NCBI GenBank assembly: GCA_036338695.1
Contig: JAYZBQ010000076.1
Span: forward strand, 32,001-96,000
Length of the DNA stretch: 64,000 nucleotides
Source of the DNA: Myxococcota bacterium
GTDB lineage: Bacteria; Myxococcota; UBA4151
Direction: 5' to 3'
A model generated the notes under the pieces. The model was given only the letters and a program-made list of their open reading frames with translations, had not been told where the DNA came from and did no database searches. This document shows positions 1-64,000 of this stretch, piece after piece; position 1 is the first letter of the stretch; each line of letters begins with the position of its first letter. The translations under genes and the position numbers were made by a program.

Positions 1-1
1 G

Positions 2-997
2 TGCGAAGGTCCCCAGCGAGAAGCCGGTGTCGTTCTCGTCCAAGATGTACACGCTCGTCTGCGGCAGCGCGTCGGCGCCTTCACCCAGCCGCAGCGGGTC
101 GAAGACGAGCACATGGCGCGCTGGGTTATCGCGGACATTCTCGATGACGGCGACGGTCCCGTTGAGGATGTAGGAGCCGGCAAAGCGCTGGTCCATCTCG
201 GCACGATAGACGATGCATCGCCCGCAGCCGCCGCAGCTGGTCGTCGAGCGCCCTCGGAAACACACCATGCGCTCACCGTCTCGGCCGCACCGTGTCTCAC
301 CGGTTCCGCATTGATCCAAGCCGCTCGAGCAGGGCCCACCCGGAGCGCAAAAACGCCCCGAGAACGGGTTGTTCTCATCTTGGATGCAGGGCGCTCGGCA
401 GAACCCGCCGGGCGCGCACCGATGCCCCTCATAGCAGTCGCCATCGTTTGCGCAGGGCTGGTTGGTGTTGGTGCAGTCGGAGTCGTCGAGGCATTGTTTG
501 GCGTTCGCCGTGATGCGCGTGGCGCAGCCACCGCAGACGTTGCGCGGGTGGTCGTCCGGGCAGATCGTTGCGGTGGCGTCCGCGTTGCAGATGACGGTGC
601 CGCAGCCGTGGGCTCCGCAGGTATCACCGGGCTGCCCGGCGCTGTCGTCGAGCTCCTCGCAGCCGCCGCAGATGTTCGCCTCATCAAAGAAGCACTCAAG
701 GGTCCCCTCAGTCGAGCAGAGGTATTGACCGCAGCCGGTCTCACCGCAGGCGTCGCCATAACGGCAGCCCTCTTCCGGACAATCCGGACCGAACTTGACC
801 GTATCTCGCCCGCAGGGGGGCTCTTCGGGGCCTGAGTCAAAGGCGGGACCGGTGTCAACGACGCCCGCCTCGGGGAGCCCTGCGTCGACCGACGCATCCG
901 GCTGACCCGCATCCACGACCACGCCAGCGTCCGGCGGTGCAGGGTCCGGGATGCACGCAGCGGTGCACAGCGCAATCCAGCAAACAAATCGATTCAA
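2..997 (-). CDS. Cys-rich lipoprotein, myxobacterial type; 3' end runs off the window
   Basis: Not in the ORF track; translated by hand. The TTG start overlaps the upstream TGA. Sequence begins MNRFVCWIALCTAA-C (lipobox), then a DAG/Pro linker (PDAGVVVDAGQPDASVDAG), three CGGC modules and CxxDxDC motifs. No stop codon before the window edge. Confidence 0.8.
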   Translation of the reverse strand, partial: MNRFVCWIALCTAACIPDPAPPDAGVVVDAGQPDASVDAGLPEAGVVDTGPAFDSGPEEPPCGRDTVKFGPDCPEEGCRYGDACGETGCGQYLCSTEGTLECFFDEANICGGCEELDDSAGQPGDTCGAHGCGTVICNADATATICPDDHPRNVCGGCATRITANAKQCLDDSDCTNTNQPCANDGDCYEGHRCAPGGFCRAPCIQDENNPFSGRFCAPGGPCSSGLDQCGTGETRCGRDGERMVCFRGRSTTSCGGCGRCIVYRAEMDQRFAGSYILNGTVAVIENVRDNPARHVLVFDPLRLGEGADALPQTSVYILDENDTGFSLGTFA

Positions 998-1767
998 GGG
1001 CGGTCTCCGTCTTCGCCTGATGAAGACTGTACATCGGCTGGGCTACTCTTTCCAGCGCCGGGCGACGCGGCGCGGATCCAGCGCAGGGCGCGCAAGCGCA
1101 CGCCTTTCTCCCGCTCCGAAGTTGGCTGGAGCAATTCAAGCTCGCGAAGGCTCTTTCTGTCAGCGACGTGCCCGATCGCCAGCCACAGGTTGATGCGGCG
1201 GATCTCTGGCGTGTTCGGCTGCTTGAGCTGTTCCATCCAGTCCGCAATTTGCTCGCCGTTGCCGGCGCGGATGCTTTTTTCGAGCTCGCTGACTGCGGCT
1301 GGGCGCTGGTCGGGCGCTTCGAGAGCCGCTTGGATGGCGTGCTCGACGAGGCTCGGCGCGGCGCGCAATAGGGCGTCCGCATCGGCCGGCCTGGCCAGCG
1401 TCAGCACAGCGATGCCCTCCATCCCGCGAAGGGTGGTCTGCTGATCGCTGCCCACGAGCTCAATGACGGTCCGGCAACCGCAGGACGGTCGTGGCTTGCT
1501 GCGGCATCCAAGAATGAGACTCTGCAGCCTCAGCGAGAGAGGCGAACTTGCGCTCTGCGGTCTCATGACTTCGTTCAGAGTGACCCCGAGTTGGACGTTC
1601 AGTTCGGCGGATTCGAGACCGGGCTCGATCGCAATTTGACCATCAAACGCTTGCCAGATGAGCTTGGGTGGCAGCGAGGTGGCGCCGCGTTGAAAGAGCA
1701 GCCGAGCGGATTGCTGAGGGGTCGTGCAAGCCGCTCCGGCGCCGGTTAGACTCAAAACGGTTAGCAT
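994..1767 (-). CDS. Hypothetical lipoprotein with a HEAT-like helical C-terminus
   Basis: Part of ORF 994..1845. Likely start MLTVLSLTGAGAA-C (lipobox). Its stop overlaps the start of the next gene. Confidence 0.6.
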   Translation of the reverse strand: MLTVLSLTGAGAACTTPQQSARLLFQRGATSLPPKLIWQAFDGQIAIEPGLESAELNVQLGVTLNEVMRPQSASSPLSLRLQSLILGCRSKPRPSCGCRTVIELVGSDQQTTLRGMEGIAVLTLARPADADALLRAAPSLVEHAIQAALEAPDQRPAAVSELEKSIRAGNGEQIADWMEQLKQPNTPEIRRINLWLAIGHVADRKSLRELELLQPTSEREKGVRLRALRWIRAASPGAGKSSPADVQSSSGEDGDRP

Positions 1768-1828
1768 CCCAACCGCCGCGCGCCGAAGGACGGGATGGAG
1801 GCGTCGCTTGGCGCAGCGAAAAAGGGTT

Positions 1829-2761
1829 ATGATCCGTCTGCTCATCGTGGTCGCAGTGGTGCTTTCAGTGGGGTCGGCGGGGTATGCCGGCAGCTATCCG
1901 GTGCTACGTGACCGCAGCCAGTACGGCTCGATGCCCGAAGAGCAGCTCGACGCGAGCGTCCAAGGGATTGCCCGGTTTCGAAACCTGCGTCGACGGGTTT
2001 TGCGGCACAGCGCGCAGATGCTGGGCGCGAACTATCGGCCAGACCCGCTTGGCGAGGGCGCAGGCGGAGCCGTCGACACGGACGCTCGGTTTCGGCTCGC
2101 TCCGGTCGACTGCGTCACCTTTGTCGAGGCGTCGCTGGCGATGGCGCTGGCAGGTTCGCTGGAACAAGCCAAGGTCTGGATGGATCGCTTGCGCTATTCC
2201 GGCGATGCGGTCCGCTTTGATCAGCGCAATCACTTTATGTTGGCGAGCTGGCTACCGCACCTCCAAGAGCTGAACGTCCTAAAGGATATCACCCGCTCGA
2301 TCGCTGAGCCGACGACGCTCGTTCACGACTACGACGCGATGCGCTGGGAGCAGGTGCCCCCTCGGTACCTGCCGCAGCGCTTTGACCAGATGGAGCGTCC
2401 GAGCGGTCAGGTCGAGCTGCCTTTGCTCGACCTCGACACGCTCGAGGCCAACCTCGACGCGATCCCCACCGGGACCATTTTGTTGCTGGCGCGCGTTCAT
2501 CGCCCACGGATTCCGGTTCGGATCTCGCATTTGGGGTTCATCGTTCACCAAAAGAACGGCCCGACGATATTTCGTCACGCAAGCCAGGAGGGCTGGGGGC
2601 GCGTGGTCGACGAGGACCTAATTCGCTATCTAAGACGCCTCGATGCGCGCAGCAAATGGGCTCTTCAAGGGGTTAATTTGCAGCTCCCACGCCACCCAAA
2701 AAGGTTGCCGAAGCGCCTGATCGAGCCCGGGACCTTGCCTGATGATGTTGTGCTGCCGTAA
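1829..2761 (+). CDS. DUF1460 family (NlpC/P60-like) N-acetylmuramoyl-L-alanine amidase, secreted
   Basis: Signal peptide MIRLLIVVAVVLSVGSAGYA; motifs DCVTFVE, RNHF, SHLGF, RHAS. Confidence 0.8.
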   Translation: MIRLLIVVAVVLSVGSAGYAGSYPVLRDRSQYGSMPEEQLDASVQGIARFRNLRRRVLRHSAQMLGANYRPDPLGEGAGGAVDTDARFRLAPVDCVTFVEASLAMALAGSLEQAKVWMDRLRYSGDAVRFDQRNHFMLASWLPHLQELNVLKDITRSIAEPTTLVHDYDAMRWEQVPPRYLPQRFDQMERPSGQVELPLLDLDTLEANLDAIPTGTILLLARVHRPRIPVRISHLGFIVHQKNGPTIFRHASQEGWGRVVDEDLIRYLRRLDARSKWALQGVNLQLPRHPKRLPKRLIEPGTLPDDVVLP

Positions 2762-2838
2762 GCCTCGACCTTTCGGTTATCGGATTGCGACGAACCGGCG
2801 CTCGTGGCAGCGTACCGTTACGTTCAAGGGAGAATGAG

Positions 2839-3942
2839 ATGCCCCGCCGTTTATGCCTCTATCTCTCCGCGCTGGCTATGGTCACCGCGGGTTGCTCCGA
2901 CGACGACCAGTTTGGTCGCATCACCTTCGACGGCGGCCCCCCGCCCGACGCCGGGCCGGCGCCGAATGACCTACCTATCAACGTGGGCGACCCGTTCACA
3001 TATCAGGGGATCTCGCGCACACCGAACGGCTGTGTAGGTGGCTTTATCGACGCGCAATGTGAAGAGCAGGGTAGCTGGTATCTGAACATGACGGTGACCG
3101 ATAAGGTGCCGGACAAGGCGACGAACGTGACCGCAGGGAGCTCGTGCGCTGCGGGTCAGGCCTTGGTCCAGCCCCTGCAGGATCAGTGCGCCTCGTGCCC
3201 AGGCGATGACGTCCCGACGCTCCTCAATGGCGCCTTAGACGCCGACGGGAACCCCGGCCCGCCTCAGGTTTACTGCATCCCCGCCCGCGGCTGGGACAAC
3301 GTGTACAATCTGCGCGCCATGGCGGAGTATCAGATGTCGGTTGAGCACCCTGCGCCCCCCAACCTGGGCAACTCATGGCTCTATAATCTGGCGCCGTGGG
3401 ACGAGTCGCAGACCGCACCGTTCTCGGGTGAGAAGAGCTTCCGCACCAACGTTGCGATGCTGCCGCGCGCCTCGAAGACACCGTTCCCGTGGGCGCTCGA
3501 CCTGAGCAAATGGGACGTGGTGTCCCAAGAGTTTGTCGACCGCATCCTTGAGCTCGATCCGGAGGCGGATATTCAGCGTCCTGAGGGCGGCGCCTACATG
3601 AAGGCGCTCCTGAACTATGACCTCAACGGCGTCGCCACCCGCCACTCGATCGAGGTTCTGTATCACGAGCGAGGGTATCTCTGTAAGTTCAACGAAGAGC
3701 TCGGCGCGCCGGCGCCCGGGTCTGATCGCCGGATCCGCAATGGTGAAACCGGTGGTATGAACATGCTCATCCAGCTCAAGAAAGATCCCGACACGGCGCT
3801 CGGCGTCGACACCATCGATGGTAACGCATCGTGTGTATCCGACAGCGACTGCCCGGATCGCTTTAGCTGTCGGGGCGAGCCAAAGCGCTGTCGGCGCTTG
3901 CTGCCTAGGTGCTGCATCCCCGGTGTGGGAGGCTGTCGCTAG
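2839..3942 (+). CDS. Cys-rich hypothetical lipoprotein
   Basis: Lipobox MVTAG-C, DGGPPPDAG linker, C-terminal CVSDSDC...C...C...CC...C tail. Confidence 0.7.
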   Translation: MPRRLCLYLSALAMVTAGCSDDDQFGRITFDGGPPPDAGPAPNDLPINVGDPFTYQGISRTPNGCVGGFIDAQCEEQGSWYLNMTVTDKVPDKATNVTAGSSCAAGQALVQPLQDQCASCPGDDVPTLLNGALDADGNPGPPQVYCIPARGWDNVYNLRAMAEYQMSVEHPAPPNLGNSWLYNLAPWDESQTAPFSGEKSFRTNVAMLPRASKTPFPWALDLSKWDVVSQEFVDRILELDPEADIQRPEGGAYMKALLNYDLNGVATRHSIEVLYHERGYLCKFNEELGAPAPGSDRRIRNGETGGMNMLIQLKKDPDTALGVDTIDGNASCVSDSDCPDRFSCRGEPKRCRRLLPRCCIPGVGGCR

Positions 3943-3945
3943 CGC

Positions 3946-4638
3946 GTGGCTGGTTCGGATCCCAAACGATGGAGCAGCGGTTCCGCGGAGCTCAGCGCTT
4001 GGCGCTCGGTGAGCTTTGATCTCGACGGAACCTTTGCCGATACATCGACTGATCTCGCGGACGCGCTCAACACCTTGCGGCTTGAGCTGGGACGTCAGGC
4101 GCTGCCGGTACCGGACGTCGCTCGCCACGTCGGTCGCGGCGCACGCTGGTTGGTCGCCAATTGCATCGACGGCGTCGCCGATGATGCGATCGACGAGCTG
4201 GTGCTGCGCTTCCTCGATCATTACGCGGGCTGCTGTTGTCGAACGACTGCGCCCTATGAGGGGCTTGAGCAGCTCGTACAGACCTTACGTGCTCGAGGCG
4301 TGATCGTCTCCATCGCGACCAACAAGCCGCGGCGGTTTACCGAGTTGATCATCGACGGTTTGGGCTGGGGTGAATGGTTTGACTCGGTGCACTGCGGCGA
4401 TGACGGCCCCTCAAAGCCAGACCCTGCTATGCTCGACGCTGCGATGAAGCACGCCGGGACGGCGCCTCACGAACATCTTCACATCGGCGATACGCCGACC
4501 GATGCGCGCGCCGCCGAGAACGCAGGCTGCTGGTTCACGCCGGTCGCTTGGGGGATGGACGCAGGCGCGGCGCTCAAGACCCTGATGCCGGTTGGCTTTG
4601 AGCGCTCGTCTCAGCTCGTCTCCGCCTGGGGCTCATGA
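3946..4638 (+). CDS. gph: HAD-family hydrolase, phosphoglycolate phosphatase-like
   Basis: Motifs FDLDGT, TNKP, KPDP, IGD. Confidence 0.8.
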   Translation: MAGSDPKRWSSGSAELSAWRSVSFDLDGTFADTSTDLADALNTLRLELGRQALPVPDVARHVGRGARWLVANCIDGVADDAIDELVLRFLDHYAGCCCRTTAPYEGLEQLVQTLRARGVIVSIATNKPRRFTELIIDGLGWGEWFDSVHCGDDGPSKPDPAMLDAAMKHAGTAPHEHLHIGDTPTDARAAENAGCWFTPVAWGMDAGAALKTLMPVGFERSSQLVSAWGS

Positions 4639-5666
4639 TGCGGATCGCCGTCATCGGCGCTTCGGGGTACACCGGCGCCGAGATGCTCCGCCTGATCGAG
4701 GTGCACCCGCATCTCGAGGGGGCCGGCGTCTACGCGAACAGGACCGCCGGCGAACCGCTCGGGGCGATCTACCCACATCTTGATCGCTCGCTCGCCCAGC
4801 GCATCGAGGCGGTGGATCTCGAGCGCATCGCCGAAACAGCTGACTGGGTTGTGCTGGGTTTACCGCACGGCACCAGCGCGTCGCTCGCGCAAGAAGCTTT
4901 GGCGCTCGGGCTTGGTGTGGTCGACCTGAGCGCCTCGTTTCGGCTGCCGGCAGCTTGCTATGCACAACACTACGGCGAGCACCCCTGCCCCGAGCTGATC
5001 GATCAGGCCGTCTACGGTCTGCCCGAGCTGTTTCGTGCGTCGCTACCCGGCGCTCGCCTGATCGCAGGTCCTGGCTGCTTCCCGACGGGTGTGACCCTCG
5101 CCTGCGTTGCGTTTTATCGGGCGGGTCTCGTCGCTCCCCGCACGCTCATCGCCGACTGCAAAACCGGGGTCACGGGGGCGGGCGCTCAAGCGAGCCAGAC
5201 GACCCATTTTGCGCGCGTCGCCGACACGGTCACGCCCTACAAGGTGGAGGGGCACCGCCACGCACCCGAGATCGCGCACAATCTGAGCGGCTCCTTCGAG
5301 GTGCCCGTCCGGTTTACGCCTCACCTGTTGCCGATTCGGCGCGGGATCCTCTCAACCTGTTACCTGCCGCTGCTGCCCGGGGTAGACCAAGGCAGCCTCG
5401 ATCAAGCCCTCGCTGCGTTCTGCGCCGATGAGCGCTTCGTCCATCAACTGCCCGGCGGCCTACAGCCCAGCCTGGCGCGGGTGGCGGGCACGAATGAGGT
5501 CGAGGTGCAGGTGGTTTACGACGCCGACCATCAGCTCGCCGTGGTGACCTGCGCCATCGATAACCTGTGCAAAGGGAGCTCGGGCGGCGCAATGCAGGCG
5601 CTGAACGTGGCGCTTGGGTTCGACGAGGGCGCAGGGCTCGATCAGCTCACGCCGCCGGCGCCGTAA
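4635..5666 (+). CDS. argC: N-acetyl-gamma-glutamyl-phosphate reductase
   Basis: Motifs GASGYTG, PGCFPT, DNLCKG. Confidence 0.95.
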   Translation: MMRIAVIGASGYTGAEMLRLIEVHPHLEGAGVYANRTAGEPLGAIYPHLDRSLAQRIEAVDLERIAETADWVVLGLPHGTSASLAQEALALGLGVVDLSASFRLPAACYAQHYGEHPCPELIDQAVYGLPELFRASLPGARLIAGPGCFPTGVTLACVAFYRAGLVAPRTLIADCKTGVTGAGAQASQTTHFARVADTVTPYKVEGHRHAPEIAHNLSGSFEVPVRFTPHLLPIRRGILSTCYLPLLPGVDQGSLDQALAAFCADERFVHQLPGGLQPSLARVAGTNEVEVQVVYDADHQLAVVTCAIDNLCKGSSGGAMQALNVALGFDEGAGLDQLTPPAP

Positions 5667-6837
5667 AGGAGCCTGCCTCGAGCGCGCTGAGCTCGTCGTG
5701 CAGGCACTCTGGGGTCAGCGATTCGAGCGCGAGTTCCGATTCAGGGTAGCGAAAAATGTCACCTCGAAAGTTCCGAAAGATCAAGCTGCCCGCCTCGAGG
5801 GCGATGACGTAGTTCGGCGAGAGCGGTATCTTCCCGCCGCCGCCGGGCGCGTCGAGGATGTAGTGAGGGCTCGCCATGCCCGACATGTGACCGCGCAGCC
5901 CGCGCAGGATGCGGAGCCCGGTGGCGATCGAGGTACGAAAATGGCTGACGCCCTCAGCCAGGTCGCATTGAAGCATGTAGTAGGGTTTGACCCTCATCTG
6001 CAGCAGGCGCTCGTTCAACTCGGCGACCCGCTCGACCGAGTCGTTGATGCGTCTCATCAGCACCATCTGGTTGTTCATCGGCGTCCCCGATGAGGCGATC
6101 CGGTCACATGCATCCCACGCCGCCTCGGTGGTCTCTTCGATGCAGTTGAAGTGGGTGTTAAAGAAGATGCTTAGATGGCGAGTTTGGTAGGTGCGCAGCA
6201 GCTCGGCGAGGTCGGCGTCGCAGCGCTGCGGGAGCGTCACGAGGTTGCGTGAACCGAGCCGGCAGTACTTGATGTGGGGGATGTTGCTGAGCTCATCGAA
6301 AATGAGCGCGAGTCGATCGTTTGAGAGGCTGAGTGGGTCGCCGCCGCTGATGACGACATCTCGGATCTCTGGGTGCGCCCGTAGGTAGTCAAACGCCTGT
6401 CGATAGTCACTCTTGCTGGGCATCGAGCGGGGGTCCGAGACTTTGCGTTTTCGGGTGCAGAAGCGGCAGTACACCGGGCAGTTGTGGTTGGTGTAGAGGA
6501 GCGCTCGGTCTGGGTAGCGGTGCGTCAAACCGGGCGCCACCATGAAGCGCTCTTCACCCAGAGGGTCGCTCAGATCGCTCGGCGCCTTCTGGAGCTCTTC
6601 GAGCTGTGGGACCGCCTGGAGGCGGATCGGGCAGCTCGGGTCGTCCGGGTTGATCAGCGACGCGTAGTAAGGTGTGATCGCCGTGCGAAAGACCGCCTGG
6701 GTTTGCTCGAACGCTTGGCGCTCAGCTGGCGACGGCTCGATCCATTGCTCGAGCTGCGCAAGGGTGCGGATCCGGTGCCGCTGTTGCCAGCGCCAGTCAG
6801 CCCATTCATCCGCGGTCCAGGTCACTTCTTTTTTCAC
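5647..6837 (-). CDS. KamA/EpmB-family radical SAM aminomutase (lysine 2,3-aminomutase-like)
   Basis: Motifs W.DWRWQ, THRYPDR, CPVYCRFC, SGGDPL, DAPGGGGK. Start taken at GTG 6837; the upstream part of the tracked ORF looks like shadow. Overlaps the argC 3' end by 20 nt. Confidence 0.9.
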   Translation of the reverse strand: MKKEVTWTADEWADWRWQQRHRIRTLAQLEQWIEPSPAERQAFEQTQAVFRTAITPYYASLINPDDPSCPIRLQAVPQLEELQKAPSDLSDPLGEERFMVAPGLTHRYPDRALLYTNHNCPVYCRFCTRKRKVSDPRSMPSKSDYRQAFDYLRAHPEIRDVVISGGDPLSLSNDRLALIFDELSNIPHIKYCRLGSRNLVTLPQRCDADLAELLRTYQTRHLSIFFNTHFNCIEETTEAAWDACDRIASSGTPMNNQMVLMRRINDSVERVAELNERLLQMRVKPYYMLQCDLAEGVSHFRTSIATGLRILRGLRGHMSGMASPHYILDAPGGGGKIPLSPNYVIALEAGSLIFRNFRGDIFRYPESELALESLTPECLHDELSALEAGSFTAPAA

Positions 6838-6957
6838 GCGATGTCCTCGTCGGTTGGCGCAGCGTCTCGGCCACTGACCATGGTGTCCCAAGGCGCTGGT
6901 TTCAAGCCCCGCTGGCGCGCAGCCGCTCAGAGCGCTAGAGCGTCTGCGTGGGGGGTG

Positions 6958-8388
6958 ATGCGTTCCATTCGTGAAGCAGCGGTCGTCGTGCCGGTTTGTG
7001 GGCCGCGCGTGCTCCTTTGCGAGCGCGCCGCGCACCTGCGTTTTCTGCCTGGGTTCTACTCCTTCCCCGGAGGCGCCGTGGAGCCGGGCGATGATGAGCC
7101 TCAGACCGAGGGGCCGGGTCCACGCGCCGCACGCCACGCGGCGCTGCGCGAGCTGATCGAGGAGGTGGGCGTGGGTGAGCCGCCTGCGCCGCAAGGTGGA
7201 GGTGAATGGGGCCCCGCACAGTGGGCTAAGCAGACCGACTGGAGCCGCTGGCGCTATCTCGGTGAGTGGACGACGCCCGCCTATGCTCACATTCGCTTTC
7301 GGACACACTTCTTTTCATACGAGTTGGATGCGTGCGTCCCGCCGAGGCCTAACCCAGAGGTGGCGCAAGCGTTTTGGGCCGTGCGCGACGAGGTGGTGGC
7401 GCGGTGGCGTCGGGGTGAGCTGCCTGCGACGCCGCCTGTATTGGCTGCGCTCGATGTGGCGCTTGGTCACGCAGAGCCCTTTGAGCGAGCCGGTGACGAG
7501 CGCTCGGTTTTGTGTGCGGGCGGAGCCATCGCTTACCTGCCGCTCGTCACCCCGACCCTCCCCCCGGCGACGCACACCAACTGTTGCTTCGTGCGCGGCG
7601 GGGGCGAGCTGTATGTCGTCGACCCTGCGCCAACCGATCCCGAGGAGCGTATGCTGCTCTGGCGGTCCCTCCAAGACCTGAGTGCAGAAGGGGGCGCCCT
7701 GGCTGGGGTCATCCTGACGCACCTGCACCACGACCACCTGGGCGCCGCCGCCTGGCTTGCCGAGCGCGCACAGGTGCCGATCCTCGCAAGCGAGCAGACT
7801 CGCCTAGACCTTGCGAGTGGCTTAGGCGGCGGGATGAGCGCGGGGGGGTATCGCAGCGACGCCCTGCCTGTGGTCACGCACGACCTGTGCGATGGCGATC
7901 TGATCGCAGGCGACTGGCGCATTGTGGCGACGCCGGGGCACGCGAGAGGCCATATCTGCCTATGGCATGAGCGCACTGGCTCGCTGATCGCAGGCGATAT
8001 GATCGCATCAGGCTCGACCATTCTGATCGAGCCCGAACAGGGCGATATGGGGCTCTATCTTCAAAGCCTTGAGCGCTTAGCGGCGCTCGAACCCCGCCTG
8101 ATCGTCCCATCGCATGGCCTCCCCCTTGCGCGTGGTCGAGAGGCCCTGCTTGGGCTGCGTGATCATCGCTTGAAGCGAGAGCAGAAAACGCTGGAGGCGC
8201 TGGAAGCGACGGAGCCCGCCGAGCGAGCCGCGTTGGTTGGACACGTCTACGACGACACGCCCTCCTTTTTGTGGCCGCTCGCCGAGTTGAGCTTGCAGAG
8301 CCATCTCGAAAAGCTGGAGCGCGAAGGGCGCGTCCGTCGATCGGTCGATGGACAGTGGTCGGTTGACGCGGGGGGCGAACCCGCATAG
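6958..8388 (+). CDS. NUDIX hydrolase plus metallo-beta-lactamase-fold (LACTB2-like) fusion with C-terminal winged helix
   Basis: NUDIX motif FPGGAVE...ALRELIEEVG; MBL motifs THLHHDH, PGHARGH, AGD, PSHG. Confidence 0.85.
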   Translation: MRSIREAAVVVPVCGPRVLLCERAAHLRFLPGFYSFPGGAVEPGDDEPQTEGPGPRAARHAALRELIEEVGVGEPPAPQGGGEWGPAQWAKQTDWSRWRYLGEWTTPAYAHIRFRTHFFSYELDACVPPRPNPEVAQAFWAVRDEVVARWRRGELPATPPVLAALDVALGHAEPFERAGDERSVLCAGGAIAYLPLVTPTLPPATHTNCCFVRGGGELYVVDPAPTDPEERMLLWRSLQDLSAEGGALAGVILTHLHHDHLGAAAWLAERAQVPILASEQTRLDLASGLGGGMSAGGYRSDALPVVTHDLCDGDLIAGDWRIVATPGHARGHICLWHERTGSLIAGDMIASGSTILIEPEQGDMGLYLQSLERLAALEPRLIVPSHGLPLARGREALLGLRDHRLKREQKTLEALEATEPAERAALVGHVYDDTPSFLWPLAELSLQSHLEKLEREGRVRRSVDGQWSVDAGGEPA

Positions 8389-8430
8389 CGAGTTCACCCG
8401 ACCGTAGAGGTCGGAAAATGTTTTTTTATC

Positions 8431-9174
8431 GTGACGGTGATCGCAGCTATTCCTGCTCGTTTTGGTTCGACGCGCTTGCCGGGCAAGCTGCTGCTCGACC
8501 TCGGCGGCCGGCCGATCATCGCCCACGTGGTAGCGGCTGCACAGCGCAGCGAGCTCATCGATGAGGTGCTGGTCGCAACCGATCATGACGCCATCGCACA
8601 GGCAGCGCAGGCGGCGGGCGCTGACGTGGTGATGACCGACCCTGCGTTGCCCTCCGGCTCGGACCGCATCGGCGCAGCGCTGGCTGGTAGAACGTATGAG
8701 CTGGCGCTGAACATCCAAGGTGATGAGCCCGAGATCGACCCGGCGGCGCTCGACGCCTTGGTTCGTGCGATGCGCCAGAGCCCGAGCGCCGAGCTCGGTA
8801 CCTTATCCGCTCCGCTCGCGCCGGGCGAGTTAAGCGATCCGAACGCCGTCAAGGTTGTGTGCGACCTGCAGGGCTTCGCGATGTACTTTAGCCGCGCCGC
8901 GCTCGGCGCTGACCGCGATGAGGTCCTCGGTGGTGCGGATGAGCCGTCTTCGGCGGCTCGTCGACATCTCGGGGTCTACGCGTATCGTCGCTCGGCGCTT
9001 GAGCAGTTTTTAGCGCTGACTCCGAGCCGTCTTGAGCGGCTCGAGCGGCTTGAGCAGCTGCGAGCGCTTGAGAATGGCTTGAAGATGATCGTTGTCCCGG
9101 TGGATAAGGCGCCGGCAGGGATCGACACGACCCAAGATTTAGCGGCGGCGCGCCGTCGCTTCGGTGACGACTAA
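8431..9174 (+). CDS. kdsB: 3-deoxy-manno-octulosonate cytidylyltransferase
   Basis: Motifs IPARFGSTRLPGK, NIQGDEP, YFSRA, LEQLRALE. Confidence 0.95.
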   Translation: MTVIAAIPARFGSTRLPGKLLLDLGGRPIIAHVVAAAQRSELIDEVLVATDHDAIAQAAQAAGADVVMTDPALPSGSDRIGAALAGRTYELALNIQGDEPEIDPAALDALVRAMRQSPSAELGTLSAPLAPGELSDPNAVKVVCDLQGFAMYFSRAALGADRDEVLGGADEPSSAARRHLGVYAYRRSALEQFLALTPSRLERLERLEQLRALENGLKMIVVPVDKAPAGIDTTQDLAAARRRFGDD

Positions 9175-9183
9175 GGGAATTTT

Positions 9184-10797
9184 ATGAAGCGCTCTCCAAA
9201 ATACATCTTCTTCACCGGTGGCGTCGTCTCGTCGCTGGGTAAGGGCTTGGCTGCGGCCTCGACGGGGGCGCTCCTCGAAGCGCGCGGGTTGACGGTCACC
9301 AACATGAAGATGGACCCGTACCTCAACGTCGACCCGGGGACCATGAGCCCGTATCAGCACGGCGAGGTTTTTGTCACCGACGACGGCGCCGAGACCGACC
9401 TTGACCTCGGTCACTATGAGCGCTTCACGCACAGTCGGCTGAGCCAGGCGAACAACGTGACCAGCGGGCGAGTCTATTGGTCGGTGCTCGAGCGCGAGCG
9501 GCGCGGTGACTACCTGGGTAAGACCATCCAAGTCATCCCGCACATCACCGATGAAATTAAGCGCCGAATTCGCGACACGGCGCAGAGCAGCGGGGCCGAC
9601 ATCTGCATCGTCGAGATCGGCGGAACGGTCGGGGACATCGAGAGCCTGCCTTTCCTCGAGGCGATCCGTCAGATTCGCAATGAGGAGGGGCATCAAAACA
9701 CGGCGCTCGTCCACCTCACCTTGGTCCCATACATCGCCGCAGCCGGTGAGATGAAAACCAAGCCAACCCAGCACTCGGTCAAAGAGCTGTTGGGCATCGG
9801 GTTGGGCTGCGATTTTCTGTTGTGCCGCTCCGAGGAGCCCCTCGCTGAAGAGCTGAAGCAAAAGATCTCTGCCTTCTGTAATGTGGCGCCGCGCGCGGTG
9901 ATCTCAGCCTATGATGTGCGCTGCATCTACGAGCTGCCGCTGGTGCTCAATGAGCAAGGGCTGGACGCCCAGATCTGTGATGCGCTCAATATTTGGACGG
10001 GCGCGCCGCGTTTGGACGGCTGGCACTCGGTGGTGCGGCGCTACCTCGAGCCGAAGAACGGCGAGGTCACGATCGGTGTTGTCGGGAAATACGTTGGGCT
10101 CGTCGAGAGCTACAAGAGCTTGAACGAAGCCTTGGCGCACGCCGGGATGCACCACGACGTGCGGCTGAATATTGAGTATTTGGACTCGGAGGCCATCGAG
10201 ACAGACGATGAGCCCTTGCGCAAGGTAGACGGTGTGCTGGTCCCGGGCGGCTTTGGCGAGCGCGGCTCGGAAGGGAAGATCGCAGCGATTCGCTTTGCTC
10301 GTGAGCAGAAGGTCCCATACTTTGGGATCTGCCTAGGGATGCAGCTCGCGGTGGTCGAGCATGCCCGGCACTGCGCTGCGCTCGATGGCGCCAACTCGAT
10401 CGAGCTTGCGCCCGAGACCGAGCACCCGGTCATCAGCTTGATGGAGGCGCAGAAGCAGGAGGCTGACCTCGGCGGGACGATGCGTCTGGGCGCCTATGAC
10501 TGCTCGCTGAGCGCAGGGAGTCGGAGCGCCGCTGCCTACGGTCAAGAGCAGATCTCGGAGCGGCACCGGCATCGGTTTGAATTCAACGACGCCTTCCGAT
10601 CTCAGCTTGAGGATACGGGGCTCGTGATCGCCGGCGTTCACGACCAAAGCGGCTTAGTCGAGGTGGTCGAGCGCGCCGATCATCCTTGGTTCGTTGGCTG
10701 TCAGTTTCACCCTGAATTTAAGTCGCGACCCGGTGAGCCTCACCCGCTGTTTCGGGACTTTATCGCCGCATCGATCGACGCCCGGGGCGCATCATGA
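9184..10797 (+). CDS. pyrG: CTP synthase
   Basis: Motifs [34 protein letters not shown]. Confidence 0.98.
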
Positions 10798-11603
10798 GCG
10801 CCGCCGTTCAGGTGGGTTCGTACCTTGTCGGCTCCGGTCAGCCGCTTCTGCTGATCGCAGGGAACTGCGTCGTCGAGTCGCTTGAGACCGCGTTGCGGAC
10901 GGCCGAGGTGGTCCAGCGCGAAGCGACAAGACGCACGCTCAACCCTGTCTTCAAGGCGAGCTTCGATAAGGCGAACCGGACACGGCGCGACTCGCACCGA
11001 GGCCCTGGAATGGACGCTGGCTTAGAGGTGCTCGCCCAGGTCAAGAAGCAAACCGGCTTGCCGATTTTGACCGACGTCCACCTGCCATCGCATTGCGAAG
11101 CGGCAGCGCAAGTCGCCGACGTTCTACAGATCCCCGCCTTTTTATGTCGGCAGACGGACCTCCTTGAGGCGGCCGCTGCGACGGGACGGGTGGTCAACAT
11201 CAAGAAGGGGCAGTTTGTCGGCCCTGAGGCGATGCAGCATGCCGTCGCCAAAATCCATGAGGCGGGTCAGCCGCATGCGCTTTTGACCGAGCGTGGCAGC
11301 TCGTTTGGTTACGGCGACCTCATCGTCGACTACCGCGGCTTCTCGACGCTGCGCTCGTTCGCTCCCCTCATCTTTGACGCCACGCACTCCGCTCAGAAAC
11401 CGGCGGGCAGCGGCGGCGTGACCGGAGGGGACCGGCGCCTCGCCTTGCCCCTTGCGCGTGCCGCCGTCGCGGTCGGGGTTGATGGGCTCTTTATGGAAAT
11501 CCACCCGGACCCCGAGCGCGCCCTATCGGACGCGGCGAATAGCCTGGATTTTGACCTGTTTACCCGTTTGCTTGATGATGTGGTCCGGTTACGAGAGGCG
11601 TAA
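10794..11603 (+). CDS. kdsA: KDO 8-phosphate synthase
   Basis: Motifs [27 protein letters not shown]. Confidence 0.95.
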
Positions 11604-12101
11604 ATGAGCGAGCTGGCTTGGGGTGAAGTCGAGATGTTGGTGCTCGATGTTGACGGGGTGCTGACCGACGGGGGCCTATGGGTCGCCGCCGATGGCGCCG
11701 TCACCAAGCGCTTCTTTGTGCGCGACGGCTCTGGCATTGTTCGTCTTCAGCGCGCCGGCGTCCCCGTCGTCTGGTTGACTGGGCGCGCCGACCCGGCGGT
11801 CACTGCGCGCGCCGAGGAGCTCGGCATCGCTCGCCTCATCGCCGGCAGCCACGATAAAGCCAGCGCACTCCACAGCTTGAGCTTATCAATGGGTGTGCCG
11901 ACGAGCGCTATGGCCTATGTCGGCGATGACCTACTCGATCTGCCGGCGATCCGTTTAGCGGGGCTTACGGTGGCGCCGAGTGACGCGGCGGAGCCGGTCA
12001 AGCGTGAGGTCGATCACGTGGCGCACCTAGCCGGCGGGCAAGGTGTGGTGCGCTGGGTGTGCGATCAGCGGATCGCCGCCAAACAGGGGCAGGGCGCGTG
12101 A
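11604..12101 (+). CDS. kdsC: KDO 8-phosphate phosphatase
   Basis: Motifs LDVDGVLTDG and YVGDD; gene context. Confidence 0.9.
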   Translation: MSELAWGEVEMLVLDVDGVLTDGGLWVAADGAVTKRFFVRDGSGIVRLQRAGVPVVWLTGRADPAVTARAEELGIARLIAGSHDKASALHSLSLSMGVPTSAMAYVGDDLLDLPAIRLAGLTVAPSDAAEPVKREVDHVAHLAGGQGVVRWVCDQRIAAKQGQGA

Positions 12102-12526
12102 TCGCTGCGCTGATCCTCCTGGTCGCAGCGCCCGCTCAACCGGACAAAGAGGTCCGATTCCAGGCAGATAATTGCAGCTACGGCCGGGCGATGTCCGAGG
12201 CGGTCTGCGTCGGGCGTGTGCGCGTCCAGCGCGCCGATGCGCGGCTCCGGTGCCGAAAATTAACCGTGCAGTTTGACGCGCAAGGCAGGGTGCGCCGGCT
12301 CGATTGCGAAGGTGCCGTCAAATTCCGTCGCGGTGACGTGGAGGAGGCGTCAGCTTCGACCGCTCGCTACACGCGTGACGACGCTCGAGTGGTGCTGGAA
12401 GGGGAGGCCTCGCTTCGGCGCGGGCGCGCTCGTCTGGCGGGTCAGCGTGTGATCTTTTTGCTCGATGACGATCAAGTCCGCGTCGAAGGTCAGGCGCGCG
12501 GGCGCTTCAACAACGAGGCGCGTTAG
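12098..12526 (+). CDS. lptA: LptA/OstA-family periplasmic LPS transport protein
   Basis: GTG overlaps the kdsC stop; signal peptide; beta-jellyroll repeats (G.V.V.R, GAVKF, L.GEA); directly before lptB. Confidence 0.75.
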   Translation: MIAALILLVAAPAQPDKEVRFQADNCSYGRAMSEAVCVGRVRVQRADARLRCRKLTVQFDAQGRVRRLDCEGAVKFRRGDVEEASASTARYTRDDARVVLEGEASLRRGRARLAGQRVIFLLDDDQVRVEGQARGRFNNEAR

Positions 12527-13248
12527 TGCCCTCGTTACTCGAAGCCAAATCGCTGGTCCGATCGTTTGGCGAGCGCCGCGTCGTGGATGAGGTCAGCTTA
12601 GCGCTCGAGCAGGGTCAAGTGCTTGGTCTGCTCGGACCTAATGGCGCTGGAAAAACAACAACCTTTCGAATGATCGCTGGGCTGCTCAAGCCGGACCGTG
12701 GCTCAGTTTTGATCGACGGCGAAGACGTCACTAAGATGCCCTTGTACCGACGCGCAAGCCGAGGACTTGGCTACCTTGCGCAGCGCGGCGGCCTCTTCCC
12801 CGGCTTGGACGTGCGCGCTAATTTGTTGGTGGCGGGAGAGATCGCTGGCCTCTCAACATCCGAGGCGGGACACCGAGCCGAGGAGGTGATGGAGCGGCTC
12901 AAGCTGTCGCATGTCGCTGGCGGGCGTGAGACGACCCTCAGCGGCGGTGAGCGCCGGCGCGCCGAGATCGCACGAGCGCTCATGGTGCGGCCTCGGATGC
13001 TGCTCTTTGATGAGCCTTTTGCGGGGGTGGACCCGATGGCTGTGACCTCGTTGCAGGCCGAGATGCGCGCCTTGGCAGACAGCGGCCTGTCGATCCTCAT
13101 CACGGATCACGCCGTGGCGGCGACGTTTTCCATCTGTGATCAGGTCGCCGTGTTAAACGAAGGGCGCGTCCTCGTGGCGGGCGCTCCCGCTGTTGTTGAG
13201 GCGGACCCGCGTGTGCGAGCGACCTATCTGGGGCCGCAAAACGCCTAA
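12526..13248 (+). CDS. lptB: LPS export ABC transporter ATPase
   Basis: Motifs GPNGAGKTT, LSGGERRR, DEPFAGVDP, ITDH, YLG. Confidence 0.95.
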   Translation: MPSLLEAKSLVRSFGERRVVDEVSLALEQGQVLGLLGPNGAGKTTTFRMIAGLLKPDRGSVLIDGEDVTKMPLYRRASRGLGYLAQRGGLFPGLDVRANLLVAGEIAGLSTSEAGHRAEEVMERLKLSHVAGGRETTLSGGERRRAEIARALMVRPRMLLFDEPFAGVDPMAVTSLQAEMRALADSGLSILITDHAVAATFSICDQVAVLNEGRVLVAGAPAVVEADPRVRATYLGPQNA

Positions 13249-13276
13249 CGGATCGGCTCCAAAATGAGCGGGGCCC

Positions 13277-13305
13277 TTGCGCCTTTGTCGCCCGCACACC
13301 ACACT
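13277..13305 (+). promoter_or_regulatory. Putative sigma70-type promoter for rpoN
   Basis: TTGCGC-N17-CACACT, followed by SD GAGGAG. Confidence 0.4.
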
Positions 13306-13322
13306 CCCCTGAGGAGTAGTGG

Positions 13323-14804
13323 TTGTTTCCTTCGCTTCAGCATAATTTAAAGATCACCACGCAGCTGCGCATGACACCGCAGCTTCAGCAGGCGGTGAAG
13401 CTGTTGCAGTACAACCGCGCTGAGCTGGTCGAGTTCATCAACACCGAGATGCTTGAGAACCCAACGCTCGAGGAGCGACCGGTCGAAGAGCCTGCGAGTG
13501 ACCCTGCCGAGGGGCAAACCTTCTCGCCGAGCGACGACAACAAACCCATTCACTCGGCCACGGCGCAGAGCGCTGAGCAGGCGAGCGACGCAGAGGCGGT
13601 CCACAGCACGCAGATCGATTGGAACCGGGTCGACCTGAACGATACCACGCACCGCTTTCAGGCGGTTCGACCCGTCGATGATTTGCCGGGGTATGACCAG
13701 ACGCTGTCGCGCAGCGAGACGCTGACCGAGCATCTGAGCTGGCAGCTGCGTATGTTGCGTCTCGACGAGGGGGTCCTTGAGGCGGCCTTTGAGCTCGTCC
13801 ACAGCCTCGATGAGAAGGGGTGGTTCTCGGAAGGAATTGACGGCTGGCAGCAGCACATCGCTCAGTCTGAACGGAGCCCTGAGCTGCTTGAGCGGGCGCG
13901 CGCTCAGCTGCTGCAGCTCGACCCGGTTGGTGTCGGCGCGCTCGACCTCAAAGAGTGCCTGCTCGTGCAGCTCCGGTCCTTAAATCTGGAACATAGCCAC
14001 GCCTACCGCCTGGTCGATGAGCACCTTGAGCTGCTCGGTAGCCTCGACCTGCGCCAGGTCGCTCGGACCGTGGGCATCTCGGTCGACGAGCTCGAAGAGG
14101 CGAAGGCGACCATCAGCACGCTCGAGCCTCGCCCTGGGCGAGCCTTTATGAGCGATGACCTCGAGCGAAACCCCTTCGTGACGCCGGATGTTCACTTCTT
14201 CAAAGAGGGCGACGAGTGGGTGGTCCGTCTCAACGAGGACGGGATGCCTCGCCTGCGCGTCTCGAAGTACTATCAGCGCGCCTATGAACGCGGCGGGCTC
14301 ACCCCGAAGGAGCGCGAGTACGTCATCGACCGGTTGCGCCGTGCGGAGTGGGTGACCAAGTGCATCCTGCAGCGGCAATCGACGATTCGCAAAGTCTGTG
14401 AGAGCATTCTGAGGTTCCAAGGCGAGTTCTTCGAGCGCGGACCGAAGTACCTCAAACCGCTGGTCTTGCGCGACGTCGCAGATGACATCGAGGCACACGA
14501 ATCGACGGTCTCACGGGTGACCTCGAACAAATATGCCGAGACCCCTCAGGGGCTTTTGCCGCTCAAGTATTTCTTCTCCGCAAGGCTCGCGAGCAGCTCG
14601 GGCGGAGGCGACGTCAGCGCAGAGGCTGTTCGACAGCGGATCGCCGGCATGATCAAGAGCGAAGACGTGTCCAAACCATTTAGTGACTCGCAGATCGTCA
14701 AGTTACTCAAGGCGGAGGGGATTGAGATCGCCCGCCGAACCGTTGCAAAATATCGAGAGCAGTTATTGATTCCCGCGGCAGGAAAGCGCCGGATTAGACG
14801 CTAA
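13323..14804 (+). CDS. rpoN: RNA polymerase sigma-54 factor
   Basis: Motifs TPQLQQAVKLLQ, HESTVSR, RpoN box ARRTVAKYRE. Confidence 0.97.
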   Translation: MFPSLQHNLKITTQLRMTPQLQQAVKLLQYNRAELVEFINTEMLENPTLEERPVEEPASDPAEGQTFSPSDDNKPIHSATAQSAEQASDAEAVHSTQIDWNRVDLNDTTHRFQAVRPVDDLPGYDQTLSRSETLTEHLSWQLRMLRLDEGVLEAAFELVHSLDEKGWFSEGIDGWQQHIAQSERSPELLERARAQLLQLDPVGVGALDLKECLLVQLRSLNLEHSHAYRLVDEHLELLGSLDLRQVARTVGISVDELEEAKATISTLEPRPGRAFMSDDLERNPFVTPDVHFFKEGDEWVVRLNEDGMPRLRVSKYYQRAYERGGLTPKEREYVIDRLRRAEWVTKCILQRQSTIRKVCESILRFQGEFFERGPKYLKPLVLRDVADDIEAHESTVSRVTSNKYAETPQGLLPLKYFFSARLASSSGGGDVSAEAVRQRIAGMIKSEDVSKPFSDSQIVKLLKAEGIEIARRTVAKYREQLLIPAAGKRRIRR

Positions 14805-14823
14805 CAACAAGGAGGAGCCCTGA

Positions 14824-15378
14824 ATGGATGTAGCAGTTACCTTTCGACACATGGAGCCAACGGACGCGCTCAAACAGTACGTCGATGAGAAGGTGAGCAA
14901 GATCGCACGGCATCTGGTCAAGGAGAGCGGAGCCGAGGTGGTTTTGAGCGTTGAGCGGCATCACCACCACGCCGACATCCGGTTGAAGTCGGGTGGGGTT
15001 GCGATGAGGGGGCACGAGACCTCCACGGATATGTACAACTCGATCGATCGCGCCGTGTCGAAGATCGAGCGGCAGCTGAGCCGATATCAAGGGAAACTGC
15101 GTCGGTTTAACCAACCGAAGCCGGTGGCAACCGTGCTCTTGCACACGTTGGAGCGCGAAGAGGAGAGCACCGAGGCACCGGAACCCGCCACCAAGTTGGT
15201 CCGCTCGCGCAGTTTTGACGCCCACCCGCTGAGCGTCGACGAGGCGATGATGCAGATCGACTTGTTGAACAACGCGTTTCTCGTCTTCGTGAACGCGGAC
15301 TCGGGTTCGATCAACGTCCTTTATCGACTTGAGAACGATGACGGCTTTGGGTTGATTGATACGGGCAACTCGACCTAG
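14824..15378 (+). CDS. hpf: Ribosome hibernation promoting factor, long form
   Basis: TFRHME.TDALK.Y, DMYNSID, C-terminal S30AE domain. Confidence 0.9.
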   Translation: MDVAVTFRHMEPTDALKQYVDEKVSKIARHLVKESGAEVVLSVERHHHHADIRLKSGGVAMRGHETSTDMYNSIDRAVSKIERQLSRYQGKLRRFNQPKPVATVLLHTLEREEESTEAPEPATKLVRSRSFDAHPLSVDEAMMQIDLLNNAFLVFVNADSGSINVLYRLENDDGFGLIDTGNST

Positions 15379-15419
15379 ACCATTTCCTGTCGTGAGGGCG
15401 TAGGAGCGACGATCACACC

Positions 15420-15860
15420 ATGCTTTCGTTCCTTCGTGAGCGCGCCATTGACCTCGCATTTGTGTGCGAGAGTCACGTCGGCTTGTTGCGGCGGATCAGT
15501 TCGCTGTGCGCCGAGGTCGATGGCGGCGTCGAGGTGGCGCAAGCGACGTCTGCCCTGATGGAGCGAGAGCGCCTCGGCAGCGTGGTGGTAGCGCCTGGGA
15601 TCGCGCTGCCGCACGCTCGGGTCGGTGGGATTAACGAGCCGGTCGTGGCGGTGGTACGCACCGTGCACCCTGTTGCGTTTGACGAGGGCGCCGTCACCTT
15701 ATCGGTCGGCATCTTGACGCCGGAGCAGGCGACCTCGACGCACCTTGAACTGCTCCGGTTTTGGGCGTCGTTGCTGCGAGACGATGCGGCGCGTGGCGCG
15801 CTGCTCCGCCTTGAAGACCCTTCGCAGGTGATGTCGGTCGTGGGAGCTCACCGGTGCTGA
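15420..15860 (+). CDS. ptsN: PTS EIIA(Ntr)-like protein
   Basis: Motif RERLGS...GIALPHAR. Confidence 0.85.
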   Translation: MLSFLRERAIDLAFVCESHVGLLRRISSLCAEVDGGVEVAQATSALMERERLGSVVVAPGIALPHARVGGINEPVVAVVRTVHPVAFDEGAVTLSVGILTPEQATSTHLELLRFWASLLRDDAARGALLRLEDPSQVMSVVGAHRC

Positions 15861-16822
15861 CCTTAAAGGTTGAAGAGCTCCTCGATCGGCGTGGTGCGCT
15901 GCTGGATCTGCGTTTGCTCGCAGGGCACGCCGGCATCGAGCGTCAGGTGACAGCGCCACGTGTTCAAAAGCAAGGGCTGGTCTTGGTCGGCGTGACGGAC
16001 GCCCTCCGTCCTGGTCGGATCCAGGTGTTGGGCCAGACCGAGCTTGAGTTCATGGCGAACATGGCGCCCGATGCGCTGGATCGTGCTTGCGCTGCGCTGG
16101 CGGGTAGCCAAGCAGCAGCGGTTTTGATCACCAGCGGTCTGCCCTGCCCCGCTCCGCTCGCAGCTCACGCAGAGCGACAACGCATGCCCATCTTGGGGTC
16201 TCGACAGACGTCGAGCGAGGCGATCTATGCGCTCCAAGCCCGTATGGAGCGAGCGCTGGCGCCGCGCACCAGCATCCACGGCGTGCTCGTCGATATACTC
16301 GGGCAAGGCCTCTTACTGCTCGGACAATCTGGGATCGGAAAGTCGGAGTGTGCGCTGAGCTTGATCGCCAAAGGCCATCGCTTGATCGCCGATGACGTCG
16401 TTGAGGTGACCCAAGAGGGTCACGCTTTGGTTGGGCGCGGGGTCGAGATGATGCGTCACCTGCTGGAGGTCCGCGGGCTTGGGATCGTTGACGTCAAGGA
16501 GCTGTACGGTGTCGGCGCGGTGCGTTACGACAAGCGCATCGACATGGTCGTCGAGTTGGCGGCGTGGCGTGAGGGGATGCAGGTCGACCGGCTCGGCCTC
16601 GACGAGCAGTACTACACTCTCTTGAAGGTGGATTTACCATACGTCGTCATCCCGGTTCGGCCCGGGCGTGACTTGTCGACCATGATCGAGGTGGCAGCTC
16701 GAAACCAGCTGCTGCGCGCTGGGAAGATTCACAGCTCGCACGATTTTTCCAAACGCCTTCAACGTCAGGTGGAGCGCAACTTTTACAGCGCCAGCGGTCA
16801 CGTTGAGAAAGAGGACTCATGA
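15854..16822 (+). CDS. hprK: HPr kinase/phosphorylase
   Basis: Motifs GQSGIGKSE, LIADD, LEVRGLGI. Confidence 0.95.
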   Translation: MLTLKVEELLDRRGALLDLRLLAGHAGIERQVTAPRVQKQGLVLVGVTDALRPGRIQVLGQTELEFMANMAPDALDRACAALAGSQAAAVLITSGLPCPAPLAAHAERQRMPILGSRQTSSEAIYALQARMERALAPRTSIHGVLVDILGQGLLLLGQSGIGKSECALSLIAKGHRLIADDVVEVTQEGHALVGRGVEMMRHLLEVRGLGIVDVKELYGVGAVRYDKRIDMVVELAAWREGMQVDRLGLDEQYYTLLKVDLPYVVIPVRPGRDLSTMIEVAARNQLLRAGKIHSSHDFSKRLQRQVERNFYSASGHVEKEDS

Positions 16823-17664
16823 GTCATACGATCGTCGTCGCAGGGTTATCGGGCTCGGGTAAATCGACTGCGCTCAACGTCCTCGAGGATCTCGGGTACC
16901 TTGTGGTTCAAAACCTGCCGTCTGAGCTCGGGGCTCATTGGCTCGCGTGGGCTAAGGAGCGCTCCCCCGATCGACCGCGTGCGGTCGGATTGCATCTTCC
17001 GGGTGAAACCTCGAGCGTGCCGGATTGGATCGAGGACGAGCCCGCAACGCTGGTCTGCCTTGAAGCGAGCGATCAATCGCTCGTTCGGCGCTTTTCCGAG
17101 ACCCGGAGACGTCACCCGTGGTCGACCAACTGGGAGACTTTGGTTGAGACCCTAACGCATGAGCGTCAATGCTTAGCGCCCTTTCGCGAGCGCTGTGATC
17201 ATCACGTCGATACCAGCTCGATGAGCGCGAGTGAGCTGCGTCAGTTTTTTCTGGCGACCTTCGCTGTCGACCCGCACCAGATTCAGCTCAACGTCGTCAC
17301 CTTTGGGTTCAAGCGCGGGGTCCCCTCTTATCTCGACTTGTGCGTCGATGTCCGTTTTCTCCCCAACCCTTACTGGGACCTCAGCTTGCGCGAGCTGACG
17401 GGACATGATCAGGCGGTCGCTGATGCGGTGCTGACCAACCCTTCGGCTCAGCGTTGGCTTCGAGAGCAGGTCGAGTCGATCCACTGGCAGTACAACGCTT
17501 TTGTCGAGGCAGGTAAAAGCTACCTGACGATCGGGGTCGGCTGTACCGGCGGTCGACACCGTTCTGTGGCAATGGCGCTGGCGCTCGCCGAGGGGCTGCG
17601 TGCGGTCGGCCTGAGGGTCAATGTTCGTCATCGTGAGACGCCACCTCCGACCGAGCCAACCTGA
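16819..17664 (+). CDS. rapZ: RNase adapter RapZ (YhbJ/YvcJ family)
   Basis: Motifs GLSGSGKS, ETRRRHP, DVRFLPNP, GCTGGRHRSV. Confidence 0.93.
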   Translation: MSHTIVVAGLSGSGKSTALNVLEDLGYLVVQNLPSELGAHWLAWAKERSPDRPRAVGLHLPGETSSVPDWIEDEPATLVCLEASDQSLVRRFSETRRRHPWSTNWETLVETLTHERQCLAPFRERCDHHVDTSSMSASELRQFFLATFAVDPHQIQLNVVTFGFKRGVPSYLDLCVDVRFLPNPYWDLSLRELTGHDQAVADAVLTNPSAQRWLREQVESIHWQYNAFVEAGKSYLTIGVGCTGGRHRSVAMALALAEGLRAVGLRVNVRHRETPPPTEPT

Positions 17665-17731
17665 GTCAAGAAAAGTCCTATTTTGCAGCGTGGGAAGCTG
17701 TGGTAGGCGCCGCCAGCCTTGAGGGGGCGTC

Positions 17732-18169
17732 ATGATCGGTATTGTACTCGTCACACATGGTACGCTCGGCGAATCTTTGCTTGAGTCGGCGGCTTGGGTC
17801 ATCGGCTCACCGGTCGAGGGCGTGGTGAACGTGCCGATGGACCCGGACGCCTCGCCCGACGATCAAGCGCGACGAATCGCAGCTGCAGCGCACCGTTTCG
17901 AGGGCGGCGCCTTGATCCTCACGGATCTGTTCGGTGGCACACCTCAGAACCTCGCGTTGACCCTACTTGAACAAGGCCGGGTGGACGTGATCAGCGGTGT
18001 GAGCCTTCCGATGCTGCTCGGTGCGGTGGCGCTCCAAAATGAAGGGCACGACGTCCATGCCTGCGCCGTCAAGCTGAGGGATAAAGCAAGAAACGCCATC
18101 GTGGTCGCCGGAGACACCTTGCGTCGCCACGCTGAGGCGAGCCGAGAGTTACCTGCGGTGACGTCGTGA
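17732..18169 (+). CDS. PTS EIIA component, mannose type
   Basis: Motifs IVLVTHG and DLFGGTP.N. Confidence 0.88.
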   Translation: MIGIVLVTHGTLGESLLESAAWVIGSPVEGVVNVPMDPDASPDDQARRIAAAAHRFEGGALILTDLFGGTPQNLALTLLEQGRVDVISGVSLPMLLGAVALQNEGHDVHACAVKLRDKARNAIVVAGDTLRRHAEASRELPAVTS

Positions 18170-18435
18170 GCACGGGCACGTTTACGCTTCAGAACCGCCT
18201 TGGTCTTCACGCTCGTGCAGCAGCACGGCTCGCTTCGGTGCTCAACGAAGCCTCCGGTGATGTGTGGGTCGACTATTCAGGCCGTCGGGTCAACGGGAAG
18301 TCGATTTTAGGGCTCTTGATGTTGGCGGCGCCGATGGGCAGCGAGCTCGACATCGAGGTGAGCGGTGAGAACGCGGCTGCGGTGCTCGAGGCGGTATCCG
18401 TCCTCATTGAGAATCGATTTGGTGAGGCTGAGTGA
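18166..18435 (+). CDS. ptsH: Phosphocarrier HPr
   Basis: GLHARAA (His15) and GKSILGL (Ser46). Confidence 0.93.
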   Translation: MSTGTFTLQNRLGLHARAAARLASVLNEASGDVWVDYSGRRVNGKSILGLLMLAAPMGSELDIEVSGENAAAVLEAVSVLIENRFGEAE

Positions 18436-20165
18436 TCAAATCGGGCCGGCGGACGCTAACGGGCTGCGCCGTGGGAAGCGGTTGGGTTCAGGGGCAGATT
18501 CGCCGAGTCGATGACCCCGAAGATGGGGTCGCCTTACGTCACATCGCGCCACATGAGGTAGCCGATGAGGTGCGTCAACTCGACGGCGCAATCGACGCCG
18601 TCGTGACCCAGATGCGGCGAGCGCTCGATAAATTCCAAGAACGGCGCAACCTGATCGTCGAGGGCGGCGATGTCCTCAACGCACACCTCAACCTGGCTAA
18701 AGACCCAGAGATTCGACGGCGTGTGGTCGACATGATCACCGACAAACAGATCAACGCCAGCTGGGGGCTCAAACGCGTCCTTGCGCAGGTGGAGGATGAA
18801 TTCGCCGCGCTCGATGATCCGTACATAGCTTCGCGTATTCTCGATGTTCAGCAGGTCTTTACGCGGCTGCAGCGTCAGTTGAGCGGCGCGGAAGCTGAGC
18901 AGGAATTGACCGTCGAGCTTGGCAGCGCGGACATCCTTTTGGCGCGCGACCTTGAGCCCGTACGTGCGCTCGCCATTCTCGAGCAGAGCCCGGCGGCGAT
19001 TATCACCGAGGAGGGTTCTGCGACGTCGCATCTCGCGTTGTTGTGTCGTGCGCTGGGTGTCCCTGGAATGGTCGGGGTGAAGGGCGCAACCGAGCACCTT
19101 CTGCCAGGTGATCAGGTGCTCATTGATCTCGAGGAGGGCGTGCTCGTGCGCGCGCCGGACCGTCGCGATGTGGCGATGGCGAAGGCGCACTCGGTTGAGG
19201 GTGCGTTGCACCTGGCTGACCCCGTCCTTCCGGCGGTGACGGAGGACGGCGCCCAGATCACGTTGCTCGCGAACCTGGACACGACGGTGGCGCTGGCGGA
19301 CGCCCGGGTTCAGGGCGCTGATGGTGTTGGCCTGTTTCGAAGCGAGTACCTCTATTTGCGGCGGGCAGAGCATGAAGATCAGGTCGATGTGTATCGACAG
19401 ATTCTCAGCGGCATCGACGGCCCAGTGACCGTGCGCACCTTTGACATCGGCTCCGATAAATTACCCCTTGGGCAGCGGCGAGAGCCCAACCCGGCGCTGG
19501 GTTTGCGAGCGCTTAGAAGCTATCAAGTCGACCCGCGCGCCTTTCGTCAGCAGCTTAGCGGGCTGATGCGCGCGGCTACAGGCGATGGTCGCCTGCGCAT
19601 TTTGTTGCCGATGGTCGATGGGGTTGAGAGTTGGGCCTGGGCGGTGGACGAGGTGGAGCGCTCGGGCGAGGCAGAGGGCAAACGCCGCGGCGTGGATTAT
19701 CATCTCGGCGCGATGATCGAGTTGCCCAGCGCCTTGTTTGCGATCGACGAGCTCGCTGAACGAGCGGACTTTCTCTGCCTAGGTACCAACGACCTGATCC
19801 AGTACTTGCTGGGTGTCGACCGTCAAAATCCACAAATGTCTGGGTACGCTAAAATGACGCACCCAGCGGTGTTGCGCGCCCTCAAGCGGGTCATCGAGAG
19901 CAGCGCAGCGCGGCAGGTTCCGCTGAGCTGCTGTGGGGAGATGGCGTCGTCGGCGGTCGGGATCATGATTTTGGTCGGGCTAGGGCTCAGGCGTTTGTCG
20001 CTGCCGCCGCTCGACCTCGGTAGAGCGCGGACCTTCCTGCGCCGAAGCCGAGTGGCCGTGTTTGAGGGGCTGGTAGCCCAAGCCTTATCGCTGGACAGCG
20101 CCGCTGAGATCGAGTCCATGCTCCAGGCGCATTACCAGGACTGGAAACTGGACCAGAGCCGCTAG
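18432..20165 (+). CDS. ptsI: PTS enzyme I (phosphoenolpyruvate-protein phosphotransferase)
   Basis: Motifs GSATSH, GVGLFRSE, EPNPALG.R, GTNDL.QY, CGE. Confidence 0.93.
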   Translation: MIKSGRRTLTGCAVGSGWVQGQIRRVDDPEDGVALRHIAPHEVADEVRQLDGAIDAVVTQMRRALDKFQERRNLIVEGGDVLNAHLNLAKDPEIRRRVVDMITDKQINASWGLKRVLAQVEDEFAALDDPYIASRILDVQQVFTRLQRQLSGAEAEQELTVELGSADILLARDLEPVRALAILEQSPAAIITEEGSATSHLALLCRALGVPGMVGVKGATEHLLPGDQVLIDLEEGVLVRAPDRRDVAMAKAHSVEGALHLADPVLPAVTEDGAQITLLANLDTTVALADARVQGADGVGLFRSEYLYLRRAEHEDQVDVYRQILSGIDGPVTVRTFDIGSDKLPLGQRREPNPALGLRALRSYQVDPRAFRQQLSGLMRAATGDGRLRILLPMVDGVESWAWAVDEVERSGEAEGKRRGVDYHLGAMIELPSALFAIDELAERADFLCLGTNDLIQYLLGVDRQNPQMSGYAKMTHPAVLRALKRVIESSAARQVPLSCCGEMASSAVGIMILVGLGLRRLSLPPLDLGRARTFLRRSRVAVFEGLVAQALSLDSAAEIESMLQAHYQDWKLDQSR

Positions 20166-20545
20166 AACGGCGAGGGCTCGGTAGCGAATCCCAGCTCGAT
20201 CTCTGGGGCGTCGGCCCAGAGCGACTCAAGGTCGTAATACATCCGCGCGGGGCGGTAGAAGACATGGACCACGACGTCACCATGGTCGAGCAGCACCCAG
20301 TTTCCGCTCTCGCCACCTTCATGGCCGACGAGCGAGAGCCCCAGCTCGCTGGCTTTGCCGCTGATTCGATCGGCGATCGCTCGAACCTGACGGTCGGAGG
20401 CTCCGGATACGAACAGCATGGCGTCTGTGTATGCGCAGCGACCGCGTAAATCGAGGAGGCGAATCGACTCTCCTTTGACGTCATCCGCTGCGCGCGCAAG
20501 CGCTCGACCCAGTTCGATCAGCTCGTCAGTTGTGGTCTCGCTCAA
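20162..20545 (-). CDS. rsfS: Ribosome silencing factor
   Basis: Motif WVLLD.GDVVVHVF...R.YYDLE.LW. Confidence 0.95.
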   Translation of the reverse strand: MSETTTDELIELGRALARAADDVKGESIRLLDLRGRCAYTDAMLFVSGASDRQVRAIADRISGKASELGLSLVGHEGGESGNWVLLDHGDVVVHVFYRPARMYYDLESLWADAPEIELGFATEPSPF

Positions 20546-20595
20546 TTCAACCCCTCATCCTTGGGCGCTTACTGCCTGAGCCAAGTCGGTGCTGT

Positions 20596-21597
20596 CTACT
20601 TGAGTTTCGGATTCTTGAGCCCTGCGTCGGGGCGCTCGAGGACTTTGATCCCTCGGTCTTTAAGGTACGAGGTGCCCGGTCGATCGCGCCGGCTGCGACG
20701 CAGTGTTTTCAAAAACTCTTCGGGTGCGTTGATCGTCGGCGCGCTCGAGATGCTCACGTAGCCCGCGTTGACGCTCAGTTTCAGCTCGCCTTCACCGTCC
20801 TTCAGCGGGCGCGTCGCGCGTGCGGACATGCGAACGCTCAGTAAAACCCCGCTGCTTCGGTCCACGCAAAGCGTCCCATCAACCGAGTCGAGCACGAGGC
20901 TCGCTCGCCAGCCTTTGAGCTCCGAGAGCGCACCTTTGAGCGAGCTGGACTCAAAGGCAGCGGGCGCCGCCGCCTTGCGCAGCGCAAAACAGGCAGCGGT
21001 GCGACCAACGAGCGTCTTGTCGTCGGCTTTCTTGAGGGTGATCAGCCGACCGATGAGGTTCCAGCCGGTCCCGCCGAGCGCGTAAGCCTCATCAGCGTAG
21101 TGGAGCCGTTTTGCCTCGAGATCCTTACTCGCCACGTAGTTTCCATTCTGGTACTTTCGGTAAAGCCGACCGTTCGAGTAGACGATGCGCTGGAAGAACC
21201 CACCGTCGTTACTCACCGAGACGTCCAGCGATCCGGTGCCGGACTGTGAGCGGATCTCCGCCTCTTCGTCGATGCCGAGTTGTTTGCCGTCGACTTTACC
21301 GTAGCTCAGCGTCGCCTGACCTTGCCAGACGTGATGGTCGGCCAGCCGCAGCTGCGCCTCACGCCAGGACATCTCCCAGACCCGGCTCAGAGCTTTGCGG
21401 TCGCTCGCGAGCGCATCGACGTCGATGCGCTCATTCGCCGCCAAGCGAGCGGGGCTCGCTTCGACGCGTGCGCCCACTCGCGCCTTGGCTTCCGCTTTGA
21501 CCCGAGCGCGCTCGCCGTCACACGAACAACCGGACGAGACCAGCGTCAGCAGCGAGAGCGCGCTAATCGCCCTCGGTAAGCTGATCGAGTATGGCAT
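20596..21597 (-). CDS. Hypothetical lipoprotein
   Basis: Lipobox LVSSG-C-S-C; beta-rich body. Confidence 0.65.
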   Translation of the reverse strand: MPYSISLPRAISALSLLTLVSSGCSCDGERARVKAEAKARVGARVEASPARLAANERIDVDALASDRKALSRVWEMSWREAQLRLADHHVWQGQATLSYGKVDGKQLGIDEEAEIRSQSGTGSLDVSVSNDGGFFQRIVYSNGRLYRKYQNGNYVASKDLEAKRLHYADEAYALGGTGWNLIGRLITLKKADDKTLVGRTAACFALRKAAAPAAFESSSLKGALSELKGWRASLVLDSVDGTLCVDRSSGVLLSVRMSARATRPLKDGEGELKLSVNAGYVSISSAPTINAPEEFLKTLRRSRRDRPGTSYLKDRGIKVLERPDAGLKNPKLK

Positions 21598-22330
21598 TTC
21601 GTTCCTCCGCCGCCTCTTTGTGACCCTCGACCGCACCCCGCACCTTCTGGATCACCTCATAGGGCGCTTTCAGGGGAGAGGCGACGTTGTCACCGGCCGC
21701 CTTTTGAACCTGTTTGATCGGTTTGACCAGGCTTTCGGTCGCCACCTTCACCTTGGCGCCCACGGGGGTGTCACCATACTCTTCTGAGACGAACATCAAG
21801 AGCGCCATCACGCCACAAGCAAAGGCGAGTATCTTAAGAAACCCTTGAAGCACGCGCAGCGCAAACACGATAAAGATGATGCCGATCGCGAGCAGCATCC
21901 AACCGGGTGAGCCAGTGGGGGGCGCAAAGGGCTGATCTGGTGTTGGGCGGCTTGATGGGCTCGCCGGCTTTCGTTTGCTGCGCTTGCCAGTCGCTCCGAG
22001 CTCCGCTTCGTCGTCCTCTTCCTCTGCTAAAAGCTCCTCGAGAAGCCGCTGGCTGGACTTTTTCTTCGATTTTTTTTGGCCGCGGCCGCGGGCTTTGAGC
22101 TCCTCGAGGCGCTGGCGATCCTGGGCGCCCGAGCCGGTGTTCTCTTCGAGCTCACCGAGCACCTGACCATCATCGTCAAGGATCTGAACGTTACGGCGAA
22201 AACGCGGCGGAACCAGCTCGGCGTCGCTCACGATGTGCTGGTTTCCTTGGTTGTCGGTGTATTGAAAAAGTGCACCAAATAACTGAAAACTCGACGAAAA
22301 TGCTAAGCTGAAGATGGCGGCAACCCACAT
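21563..22330 (-). CDS. DUF4124-domain membrane protein
   Basis: Signal peptide, LFQYTDNQGNQHIVSD..VPPRFR, charged linker, two transmembrane helices. Confidence 0.7.
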   Translation of the reverse strand: MWVAAIFSLAFSSSFQLFGALFQYTDNQGNQHIVSDAELVPPRFRRNVQILDDDGQVLGELEENTGSGAQDRQRLEELKARGRGQKKSKKKSSQRLLEELLAEEEDDEAELGATGKRSKRKPASPSSRPTPDQPFAPPTGSPGWMLLAIGIIFIVFALRVLQGFLKILAFACGVMALLMFVSEEYGDTPVGAKVKVATESLVKPIKQVQKAAGDNVASPLKAPYEVIQKVRGAVEGHKEAAEERNAILDQLTEGD

Positions 22331-22518
22331 GGTGGAACTCTCTCCTCACGCGCCGGGTATCTCGCGTTCGCATCCAAAACATCAAGCAGCTTGAGCGAGG
22401 TGAGCGGATCTGCGGGCGCGAGCGCGGCGCGGGCTGGTCGTACTCAAAAAGGTGAACATCCCTTTGAGTACGCGGGATGTGGCCGCGTTCGACCTCATGG
22501 GTTTTGCCCGAATTGGGG

Positions 22519-22547
22519 TTGCACGGCCGGCCGGGCTTGCCTACGGT
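22519..22547 (+). promoter_or_regulatory. Putative sigma70 promoter of the HU gene
   Basis: TTGCAC-N17-TACGGT. Confidence 0.4.
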
Positions 22548-22614
22548 CCGGACCACTTCAATCCCGTGTCCCGCTGGGGGGCACATTAACAGGCAAGCCC
22601 ATAAGGAGAAAATT

Positions 22615-22926
22615 GTGGCAACTGTGAACAAGAACACGCTCGCTGGTCGTCTGGCCGAGAAGACCAACCTCTCGCAGAAGGACGCTGGTCGCGTGCTCAA
22701 CGCCCTGTTCGGCGGCAAGCTGGACGGTAACGACAACAACGGCTTGATCGCCGACGCGCTGTCGAACAACGAGCAGATCTCGCTCCCCGGCTTCGGTCGC
22801 TTCTTCAGCCAGCACCGCAAGGCGCGCACGGGTCTCAACCCGCAGACCAAGCAAGCGATTGAAATTCCTGCACGCAACGTGCCGAAGTTCAGCGCTGGTA
22901 AGTCCCTCAAGGACGCCACGGCGTAA
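22615..22926 (+). CDS. hup: HU-family DNA-binding protein
   Basis: Motifs NK..L, PGFGRF, R.GLNPQT, PKFSAGKSLKD; SD AAGGAG at 22603. Confidence 0.93.
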   Translation: MATVNKNTLAGRLAEKTNLSQKDAGRVLNALFGGKLDGNDNNGLIADALSNNEQISLPGFGRFFSQHRKARTGLNPQTKQAIEIPARNVPKFSAGKSLKDATA

Positions 22927-22966
22927 GGTCTTTGCACCGAGAGACCGCCGCACAGTCGGCGGTTGG

Positions 22967-23000
22967 GAGGAGAGCGCCAAGTGCGCTCTTCTTTCTTTTT
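22967..23000 (+). terminator. Rho-independent terminator after HU
   Basis: Stem GAGAGCGC-caagt-GCGCTCTT followed by CTTTCTTTTT. Confidence 0.7.
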
Positions 23001-23041
23001 GCTCGCTGGTGTAGCGGGTGTTGCGAATCAGAGGAGGCGCC

Positions 23042-23749
23042 GTGGTCTTTGGATTGTTTGGTAGCAAAGTAGAGCGACTCAAAAAGGCTGTTCGACAACG
23101 CTATGGACAGCATGAGCCGCGCAAAGACGCGATGATGCGTCTGCTTCAGATGGCGGATCTCGAGGCGTACCGCGCCGTCCTGAGCCGCTTTACGGTCAAC
23201 TGTGACTCGCCACACTGGGATGAGAAGGAGAAGACCTGGCTCGCTGCGCGCTTGTTGGAGCGCCAGGGGGATGCGGCTCTTCTGCAAGCCCTGCAAGAGC
23301 TCTTGATGACCGGCGAGCGCCTCAACCAGGCGCTCGGAGTCGCCGAGCAGCTCATGAGCGCTGACGACTACCGAAGCTGGACCGAGCAGGCGTTCGAGCG
23401 ACGTCTCGGAGACCATCGGGCGGTCGATGCTTGCGTCGAGCTGGTCGGAGCGCTTGGGCGACTCGGTGGCGACGCAGCGCTCAAAGCCGGTCTCGCGGCC
23501 ATCGCTGACCGCACCGACGAGGTCATCTTGGAGGGCCTCAACGTTTTGGAGCGTTGCGAGGGCGAAGGGCTCGCCGCTGCGCTCTATGACCTCGCCCATG
23601 ATGAACTGCAGATGCCGCGTGTGGTGAGGCGTGCCGGTCAAGCGCTCGTGGTGCTAGGCCTTGAAGATCCCAAAGCGCGCACCGAACTGCCGGAAGCGCT
23701 GGCTGAAGATTTTGTCATAAAGGGTGGCCGGTTGGCCGCAAGAACGTAG
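23042..23749 (+). CDS. HEAT-repeat-like helical hypothetical protein
   Basis: SD GAGGAGG before GTG; ALG.LG-type helical repeats. Confidence 0.65.
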   Translation: MVFGLFGSKVERLKKAVRQRYGQHEPRKDAMMRLLQMADLEAYRAVLSRFTVNCDSPHWDEKEKTWLAARLLERQGDAALLQALQELLMTGERLNQALGVAEQLMSADDYRSWTEQAFERRLGDHRAVDACVELVGALGRLGGDAALKAGLAAIADRTDEVILEGLNVLERCEGEGLAAALYDLAHDELQMPRVVRRAGQALVVLGLEDPKARTELPEALAEDFVIKGGRLAART

Positions 23750-23841
23750 CTCATTTCGCACGATCGACCATTGACCCCGTCGGGGCCAGCGGGAATAAGA
23801 GTGCGTCTAAGAACAATGAGCCTTCGCGACGAGGATTGTCG

Positions 23842-25122
23842 ATGAGCCAACTGATGAAACAGTTTTCTATTTCCTTTCTTGTACTCGCTGCGGCGAGTTG
23901 CACCAGTGAACCGATCACGAAGAGCTGGGTATTTGTCTCGAAGGCGCCCTCGGTTTCGACGCCCCTCGTGACCCAAGACCGCATCTTCTTCGGATCCGAC
24001 GTTGGGTTGGACGCGATCAACCGTCTGGGCGGCTTCGTTTGGCGCCTTGATCGACAAGGCATGAACGTCGTGGGCGGTCCTGCTGCCTACGAAGACATCG
24101 TCTTGTTCGGGTCGACCAACTCGCAGTTTTACGCCGCATCTTATGATGGCCGGATGGTGTGGGAGTACACGGCGGGCGCGCGCATCAAGTCCGATGCGTT
24201 GACCGACGGAGACTCGGTCATCTTCTCGAGTTACGACGGGCATGTGTACAAGATGGCGGTCGAAGACAAAAAGATGCAGTGGATCTTCCCGAGCGAAGCG
24301 GCTGAGGAGCTTCCGGGCCCGCCGACTCATCCAAAGGTCAAAGCCTACATCGCCGCGATGGCTGACTACTCCAAGAAGGTGGCTGAATGCGCCGCTCAGG
24401 CTGAGGCAGCTCAGGCGGAAGGCAAGGCGCCTGAGCAGCCGTGCGAAACGGGTGACGAGCCGGCTGCACCTTCGTCAGAGCAGGGCGCTGAGTGGGAGTG
24501 GCCGCCAGCCGATTTTGCATACTCCTCGCCCATGCGTGTTGGGAACTTGATCATCTTGGGGAACATGGACTGGAACGTCTATGCGCTGAACGCCGACACG
24601 GGCGAGCTGGTCTGGCGCACACGTCTTAATGGGACCGTGACGTCGAGCGCAGTAGCGGGCGACGGCGTGATCTACATCGGCAGCAACGGACGACTCGGTG
24701 GCAAGAGCCCAGAGGACGGACGGCTCTACGCACTCGACGCTAAGACCGGGAAAATCCTTAACAACTTCCAGGCGAAGAACGAGGTTAACTCTTCGGTGCG
24801 CGTCAACGGTGACTCGTTGTACTTCGGTGACGTCGCCGGGAACATGTACTGTCTGGACGCCAAGACGCTCAAAGAGAAGTGGTCGTTCAAAACCAACGGG
24901 CCGATCCGAGGGCGCCCTGCGATCTACAAGAATCTCGTCTTTATTGGTTCGGGCGCTGGCGACAACCAAATGTACGCGTTACGTCAGGACGACGGGAAGG
25001 TGTTTTGGAAGTACAAGACGGGCGGTAAAATCGAATCGGATCCTGTGATCAGTGGTGATGAGCTGTTCTTCACGAGCCATGACCGCAGGTTGTACGCCTT
25101 CAAGATTCGAAAGACGCCCTGA
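23842..25122 (+). CDS. PQQ-like beta-propeller lipoprotein (BamB-like)
   Basis: Lipobox LAAAS-C; repeated YAL.A.TG...W blades. Confidence 0.85.
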   Translation: MSQLMKQFSISFLVLAAASCTSEPITKSWVFVSKAPSVSTPLVTQDRIFFGSDVGLDAINRLGGFVWRLDRQGMNVVGGPAAYEDIVLFGSTNSQFYAASYDGRMVWEYTAGARIKSDALTDGDSVIFSSYDGHVYKMAVEDKKMQWIFPSEAAEELPGPPTHPKVKAYIAAMADYSKKVAECAAQAEAAQAEGKAPEQPCETGDEPAAPSSEQGAEWEWPPADFAYSSPMRVGNLIILGNMDWNVYALNADTGELVWRTRLNGTVTSSAVAGDGVIYIGSNGRLGGKSPEDGRLYALDAKTGKILNNFQAKNEVNSSVRVNGDSLYFGDVAGNMYCLDAKTLKEKWSFKTNGPIRGRPAIYKNLVFIGSGAGDNQMYALRQDDGKVFWKYKTGGKIESDPVISGDELFFTSHDRRLYAFKIRKTP

Positions 25123-25181
25123 GACCAAAACGTTCGACCGTTTCGTCAAAGAATTCTGGTCGGTAAACGGAAAGCGTCCGC

Positions 25182-25940
25182 GTGGATATTGCGACAGTCC
25201 TAGGAGCCCTCGTAGCGTTTGGCTTGGTCGGTGGCTCGATCGCCATGGGCGGCGGCACGGCCTTTATCGACCCAGCCTCCGCGATGATCGTGATCGGCGG
25301 CACGACCGGCGCGATCATGCTCGCGACCTCGATGGAGAAGTTTCAGGCGCTGGGTAAGGTCTTTAGCAAGGCGCTGACGGTGACGCCGGTGCCGATGGTT
25401 GAGACCGCCACCAACATGGTCGAATATGCGCAGATTGCGCGCCGAGAGGGCATGTTGAGCCTGGAGCAGGCGCTGGCGAGCGCCGACCCGTTCATGGCGA
25501 ACGGGATCCAGCTCGCCATCGATGGGATCGCGCCAGATGTCGTCGAGGACATCATGTACATCGATCTAGACCGGATGAAGGCGCGCCATAAGGCGGGCAA
25601 TGAGCTCATGAGCCTTGGCGCCACCTTCGCACCGGCGATGGGTTTGATTGGTACGCTCATCGGTTTGGTTCAGATGCTCCAAAATATGTCGGATCCGAAC
25701 ACCATCGGTCCTGCGATGGCGGTGGCTTTGCTCACGACCTTTTATGGCGCATTGCTCGCCAACCTCGTCTTTGTTCCCATCTCGAGTAAGCTTAAGATGC
25801 GCTCGACCGCTGAGATCGAATACCGCGAGATGATGATGGAGGGCGTGATGGCGATCGCCAAAGGCGAGAGCCCGCGTATGGTTGAGAAGAAGCTCAACGC
25901 CATGTTGCCGCCTGATGATCGTCTGTCGCTCTTTGACTGA
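25182..25940 (+). CDS. motA: Flagellar stator A subunit (PomA/MotP-like)
   Basis: Motifs ARREG.L.LE, APAMGLIGTLIGL, AVALLTTFYG. Confidence 0.95.
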   Translation: MDIATVLGALVAFGLVGGSIAMGGGTAFIDPASAMIVIGGTTGAIMLATSMEKFQALGKVFSKALTVTPVPMVETATNMVEYAQIARREGMLSLEQALASADPFMANGIQLAIDGIAPDVVEDIMYIDLDRMKARHKAGNELMSLGATFAPAMGLIGTLIGLVQMLQNMSDPNTIGPAMAVALLTTFYGALLANLVFVPISSKLKMRSTAEIEYREMMMEGVMAIAKGESPRMVEKKLNAMLPPDDRLSLFD

Positions 25941-26635
25941 TGGGTAAACGCCGAGCTCCCGAACCCGAAGAGCCCGAAGCGGACGGCTTCGTCGTCATGA
26001 TGACCTCGCTCTCGATGATCATGTTGGCGTTTTTTATCGTGCTCAACACGATGGCGACCATTACCCAGGTCAAGGTCATGAAGGCGCTCGATTCGTTGTA
26101 TGGATCGTTCGGCCCACTCAGCGGCGGAAAGTCCGTTGAGCCCGGCCCCCTTTCGATCAAAGAGAACGTCACCGAAGAGAAAAAGCCGGACAAGGAGAAG
26201 GTCTATAAGTCGATGCTCCAGCGCGCCGACCTTGACCCCTCGATCGAACTGCTTGAGCGCGACGACAGCTTCACGGTCGCCCTCCAGGACGATGTGCTGT
26301 TTGAAACGGGGCTCAATCAGATCAGCCCACGCATGTTTTCGTCCCTCAACGCAGTGGCTCAGGTCATCAAAGAGGTGAACATGCCGGTACGGATTGTTGG
26401 CTACTCGGACGCAACGCCTGCCGTCGACGGTGAGACCAATTTGATGCTTAGCCTCAAGCGCGCCGTGTTGGTGAAGAACTATCTGATGTATGCTGGGCGT
26501 GTTCCGGCCGACCTGATGATCGTCGAAGGGCGAGGCGAGGAGCTCTCGCCGCACTTCTTGTCAAAAGCCGGCGATGAGATTGCGGTGAGCGATGATCGGC
26601 GGCGGCGCGTGGAGTTGGTGTGGGGGCTCGACTAG
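25940..26635 (+). CDS. motB: MotB-like protein 1; OmpA-like domain intact, transmembrane Asp absent
   Basis: TM FVVMMTSLSMIMLAFFIVL; VGYSD...N..LS.KRA; RRVEL. Confidence 0.8.
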   Translation: MGKRRAPEPEEPEADGFVVMMTSLSMIMLAFFIVLNTMATITQVKVMKALDSLYGSFGPLSGGKSVEPGPLSIKENVTEEKKPDKEKVYKSMLQRADLDPSIELLERDDSFTVALQDDVLFETGLNQISPRMFSSLNAVAQVIKEVNMPVRIVGYSDATPAVDGETNLMLSLKRAVLVKNYLMYAGRVPADLMIVEGRGEELSPHFLSKAGDEIAVSDDRRRRVELVWGLD

Positions 26636-26638
26636 TCC

Positions 26639-27373
26639 ATGGGTGATAAGAAGAAGGGCGGCGGCGGTGATGACGGACCTGGGATCGATCCGAACGGCTG
26701 GATGATCACCTTCTCTGACCTGCTCACCTTGATGCTCACGTTCTTTGTGCTCCTGTTCTCAATGAGCAGTCTCGATGCGAAGTCCCTGAAAGAGCTGACC
26801 GAGACGGAGGCGATGTCAGGCGGCGATGGTGTGCTCGAGATCGGTCAGCCCGAGAAGGTTCAGGCGGTGGACGCCAAGGACAAGCCAACCGTCACCCCTC
26901 GAAAGATGGCCTCTGTCGCCGAGGATGTGGCGCAATATTTGCGTATGGTTGGGCGTGGCGTCTCCGACGAGCGGCGACGTCTCTTGGAGCAGCGGATTCG
27001 TGAGCGCGGGAAGCAAGAGAAGGTTGAGGTGACCTTTTTGCCGAACGGTGTGCAGATCGCCTTTGAAGGGGACGATGAGTTGATGGCCCAAGGGCAGATC
27101 AGTCGCGGCGCACAGGATCAGCTCCGCGTCGTTGGTGACGCCGCTGTCGATTCGGGAGCGCGCGTGCGCGTGGAGACGGAGGCTCGTGGCGATGACCTCA
27201 ACGCCTGGATCGCTGCCACGGAGCGCGCCTCAGCCATCAGCGAGTTTATACGCCGTCATAGCGGTATTGCGAAGAAGCGAAATCGGTTAGGGGTTGCACC
27301 AAAGCCTGCTGATGGGAGCGGGCGACGCGTCCGCATGGTGCTTGAGATGCCGGACGCAAAGGAGGAGCGATGA
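26639..27373 (+). CDS. motB: MotB-like protein 2; transmembrane Asp present, OmpA-like domain degenerate
   Basis: TM WMITFSDLLTLMLTFFVLLFSMS; no GHTD-like motif. Confidence 0.85.
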   Translation: MGDKKKGGGGDDGPGIDPNGWMITFSDLLTLMLTFFVLLFSMSSLDAKSLKELTETEAMSGGDGVLEIGQPEKVQAVDAKDKPTVTPRKMASVAEDVAQYLRMVGRGVSDERRRLLEQRIRERGKQEKVEVTFLPNGVQIAFEGDDELMAQGQISRGAQDQLRVVGDAAVDSGARVRVETEARGDDLNAWIAATERASAISEFIRRHSGIAKKRNRLGVAPKPADGSGRRVRMVLEMPDAKEER

Positions 27374-27876
27374 GCGAAGAAGAGCTGGAACAGCAGCCGT
27401 CAGGTGGTGGGAACAACAAAATTATCCTCATTTTGGTGAGCGTCAATATCGTGGCGGTGCTCGGCGTGTTGGTCTACCTGATCACTTCGCAAGGCGCTGC
27501 CCCCGCCGCCGTTGTGGTGGGCGGTGAGGCGATCGCCAAGCCGGCGCAAGAAGAGCCGGGCGCAGGCCCGCCGTGGAAGATGGACCCGCTGATCGTCAAC
27601 CTGCGGGTGCCGGAGGGTACGCGCTACTTGAAGGTGGCGCTCGAGTTTGAGCTGACGGGCGAGAAGTTCAAAGAGCTCGCTGAGGATCGCAAGGGGCGGA
27701 TCAAGGATCAAGTGATCGAGTTCCTAAGCGATCTAACGGTCGACGATGTGGTCGGCAGTGACAACAAGCAATACATCAAAGAGCGGCTCCTGACCCGGCT
27801 GAACCACAGCCTCGAAGGCGAGGCGGGCGGTCCGGTGTTTCGGCGCGTCTTCTTCCCTGAGTTTCTGGTGCAGTAG
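27370..27876 (+). CDS. fliL: Flagellar basal body-associated protein FliL
   Basis: Single TM helix; motifs IVNL, RYLK, F.EFLVQ. Confidence 0.9.
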   Translation: MSEEELEQQPSGGGNNKIILILVSVNIVAVLGVLVYLITSQGAAPAAVVVGGEAIAKPAQEEPGAGPPWKMDPLIVNLRVPEGTRYLKVALEFELTGEKFKELAEDRKGRIKDQVIEFLSDLTVDDVVGSDNKQYIKERLLTRLNHSLEGEAGGPVFRRVFFPEFLVQ

Positions 27877-27885
27877 GCGTCCAAG

Positions 27886-28923
27886 GTGTCGGAGCAGATC
27901 CTCAGTCAGGACGAGGTCGAAGCCCTCCTCTCGGCGATTAAAAACGACGACGTTCAAGCCAGCGGTGGAACCGGTGAAGCCGGGCAGCCAGCTGATCGGC
28001 TCCGGCAAGACGCTGAAGCCATCGATCTGACGAGCGCCGACCGCACCGCTACGGTGCGCATGCCCAGTCTTGAGATCTTCAATGAGCGCACGGGGATGGC
28101 CTTCGGGCAGGTCTTAGAGAGCACGATCCGGCGCGCCGTGCGTGTCCATCATGACGGCACCGGCCCGATGAAGATGTCGGAGTTTTTGAACTATTTGCCC
28201 GTACCCTCATGCCTTAATCTGGTGCGCATCGAACCCTTGTGGGGTGTGTCGCTGCTCGCCGTTGAGGCGCGCTTGCTCTACGCCATGCTCGAAGGTTTTT
28301 TCGGCGGGCACGGCTCCGGGCAACTGCGCACAGAGGCGCATACGTTCACCTCGATCGAGCTGACCTTTGTCAAACGCGTGGTCGAGATTTTCGGCGACAA
28401 CCTGAGCAAAACCTGGTCGAGCTTTTTGCCCTTTGAGATGAGCTACATCCGGACGGAGTCCAACCCTCAGTACGCCTCGATCGTGCAAGCCAACGACCTG
28501 GTCATGGTGACGACCTACAACATCGAGTTGCCCTCCGTACGCGGGAAGGTGCACCTGGCCATCCCCTTCTCGGCGCTCGAGCCCTATAAAAAGGAGCTCG
28601 GCGCCGAACTTCAAGTCCAAGCCGATGATCGACAGAACGATTGGGCCCAAGCTTTGCAAGAGCAGTTGGGAGAGTTTGTCATCGAGCTTTCAGTGGAGTT
28701 AGGGCGCGCTCAGATGACGGTTCGAGAACTGCTGGCTTTGGAGCCTGGTGCCGTGCTGATGCTGGACCGGCCCGCTGAAGAGCCCCTGGTTCTGACCGTT
28801 GAAGGTCGCCCGAAGTATACGGGGCGCCCTGTCCTCCACCGAAAGCATGTCGGGTTCATGGTGGGTTCCGCTGTGGACGGGGAGGAAGAGCACGATGTCG
28901 GAGAAGACCCAAGAGGGGATTGA
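27886..28923 (+). CDS. fliM: Flagellar motor switch protein FliM
   Basis: LSQDEVEALL CheY-binding motif; C-terminal SpoA domain. Confidence 0.93.
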   Translation: MSEQILSQDEVEALLSAIKNDDVQASGGTGEAGQPADRLRQDAEAIDLTSADRTATVRMPSLEIFNERTGMAFGQVLESTIRRAVRVHHDGTGPMKMSEFLNYLPVPSCLNLVRIEPLWGVSLLAVEARLLYAMLEGFFGGHGSGQLRTEAHTFTSIELTFVKRVVEIFGDNLSKTWSSFLPFEMSYIRTESNPQYASIVQANDLVMVTTYNIELPSVRGKVHLAIPFSALEPYKKELGAELQVQADDRQNDWAQALQEQLGEFVIELSVELGRAQMTVRELLALEPGAVLMLDRPAEEPLVLTVEGRPKYTGRPVLHRKHVGFMVGSAVDGEEEHDVGEDPRGD

Positions 28924-29173
28924 TCTCATCCTGGATATCCCGCTGGAGATCAGCGTACGGCTCGGTCGGGCGAAGATGCCCATCCAAGAGTTGATGAGTC
29001 TAGCGCCCGGGTCGGTGATCGATCTGGACAAGCTGAGCGGCGAACCGCTCGATATTCTACTCAACGGGAAGCTGGTCGCACGCGGAGAAGCGGTCGTGGT
29101 CAATGATCGCTACGGCGTTCGGCTCGTCGAGATCATCTCGGCGACCGACCGCATCGCTGGCTTGGGAACGTAG
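28895..29173 (+). CDS. fliN: Flagellar motor switch protein FliN
   Basis: Motifs LILDIPLEISV.LG and GEAVVVNDRYGVR. Confidence 0.93.
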   Translation: MSEKTQEGIDLILDIPLEISVRLGRAKMPIQELMSLAPGSVIDLDKLSGEPLDILLNGKLVARGEAVVVNDRYGVRLVEIISATDRIAGLGT

Positions 29174-29178
29174 CGGTT

Positions 29179-30291
29179 ATGCTAACGCTCGTTTTTATCG
29201 CCTCGCTGGCGCAGCCGCAGCCGGGTCAGAAGCTGTTGCGTGCGGACCTTGTTCGCAGCCCAAAGGGCTCGAACTTGGTCCTCGAGTTCGCCAAACCGAT
29301 CAAGCGCACCAGCGTCCCCATCGTCCCCGCCGGTCGGCGCCTCGTGCTCCACCTGCCCGGTCCCGTGAGCACGCGGCTCGCAGGCCAGCGTCAAGGGATG
29401 GGCGCAGTCTCGTCGGTTACGGCGCGTCGCGACCGCGTGACGCTGCAGCTCAACCGGCTCGCAAGACCCTTCGCAGACCGAGCGATCGTTCGGGCTAAGG
29501 GCACGACCTGGCGTCTGAAAATGGCGGATCCGACGGTCGAGCGCGACCTCGCCGATATGTTGCTCGGGACCGCCAAAGTGAAAGAGCGTAAACCTTTTGA
29601 CGCGCTCACTGAGTCAGCTAAGCTCAGCGAAGCCGCGCAAGAGAAGGTGAACGCCGAAGAGGTCATCGCAGAAGAGCCAGCCAAAGCGGCAGCCGGCCTC
29701 GCGGCCGTCGCCGCCGCTGCGCGCGGTGAGGCGCCACCTGCTGCCCCCACGAATCCACAAACACCCGGCGCCGGCGCGCCGGCGCCCATTGAACCCTCGG
29801 GCGACCTCGGTTCCACTGTGCGCGTGGTCGGCGGGATCGGCCTGGTGCTTATCGGCCTGCTCGGTTGGGTGGCATGGCGCCGCCGGCAGACGCCGATGGA
29901 GGAAGCCTTTGGTCTCAGGGTCGTGTCACGGGCTAAACTCGACACCAAAAGCTCGGTCGCTGTGCTTGAGGTCGGCGGAGCCGTGCTGATCATCGGGCTG
30001 AGTGATCAAGGACCGAGGCTGCTCGCCCGCCTTGATGACGGTCGAACCATGGAGGACGACGACCAAGGAGCTCAAGAGGTCGAGCGGCTGCGCGCCCTGG
30101 TCGGGAAGAATCCGGCAGATCGCTTGGGCGCGTGGGTCACGGCAGCGCAGGGCGGTCGCCCCGAGCCGGCGCAATCGGCGGCGCAGCCTTTACCCGCTGA
30201 GCCGGTCGCTGTCTCGACCCCGGCAGGGCACAACGAGCGTGCGGACCTTCAGCGACGCTTAGCCGAGATCCGACGGGTATGCTCGGACTAA
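29179..30291 (+). CDS. fliO: FliO with a long N-terminal periplasmic extension
   Basis: Lies between fliN and fliP; TM followed by LRVVSR..LD.KSSVAVLEVGG..LIIG. Confidence 0.75.
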   Translation: MLTLVFIASLAQPQPGQKLLRADLVRSPKGSNLVLEFAKPIKRTSVPIVPAGRRLVLHLPGPVSTRLAGQRQGMGAVSSVTARRDRVTLQLNRLARPFADRAIVRAKGTTWRLKMADPTVERDLADMLLGTAKVKERKPFDALTESAKLSEAAQEKVNAEEVIAEEPAKAAAGLAAVAAAARGEAPPAAPTNPQTPGAGAPAPIEPSGDLGSTVRVVGGIGLVLIGLLGWVAWRRRQTPMEEAFGLRVVSRAKLDTKSSVAVLEVGGAVLIIGLSDQGPRLLARLDDGRTMEDDDQGAQEVERLRALVGKNPADRLGAWVTAAQGGRPEPAQSAAQPLPAEPVAVSTPAGHNERADLQRRLAEIRRVCSD

Positions 30292-31052
30292 TCCAGCACG
30301 CCGCTCGCTTCGTCGCGCTCAGTGTGATTCTCGCCCCTGCGCTTGCGTTCGGTCAGGTCGACGCGCCCACGATTGCGCTGCCCGAGATGAGCATCAAGGT
30401 CGGTGGCGGCGACGGCAACCTCGTCGAGAGCCTCAAGGTCATGGGGCTGCTGACGGTCTTGACCTTGGCGCCGGCGATCATCATCTCGGTGACCAGCTTT
30501 ACCCGGATCATTATCGTCTTCGGTTTTTTAAGGACTGCGCTCGGCACGCAGAGCTCGCCCCCGAATCAGGTCTTGGTCAGTTTGGCGCTCTTCCTAACAG
30601 CTGCTGTCATGACGCCGGTGGCGTCAACGATCTGGAATGATGGCATCGTCCCCCACCAAGAGGGGCGCCTGTCAGACGTCGCCTTGCTCGGTGTTGCGAC
30701 CCAAAATATCCGTGGTTTTCTTTTGGTTCATACCCGCGATCAAGAGCTCATGACCGTTCATCGGCTGGCGGCTCAAGCCAGACCCAAAGCGCGCGAGGAC
30801 ATCGCCTTTCACCTGCTCGTCCCAGCCTTTATGCTCAGCGAGCTCAAGGCGGCTTTTCAGATCGGCTTCTTGGTGGCGCTCCCCTTTTTGGTGGTCGACC
30901 TCGCCGTAGCGACCCTGCTCATGAGCATGGGCATGATGATGCTGCCGCCGGTCATGATCTCGCTGCCGTTTAAGGTGCTTATCTTCCTACTCGCTGACGG
31001 CTGGAATCTGGTGGTCGTCAACCTCGCCCGCAGCTTCGGGATGGAGGTCTAA
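30279..31052 (+). CDS. fliP: Export apparatus protein FliP
   Basis: Motifs TSFTRI, PPNQVL, MGMMMLPP. Confidence 0.96.
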   Translation: MLGLIQHAARFVALSVILAPALAFGQVDAPTIALPEMSIKVGGGDGNLVESLKVMGLLTVLTLAPAIIISVTSFTRIIIVFGFLRTALGTQSSPPNQVLVSLALFLTAAVMTPVASTIWNDGIVPHQEGRLSDVALLGVATQNIRGFLLVHTRDQELMTVHRLAAQARPKAREDIAFHLLVPAFMLSELKAAFQIGFLVALPFLVVDLAVATLLMSMGMMMLPPVMISLPFKVLIFLLADGWNLVVVNLARSFGMEV

Positions 31053-31324
31053 TGGACGGGGCGACGGTCTCAGTGGCGCTGAGTCAAATGGTTGACGTCT
31101 CGATGCAGGTGGCGGGACCCTACCTCCTCGTTGGGCTCGTCGTCGGGCTGATCATGAGCCTGTTTCAGGCGCTGACTCAGCTGCAGGAGCCTTCACTTGT
31201 TTTCGTTCCAAAGGTTCTAGCGATCGTGGTGCTCATGGGGTTAATCGGCGCATGGACCAGCGACGTGATGGTGCGCTACACGGTCAATATGTTTGACCTG
31301 TTCGGCGCCACGCTCGCGCCCTGA
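31052..31324 (+). CDS. fliQ: Export apparatus protein FliQ
   Basis: Motif FQALTQLQE.SL.FVPK. Confidence 0.93.
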   Translation: MDGATVSVALSQMVDVSMQVAGPYLLVGLVVGLIMSLFQALTQLQEPSLVFVPKVLAIVVLMGLIGAWTSDVMVRYTVNMFDLFGATLAP

Positions 31325-32070
31325 TGGGGTTGCCGTGGATGCAACCGGAATGGTTGCTCGGGTTTGGCGTGATCATGGTTCGCCTGATCGCGTTTCTTGC
31401 CGTCTTACCCACCTTCCCGGGGAGCGCTTTTGGGCTGCGCATGCGAGGCATCATCGCTTTGTGGTTGGCGTGGTTGTTTCAGCTCGCCTCGCCGCTCGAG
31501 GTGGTCGATGTGGGGATGTCTTGGGCGGTCTACGAGCTGACCGCCTCGGCCTGCATCGGCGTGGTGCTCGGGTATACCGTGCGTCTGTCCCTCGATGCGC
31601 TGCATTTTGCCGGTGAGATCTTAGGGATCAACATTGGCTTAGGCTTAGCTGGGGTGGTCGACCCGAACACGGGGACCCGAGAGAACCCGGTCAGTCGCTT
31701 GCTCGTCATGGCCGGCGCGGTGGTCTTGCTGACGCTCGATCTGCACCTCGGGATCCTCGAGCTGCTGCGTCAGAGCTTTTCTTGGCAACCCCACGTCGAC
31801 TTATGGATGTACGGACCGCGCGCGGGCGCCCGTATGATCGAGGAGGGGGTTCGGTTCGGCTTGCCGGTGGTCGGTGGCGCCACCTTGCTGTACCTGCTCT
31901 TCGGTGTCTTGGCGCGCGTGGCGCCGCAGATTCAGATCTTTCAGATCGCCTACAGCGTGACCATTTTAGGGGGGCTTTTCATCCTCTACCTTGAGGTCCC
32001 TCAGCTCCCGGCGCTCGTGGAGAGCTTCTTGCAGTCTCACCTGGACGCCCTTGCGTTGTTGGTCCGCTGA
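31324..32070 (+). CDS. fliR: Export apparatus protein FliR
   Basis: Multi-TM protein; motifs AGE...IG, VDP, RVAPQIQIF. Confidence 0.88.
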   Translation: MGLPWMQPEWLLGFGVIMVRLIAFLAVLPTFPGSAFGLRMRGIIALWLAWLFQLASPLEVVDVGMSWAVYELTASACIGVVLGYTVRLSLDALHFAGEILGINIGLGLAGVVDPNTGTRENPVSRLLVMAGAVVLLTLDLHLGILELLRQSFSWQPHVDLWMYGPRAGARMIEEGVRFGLPVVGGATLLYLLFGVLARVAPQIQIFQIAYSVTILGGLFILYLEVPQLPALVESFLQSHLDALALLVR

Positions 32071-32111
32071 GCGAGTGGAGCGGCTGACGCGAGGCGCCGA
32101 GAGGGGCTGCG

Positions 32112-33197
32112 GTGGCTGAAGAGGACAAAGACTCAAAAACTGAGATGCCGACGCCTCAGAAGATTGAGGACGCCCGCAAGAAGGGGCAGGTCGCCTTCAG
32201 CCGTGAGGTGGGCTCGGTAGTCATCGTTTTTGGCGGAGCGCTCGCCTTTTTGGCTTTTGGGCGTTCGCTCGCCAAGGGGGTGATCGAGCTCACCGAGATC
32301 GCCTACCATCGCATCGCACAGCCCAACGCGCCGCTCGGCGACCTCGTGATGGACCTAGCGCTGCTGGTGGGGATTCCGCTGGCGGGGATCATGATCTTTC
32401 TCGGGCTGTTGTTGTTCGCCGCCAGCTTTGCGCAGGTGGGGGCGCTGGTGGCTTGGGAGGCGATCAAGCCTGACATCAACAAGCTCAACCCGATCAAAAA
32501 AGCCAAACAGATGTACTTCAGCGTTCAAGGGTTCGCCGATTTCGTCAAAGCGCTGCTCAAGATCGTCGGGCTCGGCTTTGTGGGGTATCTCGTGCTCCGG
32601 AGCCGATTTTATGAGCTACCGTCAATTATTTGGATGCACCCGGCGGAAGGTCTGGGGAAGGTCGGCGAGATCGCCTTGTTTCTGGTCTTCTCGGTCGCTG
32701 CCTTGCTCGCAATCATCGCAACGATCGACGTGTTTTATGTGCGCTGGAAGTACACGCGCGACCTGATGATGAGCTTGCGCGATATCCGCGACGAGACCAA
32801 AGGGCGAGAGGGCTCTCCTGAGGTCCGAAGCAAGCGCCGTCAAAAGCAGGTCGAGATGAGCCAACAACGCTTAGGTTCGACGGTTCCGACCGCTGATGTC
32901 GTCGTGACCAACCCGACGCACTTCGCGGTGGCGATCAAGTACGACATGTCCGCAGATGGGGCGCCGATGGTGGTCGCTAAGGGGACCGATAAGGTGGCGT
33001 TTAAGATCCGCTCGATCGCGCGTGAGCACGGCGTCGCAGTGGTCGAGAACCGTTATCTGGCAAGAATCTTGTACGCAAAGGTTCGTGTCGGCGCCGAGAT
33101 CCCCGAGTCCCTTTGGAAAGCGGTGGCGGAGGTCCTCAAGCAGGTCGACCACATTCGCCGTCGCGTGCTGCGCCGCAGCGCCCGACCAGGAGGCTAA
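32112..33197 (+). CDS. flhB: Export apparatus protein FlhB
   Basis: KTE.PT..K...ARKKGQV; NPTH autocleavage motif. Confidence 0.95.
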   Translation: MAEEDKDSKTEMPTPQKIEDARKKGQVAFSREVGSVVIVFGGALAFLAFGRSLAKGVIELTEIAYHRIAQPNAPLGDLVMDLALLVGIPLAGIMIFLGLLLFAASFAQVGALVAWEAIKPDINKLNPIKKAKQMYFSVQGFADFVKALLKIVGLGFVGYLVLRSRFYELPSIIWMHPAEGLGKVGEIALFLVFSVAALLAIIATIDVFYVRWKYTRDLMMSLRDIRDETKGREGSPEVRSKRRQKQVEMSQQRLGSTVPTADVVVTNPTHFAVAIKYDMSADGAPMVVAKGTDKVAFKIRSIAREHGVAVVENRYLARILYAKVRVGAEIPESLWKAVAEVLKQVDHIRRRVLRRSARPGG

Positions 33198-35270
33198 ATG
33201 GACAACCTGCAGCGAGACCGAGGAAACGCCATCGCCGCCTTCGGGATGATGGGCGTCATTTTGTTGCTGATCCTGCCGCTGCCTGCGGCGGTCTTGGACA
33301 TTATGCTGGCCTTGAGCATCTCCATCGCCTTGGTGGTGCTGGTGGCGTCGCTGTATGTCGAGCGACCCGCCGATTTTACGGTCTTTCCTGCGCTGCTGCT
33401 GGCGACGACGCTGTTTCGGCTAGCGCTCAACGTGGGCTCGACGCGCCTGATCCTGCTCAAAGGGAACGAAGGGCCGGGCGCTGCGGGCGATGTGATCGCC
33501 ACCTTCGGGACCTTTGTTGTTGGCGGCAATTATGTCGTCGGGATGATCATCTTCCTGATCTTAGTGATCATCAACTTCATGGTGGTCACCAAGGGTGCCG
33601 GCCGCATCGCTGAGGTGGCGGCGCGCTTCACCTTGGACGCCATGCCCGGAAAGCAGATGGCGATCGACGCCGACCTCGGCGCCGGGATGATCGACGAGAC
33701 CGAGGCGCGCAAACGGCGCGAGGCGGTGGCGCAAGAGGCTGACTTTTACGGCGCGATGGACGGCGCCTCTAAGTTCGTTCGAGGCGACGCGATCGCCGGC
33801 CTTTTGATCACTGCGATCAACATCGTCGCCGGCTTGATTATCGGTGTCGGGCAGCAGGGCATGGAGCTCAGCGCGGCGGCATCGAATTATACCATTTTGA
33901 CGATCGGCGATGGGCTCGTCTCTCAGATGCCTGCGCTGCTGATCTCGGTCGCAGCCGGTATCGTGGTGTCGCGTGCGGGCTCGAAGCAGGTCATCAGCGC
34001 TGAGGTGCAGGATCAGCTCTTCAATCACGCCGGAAAGCTGAACGTGGTGGCGGTGGTGATCGTCTTGCTGGCGCTGATCCCCGGTATGCCGACCTTCAGC
34101 TTCTTGATGCTCGCCGGGGGCGTGGCCTTTGCTGCGAATCAGATCCGGATCAAGCGAAAGGCTGCTGAGGAAGAGGGGCTCACGCTCGAGCGGATTGAGG
34201 ACAAGGGGTTGTCGGAGCGTCAGCGCTTGGAGCGGCTGCTCCCGCTTGACGCGATCGCGCTCGAGGTCAGCTTTCCGCTCGTGCCGCTGGTCGATGCGCA
34301 GCGAGACGGCGACCTGCTCGACAGGATCCAAGCGGTTCGAAAACAGATCGCGCTGCAGTATGGGATCATCCTCCCTCAGGTGCATATTCGTGACAATATT
34401 GAGCTCGAAGGCGGCGTCTACCGAGTGCTCGTTAAGGGCGTCTCGGTGGCTGAGGGGCTGGTGCGCTACGGGCAGTACCTCGGCATGGACCCAGGGACCG
34501 TGTTCGACCCGATGGACGGTGAGAAGACCACCGAGCCTGCCTTTGGCCTTGAGGCGATCTGGGTGCCCGCTGAGGATCGAGACGACGCCGAGCTGCGCGG
34601 TTACACGGTCGTCGACTGCTCGACGGTGATCGCCACACACCTGACGGAGGTGGTCAAGGCGCACATCGACGAGCTCTTCGGCGACAGCGAGATCGACGAC
34701 GTGTTACGCATCACGGCCGAACACAGCCCTAAACTCGTGGAGGACCTGATCCCAGCGAAGTTGAGCCGCGGTGAGCTGTTACGGGTAATGCGGAACCTGC
34801 TGCGGGAAGGGGTCTCGGTGCGCGATATGCGCACGGTGCTCGAGACCCTCGCTGATCGCATCCATGAGACCAAGAACACTGATATCCTAGCTGAGTACGT
34901 GCGCTATCGCTTGGGGTCGGCCATCTGCTCTGAGCTCGCTGATGATGCGCTGCAGATCCAAGGTCTGGTGCTCGACGGGGTGGCGAGCCAGGCGATCCGC
35001 GAGAGCCTGACGGCGATCGATTCCGAGGTTCATGTGGGCTTACAGCCCAATGCGGCACGCGGCTTGCTTTCTAACCTATCGGATCAAATGGAGCAGTTTG
35101 TAGTGAGTGGTCGACAGCCTGTGCTCGTGGTTCCTGCAGAGATTCGCCGCCCCGTGCGCGACTTTCTCGCCCGCCACCTCGGGATGCTGACCGTCCTGTC
35201 GCATCGAGAGATCCCGTCGCGCTACCGCCTTGAGGCGGTCGGTGAGGTGGGGCTGCAAGCGGCGGCGTGA
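33198..35270 (+). CDS. flhA: Export gate protein FlhA
   Basis: Motifs AEVAARFTLDAMPGKQMAIDADL and GAMDGASKFVRGD. Confidence 0.97.
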   Translation: MDNLQRDRGNAIAAFGMMGVILLLILPLPAAVLDIMLALSISIALVVLVASLYVERPADFTVFPALLLATTLFRLALNVGSTRLILLKGNEGPGAAGDVIATFGTFVVGGNYVVGMIIFLILVIINFMVVTKGAGRIAEVAARFTLDAMPGKQMAIDADLGAGMIDETEARKRREAVAQEADFYGAMDGASKFVRGDAIAGLLITAINIVAGLIIGVGQQGMELSAAASNYTILTIGDGLVSQMPALLISVAAGIVVSRAGSKQVISAEVQDQLFNHAGKLNVVAVVIVLLALIPGMPTFSFLMLAGGVAFAANQIRIKRKAAEEEGLTLERIEDKGLSERQRLERLLPLDAIALEVSFPLVPLVDAQRDGDLLDRIQAVRKQIALQYGIILPQVHIRDNIELEGGVYRVLVKGVSVAEGLVRYGQYLGMDPGTVFDPMDGEKTTEPAFGLEAIWVPAEDRDDAELRGYTVVDCSTVIATHLTEVVKAHIDELFGDSEIDDVLRITAEHSPKLVEDLIPAKLSRGELLRVMRNLLREGVSVRDMRTVLETLADRIHETKNTDILAEYVRYRLGSAICSELADDALQIQGLVLDGVASQAIRESLTAIDSEVHVGLQPNAARGLLSNLSDQMEQFVVSGRQPVLVVPAEIRRPVRDFLARHLGMLTVLSHREIPSRYRLEAVGEVGLQAAA

Positions 35271-35281
35271 TCGGTTAGCGG

Positions 35282-36541
35282 ATGAAAGTACAGACCTACA
35301 CAGCGACGACCATCAAGGATGCCCTGCGGCAGGTCCGTGAGCAGCACGGACCGGACGCAGTGATCCTCGAGACACGACAGAAAGGTGACGGTTCACGCAC
35401 CTGGCACGAGGTCTCCGTGGCGCCCGCAGGTGCTAAGCCAGAGGCTGTCAAGCCGCTGTTCGAGGAGCCAAAGCCGGTCAACGGTCGCTATGGGCCGAAG
35501 GCTTATGCCCGTCAGATGGATGACGCCACGGCGGCGACCAGCGCACCCAAGACCACGCTCACCCCAGCGCCGGCGATCGATGACGAGCTCAAGGCGCTGC
35601 GTCATGAGATCCGGCGGGTCGCCTCGTTGCATCAACCGCAGGTCGACCCGGTCGACCAGGCGCTCAGGACGTTTGGGCGCTCGTTCGAGCGGGGCCTCGA
35701 AGAGACCCGAGACCTCCTTCGGGCGCTCCTGAGCGAGACCCGGGCGCAGACAGAGATGGGGTTTGAGCCCGCTCAAGCCAAGCTGTACACATTGCTGACG
35801 CACAACGGCGTCGAGGATCTGCTCGCCGAGGAGTTAGTGCGTGGGCTCGACGCTTCCGAGGGCGGCGCGATCGATCTGCGGCGCCAGCTCGCTGAGCGGC
35901 TGCTCGGGCGGGTGCGCACGGCTGCGCCGCTGGCGACACGCCGAGGGCGCCAGGTCGTCGGGTTCTTCGGACCGACAGGGGTCGGGAAGACCACGACGAT
36001 CGCAAAGATCGCCGCTGACGCCTCCATCCGCTACGGTCGTAAGGTCGGCTTGATTACGAGCGACACGTACCGGATCGCTGCGGTGGAGCAGCTCGCCGCT
36101 TATGCCGATATTTTGGAGCTGCCGCTCGAGGTGGCGCAGGGGAAAGAGGAGCTCGCCAAGCGGCTCCGGTCGATGAAGACCTGCGACCTGGTGCTCGTCG
36201 ATACGGCGGGGCGTAACCCCAAAGACGATCAGGCGGTCGCTCAGATGGCGGATGACCTCAGCCCCGAGCTGATCCCAACGCGGATGCTTTGCGTCGCCGC
36301 TGGGACCAACCCTCGGACGCTCGCCGAGGTGCTGCGCGCGTTCAAGCCGGTGGGAGTCAGCGAGTTGACGATAACGAAGATGGATGAGTGCGTCGGTCAC
36401 GGATCGATGCTAAACGCTCATCTAAGGACCGGCTACCCGCTGACCTACTACACGACCGGCCAGCGAGTCCCTGAGGACATCGAGGCGGCGAGTGCAGAGC
36501 GCTTAGTGCGGTTAGTCCTCGAACAGTGGGTGGTAGGATGA
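35282..36541 (+). CDS. flhF: SRP-type GTPase FlhF
   Basis: Motifs GPTGVGKTTT, DTYRIAA, DTAGR, TKMDE, GQRVPEDI. Confidence 0.95.
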   Translation: MKVQTYTATTIKDALRQVREQHGPDAVILETRQKGDGSRTWHEVSVAPAGAKPEAVKPLFEEPKPVNGRYGPKAYARQMDDATAATSAPKTTLTPAPAIDDELKALRHEIRRVASLHQPQVDPVDQALRTFGRSFERGLEETRDLLRALLSETRAQTEMGFEPAQAKLYTLLTHNGVEDLLAEELVRGLDASEGGAIDLRRQLAERLLGRVRTAAPLATRRGRQVVGFFGPTGVGKTTTIAKIAADASIRYGRKVGLITSDTYRIAAVEQLAAYADILELPLEVAQGKEELAKRLRSMKTCDLVLVDTAGRNPKDDQAVAQMADDLSPELIPTRMLCVAAGTNPRTLAEVLRAFKPVGVSELTITKMDECVGHGSMLNAHLRTGYPLTYYTTGQRVPEDIEAASAERLVRLVLEQWVVG

Positions 36542-37425
36542 GCTCGGATCAAGCGAAGACCCTCAGGGATCTGCGTCAGCAAGCTGACGCGCGCCGCCGC
36601 ACGGGCCAGACGGACGTGCCGAGCACCCGCGTGATCGCCGTGACGTCCGGAAAGGGCGGCGTGGGCAAGACCAACTGCGTCGCAAACCTTGCGGTGGAGC
36701 TCAGCCGGCGCGGGCGTAAGGTGTTGATCCTCGACGCGGACCTTGGGCTGGCCAACGTCGATATTTTGCTAGGCCTCGCGCCCAACGGTCACCTCGGCGA
36801 TGTGCTGTCCGGTATCCGGGAGATCGGTGAGATCATCCTGCACGGTCCCGAGGGCGTTGATCTGCTTCCGGCGGCGTCCGGGATCGCTGAGGTGACGGCG
36901 CTCTCGGAGGCGCAGAAGGCGCGCCTGAAGATGGCGCTTGAGCGCCTGCGGGACAGCTACGACACGCTGCTGGTCGACACCGGCGCTGGGATCAGCTCCA
37001 ACGTGATCTATTTCGCCGGCGCTGCCCAAGACGTCGTGGTCGTCGTGACGCCTGAGCCGACGGCCTTGGCGGACGCTTACGCAGTGATCAAAGTGCTCAG
37101 GAACCGCCGTAAGGTTCGACGGTTCCAGCTGCTCGTCAACCAGGTGCACCAAGTCAGTGCAGCCGAGGCTGTTCATGAGCGGCTGCTGCGTGTCGCCGAG
37201 CGCTTCTTGGACGTCGAGATCAACTTGCTCGGGCATATCTACGCCGACTCGGCGGTGCAGCGAGCGGTGATGGAGCAAGGACCGCTGGTCCAGCTCTACC
37301 CGACCGCTCCAGCGGCGCGTTGCTTCGCTCAGATCGCCCAGCGGCTCGACATGTTGCCGCCGCCGATGCGTGACGGGGCGGTCGATCGGTTCTGGGATCA
37401 TCTGCTCAAGGCGGAGGGCGCATGA
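36538..37425 (+). CDS. flhG: MinD-like ATPase FlhG/FleN
   Basis: Motifs DQA..LR, SGKGGVGKT, DADLGLAN. Confidence 0.93.
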   Translation: MSSDQAKTLRDLRQQADARRRTGQTDVPSTRVIAVTSGKGGVGKTNCVANLAVELSRRGRKVLILDADLGLANVDILLGLAPNGHLGDVLSGIREIGEIILHGPEGVDLLPAASGIAEVTALSEAQKARLKMALERLRDSYDTLLVDTGAGISSNVIYFAGAAQDVVVVVTPEPTALADAYAVIKVLRNRRKVRRFQLLVNQVHQVSAAEAVHERLLRVAERFLDVEINLLGHIYADSAVQRAVMEQGPLVQLYPTAPAARCFAQIAQRLDMLPPPMRDGAVDRFWDHLLKAEGA

Positions 37426-38171
37426 TGACGCGCGGCTACGCCTTCGCTCAGACGGATGGCGATCGAGAGCGGCGGATTCGCCAGTACATGAGCTTGGTGC
37501 ACCGGGTGGCGCGCCGGATCGTGCGCCGGCTCCCGTCGATGGTCGATCTGCAGGACCTTCAGCAGGTCGGCGTCATCGGCTTGATCGACGCGATCGATCG
37601 GTACGACTCGAGCCGCTCCGAGCGTTTCGAGGCTTATGCCGAGTACCGCATCAAGGGTGCGATTTTGGATCACCTGCGCCAGGTCGATCACCTCAGCCGA
37701 CGTCATCGCGGGCGGATCAACGCCCTGCGTGAAGCGACCGAGCGGCTGCGCTCCGAGTCCGGCCAGGAGCCCTCAAGCGCCGAGCTAGCGCAAGAGCTCG
37801 GGGTCACGGTCGAGCAGGTGGAGTCGTTGCGTACGGAGGCTAGCAGCAGCTGGATGTCTTACGACGAGGCGGGCGGAAATTCCGAGGGTGGCGGCAGCGG
37901 CTCAGGGGGTGCGATTTTAGCGAGTCTTGAGCGCGGTGATGATGTTCTTGATGTCGTCGCTCAACGAGAAGCGCACGGCATGCTCGCCGACGCCGTGGGT
38001 CAGCTCCCGGAGCGCCTGCAGCTGCTCTTGTCGCTCTACTACCAAGAGGCGCTGACGTATCGAGAGATCGCCGAGGTCTTGTCGGTGACCGTTGGTCGCG
38101 TCTCGCAGCTGCACACCGAGGCGACCAAGCGTCTGCGCGGTCTGCTTGGCGACAAGTTGGAGCTGGGATGA
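37422..38171 (+). CDS. fliA: RNA polymerase sigma-28 factor
   Basis: Motifs YA.YRIKGAILD.LR and GRVSQLH. Confidence 0.93.
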   Translation: MMTRGYAFAQTDGDRERRIRQYMSLVHRVARRIVRRLPSMVDLQDLQQVGVIGLIDAIDRYDSSRSERFEAYAEYRIKGAILDHLRQVDHLSRRHRGRINALREATERLRSESGQEPSSAELAQELGVTVEQVESLRTEASSSWMSYDEAGGNSEGGGSGSGGAILASLERGDDVLDVVAQREAHGMLADAVGQLPERLQLLLSLYYQEALTYREIAEVLSVTVGRVSQLHTEATKRLRGLLGDKLELG

Positions 38172-38596
38172 AGCGTTTCGTCTTCGGCCTGGAGACGCTT
38201 CGCCGCATACGCATTCAAAAAAGACGAGAAGCGGAGGCTGAGCTTGGGCGAGCCAGCGCGCTGTGCGAGCGTATTGCGAGCACCATGAAGTCAACCCAAG
38301 ACGAGATCACCCAAGGCCCGCAGAGCCGCGAGCCGAAGTGGGCGTTTCAAGAGCAGGCGTACCTCGCTCGTTTGAAGTCTCGTTTGGAGCAGTTGGCGTC
38401 AGAATTGCTCGATGCACGCCGAGTAGAGGCTGTTTGGCGTCAGAATTTGTCTATCGCTCAGCGCGACGAGGAGATCATCGAGAACCTCCGCGAGGCGCAG
38501 TGGGGGCGCTGGCGTAAAGAGATGCTCAAGGCGGAGCAAAAGGTCCTCGACGACCTCGCGAACAGGCGACCTCAAAAAAAGACGTTCTCGGCCTAA
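38168..38596 (+). CDS. fliJ: FliJ-family flagellar export protein
   Basis: N-terminal MKRF.F.LE.L..IR, coiled coil, C-terminal EQK.LDD. Confidence 0.75.
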   Translation: MKRFVFGLETLRRIRIQKRREAEAELGRASALCERIASTMKSTQDEITQGPQSREPKWAFQEQAYLARLKSRLEQLASELLDARRVEAVWRQNLSIAQRDEEIIENLREAQWGRWRKEMLKAEQKVLDDLANRRPQKKTFSA

Positions 38597-38616
38597 ACAT
38601 TCCCAAAATGTGGGGT

Positions 38617-38631
38617 TGGCACGCCCCTTGC
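38617..38631 (+). promoter_or_regulatory. Sigma54 (-24/-12) promoter of the flgFGAHIJ operon
   Basis: TGGCACGCCCCTTGC matches TGGCACG-N4-TTGC and ends 26 nt before the flgF ATG. Confidence 0.85.
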
Positions 38632-38656
38632 CATGACCTGTGGAGAGGGAGGTGTC

Positions 38657-39415
38657 ATGGCGGATGGACTGTGGACAGCGCTGAGCGGACTGCGCGTGCG
38701 GCAGCAGCGGCTCGACAACCTCGCGAACCGGCTCGCCAACGCGAACACGGTTGGGTTTCGGCGGCAGGTGCACCTCAGCCAGGAGCACCGAAGCTCGCCG
38801 GAGCATGTGATCGTTGAGCAGGCGCCGGCTGATATGACGCTGCGTCATCTCCCGGGCGATCACGTGATGGTGCGCGCCGCTGGGACGCAGCTGCGCGAGG
38901 AAGAGGGGGTCATGAATCAGACCGGGCGCCCCCTCGACCTGGCTCTCCAGGGCGCCCAAGGCTACTTCGTGGTTCAAGATGGCAACGCCCAAGAGATGCT
39001 CACCCGCGACGGGCGCTTCCGGATCGCGCCGAGCGGCCAGCTCGAGACCCTCGACGGCGCCGCTGTTTTAGGCGAGGGCGGCTCGATCAACTTTCCTCAA
39101 GACACCAACCCACAAGAGATCTCGGTCTTGGCGGACGGGTCGATTCAGGTCGGCGATACGTTGGTGGGACAGCTTCGGCTCGGATACGCCGAGCCACAGG
39201 CGCTTGAGGCGGTCGGGAACAACCGTTTCACAACCGATGAGATCAATGCGGCTCAGGACATCGCAGTCGCCCAAGGATACCAAGAGCAGAGCACGGTAAA
39301 TGCGGTCAAAGCCATGGTGGATTTGATCGATACGCACCGCAGTTTTGACGCCAACATGAAGTTGGTCACCAGCTACAAAGAACTCGACCAAGAAGCCGTA
39401 CAGCTTCTCAGATAA
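38657..39415 (+). CDS. flgF: Flagellar proximal rod protein FlgF
   Basis: Motifs AN.LANANTVGFR, TGRPLDLAL, TRDGRF. Confidence 0.85.
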   Translation: MADGLWTALSGLRVRQQRLDNLANRLANANTVGFRRQVHLSQEHRSSPEHVIVEQAPADMTLRHLPGDHVMVRAAGTQLREEEGVMNQTGRPLDLALQGAQGYFVVQDGNAQEMLTRDGRFRIAPSGQLETLDGAAVLGEGGSINFPQDTNPQEISVLADGSIQVGDTLVGQLRLGYAEPQALEAVGNNRFTTDEINAAQDIAVAQGYQEQSTVNAVKAMVDLIDTHRSFDANMKLVTSYKELDQEAVQLLR

Positions 39416-39425
39416 GGAGTAAGGA

Positions 39426-40211
39426 ATGCTTCGAGCACTGCACATCGCTGCGACGGGTATGGATGCCCAGGAAAAGAAGATGGACGTCACGTCCAACAAC
39501 CTCGCCAACGTTAACACGTTCGGCTTCAAAAAGGGGCGAGCCGAGTTTCAGGACCTTCTGTACCAGACGGTCAAAGCGCCGGGCACCTCAACAGGTCAGG
39601 GCACCGAGAGCCCAAGCGGGATCCAGGTCGGCCTCGGTACGCGCCATGTCAGCACGCGGCGGGACTTCGCCACAGGGAGCTTTACGCAGACTGGAAACAA
39701 CTATGACCTCGCCATCGAGGGCGAAGGGTTCTTTCAGGTCACGCAGCCCAACGGCGAGATCGGCTTTACGCGCGCCGGGAACTTCACGGTCGATAATCAA
39801 GGTCGCATGGTCACCGCCGACGGCTACCCGCTCGAGCCGCAGGTCGTGCTGCCGCCAGACGCCTTGTCGATGACGATCGCCGCCAACGGCATCGTCTCGG
39901 TCGTTCAGGCGGGTCAGACGCAGGCGACGGAGCTTGGACAGATTCAGCTGGCGCGCTTTACCAACCCTGGCGGCCTGCGCGCGCTCGGGCGGAACCTGCT
40001 GCAGCAGACCAGCGCCTCGGGGCAGGCGGTGGTCGGAAACCCAGGCGACGCAGGCATCGGCTCGCTCTCACAAGGGTTTATCGAGACCAGCAACGTCAAC
40101 GTCGTCGAGGAGATGGTCAGCTTGATCGTCGGGCAGCGCTCGTATGAGGCGAACTCCAAAGTGATCACAGCGTCGGATGAGATGCTGCGTTCGGCGACGA
40201 ACTTACGCTGA
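39426..40211 (+). CDS. flgG: Flagellar distal rod protein FlgG
   Basis: Motifs NNLANVNT.GFKK.RAEFQDLLYQ and SNVNVVEEMV. Confidence 0.96.
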   Translation: MLRALHIAATGMDAQEKKMDVTSNNLANVNTFGFKKGRAEFQDLLYQTVKAPGTSTGQGTESPSGIQVGLGTRHVSTRRDFATGSFTQTGNNYDLAIEGEGFFQVTQPNGEIGFTRAGNFTVDNQGRMVTADGYPLEPQVVLPPDALSMTIAANGIVSVVQAGQTQATELGQIQLARFTNPGGLRALGRNLLQQTSASGQAVVGNPGDAGIGSLSQGFIETSNVNVVEEMVSLIVGQRSYEANSKVITASDEMLRSATNLR

Positions 40212-41113
40212 TGTTAACCGCTGTCTTCCTCAGCGCCTTGGTGGCGCTACCGGCTCGCGTCGAGGTCAGCGAAGGGACGCTGACCGCCGCCGACCTCGTC
40301 GGCGGCGCTGCGGTGACCGTTGGCGACGCGCAGCGGATGCGAACCATTGGCCTTGGGCGCGCGCCGGCTGCCGGTCAGGTAAGACGGATCAGCGGCCCTT
40401 ACCTAAGGCGCTTGCTGCGCGCCGCCAAGGTTCGTGGCGTGCGCGTACCCGGTCAGATCGAGCTGGTCGGACGCGCCGAGGTGATCACCGCGAAGGATCA
40501 GCTGGAGGCGGTGACGGCTTATCTCAAGAAGCGACTCGGCCGCGACGGACAGATCACCTCAGTGCAACCCTTTCAAAACGTCACCGACGTGAAGGTGCCA
40601 CCGGGCGCTCGAATCAGCAGCGTTGCGCCGGTTGGCGAGGACCCTTTTCGCTCCCGATCGACCTTTAAGTTGGTGATCCGTCGGCGTGGGCAAGTGGTCG
40701 CAAGGCGTTACCCTCAGGTGACGATTGAGGGACAAGCGAGCGTGCGCGTGGCGCGTGCTGTGATCCCAGCGCGCAAAGCGATCGGGCGCGGCGATGTGCG
40801 CGCCGCCACGCTGCCGCTGAGTCAGGTCCCGACGCAGGCGCTCGGCGCCTTTCGGCTGGCCGGTATGTTGGCGAGTCGACGCTTGGCGGTGGGGCGAGTG
40901 ATCTCGCGCCGAGACCTCAAGGCGCCGCCCGTTGTGTTGCGCGGTCAGCGCGTCCGAATTGAGCTCAAAGCCGCCGCTGTCTCGGTCTCGACGGCTGGTG
41001 AGGCGCTCGCCGATGCCGCCGTCGGTCAGCGCGTGAGCGTCCGAAATCTTTCAAGCGGGCGCAGACTGCAAGCCTGGGTCCGAGGCCCTGGAGTCGTGGA
41101 GGTGACCCCATGA
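40211..41113 (+). CDS. flgA: P-ring assembly chaperone FlgA
   Basis: C-terminal V.RGQ.V...GEAL.D...G..V.VRN.SSGR. Confidence 0.85.
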   Translation: MLTAVFLSALVALPARVEVSEGTLTAADLVGGAAVTVGDAQRMRTIGLGRAPAAGQVRRISGPYLRRLLRAAKVRGVRVPGQIELVGRAEVITAKDQLEAVTAYLKKRLGRDGQITSVQPFQNVTDVKVPPGARISSVAPVGEDPFRSRSTFKLVIRRRGQVVARRYPQVTIEGQASVRVARAVIPARKAIGRGDVRAATLPLSQVPTQALGAFRLAGMLASRRLAVGRVISRRDLKAPPVVLRGQRVRIELKAAAVSVSTAGEALADAAVGQRVSVRNLSSGRRLQAWVRGPGVVEVTP

Positions 41114-41802
41114 TGCGTTATCTGACGGTGCTCGCCGTATTGACCACGGGATGTGTCAAGCACATCGAGAGCTACGCCCCAAGAACTCGAGATTGGTCAA
41201 AGATTGAGACGAAACGTCTCGACGACGCCCACGCGCCCAAGCCGTCACCGGGCAGCCTCTTCGTTGACGATGGCGACGACCTCTTCGCTTATCGCCGGGC
41301 GACACGCACCGGGGATGTTGTGACCGTCCGAATTGACGAGCAGAGCCTCGCCGATGGCGAAGCGAACACGAATTTGGACCGACAGAGCTCCTATCAAGCG
41401 GGTGTGACGGCGATGTTGGGGCTGATGAACCAGCTCGCCACGGCGGATGATCGGATCACCCCTGCGACCATGGCGAACGCCAGCAGCACCTCGAAGTTCA
41501 AGGGCGCTGGCTCGAGCGATCGGACGACCTCGGTGCAGGCGACCATCCCAGCCATTGTCGTGGGCCGGAACCGTTCAGGTTTGCTCCGGATCGAGGGGCA
41601 CCGGGTGATCCAGGTGAACCAAGAAGAGCACCATTTTTACATCTCTGGGCTGGTGCGTCGTGACGACATCAACGATCAAAACGAGATCCCCTCGGCGCGT
41701 ATCGCCGAGGCGGAGATGGAATTTACGGGGCGGGGTACGGTGACCAATCAGGCGCGTCAGGGCTGGTTGCACAACGTGCTCGACGTCATCTGGCCGTTCT
41801 AA
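41110..41802 (+). CDS. flgH: L-ring lipoprotein FlgH
   Basis: Lipobox LTTG-C; motifs GSLF, GDVVTV.I.E, GWL...WPF. Confidence 0.93.
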   Translation: MMRYLTVLAVLTTGCVKHIESYAPRTRDWSKIETKRLDDAHAPKPSPGSLFVDDGDDLFAYRRATRTGDVVTVRIDEQSLADGEANTNLDRQSSYQAGVTAMLGLMNQLATADDRITPATMANASSTSKFKGAGSSDRTTSVQATIPAIVVGRNRSGLLRIEGHRVIQVNQEEHHFYISGLVRRDDINDQNEIPSARIAEAEMEFTGRGTVTNQARQGWLHNVLDVIWPF

Positions 41803-41808
41803 GGAGTC

Positions 41809-42903
41809 ATGATGCGAGGATTGCTTCTCATTCTGGCGGTAAGCGCTGCGCAGCCTGCGCAGGCGGCGCGCCTCAAGGAGCTTGTGAGTTTTGAGGGCGT
41901 TCGGGCCAACCACTTGACCGGCTACGGTCTCGTCGTCGGGCTCAACGGCCAAGGCGATAACGACTCCGCACGTTTTACCGTCAAGAGTTTGGCTGCCTTG
42001 ATGCAGCGTCAAGGCGTCAACGTCTCGGAGCGTGAGATTCGTGTCAAAAATGTCGCTGCGGTGATGGTGACCACCAAGCTCCCACCCTTCGCAAGGCCCG
42101 GTCAAAAGCTCGACGTCTCGGTCTCGTCGACCGGTAACGCCAAGAGCCTCCAAGGGGGGACCTTGCTGCTGACGCGATTAAAGGGGGCGGATGGGCGCGT
42201 CTATGCGCTCGTTCAAGGCGCCCTGACCATCGGCGGCTTCTCGCTCGGTGGTGGTGGTGGCGGTGATCAAGCCCAGAAGAACCACCCCACGGTCGGGACC
42301 ATCCCAGGTGGCGCCATCGTCGAGCGCGCCGCGCCGCGCAGCCTCGGAGCCGGTCAGCCGCTGCGTATTCAGTTGCATCGTCCCGATTTCACGACCGCCG
42401 CACGTGTCGCCAAGGTGATCAATGAGGCGCTAGGGACGCGCGCAGCGCGGGCCATGGATCCCGGCAGCGTGGAGGTGCAGTTGCCCGATCGCTTTGAGGG
42501 GCGACCGGTCGAGCTGATCGCTGGCATCGAGAACCTGCAGGTGCAGCAAGATGCGGTGGCGCGCGTGATCGTCAATGAGCGTACGGGCACCATCGTGATG
42601 GGTGAAGGCGTCCGCATCAGCACCGTCGCGATCAGTCACGGGAACCTGGTCCTGCAGGTGGAGGCCGACCAGAAGATTGTGCAGCCTCAGGCGCTCGCTG
42701 AGGGCGAAACCGCTGTGCAGAATAACGAGAAGGTGACGGTCACCGAGCAGAGCTCCGGTCTGGCTGTCGTCAAGCAAGGCGCAACCCTCGGCAGGGTGGT
42801 GCGGGCGCTCAACGCGCTGGGCGTCAGCACCAGGGATCTGATCGCCATCCTTCAGGCGATGCGGACGGCGGGTGCGCTCGAGGCTGAGCTTGAGGTCTTA
42901 TGA
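41809..42903 (+). CDS. flgI: P-ring protein FlgI
   Basis: Motifs GVR.N.L.GYGLVVGL.G.GD, SLQGGTLL, NERTGTIV. Confidence 0.96.
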   Translation: MMRGLLLILAVSAAQPAQAARLKELVSFEGVRANHLTGYGLVVGLNGQGDNDSARFTVKSLAALMQRQGVNVSEREIRVKNVAAVMVTTKLPPFARPGQKLDVSVSSTGNAKSLQGGTLLLTRLKGADGRVYALVQGALTIGGFSLGGGGGGDQAQKNHPTVGTIPGGAIVERAAPRSLGAGQPLRIQLHRPDFTTAARVAKVINEALGTRAARAMDPGSVEVQLPDRFEGRPVELIAGIENLQVQQDAVARVIVNERTGTIVMGEGVRISTVAISHGNLVLQVEADQKIVQPQALAEGETAVQNNEKVTVTEQSSGLAVVKQGATLGRVVRALNALGVSTRDLIAILQAMRTAGALEAELEVL

Positions 42904-43631
42904 AAACCTCTCTGGCTGACCTTGCGGCGTACCAACAGGCGGCGCGCACGCAGCGCAACGCAAGCGATCAGCTGAAGGCGGGGGGCGTAGAGGCTGCGGC
43001 GAAAGCCTTTGAGGCGATGTTTATCAAGATGCTCCTCGACGCCATGCCCGAGTCTGAAGACAGCGCCATCTCCGGCGGCTTCGGCGGCGGCGTCTGGCGC
43101 GATATGTTGCACCAAGAATACGCCTCGCAGGCCTCGAAACAAAAAGGTTTTGGGATCGCCGAGGCGATCGTCCGGCAGATGGGACCTCAAGCTCAGGTCA
43201 CCCCCACCGAGCCCTTATCGCCGCTGGCAGGCGCGCTGCGCCGAACGAGCGCCTTTGGGCCGCGTGTGCACCCGATCACCGGTCAACACCACCACCACAC
43301 CGGCGTCGATTACGCTGCGCCCACGGGCACCCCGGTTCGTTCCATCCTGGACGCCGAGGTCGTTTTTGCCGGCCCCAAAGGGGGCTATGGCCAGCTGGTT
43401 GAGCTGCGTCACGCAGACGGTACGACGACGCGCTACGCGCACCTTGATCGAATTGATGTCACCCTCGGGCAGCGTCTTGAGCGCGGTGAGCTGCTCGGAA
43501 CGGTCGGCTCGACCGGTCAGAGCACCGGACCTCACCTGCACTTTGAGGTGCGTCAAAACGGTCAAGCGATCGACCCAGAGCCCTACCTCAAGGCTCAGGC
43601 GAGCCAGCCCGTCGCGCGGCGCGGGCGCTGA
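42900..43631 (+). CDS. flgJ: FlgJ rod-binding domain fused to an M23 peptidase
   Basis: AA..FEA.F...LL..M (rod-binding); HTGVD and GPHLHFE (M23 Zn motifs). Confidence 0.85.
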   Translation: MKTSLADLAAYQQAARTQRNASDQLKAGGVEAAAKAFEAMFIKMLLDAMPESEDSAISGGFGGGVWRDMLHQEYASQASKQKGFGIAEAIVRQMGPQAQVTPTEPLSPLAGALRRTSAFGPRVHPITGQHHHHTGVDYAAPTGTPVRSILDAEVVFAGPKGGYGQLVELRHADGTTTRYAHLDRIDVTLGQRLERGELLGTVGSTGQSTGPHLHFEVRQNGQAIDPEPYLKAQASQPVARRGR

Positions 43632-43645
43632 GCACCGAAACCGGG

Positions 43646-43757
43646 TAAAAGCTTTTCGAGCGCGTACCGTTAACTGGGTTGCGGAGCGGTCGGCGCGCCG
43701 TTCGACCCGTAGGGTCGGTTAGAATTTTCTAAAGCCGTTCGGCGATTGCGTCGTTGA
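43646..43757 (+). promoter_or_regulatory. Two putative tandem sigma28 promoters upstream of flgM
   Basis: TAAA-N16-ACCGTTAA (43646-43673) and TAAA-N16-GTCGTTGA (43730-43757). Confidence 0.55.
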
Positions 43758-43817
43758 ACGGCATGAACAGTCTTGCGCGACGCCAAGGACGGTTGAGCGT
43801 AGAGGGAGGAGGGGAAG

Positions 43818-44129
43818 ATGAGTATCGACTCCTTAGGAAAAACCACCGGGGTGCCGAAGCCGGCGTCTACGGTCGAGCGTAAAGAGGGGCTGGCGGCCCC
43901 GAAAGCGGTCGAGGGTGCAACTGCGTCGCGTGTCGATTTGAGCGTGAAGCGGTTCGAAGGTGCGATCAAAGCGGCGTCGAAAGAGTTGACCGCAGCGGAT
44001 GAAGCCCGTCTCGACGGGTTGCGTCAGCAGATCGCATCGGGGGATTACGCCCTAAACCCAGCTGATATTGCGCGCTCGATCATGGAAGACCGCGCCTTCT
44101 TTTCATCGCTAAGCGGCGATAAGGAGTAG
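43818..44129 (+). CDS. flgM: Anti-sigma28 factor FlgM
   Basis: RL..LRQQIASG.Y..N...IA; position in cluster. Confidence 0.85.
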   Translation: MSIDSLGKTTGVPKPASTVERKEGLAAPKAVEGATASRVDLSVKRFEGAIKAASKELTAADEARLDGLRQQIASGDYALNPADIARSIMEDRAFFSSLSGDKE

Positions 44130-44131
44130 GC

Positions 44132-44425
44132 GTGTCCGCGGCCGACAAGCTCACGGCCCTGTTGGTTGAAGAAGAAGCCGCCCTGCGTCGTGGTGACGCA
44201 GAGGCGGTGCTTCTTTTTGCGAAGCGTAAAGAGGAGCTCGTGCGCTCGCTCAGCGAGGACCCGCCCGAAGAGGCGGTCTTGAGCGCATTGCTCGAAAAGA
44301 ACCGCGCCAACGGCCTCCTGGCGCGCAGCGGCTTGGCGCTCTTGAACCAGGTCCTGGGCAACCCCTCAACGTACGGCGCAGACCCGACGGATCGGTCGGG
44401 GCGTTTTTTGAGCGAGAGCGCCTGA
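44132..44425 (+). CDS. flgN: FlgN-like export chaperone, short
   Basis: Lies between flgM and flgK; N..N..L...L and TYG motifs. Confidence 0.65.
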   Translation: MSAADKLTALLVEEEAALRRGDAEAVLLFAKRKEELVRSLSEDPPEEAVLSALLEKNRANGLLARSGLALLNQVLGNPSTYGADPTDRSGRFLSESA

Positions 44426-44426
44426 T

Positions 44427-45854
44427 ATGGGGATCAGGGGCTCCTTCACTACGCTGAGCATTGGGCGAAACAGCCTCCTTGCGCATCGCACGGCGCTCGA
44501 CACGGTGGGCCACAACCTCGCTAACTCGGGGGTTGAGGGGTACACTCGTCAACGAGCGCACTACGCGCCGCTGCCTCCGTCGGCGACGACCATCGGGTCG
44601 ATCGGCACGGGGGTGCGCATCGACACCATCCAGCGCATGGGGCACAGCCTGGTCGAGCGGCGGCTCGATCAAGACGCCTCCGATCAACACGAAGCGCAGG
44701 CACGCTTGAACTTTCTCAACCAGATCGAGGTCGTGTTCACCGATGAGTCCTGGGGGATTTCGTCCGGAATGACCGCCTTCTTCAACAGCTTTCGTGACCT
44801 GAGCCGTAACCCCGGCTCGATGGTACAGCGCGCCGAGGTCGTGGCGCGCGCAGGCGACATGGCGCGTCGCTTCCAGACCGCCGCAGATCGGATCGAAGGG
44901 CTGCGTTCGGACCTCGACGCTGAGCTCTCAGCGCATGCTGCCGAGATCACGGAGCTCTCGGCGACCGTCGCTGACCTCAACCGGGAGATCCGGGACGTCG
45001 AGTCGGACGTGGGCATCGCCAACGACCTGCGAGATCAGCGTCAGCGCGTGGTGCGAGAGATCGCCGAGCTGGTCGAGATCCGCACGCACAACGACTCGGA
45101 TGGGAACGTGATCGTGCAGATGACCAGCGGTCACACCTTGGTGTCGGGGCGACGCTCTGGATCGCTCACAGTGCGCGCCAACCCCAACAACAACGGCTTG
45201 GCTTCGATCATTTACACCGACGCCGACGGCACCAAGCCGGCTGACGTCACCAACGCAGTCCAGGGCGGCGAGCTCGGTGGGAAGATCAACGCGCGGGACA
45301 ACGCATCGAGCGATGCCCTTGATCAGCTCGACAATTTAGCCTTTCTCTTGGTCGAAGAGGTGAACAATCAGCACCGAGCTGGGTTTAGCCTCTCCGTGGG
45401 CGGCAACCCGCCGACCGACCAACAAAATTTCTTCAGCGCCTTTGGCGGGGTCCCGGGGTCGGCGCAGGCCATCGAGATCGACCCGGCGGTGCTTGCGGAC
45501 CCGAGCTTGATCGCCGCGTCATCGACGGCGGGTGGCTCTCCCGGGAACAACGAGAACGCCTTGGCGCTGGCAGCGCTTGAGGAGGCTGCGATCATTAACG
45601 GCAGCCGCCCACATGACTTTTGGTCAGACCAGGTTCGACGGATCGGCGATCAGGTCGCCCGAGCCCGTCGTGACACCGACAACTACGATGCCCGGATGGA
45701 GCAGAGCACAGCGCTGCGCGAGGCGATCTCCGGCGTCAGCGTAGACGAAGAGCTCGCCGAACTGGTCAAAATTCAGACCTCGTTTGAGGCGTCGGCGAAG
45801 GTGATCACGACCGCCGATGAGATGCTCCAAGCCGTCCTGAACATGAAGAGGTAA
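44427..45854 (+). CDS. flgK: Hook-associated protein FlgK
   Basis: Motifs GHNLAN...GYTRQ and SGVSVDEE. Confidence 0.95.
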   Translation: MGIRGSFTTLSIGRNSLLAHRTALDTVGHNLANSGVEGYTRQRAHYAPLPPSATTIGSIGTGVRIDTIQRMGHSLVERRLDQDASDQHEAQARLNFLNQIEVVFTDESWGISSGMTAFFNSFRDLSRNPGSMVQRAEVVARAGDMARRFQTAADRIEGLRSDLDAELSAHAAEITELSATVADLNREIRDVESDVGIANDLRDQRQRVVREIAELVEIRTHNDSDGNVIVQMTSGHTLVSGRRSGSLTVRANPNNNGLASIIYTDADGTKPADVTNAVQGGELGGKINARDNASSDALDQLDNLAFLLVEEVNNQHRAGFSLSVGGNPPTDQQNFFSAFGGVPGSAQAIEIDPAVLADPSLIAASSTAGGSPGNNENALALAALEEAAIINGSRPHDFWSDQVRRIGDQVARARRDTDNYDARMEQSTALREAISGVSVDEELAELVKIQTSFEASAKVITTADEMLQAVLNMKR

Positions 45855-45857
45855 CCC

Positions 45858-46754
45858 ATGGTCTTTCGCGTGACTTCGACCGCCTCGCACATGCGCCGTA
45901 TCTCGGCGATGAACCGGACCCTGACCGGGATGGATCGCGTCGAGCGGCAGCTCAGCAGCGGGCGACGTTTTGAGCGCCCGGGTGAGGACCCAGAAGCCTC
46001 TGCGCGGGTTCTGCGCATTAGCCGTAAGCAAGACGATATCGTGACCTACGGCGAGAACGTCGAGGCAGGGCGCGGGATGCTCAACCGCGCCGAGTCCGCG
46101 GTGGTTGCGCTGACCGGGGTGATCAACTCCGCTCGCTCGCTCGCCTTGAAGATGTCTGACAGCTTCTACGACGGCGAGCGGACCGGTCAGGTCGATCTGA
46201 GCAACGGTTTGATCGACTCGGCGCTGGATCTACTCAACACGACTTATGATGACATGTACATTTTTGGTGGACACGCCAATGATCAGCCGCCGTATGAGCT
46301 CAACAACGGCGCGGCGCAGTTTAACGGCAACGATGGGCTGATGCAGCTCGATGTCTCAGACGGTGCGCGCTCGCAGGTGACGATCAACGCTGAGGTGCAT
46401 TTCAATGGAAACGGCGGCGGCGAGGACGTTTTGGCGCTGCTGATCGAGCTGCGAGATCAGATGGCTGCGGACAGCCAAGCCGGCGTTGCGGCGACGCTCG
46501 ATCGGTTTGAGAACGCCGTGGCGCAGATAAGCCAGACCGCCTCCGAGCTCGGGACGCTGTACCAGCGACTCGAGGTGCACGAGCGCGTGAACGAAGTGCA
46601 GGACGTCGAGCTTGAGCGCCTGCGCAGCACGATTGAAGACACGGATTACGCCGAGGCGGCGGCGACGATGAGCTTACGCCAGACGGCTTATCAGGCGAGC
46701 CTCGCTGCTACCGCCCGAGTTCAGGGGATGAGTCTCCTGAACTTCATGCGCTAA
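45858..46754 (+). CDS. flgL: Hook-associated protein FlgL
   Basis: Motifs SSGRR..RP.EDP, YIFGG, SLLNFMR. Confidence 0.92.
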   Translation: MVFRVTSTASHMRRISAMNRTLTGMDRVERQLSSGRRFERPGEDPEASARVLRISRKQDDIVTYGENVEAGRGMLNRAESAVVALTGVINSARSLALKMSDSFYDGERTGQVDLSNGLIDSALDLLNTTYDDMYIFGGHANDQPPYELNNGAAQFNGNDGLMQLDVSDGARSQVTINAEVHFNGNGGGEDVLALLIELRDQMAADSQAGVAATLDRFENAVAQISQTASELGTLYQRLEVHERVNEVQDVELERLRSTIEDTDYAEAAATMSLRQTAYQASLAATARVQGMSLLNFMR

Positions 46755-46823
46755 TCGGTGTAGACCCACCCTCGTGAACCAGGTTAGCTGACCCAGCACA
46801 GACGATGAGACACCACCGAAACG

Positions 46824-47099
46824 ATGCTCACACTTAGCCGACGAGAAGGTCACGCCATCCGCATTGGCGACTCGATTCGGATCGTGATCTCGGAGATCCG
46901 CGGGAACACGGTGCGCATCGGGATCGAAGCGCCGCGTGAGCTTCAGGTGTTTCGCGAAGAGCTCTGGCTTAAGATTCAAGAAGAAAACCGCGCCGCCGCA
47001 GAAGGCCCCGATCGCGACGCTTTGGACGCGTTTTTGGATGCCTTTGGACTCGACGGTGCGAACCCACAACATGGCGGAAGCGGAACCCAAGATGAGTGA
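46824..47099 (+). CDS. csrA: Carbon storage regulator CsrA with C-terminal extension (FliW-associated type)
   Basis: MLTLSRR.G..IRIGD.I...VRIGIEAP....FREE. Confidence 0.93.
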   Translation: MLTLSRREGHAIRIGDSIRIVISEIRGNTVRIGIEAPRELQVFREELWLKIQEENRAAAEGPDRDALDAFLDAFGLDGANPQHGGSGTQDE

Positions 47100-47538
47100 T
47101 ACCTTATGCTTTACCAATCAGCGATTGGGCGAAATTGAGGTCGAGTCCGACGCCGTATTGAATTTCCCAGCCGGGATCCTCGGGTTCTCGGAATGTCGCC
47201 GGTTCGCGCTGCTGCCGCATCGACCCGGTACGCCGTTCTTTTGGTTGGTCCCGGTCGAGCGAGTGGACGTCGCCTTTGTGGTGGTCAACCCCGAGAACTT
47301 CTTCCCGGACTACTGCCCGTCGCTGACGAAAGACCAGCTGGCGCCGCTGGCGTTGACGCCCGATCAAGACCACAGCCTCGGGATGTTGGTGGTCGTCAGC
47401 TTTCGTGATGGTCAGCCGACCGCTAATTTGCGCGCCCCGCTGATCATGGACCTAGCCAACCGCCGCGCGGTTCAGGCGGTGCAGATTGGCCGCGAGTTTG
47501 ACACGCAAACGCCGCTGTTTCCGGCCACCTCAAAATAA
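47092..47538 (+). CDS. fliW: Flagellar assembly factor FliW
   Basis: Motifs FP.GILGF, F.WL, P..FFPDY, TANLRAP. Confidence 0.93.
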   Translation: MSDTLCFTNQRLGEIEVESDAVLNFPAGILGFSECRRFALLPHRPGTPFFWLVPVERVDVAFVVVNPENFFPDYCPSLTKDQLAPLALTPDQDHSLGMLVVVSFRDGQPTANLRAPLIMDLANRRAVQAVQIGREFDTQTPLFPATSK

Positions 47539-47554
47539 ATTGCAGGCGCCGGCC

Positions 47555-47582
47555 TAAACAGCTGACCTGATCGGGTCGTTGT
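47555..47582 (+). promoter_or_regulatory. Putative sigma28 promoter of flagellin 1-fliD-fliS
   Basis: TAAA-N16-GTCGTTGT, the same form as before flgM. Confidence 0.55.
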
Positions 47583-47589
47583 CTGGGTC

Positions 47590-47633
47590 GGAGGGCAAGG
47601 ATGCCTTCCAGGCGGACACGGATGTCCACGGAG
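47590..47633 (+). promoter_or_regulatory. CsrA-binding hairpins in the flagellin 1 leader
   Basis: GGAGGGCA-AGGA-TGCCTTCC and GGACA-CGGA-TGTCC, then SD ACGGAG. Confidence 0.75.
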
Positions 47634-47641
47634 CCAACCCA

Positions 47642-48472
47642 ATGTCTTTAGTCGTCCACCATAACGTGGCGGCGCGCTTTGCCCGCATGCACCTGGCTCG
47701 AGCCCAGGATGCCATTCAAGGTAGCACGGACCGGATGAGCTCGGGGTACCGACTCAATCGAGCGGCAGACGACACCACCGCCTTTGCGGTCTCCATGCGC
47801 TTCGGTTCGGACTTGATTGGCCTTGAGACCGTCAACCGCAACGCCCGCAACGGCATGAACCTGATCAGCGCCATGGAAGGGACGGCTGGTGAGATCCTGC
47901 GCGTCCTGGACCGGATGCGTGAGTTGGCGACGAAAAACGCAACGGAGACGATGACCGCGACGGATCGCAGCGAAGCTCAGATCGAGTTTGCGGCGCTTCA
48001 AGAAGAGATTCAGCGCTTGGCTCAGACCACGCAGATGAACCGAGTCCAAGGTCTGGCGGTTTCGGACACCATGACCTTCCAAGTCGGCGCCGGTGGCGGC
48101 GCCGCCAACCAGGTCGTGCTGTCGATGCGCTCGATGACGCTTGCGGCGCTCTCGATCGGACCGGGCGACGCAGACATTATACTGATGAGCAACGCGCAGG
48201 GCGCGCTTGAGAGCATCGACGTCGCGCTTTCTCGCCTCAATACGCGCCGCTCGGAGATGGCGGCCACCTTCTCTCAGCTCAACTCCGCCTTTGACGTGAC
48301 CGCAGCGGATCGCGAAGCGCTCCTCAATACATTAAACGTGATTCGTGATACCGATTACGCAGAGGAGTCGACGCGACTGGCGCAGAATCAGATCCGCTCG
48401 CAAGCTGCGGTGAGCATTCTGAGCCAGGCGAATACGATCCCGCAGCTGGCGCTGCAGCTGCTGCAAGGATAG
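47642..48472 (+). CDS. fliC: Flagellin 1 (276 aa, divergent)
   Basis: Motifs SSGYRLNRAADD, RMRELA, IRDTDYAEE, LSQAN. Confidence 0.9.
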   Translation: MSLVVHHNVAARFARMHLARAQDAIQGSTDRMSSGYRLNRAADDTTAFAVSMRFGSDLIGLETVNRNARNGMNLISAMEGTAGEILRVLDRMRELATKNATETMTATDRSEAQIEFAALQEEIQRLAQTTQMNRVQGLAVSDTMTFQVGAGGGAANQVVLSMRSMTLAALSIGPGDADIILMSNAQGALESIDVALSRLNTRRSEMAATFSQLNSAFDVTAADREALLNTLNVIRDTDYAEESTRLAQNQIRSQAAVSILSQANTIPQLALQLLQG

Positions 48473-48482
48473 GGAGGCGAAG

Positions 48483-49826
48483 ATGGCTGGATTTAGTGTA
48501 GGTGGATTGGCGACGGGGCTTGATACCAAGACCATGATCGCCCAACTCCTTCAGGTCGAGCGCTCGGCGCAGATCGGCCCTAAGCGTCGTAAGGCTGAGG
48601 CAGATCAGCGCGGCGCCGCCATCAACGACCTGATCAACCTGATGAAAGAGGTCCGAACAGCCGCTGAGGGCGTCGACACCAACACCGAGGCTGCCGCCGT
48701 CACCGCCACCAGCGGCGACACCGACAAGTTTACGGTAACGGGCGATGGCAACGCGCTCCCCGGCAGCTATCAGCTCGCCATCGGTCAGCTCGCCCAGGGG
48801 CAGAAGAATCGGGTGACCCTCGGCACGAGCCTAACCGATTCTATCAACACCGGGACCTACACGATCCAAGTCGAGGGTGAGGACGCAGTCGATGTCGAGA
48901 TCGACGGCACCAACGACACTTTGTCGGGGTTCATCACGGCGATCAACTCAGCCGAGGCAGGGGTGACAGCCTCCACCATCTTTGACGGCAACAACTACAC
49001 CTTGGTGATCACCGCTGATGACACCGGCAAGGCCGTCAACTACACCTCGAGTGGGGGCGCCAAGTGGAGCAACATCGACGGCAGCAAGGCGGACTTCTCA
49101 GTCTACCAAGAAGCCCAAGATGCCATGTTTACGATCGATGGGATCGGGATCCAGAGCGACACCAACGAGGTGACCGACGCCATCACCGGGATCACGATCA
49201 ACTTGCTGGAGACCACCGCCTTTGACGAGATGGGGATGCCCACCGAAGAGATCAGCCTTGAGGTCAAAGCGGACAGTGAGAAGACCACAGAGAACGTCGA
49301 GGCGCTGACGGCGGCCATCGGCAAGGTCATGGCGAACCTTAAGTCGAACATGGCGTCCAGCGAGGACCGAGCCGGGATTCTCGCCTTTGACTCCACCGCC
49401 CGCATGCTGCGCGGCTCGATCTCCGATGCTTTGATCAATCGGCAAAGCGGCAACGACGGAACGTACAGCTCGCTGACGATGATCGGTATCGGGCAGGATC
49501 GCTATGGCAACATCTCCTTTGATAAGGATGAGTTCGCCGAGGCGCTCGCTAAGGATAAAGATGGCGTGCTGGGTCTGATTACGGGCGAGGACGGCCTCGC
49601 CGACCGGTTCAAAGAGATGGTTGACGACTACACCTTCTCGGACGGTTTCCTGACGATCCGCAAAACCATGTACTCGGATCGCTCGAGCGATATCTCAAAG
49701 TCGATCGAGCGTATGGAGGAGCGCGTCATCGCTTACGGCGACCGGCTCAAGCGCCAGTTCGCTAAGCTCGAGCAGATGGTCTCAGGGCTCAATCAACAGA
49801 GCTCCGCATTGAGCGGTCTGCGCTAG
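48483..49826 (+). CDS. fliD: Filament cap protein FliD
   Basis: Motifs GLATGLDT..I..L, AQDA...IDG, QF..LE. Confidence 0.93.
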   Translation: MAGFSVGGLATGLDTKTMIAQLLQVERSAQIGPKRRKAEADQRGAAINDLINLMKEVRTAAEGVDTNTEAAAVTATSGDTDKFTVTGDGNALPGSYQLAIGQLAQGQKNRVTLGTSLTDSINTGTYTIQVEGEDAVDVEIDGTNDTLSGFITAINSAEAGVTASTIFDGNNYTLVITADDTGKAVNYTSSGGAKWSNIDGSKADFSVYQEAQDAMFTIDGIGIQSDTNEVTDAITGITINLLETTAFDEMGMPTEEISLEVKADSEKTTENVEALTAAIGKVMANLKSNMASSEDRAGILAFDSTARMLRGSISDALINRQSGNDGTYSSLTMIGIGQDRYGNISFDKDEFAEALAKDKDGVLGLITGEDGLADRFKEMVDDYTFSDGFLTIRKTMYSDRSSDISKSIERMEERVIAYGDRLKRQFAKLEQMVSGLNQQSSALSGLR

Positions 49827-49837
49827 GAAGGCACACC

Positions 49838-50242
49838 ATGATCCCCGCCAAACGGAACCCGTACGCCAGCGCTCAGGTCAACTCGGCAAGCCCGGAGCAG
49901 ATCCTGGTGCTGCTGTATGACGCCGCTTTACGTGACCTCAAAGAGGCGATGGCGGCGCTGCAGGTGAACGATCGGTCGCGCAAGGCGAAGGCTTTGGATC
50001 ATGCGGTCAAGGTGGTCACCGAGCTCGCGAACAGCCTGCGACCGGACAAGTCACCTGAGATCGCTGAGAACCTCTCGAGTTTGTATGATTTTATGATCGA
50101 TCGGATGATTCGATCGAACGCTCAGAACCAAGACCTTGATCTGCAGGTCGTCTACAACTTGCTCGGCGAGCTGCGCTCAGCCTGGGTGGAGGCGATCCGG
50201 ATCAACCGAACACAGCGAAACCAAGGGGTGGCAGGAGCCTAA
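49838..50242 (+). CDS. fliS: Flagellin chaperone FliS
   Basis: Motifs ASPEQ.L.LLYD, IA.NL..LY.F, L..AW. Confidence 0.93.
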   Translation: MIPAKRNPYASAQVNSASPEQILVLLYDAALRDLKEAMAALQVNDRSRKAKALDHAVKVVTELANSLRPDKSPEIAENLSSLYDFMIDRMIRSNAQNQDLDLQVVYNLLGELRSAWVEAIRINRTQRNQGVAGA

Positions 50243-50440
50243 CCCCAAGCACCCTACACGCTGAGCAAGGATGCGAGGCGTTGACCCATCAAGGAGGATA
50301 TCGGTCATGTTGAACAGCACATAGGGGGCACCCCCCAGCGAGCCGAACCCAGCAAGGCTCACGACATAATCAGCTGGAAAAATAAATACTTTGAAACACC
50401 TGGGACGGCTCGAGCGAGCTCGAACAGGGACCCTTTACCC

Positions 50441-50460
50441 GGAGCTCAGGGACGAGCTCC
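50441..50460 (+). promoter_or_regulatory. CsrA-binding hairpin in the flagellin 2 leader
   Basis: GGAGCTC-AGGGAC-GAGCTCC. Confidence 0.7.
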
Positions 50461-50519
50461 TTCCACTCGGCGGCGCTTCTTTCCAGAGCTCGCCGGCCAT
50501 GCCAATCAAGGAGGATACC

Positions 50520-51347
50520 ATGGCCATCACTGTACGCAGTAACCCGCAATCCATTTTCTCGCAGACTCGCTTGACGCGCACCAGCCGCGCTCTTGAGAAG
50601 ACGTTCAACCGTCTCTCGAGCGGCAGCCGCATCAACACGGCGGCCGATGACGCCGCAGGCTTAGCGATCTCGACTCGGCTCGAGCACCGCATCAAGGGGC
50701 AAGCCGCCGCCAAGCAAAACGCGCAAGAGGGGATCAGCTTTATCCAGACGCTCGAGGGCGGCGTGGAGCAGATCCTCGATATGTTGCATCGTCTGCGTGA
50801 GCTGGGTGTGCGCGCCGCTAACGAGACCCTGACCGACACTGATCGCGACGCCTTAGACCTTGAGTTTCAGCAGCTGCTGACCGAGGTGGACCGCGTCGGG
50901 TTGTCTACCTCGTTCAATGGTGGTCCGAACCTGCAAGGCTCTCTTGAGATGACCTTCCAGGTCGGCTTCTCAAACACCACCAACGACCGAGTCTCGCTGA
51001 CTCAAACCTCTGGGCTTTCGCTCGCGGCGCTTCAGCTCAGCGGGCACGACGTGCAGTCGATCAGCAACGCTGCCAGCGCCATCGGTGACCTGAGCTTGGC
51101 GCTGAGCCACCTCAACGCGTACCGTTCGCGTCTGGGCGCCACGCAAAACCGCCTCGAGCGTTCCATCTCGAACCTTGAAGCCGATATCGAAAACGCAACG
51201 GCGGCCAACAGCCGCATCCGTGACGTCGACTTCGCAGAGGAGACCAGCCAGCTGACCAGGCTCCAGATCTTGAGCCAGAGCGGAACCGCTGTGTTGACGC
51301 AGGCTAACGCCATGCCGCAGGCGGCGCTCGCCTTGCTCGGCGGCTGA
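50520..51347 (+). CDS. fliC: Flagellin 2 (275 aa)
   Basis: SD AAGGAGG; motifs LSSGSRINTAADDAAG, LGATQNRL, SRIRDVDFA. Confidence 0.96.
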   Translation: MAITVRSNPQSIFSQTRLTRTSRALEKTFNRLSSGSRINTAADDAAGLAISTRLEHRIKGQAAAKQNAQEGISFIQTLEGGVEQILDMLHRLRELGVRAANETLTDTDRDALDLEFQQLLTEVDRVGLSTSFNGGPNLQGSLEMTFQVGFSNTTNDRVSLTQTSGLSLAALQLSGHDVQSISNAASAIGDLSLALSHLNAYRSRLGATQNRLERSISNLEADIENATAANSRIRDVDFAEETSQLTRLQILSQSGTAVLTQANAMPQAALALLGG

Positions 51348-51742
51348 TCGGACGGCTGACTATGAACAAGATCACGATCGCCAATAGAGGCTCACCCGGG
51401 CGCGCGCCGCCCCCTCGACGCCGAGGTCGCAAGCGGAGCACCATCCGGTGGCTCTGGTCTCGGCGGCGAGGTCACCCGGTCATCCTGACCTGGGCTCGCT
51501 GCAAGACAAGGGCAGGACCCTTTAGCGGGCACATCAGGGCGCCGAACATGAGCGTTCGTAACGACATCCCCAGGGAGCTTGCCGATTCGGCGCACGCTCC
51601 GATCATCAGGAATCGTCATGGACCGTCTGAATCTCGGGCAGGGCCGACTCCCGGTCGCGCACCGCCCAAATCGACGGGCCCTCCTTAGCCGGAGGAGCTC
51701 CCGTCTGGGAGTCATCAGGAAGGACAACAATTCAAATCAATC

Positions 51743-51758
51743 GGGACAAGGACGTCCC
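51743..51758 (+). promoter_or_regulatory. CsrA-binding hairpin in the flagellin 3 leader
   Basis: GGGAC-AAGGAC-GTCCC. Confidence 0.7.
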
Positions 51759-51811
51759 ATTCGCCGGCTGGCGACCCAGGTCACCAGCCACTAGCCATCA
51801 AGGAGGATATC

Positions 51812-52645
51812 ATGGCTATTGTAGTAAGAAGTAATCCGCAGTCGGTCTTTGCACAGGTCCGTCTGAATCGTAGCTCGAACGCCTTACAAGACACCTTTCA
51901 GAAGTTGTCGACGGGCTCTCGGATCAACAACGCTGGTGACGACGCCGCTGGGCTCGCTATCTCGACGCTGCTCGAGCACCGGATCCGCGGTCAAGGCGCG
52001 GCGAAGCAGAACGCGCTCGAAGGCATCAGCATGATCCAGACCGCCGAAGGGGGCGTGGAGCAGGTTCGCTCGATGCTCGACCGGATGCGAGAGCTGGCGG
52101 TTCGCTCAGGCAACGAGACGCTCAGCGCCTCGGATCGTTCGAACGCGGACTTGGAGTTTCAGCAGCTCAAGCAAGAGATCACGCGTATCGGCAACACGAC
52201 CTCGTACAACGGCGTCAACCTGCTTAATGCGTCACAGACGCTGACGTTCCAGGTCGGCTTTGCCAACACCACGAACAATCAGATCGCGGTGAGCTTGACC
52301 GGTAACATGATCGCATCAGGCGCTGACAGCTTCCTGTCGCTGAGCGGTGACGTCGGTAGCGCGGCTGCTGCAGCGTCGATGTTGGCTAAGATCGACAGCG
52401 CGCTGAGTCGGCTCAATGGTTATCGATCGAAGCTCGGCTCGGTGCAGAACCGGCTCGAGCGAGCGATCTCGAACCTCGAGGCCGACATCGAGAACGCAAC
52501 GGCGTCGAATAGCCGGATTCGGGACGTGGACTTTGCAGAGGAGACATCGAAGATGACGCGTCTGCAGATCCTTGTCCAAAGTGGCACGGCCGTGCTGACG
52601 CAGGCCAACGCCAGCCCACAAGCGGCGCTCTCCCTGCTCGGGTAG
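51812..52645 (+). CDS. fliC: Flagellin 3 (277 aa)
   Basis: Conserved flagellin N- and C-terminal motifs. Confidence 0.96.
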   Translation: MAIVVRSNPQSVFAQVRLNRSSNALQDTFQKLSTGSRINNAGDDAAGLAISTLLEHRIRGQGAAKQNALEGISMIQTAEGGVEQVRSMLDRMRELAVRSGNETLSASDRSNADLEFQQLKQEITRIGNTTSYNGVNLLNASQTLTFQVGFANTTNNQIAVSLTGNMIASGADSFLSLSGDVGSAAAAASMLAKIDSALSRLNGYRSKLGSVQNRLERAISNLEADIENATASNSRIRDVDFAEETSKMTRLQILVQSGTAVLTQANASPQAALSLLG

Positions 52646-52666
52646 CGCAGCACGCGGGATCAGCCA

Positions 52667-52709
52667 GGAGGGTGCTCGGGGGTTACCTCGAGCACCCTTT
52701 TGGTTTTTT
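52667..52709 (+). terminator. Rho-independent terminator after flagellin 3
   Basis: Stem AGGGTGCTCG...CGAGCACCCT followed by a T-tract. Confidence 0.85.
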
Positions 52710-52778
52710 AAATTTACAGCAAATCAAATGGCTTAGCGTTGCATCGGCTCAAAATGGCCGTGTTTTTAGGGCGTTGCC

Positions 52779-52807
52779 TTGACTTTGTTCATTCATGCCC
52801 CCACACT
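52779..52807 (+). promoter_or_regulatory. Putative sigma70-type promoter of flagellin 4
   Basis: TTGACT-N17-CACACT, with the same -10 hexamer as before rpoN. Confidence 0.45.
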
Positions 52808-52956
52808 CTCAATGAAGGTCCACCTGTCCCCGGGCGACTTAGGAGGTAGTTTTAACATCATGGTTCCGCGCTGGCGAGCGCCGAATCAAGCCGGGCACAC
52901 GCACCCGTTGAGCTTCAGCCCTTGGACCCTTGAAGCACAGCAAAACCATACAGAAC

Positions 52957-52977
52957 GCTCTCAAAGGATATGAGAGC
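52957..52977 (+). promoter_or_regulatory. CsrA-binding hairpin in the flagellin 4 leader
   Basis: GCTCTCA-AAGGATA-TGAGAGC. Confidence 0.7.
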
Positions 52978-52998
52978 TAAGCCATCCAAGGAGGAATC

Positions 52999-53832
52999 AT
53001 GGCACTTGTAGTACGTAGTAACGTTCAGTCTGTCTTCGCTCAAAACCGCCTCAACAGAAGCCAGGCGACCTTCGAAGACTCCCTCGCAAAACTTGCCTCG
53101 GGTAGCCGCATCAATAAAGCGGCTGATGATGCTGCTGGTATGGCGGTCTCGACCACTCTTGAGCACCGCATCAAAGCGCAGTCGGCTGCAAAGCAGAACG
53201 CTCAGGAAGCGATCAGTATGATCCAGACCGCAGAAGGCGGCGTGGAGCAGGTGCGCGGTATGATCGACCGTATGCGTGAACTCGCCGTGCGTGCGAGCAA
53301 CGAAACGCTCAGCGCATCGGATCGCACGAATGCGAACCTCGAGTTCACTCAGCTTCAAGCGGAGATCAACCGCATCGGCAACACGACGTCGTACAACGGC
53401 ACGGACTTGCTGGCAGCGACCGCAGAGCTGACCTTCCAGGTCGGCATGGAAAACAGCGCCAACCAGCGGATCATGGTGACCATGACCGGTAACATGCTGG
53501 CGACTGGCACTTCGGCTGCGCTGGCGCTGACCGGCGGCGTCGACACGACGGCGGGTGCGACGTCGATGCTTGCCAAGATCGACGCGGCGCTGAGCACCCT
53601 GAATGGGTACCGCTCGAAGCTCGGTTCGGTCCAAAACCGCCTGGAGCGATCGATCTCGAACATCGAGGCAGACATCGAGAACGCCACCGCAGCGAACAGC
53701 CGGATCCGTGACGTCGATTTTGCGTCCGAAACGGCGAACTTCACTCGGTCTCAGATCCTTATTCAGTCGGGTACGGCGATTTTGGCTCAGGCGAACAGCT
53801 CGCCGCAGGCTGCGCTGTCCCTGCTGGGTTAG
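52999..53832 (+). CDS. fliC: Flagellin 4 (277 aa)
   Basis: Motifs SGSRINKAADDAAG and SRIRDVDFA; followed by flaG. Confidence 0.96.
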   Translation: MALVVRSNVQSVFAQNRLNRSQATFEDSLAKLASGSRINKAADDAAGMAVSTTLEHRIKAQSAAKQNAQEAISMIQTAEGGVEQVRGMIDRMRELAVRASNETLSASDRTNANLEFTQLQAEINRIGNTTSYNGTDLLAATAELTFQVGMENSANQRIMVTMTGNMLATGTSAALALTGGVDTTAGATSMLAKIDAALSTLNGYRSKLGSVQNRLERSISNIEADIENATAANSRIRDVDFASETANFTRSQILIQSGTAILAQANSSPQAALSLLG

Positions 53833-53863
53833 TGGTCGACGCGTAGCGATTAGGAGGTAAACA

Positions 53864-54241
53864 ATGGCTGATCCTGCAAGCCTCCAAGCTACACTGATGC
53901 CGAGTCGTGCTCCGCGCCTTGGGCAGCCTGGTGCTGCCGAGGCCAAGAGCGCACGGGTAGCGGCGCCGCAGCCGGTTGCACTTGAGGCAGCCAGCAGCGG
54001 GGCGCTAGGACCAGTGCAGTTGGAGCGTCTGAAGGTCGAAGTGGCTGAGGTGCAAGCCCAGCTGGACCGTCACGGGGTAGACATCGAGATGGAACCCCAA
54101 GATGGTCTGGATCCTGCGATCATCCGCTTGGTTGATCGTGAGACGGGCGAGACCGTCCGGCAGATCCCTCCCAAGGAGTGGCTCGAGATGAGGCGCAACT
54201 TGATGGAAGGAAAAGGTCTGGTGGTCTCCACCATCGCCTAA
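53864..54241 (+). CDS. flaG: FlaG-family protein
   Basis: I.LVDRETGETVRQIPP.E.L...G. Confidence 0.88.
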   Translation: MADPASLQATLMPSRAPRLGQPGAAEAKSARVAAPQPVALEAASSGALGPVQLERLKVEVAEVQAQLDRHGVDIEMEPQDGLDPAIIRLVDRETGETVRQIPPKEWLEMRRNLMEGKGLVVSTIA

Positions 54242-54259
54242 CCGACCAGGGCGAAAATG

Positions 54260-54297
54260 GGCTCAGGGGTGCCTTCGGCGCCCCTGGGTCTTTTTTT
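54260..54297 (+). terminator. Rho-independent terminator after flaG
   Basis: Stem CAGGGGTGCC-ttc-GGCGCCCCTG followed by a T7 tract. Confidence 0.85.
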
Positions 54298-54320
54298 GTG
54301 GGTGTGCCACAGAACACATC

Positions 54321-54650
54321 ATGAGCGAGACCATCCCCAAATCGCAGTATCTTCAGCGCTTACTCGAGCTCAGCGACGCCATGATCGCTGCGCTAGAAGC
54401 TGGCGACGTCGACATGGCAGGCGCGGTGTACGATGAACGTGTTCGCTTCATCGAGACGATGCGCGCCGATGATGAACCGGTTGAGCCCGATGTGATCGAG
54501 CGCGTGCTCGCTCGAGACCAGGCGGTGATCGCTGCAGCGCTCAAGCGGCGGCACGATATGGTGGGCTCGGCCGCTCAACTCAACGCGGTCAGTCGGTACT
54601 CAAGCCAGCTGCCGGGGTCCGCTGACGGAGGCGATTGGGGCAGCGGCTAA
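54321..54650 (+). CDS. FliT-like helical protein
   Basis: LL.LS..M..A...GD.......ER pattern; flagellar context. Confidence 0.55.
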   Translation: MSETIPKSQYLQRLLELSDAMIAALEAGDVDMAGAVYDERVRFIETMRADDEPVEPDVIERVLARDQAVIAAALKRRHDMVGSAAQLNAVSRYSSQLPGSADGGDWGSG

Positions 54651-54666
54651 AGGCCGCCCTACGGGC

Positions 54667-57099
54667 GTGTCGATAGATGAAGTGGAGGTCCCCATGGAAG
54701 TCTACTTCGACCAGCAACTGATCGGCGAGACGGCGAGCGGCTCGTCGCTCACCTCCCTCATCGGGGGCGACCGGCTTGAGCTGACGGTTTGCACGCGCGT
54801 CGACGGCGTTGATGATACCCTCGACGCGGTTTTGGCGCAGAGCAACTTGACCGGGAAGCGCCTCGATCTCTTCAGCTTTGATGGTTGGCTTGCCGAGTCG
54901 GCATCGCTGGTGACGGAGTTGATTGAGCGGATTGGTCAGAGCAGTACGGTCATCGCCGGTATGACCAGCCAGCGTGATCCGGTGGAATTGCTCGATGAGC
55001 TGATGCTCAAGCCGAAAGAGATCCTCAGCGAACTCGAAGGGGTCGCCGAACATCTTGGTCCAGAGCTGTCCGCAGCGATCGATGAGTTAAAACTCCTGAG
55101 CGTCGCTGCTGAGTCGGTTCTAGTAGCCGCTGTTCGCGACAAGGATTTCATCCGGGTCGCCGACGCGTTACGACTTGAGTGGAGCATCTTTTTGCGTGGG
55201 CTCGTCAGCTTTCTTGAGCCCGAGGTTGCCTTCGAGATACCTGCTGCTGAGCCCAGCTCTGGACTCTCACCCGAGGCACTGTATGCGCTTAATCTTGAGG
55301 CGCTTGAGGAGCGCTTTCCTCTTTTGTGCTCACCCTTGAAGGCGGCTTGGGAAGAGCGTGACGAAGAGCGTTATCGTTTTGAGGAGGGACCATCAGGGTT
55401 GCGCGCGCCGCGCATCAACAATCAGCGGATGTGGTCGGTGATGACCCCCTTGGCTGATGCTGAGCACATCGCCGCAGAGCATCGAGGCGATGCGAAGTAT
55501 GCGGTATGGGATTGTGCGGTCTCATGGGGGCTCTCGGGCGAGTTAGCGCATCAGATTTTAGCGGGTGAGATGGAGGGACGACCACAGATTTTTGTTCGAC
55601 CTGACCTTCAAGCTTTTGCCGCTGAGCTGCACTGCTGTGACTGGCGACCCCTACTCGAGGCGGATCACACGATTCTGTGCACGACGGTGAGCGACTACCG
55701 CTGGACGCTCCGGAACTGCTTTGTACACAATGACCGGATTCGTCGTTTGAGCAGTCCGAATCTTCTCGCGGTCGACCCTGAGCTGTACGTAGAGCTCCAC
55801 GAACAGAGCGGACATACGGAACTCTCCTTGATCATGGAGGATTTTACCGGGATCAGTCGCGGGCGCGGTTGGGTCATCAATGAGCTTCAGAACGTCGCTG
55901 TGCTGCTTGACCAGCCCGACGCTCGCGAGCTTAAAGATATGCGTAAAGGCATGCCGGGTCTGCTGGTCGCTCCGGGACCCAGCCTGAAGAAGAATCTGCA
56001 TTTGATCCCTGAGTTCGCTAAAAAAGGCGTGGTGGTCGGGGTCAGCCATGTTTTGGGTAAGTTGCAAGATATGGGCGTGGATCCCGAGCTGACGGTCGCT
56101 ATTGAAGGGTATGACATCTCGAATCACTTTGAAAACAGCGACCCGACGCGTACCTCCCTGTTCTTGCACGAGTCTACAAACCCCAACGTCGTCAATCTGC
56201 CGGTCGCACAGCGCTGGGTGGTGCACGATGGCGGCATCGGCGCACGGCTGCGCCCGGACGAGAATCTTCGCTCCGTCAACATGGTCGCGTCGAGCTGTAC
56301 GCACGTGGTCATGTGGGCGCTCAAGGAGCTCGGCTGCGACCCCATCGTCTTTGTGGGCCTGGACCTCGCGCTTGAGGACGGGCGCCAATACGCCGACGGC
56401 TGTGAGGGCACGACACCCACACAGCAAACCCTCGAGGTCGACGGATACTTTGGCGAAAAGGTTCAGACCTTATCGCAGTACAACGTCTTTCGCGACCAGT
56501 TCGAGCTCTGTATCTCGCATCCGCTCTTCTCGGACCGGCGTTACATCAACGCCACCGAGGGCGGAGCGCGCATTGACGGAACCGATCAGATGTCGCTCGC
56601 TGAGGTTATCGAGTCGCTCGCAGAGCGCCCGGATAAAGAATTGCATGGACCCCTCGTCGCTGAAGAGCATCAGCTGCCGTCCATCGATTGGTCGCTCGCC
56701 GCGCAAACGATCGAGACCAGCGCATCGGACCTCGAAGAAGCCGAGGCGAGCGCACGTCGCGGATTGAAATCCGCTAAAGAGGCGATCACCTGCTTTAAAG
56801 CTGGCGATGAAGCGGGCGTCTCGCGCCGAGGGCGAGCCGCCTCCAAGCGAGCCAAGCGCGCCAACGAGGTGCTGACCCACGATCACATCCTCAACGGGCG
56901 CTGGATGGCTGAACAAAACAAGCGCTCTCAGCGCCTCGAGCGTGAGGTCCGCTACCTCGGCGACGACCCCAAGGCAGTGATGCGCCATAACCTCAACCAC
57001 TATCAGCAGCTCCTCGCCTCCATCGAAGAGGCGACGCGCAGCTTGCGACCGCATTATGAAGAGGCGGCGAAACGAATCCGGGAGCGGCACAATGTTTGA
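54667..57099 (+). CDS. maf: Motility-associated factor (Maf/DUF115) flagellin glycosyltransferase with an extra N-terminal domain
   Basis: Motifs VAPGPSL.KN, GCDPIVFVGLDLA, YINATEGGARI.G. Confidence 0.85.
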   Translation: MSIDEVEVPMEVYFDQQLIGETASGSSLTSLIGGDRLELTVCTRVDGVDDTLDAVLAQSNLTGKRLDLFSFDGWLAESASLVTELIERIGQSSTVIAGMTSQRDPVELLDELMLKPKEILSELEGVAEHLGPELSAAIDELKLLSVAAESVLVAAVRDKDFIRVADALRLEWSIFLRGLVSFLEPEVAFEIPAAEPSSGLSPEALYALNLEALEERFPLLCSPLKAAWEERDEERYRFEEGPSGLRAPRINNQRMWSVMTPLADAEHIAAEHRGDAKYAVWDCAVSWGLSGELAHQILAGEMEGRPQIFVRPDLQAFAAELHCCDWRPLLEADHTILCTTVSDYRWTLRNCFVHNDRIRRLSSPNLLAVDPELYVELHEQSGHTELSLIMEDFTGISRGRGWVINELQNVAVLLDQPDARELKDMRKGMPGLLVAPGPSLKKNLHLIPEFAKKGVVVGVSHVLGKLQDMGVDPELTVAIEGYDISNHFENSDPTRTSLFLHESTNPNVVNLPVAQRWVVHDGGIGARLRPDENLRSVNMVASSCTHVVMWALKELGCDPIVFVGLDLALEDGRQYADGCEGTTPTQQTLEVDGYFGEKVQTLSQYNVFRDQFELCISHPLFSDRRYINATEGGARIDGTDQMSLAEVIESLAERPDKELHGPLVAEEHQLPSIDWSLAAQTIETSASDLEEAEASARRGLKSAKEAITCFKAGDEAGVSRRGRAASKRAKRANEVLTHDHILNGRWMAEQNKRSQRLEREVRYLGDDPKAVMRHNLNHYQQLLASIEEATRSLRPHYEEAAKRIRERHNV

Positions 57100-58060
57100 C
57101 CAGGCTTCACTGCTCATCACAGGCGGAACGGGTAGCCTAGGGAACGCGCTGACCCGCTATCTACTCGACCACACGAATTTGCGCCGCGTGATCATCTACA
57201 GTCGCGACGAGCTCAAGCAGCATGAGATGCGCCAGCGCTTCGGCAACGACCCAAGATTACGGTTTTTTATCGGCAACGTGCGCGACTTAGATCGGCTCCG
57301 ACGCGCTTTTACAGGGGTTGATTACGTCATCCATGCGGCGGCGCTCAAGCAGGTCCCAGCCGCTGAATACAACCCTTTTGAGTGCATCAAGACCAACGTT
57401 TTGGGTGGGCAGAACGTGATCGAGGCGGCGCTCGACTGTGGCGTCAAGAAGTTGGTCGCTCTATCGACGGACAAAGCGTGCAATCCCATCAATTTGTACG
57501 GCGCGACCAAGCTGTGCTCCGATAAGCTTTTTGTCGCGGGTAACGCCTACGCAGGCGGTTCGGGCACCCAGTTTGCGGTGGTCCGCTACGGCAACGTCTC
57601 GGGCTCGCGCGGCTCGGTGGTTCCCTTGTTCAAACGATTCGCTGAGACGGGCGGCGAGGTCACCATCACCGATGAGCGGATGACGCGCTTTTGGATCACC
57701 ATCGAAACGGCGGTTCAGCTGGTGATGGACAGCTTTGAGCACATGGTCGGCGGGGAAATCTTTGTGCCCAAGATCCCCTCTATGCGGGTTGTGGATCTGG
57801 CACAGGCGCTGTGCCCTGGGCAGCCAATTCGGGTCATCGGGATTCGCCCGGGCGAGAAGCTGCACGAGGCGATGATCGGCGAAGACGACAGCCGCTCGGT
57901 GATCGATATGGGCGCCCGCTACGCGATCTTGCCGGAATTTGAGTGGTACAATGCGCGCCGGGATCGAGGCACGCCGGTGCCCGACGGGTTTAGCTACACC
58001 TCGGATCGCAACGAGGACTGGCTGACGGTCGAGCAGCTCAAGGAGTTGTCGGCGCGATGA
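57092..58060 (+). CDS. pseB: UDP-GlcNAc 4,6-dehydratase (inverting)
   Basis: Motifs TGGTGS.G, YSRDELKQ, HAAALKQVPAAEYNP, YGATKL, VRYGNV.GSRGSV. Confidence 0.93.
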   Translation: MFDQASLLITGGTGSLGNALTRYLLDHTNLRRVIIYSRDELKQHEMRQRFGNDPRLRFFIGNVRDLDRLRRAFTGVDYVIHAAALKQVPAAEYNPFECIKTNVLGGQNVIEAALDCGVKKLVALSTDKACNPINLYGATKLCSDKLFVAGNAYAGGSGTQFAVVRYGNVSGSRGSVVPLFKRFAETGGEVTITDERMTRFWITIETAVQLVMDSFEHMVGGEIFVPKIPSMRVVDLAQALCPGQPIRVIGIRPGEKLHEAMIGEDDSRSVIDMGARYAILPEFEWYNARRDRGTPVPDGFSYTSDRNEDWLTVEQLKELSAR

Positions 58061-59187
58061 TCCCTTATGGACGGCATGAGCTTAGACCCGAAGACCGCGA
58101 CGCAGTGCTGCGCGTCTTGGAGTCCGGTTGGCTGACCGGCGGACCGGCGGTGCAGGAATTTGAGGCGGCGCTGTCGAGCGTCTGCCAGGCGCCGCATGTC
58201 GTGAGTTGCTCGAACGGAACCACGGCGCTGCATCTGATCGCTGAGGCCATCGCGGCGCCCCCAGGCGCCTGGTGGATCTGTACGCCGAGCACCTTCGTCG
58301 CAAGCATTCAGGCAGGTATCTACGCAGGCTATCGCCCCGTTTTTGTCGACGCGGACCCGCAGACCGGACTGATCGATCTCGAGTCGTTGCGCGGCTTGCT
58401 CGAGGCGGCACGCGATCATCAGGCGGTGGTCGCTGCCGTGGTCGCTGTGGACCTGAACGGTCACTGCGTACCGCTCGAGGACCTCGTCGATTTGCTGGAT
58501 ATCTACGCCGTGCCCATCGTGCGAGACGCTGCGCACAGCTTGGGCGCTTTGGACGCCGGCGGGATACCGGTCGGCGGGAGCGATCGGGTGCTGGCGACGG
58601 CGCTGAGCTTTCATCCGGTCAAGCTGATCGCTGCAGCAGAGGGCGGCGCCATCGTCGGGCACGATGACGAGTTCATGGCGCGACTGCGCCACCTAAGGAG
58701 TCACGCGATGGTGCGCCAGCCTGGAACACCGAGTGATTATCGCGTCGACGCCGTCGGGTATAATTATCGCCTCTCTGACCTTCACGCCGCGCTCGGGCAG
58801 AGCCAACTGGCCAGGATCGATGAAAAGCTGGCGCGCCGGCGCGCGCTGGCGCGCCAGTATCAAACATTGCTCGCCGATGTGGACGGGGTGGAGGTCGTGT
58901 CACCATCACCTCAGACCCAGTCGGCGTGGCACCTGATGAGTGTCCTCGTCGACCCTGAGCGTCGCTGGCAGCTGATCGCTAGCTTGCGTGCGAAAGGCGT
59001 AGGCGCAGCCCATCATTACCCGGCTGCGCACCTTCAGCCGGTGTATCAAGAGTTGCTGCCAGGGTTGGAGGGTACCTGCCCTGGCGCCGAGCGTTACTGT
59101 GCGTCTCAGGTGACGTTGCCGCTCTTTGAAGAGCTGACCGAAGAACAGGTGACCGAGGTCACTGACACGCTCAAAGCGCTCCTATAA
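58057..59187 (+). CDS. pseC: DegT/DnrJ-family sugar aminotransferase (PseC-like)
   Basis: Motifs IPYGR, SNGT.ALH, DAAHSLG, SFHPVK, GYNYRL.D. Confidence 0.85.
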   Translation: MIPYGRHELRPEDRDAVLRVLESGWLTGGPAVQEFEAALSSVCQAPHVVSCSNGTTALHLIAEAIAAPPGAWWICTPSTFVASIQAGIYAGYRPVFVDADPQTGLIDLESLRGLLEAARDHQAVVAAVVAVDLNGHCVPLEDLVDLLDIYAVPIVRDAAHSLGALDAGGIPVGGSDRVLATALSFHPVKLIAAAEGGAIVGHDDEFMARLRHLRSHAMVRQPGTPSDYRVDAVGYNYRLSDLHAALGQSQLARIDEKLARRRALARQYQTLLADVDGVEVVSPSPQTQSAWHLMSVLVDPERRWQLIASLRAKGVGAAHHYPAAHLQPVYQELLPGLEGTCPGAERYCASQVTLPLFEELTEEQVTEVTDTLKALL

Positions 59188-59273
59188 GCAACGCATTCGA
59201 AACGGTAAATTCGACTTTTTAGGGTTGTAAGCGGTGCGTGCATGAGTCAATCCTTCGGGCGGAGCCTTTTGAG

Positions 59274-60155
59274 ATGAGCAACCCAGTCTTGCAAGTTGGT
59301 GATCGTGTCGTGATCGTCCCTCGCTCGGGCAGCATGGCAAGCGTGCAAATCTCAGGGCGCGTCCTCGCCGCAAAGGGGACCGACGCGGTACGCATCGCCT
59401 GGGACCTCGACGGCCGAAACCCCTTTGAAAAGGGTGACGAGTTTTTGGTGATCGGGCGCGACATGCGCCGCCGCGGCACGTTCATGAGTGGTGACGTCAG
59501 CAGCGCCAATCTGGTGCTGCGTGAAGCCGCAGGAGACGGGCGCTCGAACCGGCGCTTCGCGCGGGTCGAGAGCATGCTTAAGTTTTCGTGGCGCGGGCTG
59601 AACCCCGGTGAGGTGGAAGCGCTCGAGTTTAAAGTGCGCGACGCCGTCGGTTTACGCCAAGGCTTGAGCGCAGAGAACGTGGCCGCGCCGAAGACGCAGC
59701 TCGGCGATTACCTCGAGAAGCGCCTGAGTGTGCTTGAAGAGCTCATGAGGCGTATCCTCGAGCGGCTTGAGGTGAATGACCCCGCCAGCGCCGAGTTGAC
59801 CGAAGGGCTCTGTGATCTGAGCGGCTCAGGCATGGTGTTTCCCGTTGATCACGGGCACTATCGCGTAGCGGTGGCGTTTACGGCGATCAGCCCGGTCGAT
59901 CAGGAGTCGATCGTCCGCTACAACTTTCACGTCGAGCGCTCTCGGCGCCGGAAGGCGGTTGAGGGGGAGGGTCAGCACACCGAGTTTAGCGGTGAGATGC
60001 CGGCGTTGACGCTCGCTCAGAAAAAGGATCTGGCACTCTGCCCCGTGCAAGTGGGTGACTTTGTCGAGATCTCGCTGACGCTCCCGCTTGAGGTCCCAGC
60101 GGAGATTCGCGTGGTGGCGCGCGTCGTTCGCTTGGAATCCGGCGAACGCAGCTAA
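59274..60155 (+). CDS. PilZ-domain protein with rearranged C-terminal domain (putative c-di-GMP effector)
   Basis: RRFAR (RxxxR) and DLSGSG (DxSxxG) motifs. Confidence 0.7.
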   Translation: MSNPVLQVGDRVVIVPRSGSMASVQISGRVLAAKGTDAVRIAWDLDGRNPFEKGDEFLVIGRDMRRRGTFMSGDVSSANLVLREAAGDGRSNRRFARVESMLKFSWRGLNPGEVEALEFKVRDAVGLRQGLSAENVAAPKTQLGDYLEKRLSVLEELMRRILERLEVNDPASAELTEGLCDLSGSGMVFPVDHGHYRVAVAFTAISPVDQESIVRYNFHVERSRRRKAVEGEGQHTEFSGEMPALTLAQKKDLALCPVQVGDFVEISLTLPLEVPAEIRVVARVVRLESGERS

Positions 60156-60177
60156 CTGACCTAGAGAAGATCAGGTT

Positions 60178-60582
60178 ATGAAATTAGATCATCTGGGCAT
60201 TGCGGTGCCCAACCTAGAGGAGGCGCTCGCGTTTTGGCGTGACGCGCTCGGGCTCGAGTTGACCGACGTTGAGGTCGTTGAGTCCGAAGGCGTTCGAACC
60301 GCCTTCTTGCCGGTCGGTGACGCCAGCATCGAGCTGCTTGAGCCGATGGACGACTCAGGGGTGATCGCTCGGCATATTGAGCGGCGTGGACCGGGGATTC
60401 ATCACATCTGCATGAAGGTTGATGGTCTCGAGGGGCATCTTGACCGCTTGGATCGACAAGATGTCCGCTTGGTGGATCGCCAGCCGCGCCCAGGCGCCCA
60501 TGGTAAAAAGGTTGCTTTTATCCATCCAAAGTCTGCAGGGGGTGTCCTCGTGGAACTGGCGGAGCCTGGAGACGAGGCATGA
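60178..60582 (+). CDS. mce: Methylmalonyl-CoA epimerase
   Basis: Motifs DHLGIAV, IELLEP, GPGIHHI, AFIHPKS.GGVLVEL. Confidence 0.9.
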   Translation: MKLDHLGIAVPNLEEALAFWRDALGLELTDVEVVESEGVRTAFLPVGDASIELLEPMDDSGVIARHIERRGPGIHHICMKVDGLEGHLDRLDRQDVRLVDRQPRPGAHGKKVAFIHPKSAGGVLVELAEPGDEA

Positions 60583-62591
60583 AGCGTTTGATGATGTTGT
60601 TCGTGGCGGTCGGGGCCTCTCCCGCGGTCGCTCAAGAAGCCCAGGCGCCGGCGGAGGCTTCCGCCGAGGCGCCCGCCCAAAGCGCAGCCTCTGGAGAGGC
60701 GCCCGCCCCTGCAGAGCCCGAGGCATCTCAAGAAGAGTCGCCCAAGGAAGCGGTCGAGTCCGACGCCAAGACCCAGCCGCCAGTCGCCGTCGGTTCGGGT
60801 GTCGACGTGGAGCGCTTGAAGTCGCAGCTCAAGCTCGAGCTGCTCGAAGAGCTCTCTGCGGGGCGCAGCCAGGGCGCAGGTGTGCCGGCTGATTGGGAGG
60901 AGAAGACGCTCAAGGAAGAGATCAAGCCGGCGCTGAGGACCTTTGAGGTGAACGGCTACTTCCGGACCCGTATGGACTACATGCGCAACCTGGACCTCGG
61001 CACGGCTCAGTTCAACCGGACGCGTGGGGGCTGGGATGGCTCATCCAATGTCCCGCCGGCGCTCTTTTGGGACGGTGAAGGTGCGTCCGAGTTGTCCTCG
61101 GCGAACATGCGCTTGCGGCTCGACCCGACGCTCAACTTGAGCGAGACGGTCCAGGTCCACAGCCGAATCGATGTCTTTGACAACGTGATGCTCGGCGCCA
61201 CGCCGGATTCGTTCCCAGGGTTGATTGACAATCCGTCGTCACCGCTGTCGCTGTTCTCAGCCTCCGCGAGCGCGCCTCAGGCCGGCGTCAACGGCCCATG
61301 GAGCAGCCTTGTGGTCAAGCGAGTCTACGGCGACGTGCTGTTGCCGGTCGGGCGCCTTCGCTTCGGCCGGATGGGCTCGAACTTTGGCTTAGGGGTGCTC
61401 TCCAACGGCGGCGACGGAGACCAAGACGACGCGGGAGACAACGCGGATCGAATCATGTTCTTGACCAAGCTGAGCGGTCACATCGTGGGGCTTGGTTGGG
61501 ATTTTGCTGCCGAAGGCCCGTTTGGCGCCGGCGGGGGCAACGGCGCATCGCAGCCGTATCGAGCCGGCGAGGGTCGCCAGTTCTATGACTTGGCGCAGCG
61601 TGACGACGTGGATCAGTACGTGGCGGTCGTCGCCAAGGCGGACCGCGGCGAGGCGATGACTCGTCTCTTGGCCGAGGGCAAAACCAGCACGAATTACGGC
61701 GCCTACGTGGTGTATCGAAGCCAAGCTTATGACTTCCCGACGGAGTGGTACGGCAGCCGCTACAACGGCTCGTTCCCCGGACAGGATCCGACGCAGGATG
61801 GCGGCAACGCCCCGCGGGGCGCGCTGCGGCGTGACGCCCAGGCGACCATCGCCAGCCTCTGGTTTCGGCAGCAAAACAACCGCTATCGTGTGGAGGCTGA
61901 AGCCGTCACCATTCAGGGGATGGTCGGGTCGTTCGCAACCAAGGCGGAAGACGTCGGCAACCCAGCGGTCGAGGACATCGAGATCTCTCAGCTCGGCGCT
62001 GCGCTTGAGACTGAGTACAAGCTCGCGAAGGACAAGCTCGTTGTCGGGCTCGATGCAGGCTACGCCAGCGGCGATGACTATCCTCGGTGGGGGCTGCGGC
62101 CTGGCACGGGACAGGTTGCGGCAGGGGACCGGGAAACGGGCGACACGCGTCAGTTCGGCTGCCCGGTCGGCACCGAGACCAACACCGCCAACCCCTGCTC
62201 GGCGGCGCTCGATAAGAACATCACCAACTTCCGCTTTGATCCCTCCTACCGCGTGGATCAGATCCTGTTTCGCGAGGTCATCGGTGGGATCACCGACGCG
62301 TGGTACGTCAAGCCGCACCTCGCCTATGCGCTCAACCCAGCCTCCAAGCTCAAGGCAGCGGCGATTTATGGTCAGGCGGTTCACGCCCAGAGCACCCCGG
62401 GCGGAGAGACGCCGCTGGGGCTCGAGTTTGACCTCGGCTTGGACATCAAGCTCAAAAACCGGCTGGGCTTCGCCCTGGATTACGGCCTGCTCTTCCCCTT
62501 GGCGGGGTTGAACTACAAGGTCGCTCAAGGGAGCACCGTCGAGGCGGGCATGGCGCAGCGGGTGATGGGCACCCTGATGCTCCGCTTCTAG
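60579..62591 (+). CDS. Outer-membrane beta-barrel protein, TIGR04551-like (myxobacterial)
   Basis: Signal peptide; motifs GYFRTR, ANMRLRLDP, FGRM...GLG, NFRF.P.YRVD.ILFR; C-terminal Phe. Confidence 0.75.
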   Translation: MKRLMMLFVAVGASPAVAQEAQAPAEASAEAPAQSAASGEAPAPAEPEASQEESPKEAVESDAKTQPPVAVGSGVDVERLKSQLKLELLEELSAGRSQGAGVPADWEEKTLKEEIKPALRTFEVNGYFRTRMDYMRNLDLGTAQFNRTRGGWDGSSNVPPALFWDGEGASELSSANMRLRLDPTLNLSETVQVHSRIDVFDNVMLGATPDSFPGLIDNPSSPLSLFSASASAPQAGVNGPWSSLVVKRVYGDVLLPVGRLRFGRMGSNFGLGVLSNGGDGDQDDAGDNADRIMFLTKLSGHIVGLGWDFAAEGPFGAGGGNGASQPYRAGEGRQFYDLAQRDDVDQYVAVVAKADRGEAMTRLLAEGKTSTNYGAYVVYRSQAYDFPTEWYGSRYNGSFPGQDPTQDGGNAPRGALRRDAQATIASLWFRQQNNRYRVEAEAVTIQGMVGSFATKAEDVGNPAVEDIEISQLGAALETEYKLAKDKLVVGLDAGYASGDDYPRWGLRPGTGQVAAGDRETGDTRQFGCPVGTETNTANPCSAALDKNITNFRFDPSYRVDQILFREVIGGITDAWYVKPHLAYALNPASKLKAAAIYGQAVHAQSTPGGETPLGLEFDLGLDIKLKNRLGFALDYGLLFPLAGLNYKVAQGSTVEAGMAQRVMGTLMLRF

Positions 62592-62606
62592 TCGAGGGCG
62601 TCCTCG

Positions 62607-63992
62607 TTGAGTCAGTACAGCTGGGGTGGTCGCTTCTCGGAAGGTATGGACGCGCTGGTGGCGCGGTTCAACGCATCGGTTCGGTTTGACCAGCGACTCG
62701 CTATGCACGACCTGCGCGGCTCGCAGGCGCACGCTCGGATGCTCTGCACCCAAGGCTTGATCTCAGAGGCTGAGTTCGCCGCCATCGACGAGGGCCTGCA
62801 GACGATCAAGGGGCGCATCGAGCGCGGCGACTTCGCCTGGAGCGATGCGCTCGAAGATGTGCACATGAACATCGAGGCGGAGCTCGTCGAGACCATCGGC
62901 GCCGCCGGCAAGAAGCTCCACACCGCACGCTCGAGGAACGACCAAGTCGCAACCGATATGCGCTTGTGGGTCAACGAGGCTGGCGCCGAGTTGGTCTCGG
63001 CGCTCGTCGCCTTGCGCTCCGCCCTGATCGAGCAGGCGCGGCAGCAGCAGGATACCATCCTGCCGGGATACACCCACCTGCAGCGGGCGCAACCGGTCCG
63101 CCTTAGCCACCACCTGCTCGCACACGAAGCACACCTAGCGCGTGACACCGAGCGGATCATCGATGCGGTCAAGCGGCAGAACCTGTCGCCGCTGGGAAGC
63201 GGCGCGCTCGCCGGGACACCGCACCCGATCGATCGCCAGCAGGTCGCTGACGCGCTCGGGTTTGACGGCGTCACGGTCAACAGCCTCGACGCGGTCGGCG
63301 CACGCGATCACATGCTCGAGCTGCTCGCCGCCTGCGCCATCGCCCAGATCGGGCTCAGCCGCCTCGCCCAGGAGCTGGTGCTTTGGTCGAGCCAGGAGTT
63401 TGCGTTCTGTACGCTCTCGGATGCGTACTGCACCGGCTCCTCGATGATGCCGCAGAAGAAAAACCCCGACATGCCGGAGCTGGTGCGCGGGAAGGCGGGG
63501 CGCGTGCTCGGTGATTTCGTGACGCTCGCGACCGTGGTCAAGGGGTTGCCCTTAGCCTATAACAAGGACCTCCAAGAGGACAAAGAGCCGCTCTTTGACG
63601 CGGTCGATACTCTGCGCGATTGCGCCACCGTGATGACCGGTACGATTGCCACCGCAGTGTTTCACGCTGACACCATGGAGCAGGCGCTGCGTGAGGGCTT
63701 TGTCGAGGCGACGGAGCTAGCCGATGTTCTGGTTGAGCAGGGGGTCGCCTTTCGTGAGGCGCATCATCGCGTCGGCGACTTGGTCGGTGAGCTCGCCAGC
63801 GCCGGGCAGCGACTGATCGATGCGAGCGATGAGCAGCTCGAGCGGCACCTGAAGATCACCTCAACCTTGGTCCGAGGCCGGCTCGACCTCGACGCGATGA
63901 TCGAGCGTCGTCAGCAGCCGGGTAGCCCGGCGCGCCGGTTTGTTCTTGAGGCGATCGAGGCCGCGGGTAAGCGGCTGGATACGCTGTCGTGA
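62607..63992 (+). CDS. argH: Argininosuccinate lyase
   Basis: Motifs WGGRF, HTARSRNDQ, GYTHLQ.AQP, GSSMMPQKKNPD. Confidence 0.97.
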   Translation: MSQYSWGGRFSEGMDALVARFNASVRFDQRLAMHDLRGSQAHARMLCTQGLISEAEFAAIDEGLQTIKGRIERGDFAWSDALEDVHMNIEAELVETIGAAGKKLHTARSRNDQVATDMRLWVNEAGAELVSALVALRSALIEQARQQQDTILPGYTHLQRAQPVRLSHHLLAHEAHLARDTERIIDAVKRQNLSPLGSGALAGTPHPIDRQQVADALGFDGVTVNSLDAVGARDHMLELLAACAIAQIGLSRLAQELVLWSSQEFAFCTLSDAYCTGSSMMPQKKNPDMPELVRGKAGRVLGDFVTLATVVKGLPLAYNKDLQEDKEPLFDAVDTLRDCATVMTGTIATAVFHADTMEQALREGFVEATELADVLVEQGVAFREAHHRVGDLVGELASAGQRLIDASDEQLERHLKITSTLVRGRLDLDAMIERRQQPGSPARRFVLEAIEAAGKRLDTLS

Positions 63993-64000
63993 GGTGGCTC

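Follow-up and report, generated by a model that had tools for sequence, protein, structure and literature searches.

A conserved pairing of an aspartate-less MotB with an aspartate-bearing MotB in an apparently undescribed flagellar stator variant

A flagellar gene cluster whose closest relatives carry Myxococcota labels contains a single motA followed by two unlike motB genes. The product of the first (MotB1) has a serine at the position of the essential aspartate of the membrane helix, while the second (MotB2) retains the Asp. This arrangement is a real, conserved and apparently undescribed variant of the flagellar stator. With slightly more confidence than doubt, we infer that the three proteins form one flagellar stator MotA5:MotB1:MotB2 with a single ion-binding Asp; the sequences, folds, selection, linkage and distribution are seen directly, and the complex, its stoichiometry, its ion and its stepping are read from them. 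The open full-text literature yielded no description of an Asp-less MotB family or of a heterodimeric flagellar stator.

The window (i.e. the whole stretch of 64,000 nucleotides that was analysed) carries motA and the two motB-like genes at positions 25182-27373, just where the earlier note had placed them (Table 1). The order is motA, motB1, motB2, fliL, fliM, fliN, fliO, fliP, fliQ, fliR, flhB, flhA and flhF, all on the forward strand; fliL and fliO were assigned by Pfam and the remaining flagellar genes were named from their translations. The MotA-family A subunit thus sits in a flagellar gene cluster, and FliG is present in the genome. The stop codon of motA and the ATG of motB1 overlap in the sequence TGATG, motB2 begins 3 nt past the motB1 stop, and its own stop codon shares the sequence ATGA with the start of fliL. 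Such overlaps suggest that translation is coupled.

Table 1. Features of the motA-motB1-motB2 locus, with positions in the window.
Feature	Position	Strand	Description or basis
motA	25182..25940	+	252 aa, PomA/MotP-like
motB1	25940..26635	+	231 aa, Asp-less MotB paralogue
MotB1 membrane helix, residues 16-38	25985..26053	+	AlphaFold2 model, alignment
Ser23 codon TCG, at the essential-Asp position	26006..26008	+	sequence
MotB1 predicted plug helix, residues 43-56	26066..26107	+	Pfam, AlphaFold2 model
MotB1 OmpA-like wall-binding motif G154-Y-S-D157 ... R174	26399..26461	+	Pfam, alignment
motB2	26639..27373	+	244 aa, Asp-bearing
Asp27 codon GAC	26717..26719	+	sequence; T24, T30 and T34 kept as well
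MotB2 degenerate wall-binding motif, residues 175-197	27161..27229	+	Pfam, model, alignment
fliL	27370..27876	+	Pfam; first downstream flagellar gene

Some other features of the region were noted. At 23836-25122 there is a gene for a PQQ/BamB-like beta-propeller protein that carries a long acidic insertion; it has the same orientation as motA and ends 59 bases before it. FliO (29179-30291) is unusually long at 370 aa, with about 200 additional N-terminal residues preceding the Pfam FliO domain (230-300). Several flagellin-like genes (at 47579, about 50391, 51812 and 52999) lie within 47579-59187, followed by a gene for an 810-aa protein and two putative flagellin-glycosylation sugar-enzyme genes, all named from translations only. 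RNA contigs from two seawater/salt-marsh runs span motA and its flanks without motB1 or motB2, and are uninformative.

The membrane segment of MotB1 reads FVVMMTSLSMIMLAFFIVLN, compared with WMITFSDLLTLMLTFFVLLF in MotB2. There is no acid anywhere within the MotB1 helix, in agreement with the earlier note; Asp15 (25982-25984) lies just ahead of it on the cytoplasmic side. The Ser23 codon is three base changes from the GAC of MotB2, and the Asp is absent in all 12 close MotB1 orthologues that were aligned, so its loss is not an assembly error. Counting the register from the Asp position, M20, S23, M26 and A30 of MotB1 take the positions of PomB T21, D24, S27 and C31, where MotB2 has T24, D27, T30 and T34. 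These PomB residues handle Na+ according to the available portions of PMC10374538 and PMC11725901. Since the polar positions neighbouring the Asp (equivalent to T21 and C31) are gone too, the MotB1 helix looks non-conducting, rather than being a neutral ion site.

In other respects MotB1 resembles a MotB protein. Pfam finds MotB_plug (26.7 bits, against a cut-off of 24) and OmpA (40.8 bits), and the AlphaFold2 model (mean pLDDT 73.9) has the membrane and plug helices at residues 16-38 and 43-56. The periplasmic part has an OmpA-like/MotB fold (Foldseek: PomB 3wpw, E 2e-9; also 2zvy). In OmpA-like domains an Asp/Arg pair binds peptidoglycan, and the canonical motif that had been claimed for MotB1 is indeed retained (G154-Y-S-D157 and R174). 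Judged by its sequence, MotB1 is a MotB paralogue and not a canonical ion-conducting MotB.

MotB2 has its transmembrane Asp, as had also been claimed, and its membrane helix and plug match MotB and PomB entries of the PDB. Pfam gives MotB_plug at 58.1 bits and no OmpA match. The claimed loss of the wall-binding motif is confirmed, with some refinement. The G-H-T-D sequence and any Pfam OmpA domain are absent, but the OmpA-like fold is retained in the AlphaFold2 model (mean pLDDT 78.2; Foldseek 6jfw E 5e-7, 3wpw E 3e-6), as are R196 and, in a shortened loop, Asp185/186. Among 23 orthologues, 22 have R or K at the position of R196. Given the retained arginine and the loop aspartates, lack of the motif does not prove lack of peptidoglycan binding, and MotB2 may still bind the wall. 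One MotB2 orthologue (P0022, on a single short contig) has Val at the Asp position (1/23), which is probably a sequencing error.

The MotA of the window keeps P151, G154, T158, L183, T185, T186 and N194, with the same numbering as Vibrio PomA, for which residue roles are given in the available parts of PMC10374538 and PMC11725901. Each of the 31 motA genes at B1-B2 loci has the T158/T185/T186 triad and N194. Judged from the triad, Na+ is probably the coupling ion, although this is not diagnostic; a proton-driven stator, that of R. sphaeroides, also keeps T158/T186 (PMC11725901, as far as its available text goes), so Na+ coupling is not certain. The same source reports, in the part available, that PomA N194D suppresses PomB D24N. 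Replacement of the lost Asp by an acid in MotA was considered and rejected, as TM3 and TM4 have no added, compensating acid and N194 is kept in 31/31 of these motA genes.

The Asp-less helix is a property of a family. A profile built from 12 close MotB1 homologues was searched against 1.84 billion cluster representatives (clusters at 50% identity), and the best 150 hits were taken together with the query; 6 of the 151 rows were dropped (fragments, or membrane segment missing or unaligned), leaving 145. Among these best-scoring representatives 117 of 145 lack the Asp, mostly having S (53), A (53) or T (8). The equivalent of PomB T21 is L in 61 and M in 46 of the 117, that of C31 (or T) is A in 93, and the Trp position of Asp-bearing MotB proteins is F in 73. 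The wall-binding G-x-x-D and R are kept in 89 of 108 full-length Asp-less representatives among the best hits. Members are labelled Desulfobacterales, Deltaproteobacteria, Nitrospinae/Nitrospirota or Pseudomonadota, and the B1 genes are currently annotated 'MotB', 'OmpA family protein' or 'hypothetical'. We note two further features that are atypical of the Asp-bearing rows, i.e. an Asp two residues ahead of the helix (59/117) and, towards the periplasmic end of the helix, an Asn 13 residues past the Asp position (95/117; Asn36 of MotB1, at 26045-26047). Plasmids gave no match to a class III B1, and viral contigs none to the B1 pattern.

The motB1 gene is under purifying selection. Compared with two genomes of the same genus (G001 and G002), motB1 has dN 0.10 with dS 1.98 and dN 0.13 with dS 2.38, close to the values for motA in the same two comparisons (0.047 and 1.36; 0.11 and 1.96). 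The resulting dN/dS is about 0.05, a rough ratio as dS is near saturation. Helix and plug are the least-changing part of motB1, with dN 0.009 and 0.063 where the OmpA domain has 0.12-0.13; a helix sitting in the MotA pore would be expected to show such constraint. Retention of the Asp by MotB1 orthologues, and relaxed selection with a dN/dS near 1, had been named in advance as telling against a functional Asp-less subunit; neither is found. A single branch (SH-aLRT 99) separates the 40 B1 rows from all others in a quick 98-row tree, and a second one (SH-aLRT 89) sets apart the 40 B2 rows; the remainder comprises 12 MotBs that occur singly and 6 copies belonging to two-Asp tandems. The tree is unrooted; it fits a single old duplication with both copies retained.

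The B1 gene is closely linked to an Asp-bearing neighbour. At least 120 metagenome stretches matched a DNA pattern written for the B1 helix; 80 of those listed had flanks and 40 did not, and a MotB-like open reading frame was found in 73 of the 80, 7 being dropped. This set was picked with a B1-shaped pattern, so counts of B1 residues in it are circular and only the neighbour counts escape this. Among the matches listed, a second motB lies directly downstream of B1 in 57 of 73 loci, and all 57 of these carry the Asp. The remaining 16 comprise 15 that end within 200 bp and one that breaks off mid-gene into unrelated sequence. The sequence identity of B1 and B2 is about 20% on average. The proposed pairing of an Asp-less B with an Asp-bearing B is borne out as tight linkage; an obligate heterodimer is what we infer. 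A correlation of the B1 and B2 distance matrices (r 0.85) was discarded as evidence, since shared descent yields the same. At one locus (L178, G030:C13) a motA is followed by two motB genes that both have Asp and wall motif, and these lie outside the B1 and B2 branches.

Complementary loss of the wall motif is less general. It was scored in 54 complete pairs of less than 95% identity, i.e. the listed metagenome loci, six genome loci and the window. The motif is present in B1 only in 14 pairs, in both proteins in 15, in B2 only in 8 and in neither in 17, so that an Asp-less first copy with a motif-less second copy, which the earlier note had expected to co-vary, is rejected as a universal rule. 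For the 34 pairs that follow a motA the corresponding numbers are 14, 15, 4 and 1, and in the four 'B2 only' cases B1 departs from the motif by a single residue. The 20 pairs without an adjacent motA have the motif in neither protein (16) or in B2 only (4), yet the B1 helix is kept; thus the helix, and not the anchor, is the constant part of B1. Two of these loci were read, giving the order fliM, DUF6468, an MgtE_N-like gene, (cheY,) cheZ, B1 and B2, and the nearest atlas clusters, obtained for one class III B1, are from Pseudomonadota. In these pairs (L108:15-4349, L082:100-4328 and 18 similar loci) B1 is mostly unnamed or 'hypothetical'. The constant feature is an Asp-less helix beside an Asp-bearing one, and the division of anchoring is a feature of particular lineages.

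One such lineage is found in the Myxococcota, where B1 is patchy. Just 8 of 250 genomes score above 184 bits; the next score is 155, and six of the following matches carry the Asp on inspection. The unpublished genome G195, listed in this search, supports none of the claims made here. In those 8 genomes and that of the window B1 always has the wall motif and B2 never does (9/9), so that complementary loss stands for the Myxococcota genomes with B1. Three of these, G031, G066 and G071, are 92-94% complete and encode flagellin and FliG; searches of them found neither a further full-length motA nor a further motB. Note that the genomes are incomplete and that two share a genus. As only this trio of genes was found there and B2 is motif-less, no homodimer would have both Asp and motif. 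That argument is weakened by the 17 of 54 pairs that lack the motif altogether, so that it may be dispensable for anchoring.

The window genome has a second motA-motB-motB locus outside the window (L013:6068-8556, G000:C48), in which both motB genes carry the Asp. The OmpA domain of the first is degenerate and that of the second canonical, and this locus may be another, independent B pair with one anchor. Tandem motB matches were seen in G001-G005 as well.

Comparison with known motors places the locus among flagellar stators. The window MotA matches PomA5PomB2 and MotA5MotB2 structures (Vibrio 8BRD/8BRI/8ZYV; 6YSF, 6YSL, 6YKM) at E 1e-58 to 1e-25 and shares PomA residues P151 to T186 listed above, and each B protein combines a single membrane helix with a plug segment and an OmpA-like fold, the whole being encoded in a flagellar operon. 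However, the known complexes contain a B homodimer with two Asp, whereas the window has two unlike B genes per motA. In one product the Asp is gone together with the remaining polar ligand positions, and in this lineage the Asp-bearing product lacks the wall motif. The nearest described case is the motA-motB1-motB2 set of Aquifex aeolicus (PMC4525482, available in part), which is Na+-driven and likewise has two motB genes whose products differ greatly in their periplasmic parts. There the membrane segments are 97% identical, from which both have the Asp, and each is functional alone as an E. coli chimera; in the present pairs B1 and B2 share about 20% identity and B1 has no Asp. In Myxococcus xanthus, AglR5:AglQ:AglS is a 5:2 ion-driven motor with a predicted heterodimeric axle (PMC11761067, from the accessible text), but it belongs to the TolQ/TolR family, drives gliding rather than flagellar motility, and is itself a prediction. 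Finally, an Asp-less B helix can assemble with the A ring, as PomB D24N does normally (structure RMSD 0.3 Å; PMC11725901, in the part available). The engineered PomB D24N, MotB D32 and ExbD D25N mutants are non-conducting homodimers, in contrast to a natural Asp-less family kept by selection beside an Asp-bearing partner.

In the mechanism that we favour, MotB2 would be the sole carrier of the ion-binding Asp, with ions passing only at Asp27, while the second position within the MotA pore would be taken by MotB1 as a non-conducting axle helix with its plug. In the window lineage MotB1 would also supply the peptidoglycan anchor, as MotB2 has lost the canonical motif. Current models of 5:2 motors have ions binding alternately at two equivalent Asp residues, which predicts ten 36-degree steps per turn (10.64898/2026.04.14.718414, PMC9389320, PMC10374538, PMC11725901, in the portions available). 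A MotA ring driven at one Asp would advance by five 72-degree cycles per turn, or by unequal paired sub-steps, rather than by ten equal 36-degree steps, and MotB1 would act as a passive pawl during the rotation.

Wherever the flanks left room, B1 was not seen without an Asp-bearing partner, which speaks for the one-Asp stator; so do the strong constraint on its helix and plug, the loss of the Asp as a family trait with an old B1/B2 split, and the retention of the helix where the wall motif is lost. The predicted AglQ:AglS axle offers a precedent for unlike B subunits. Against it, the published models require alternation at two Asp residues, and a working one-Asp unit was not found in the open full-text literature. 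Mixed dimers could be poisoned, as suggested by the dominant-negative D25N mutant of the paralogous ExbD (10.1101/2022.09.26.509584, available in part), and the MotA sequences offer no compensating acid. The separately functional membrane segments of Aquifex also count against it, and the window genome has its second stator locus. Moreover, 23 of the 54 pairs have a B2 that combines Asp with wall motif and could work alone. This last point is equally an argument for MotB1 as a brake or dosage subunit, where MotA5:MotB2(2) would be the working motor and silent MotA5:B1:B2 or MotA5:B1(2) units would limit ion leak, torque or stator number. Such a role agrees with the two-Asp models and the ExbD mutant and would account for the conserved helix and plug of MotB1. 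However, a constitutive inhibitor co-made via overlapping start and stop codons between motA and motB would silence many units, and in G031, G066 and G071 the sole Asp-bearing B has no wall motif; we regard a brake as rather unlikely.

MotB1 might instead be an accessory anchor outside the MotA pore. It would tether an ordinary MotA5:MotB2(2) to the wall by binding either FliL or the periplasmic part of a MotB2 dimer, in the manner of polar-motor stator scaffolds. This would suit the complementary motif losses seen in 14 of the 34 pairs that follow a motA and in all the Myxococcota genomes with B1, the wall-binding residues kept by most full-length Asp-less representatives, and fliL directly downstream of motB2. 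Yet the B1 of 25 of the 54 pairs keeps its helix without having the wall motif (4 of them by a single residue), and the MotB helix pattern (L24, F31, F32) and plug helix exceed what a plain membrane anchor needs, so this seems improbable. That motB1 is a decaying duplicate with a functionless loss of Asp is scarcely credible. The second stator locus of the window genome could cover for such a loss, but the dN/dS contradicts decay, reading frames are intact in over 100 clusters defined at 50% identity, and B1 forms one old branch. Returning to the one-Asp stator, we suggest tentatively, and at a little less than an even chance, that an obligate single-Asp MotA5:B1:B2 unit without two-Asp alternation could constitute a widespread, undescribed class of motor. 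It would have been present since an old duplication in Myxococcota, Desulfobacterales, Nitrospinae/Nitrospirota-labelled bacteria and Pseudomonadota, with the window lineage splitting conduction and anchoring between its two B chains.

The two-Asp symmetry of stators is hard to test, as a homodimer cannot be mutated on a single chain. If MotB1 is a brake, it would be an unrecognised and widely conserved regulator of the stator. In a natural B1/B2 pair each chain can be tagged or changed separately, and this would reveal whether one ion site turns MotA.
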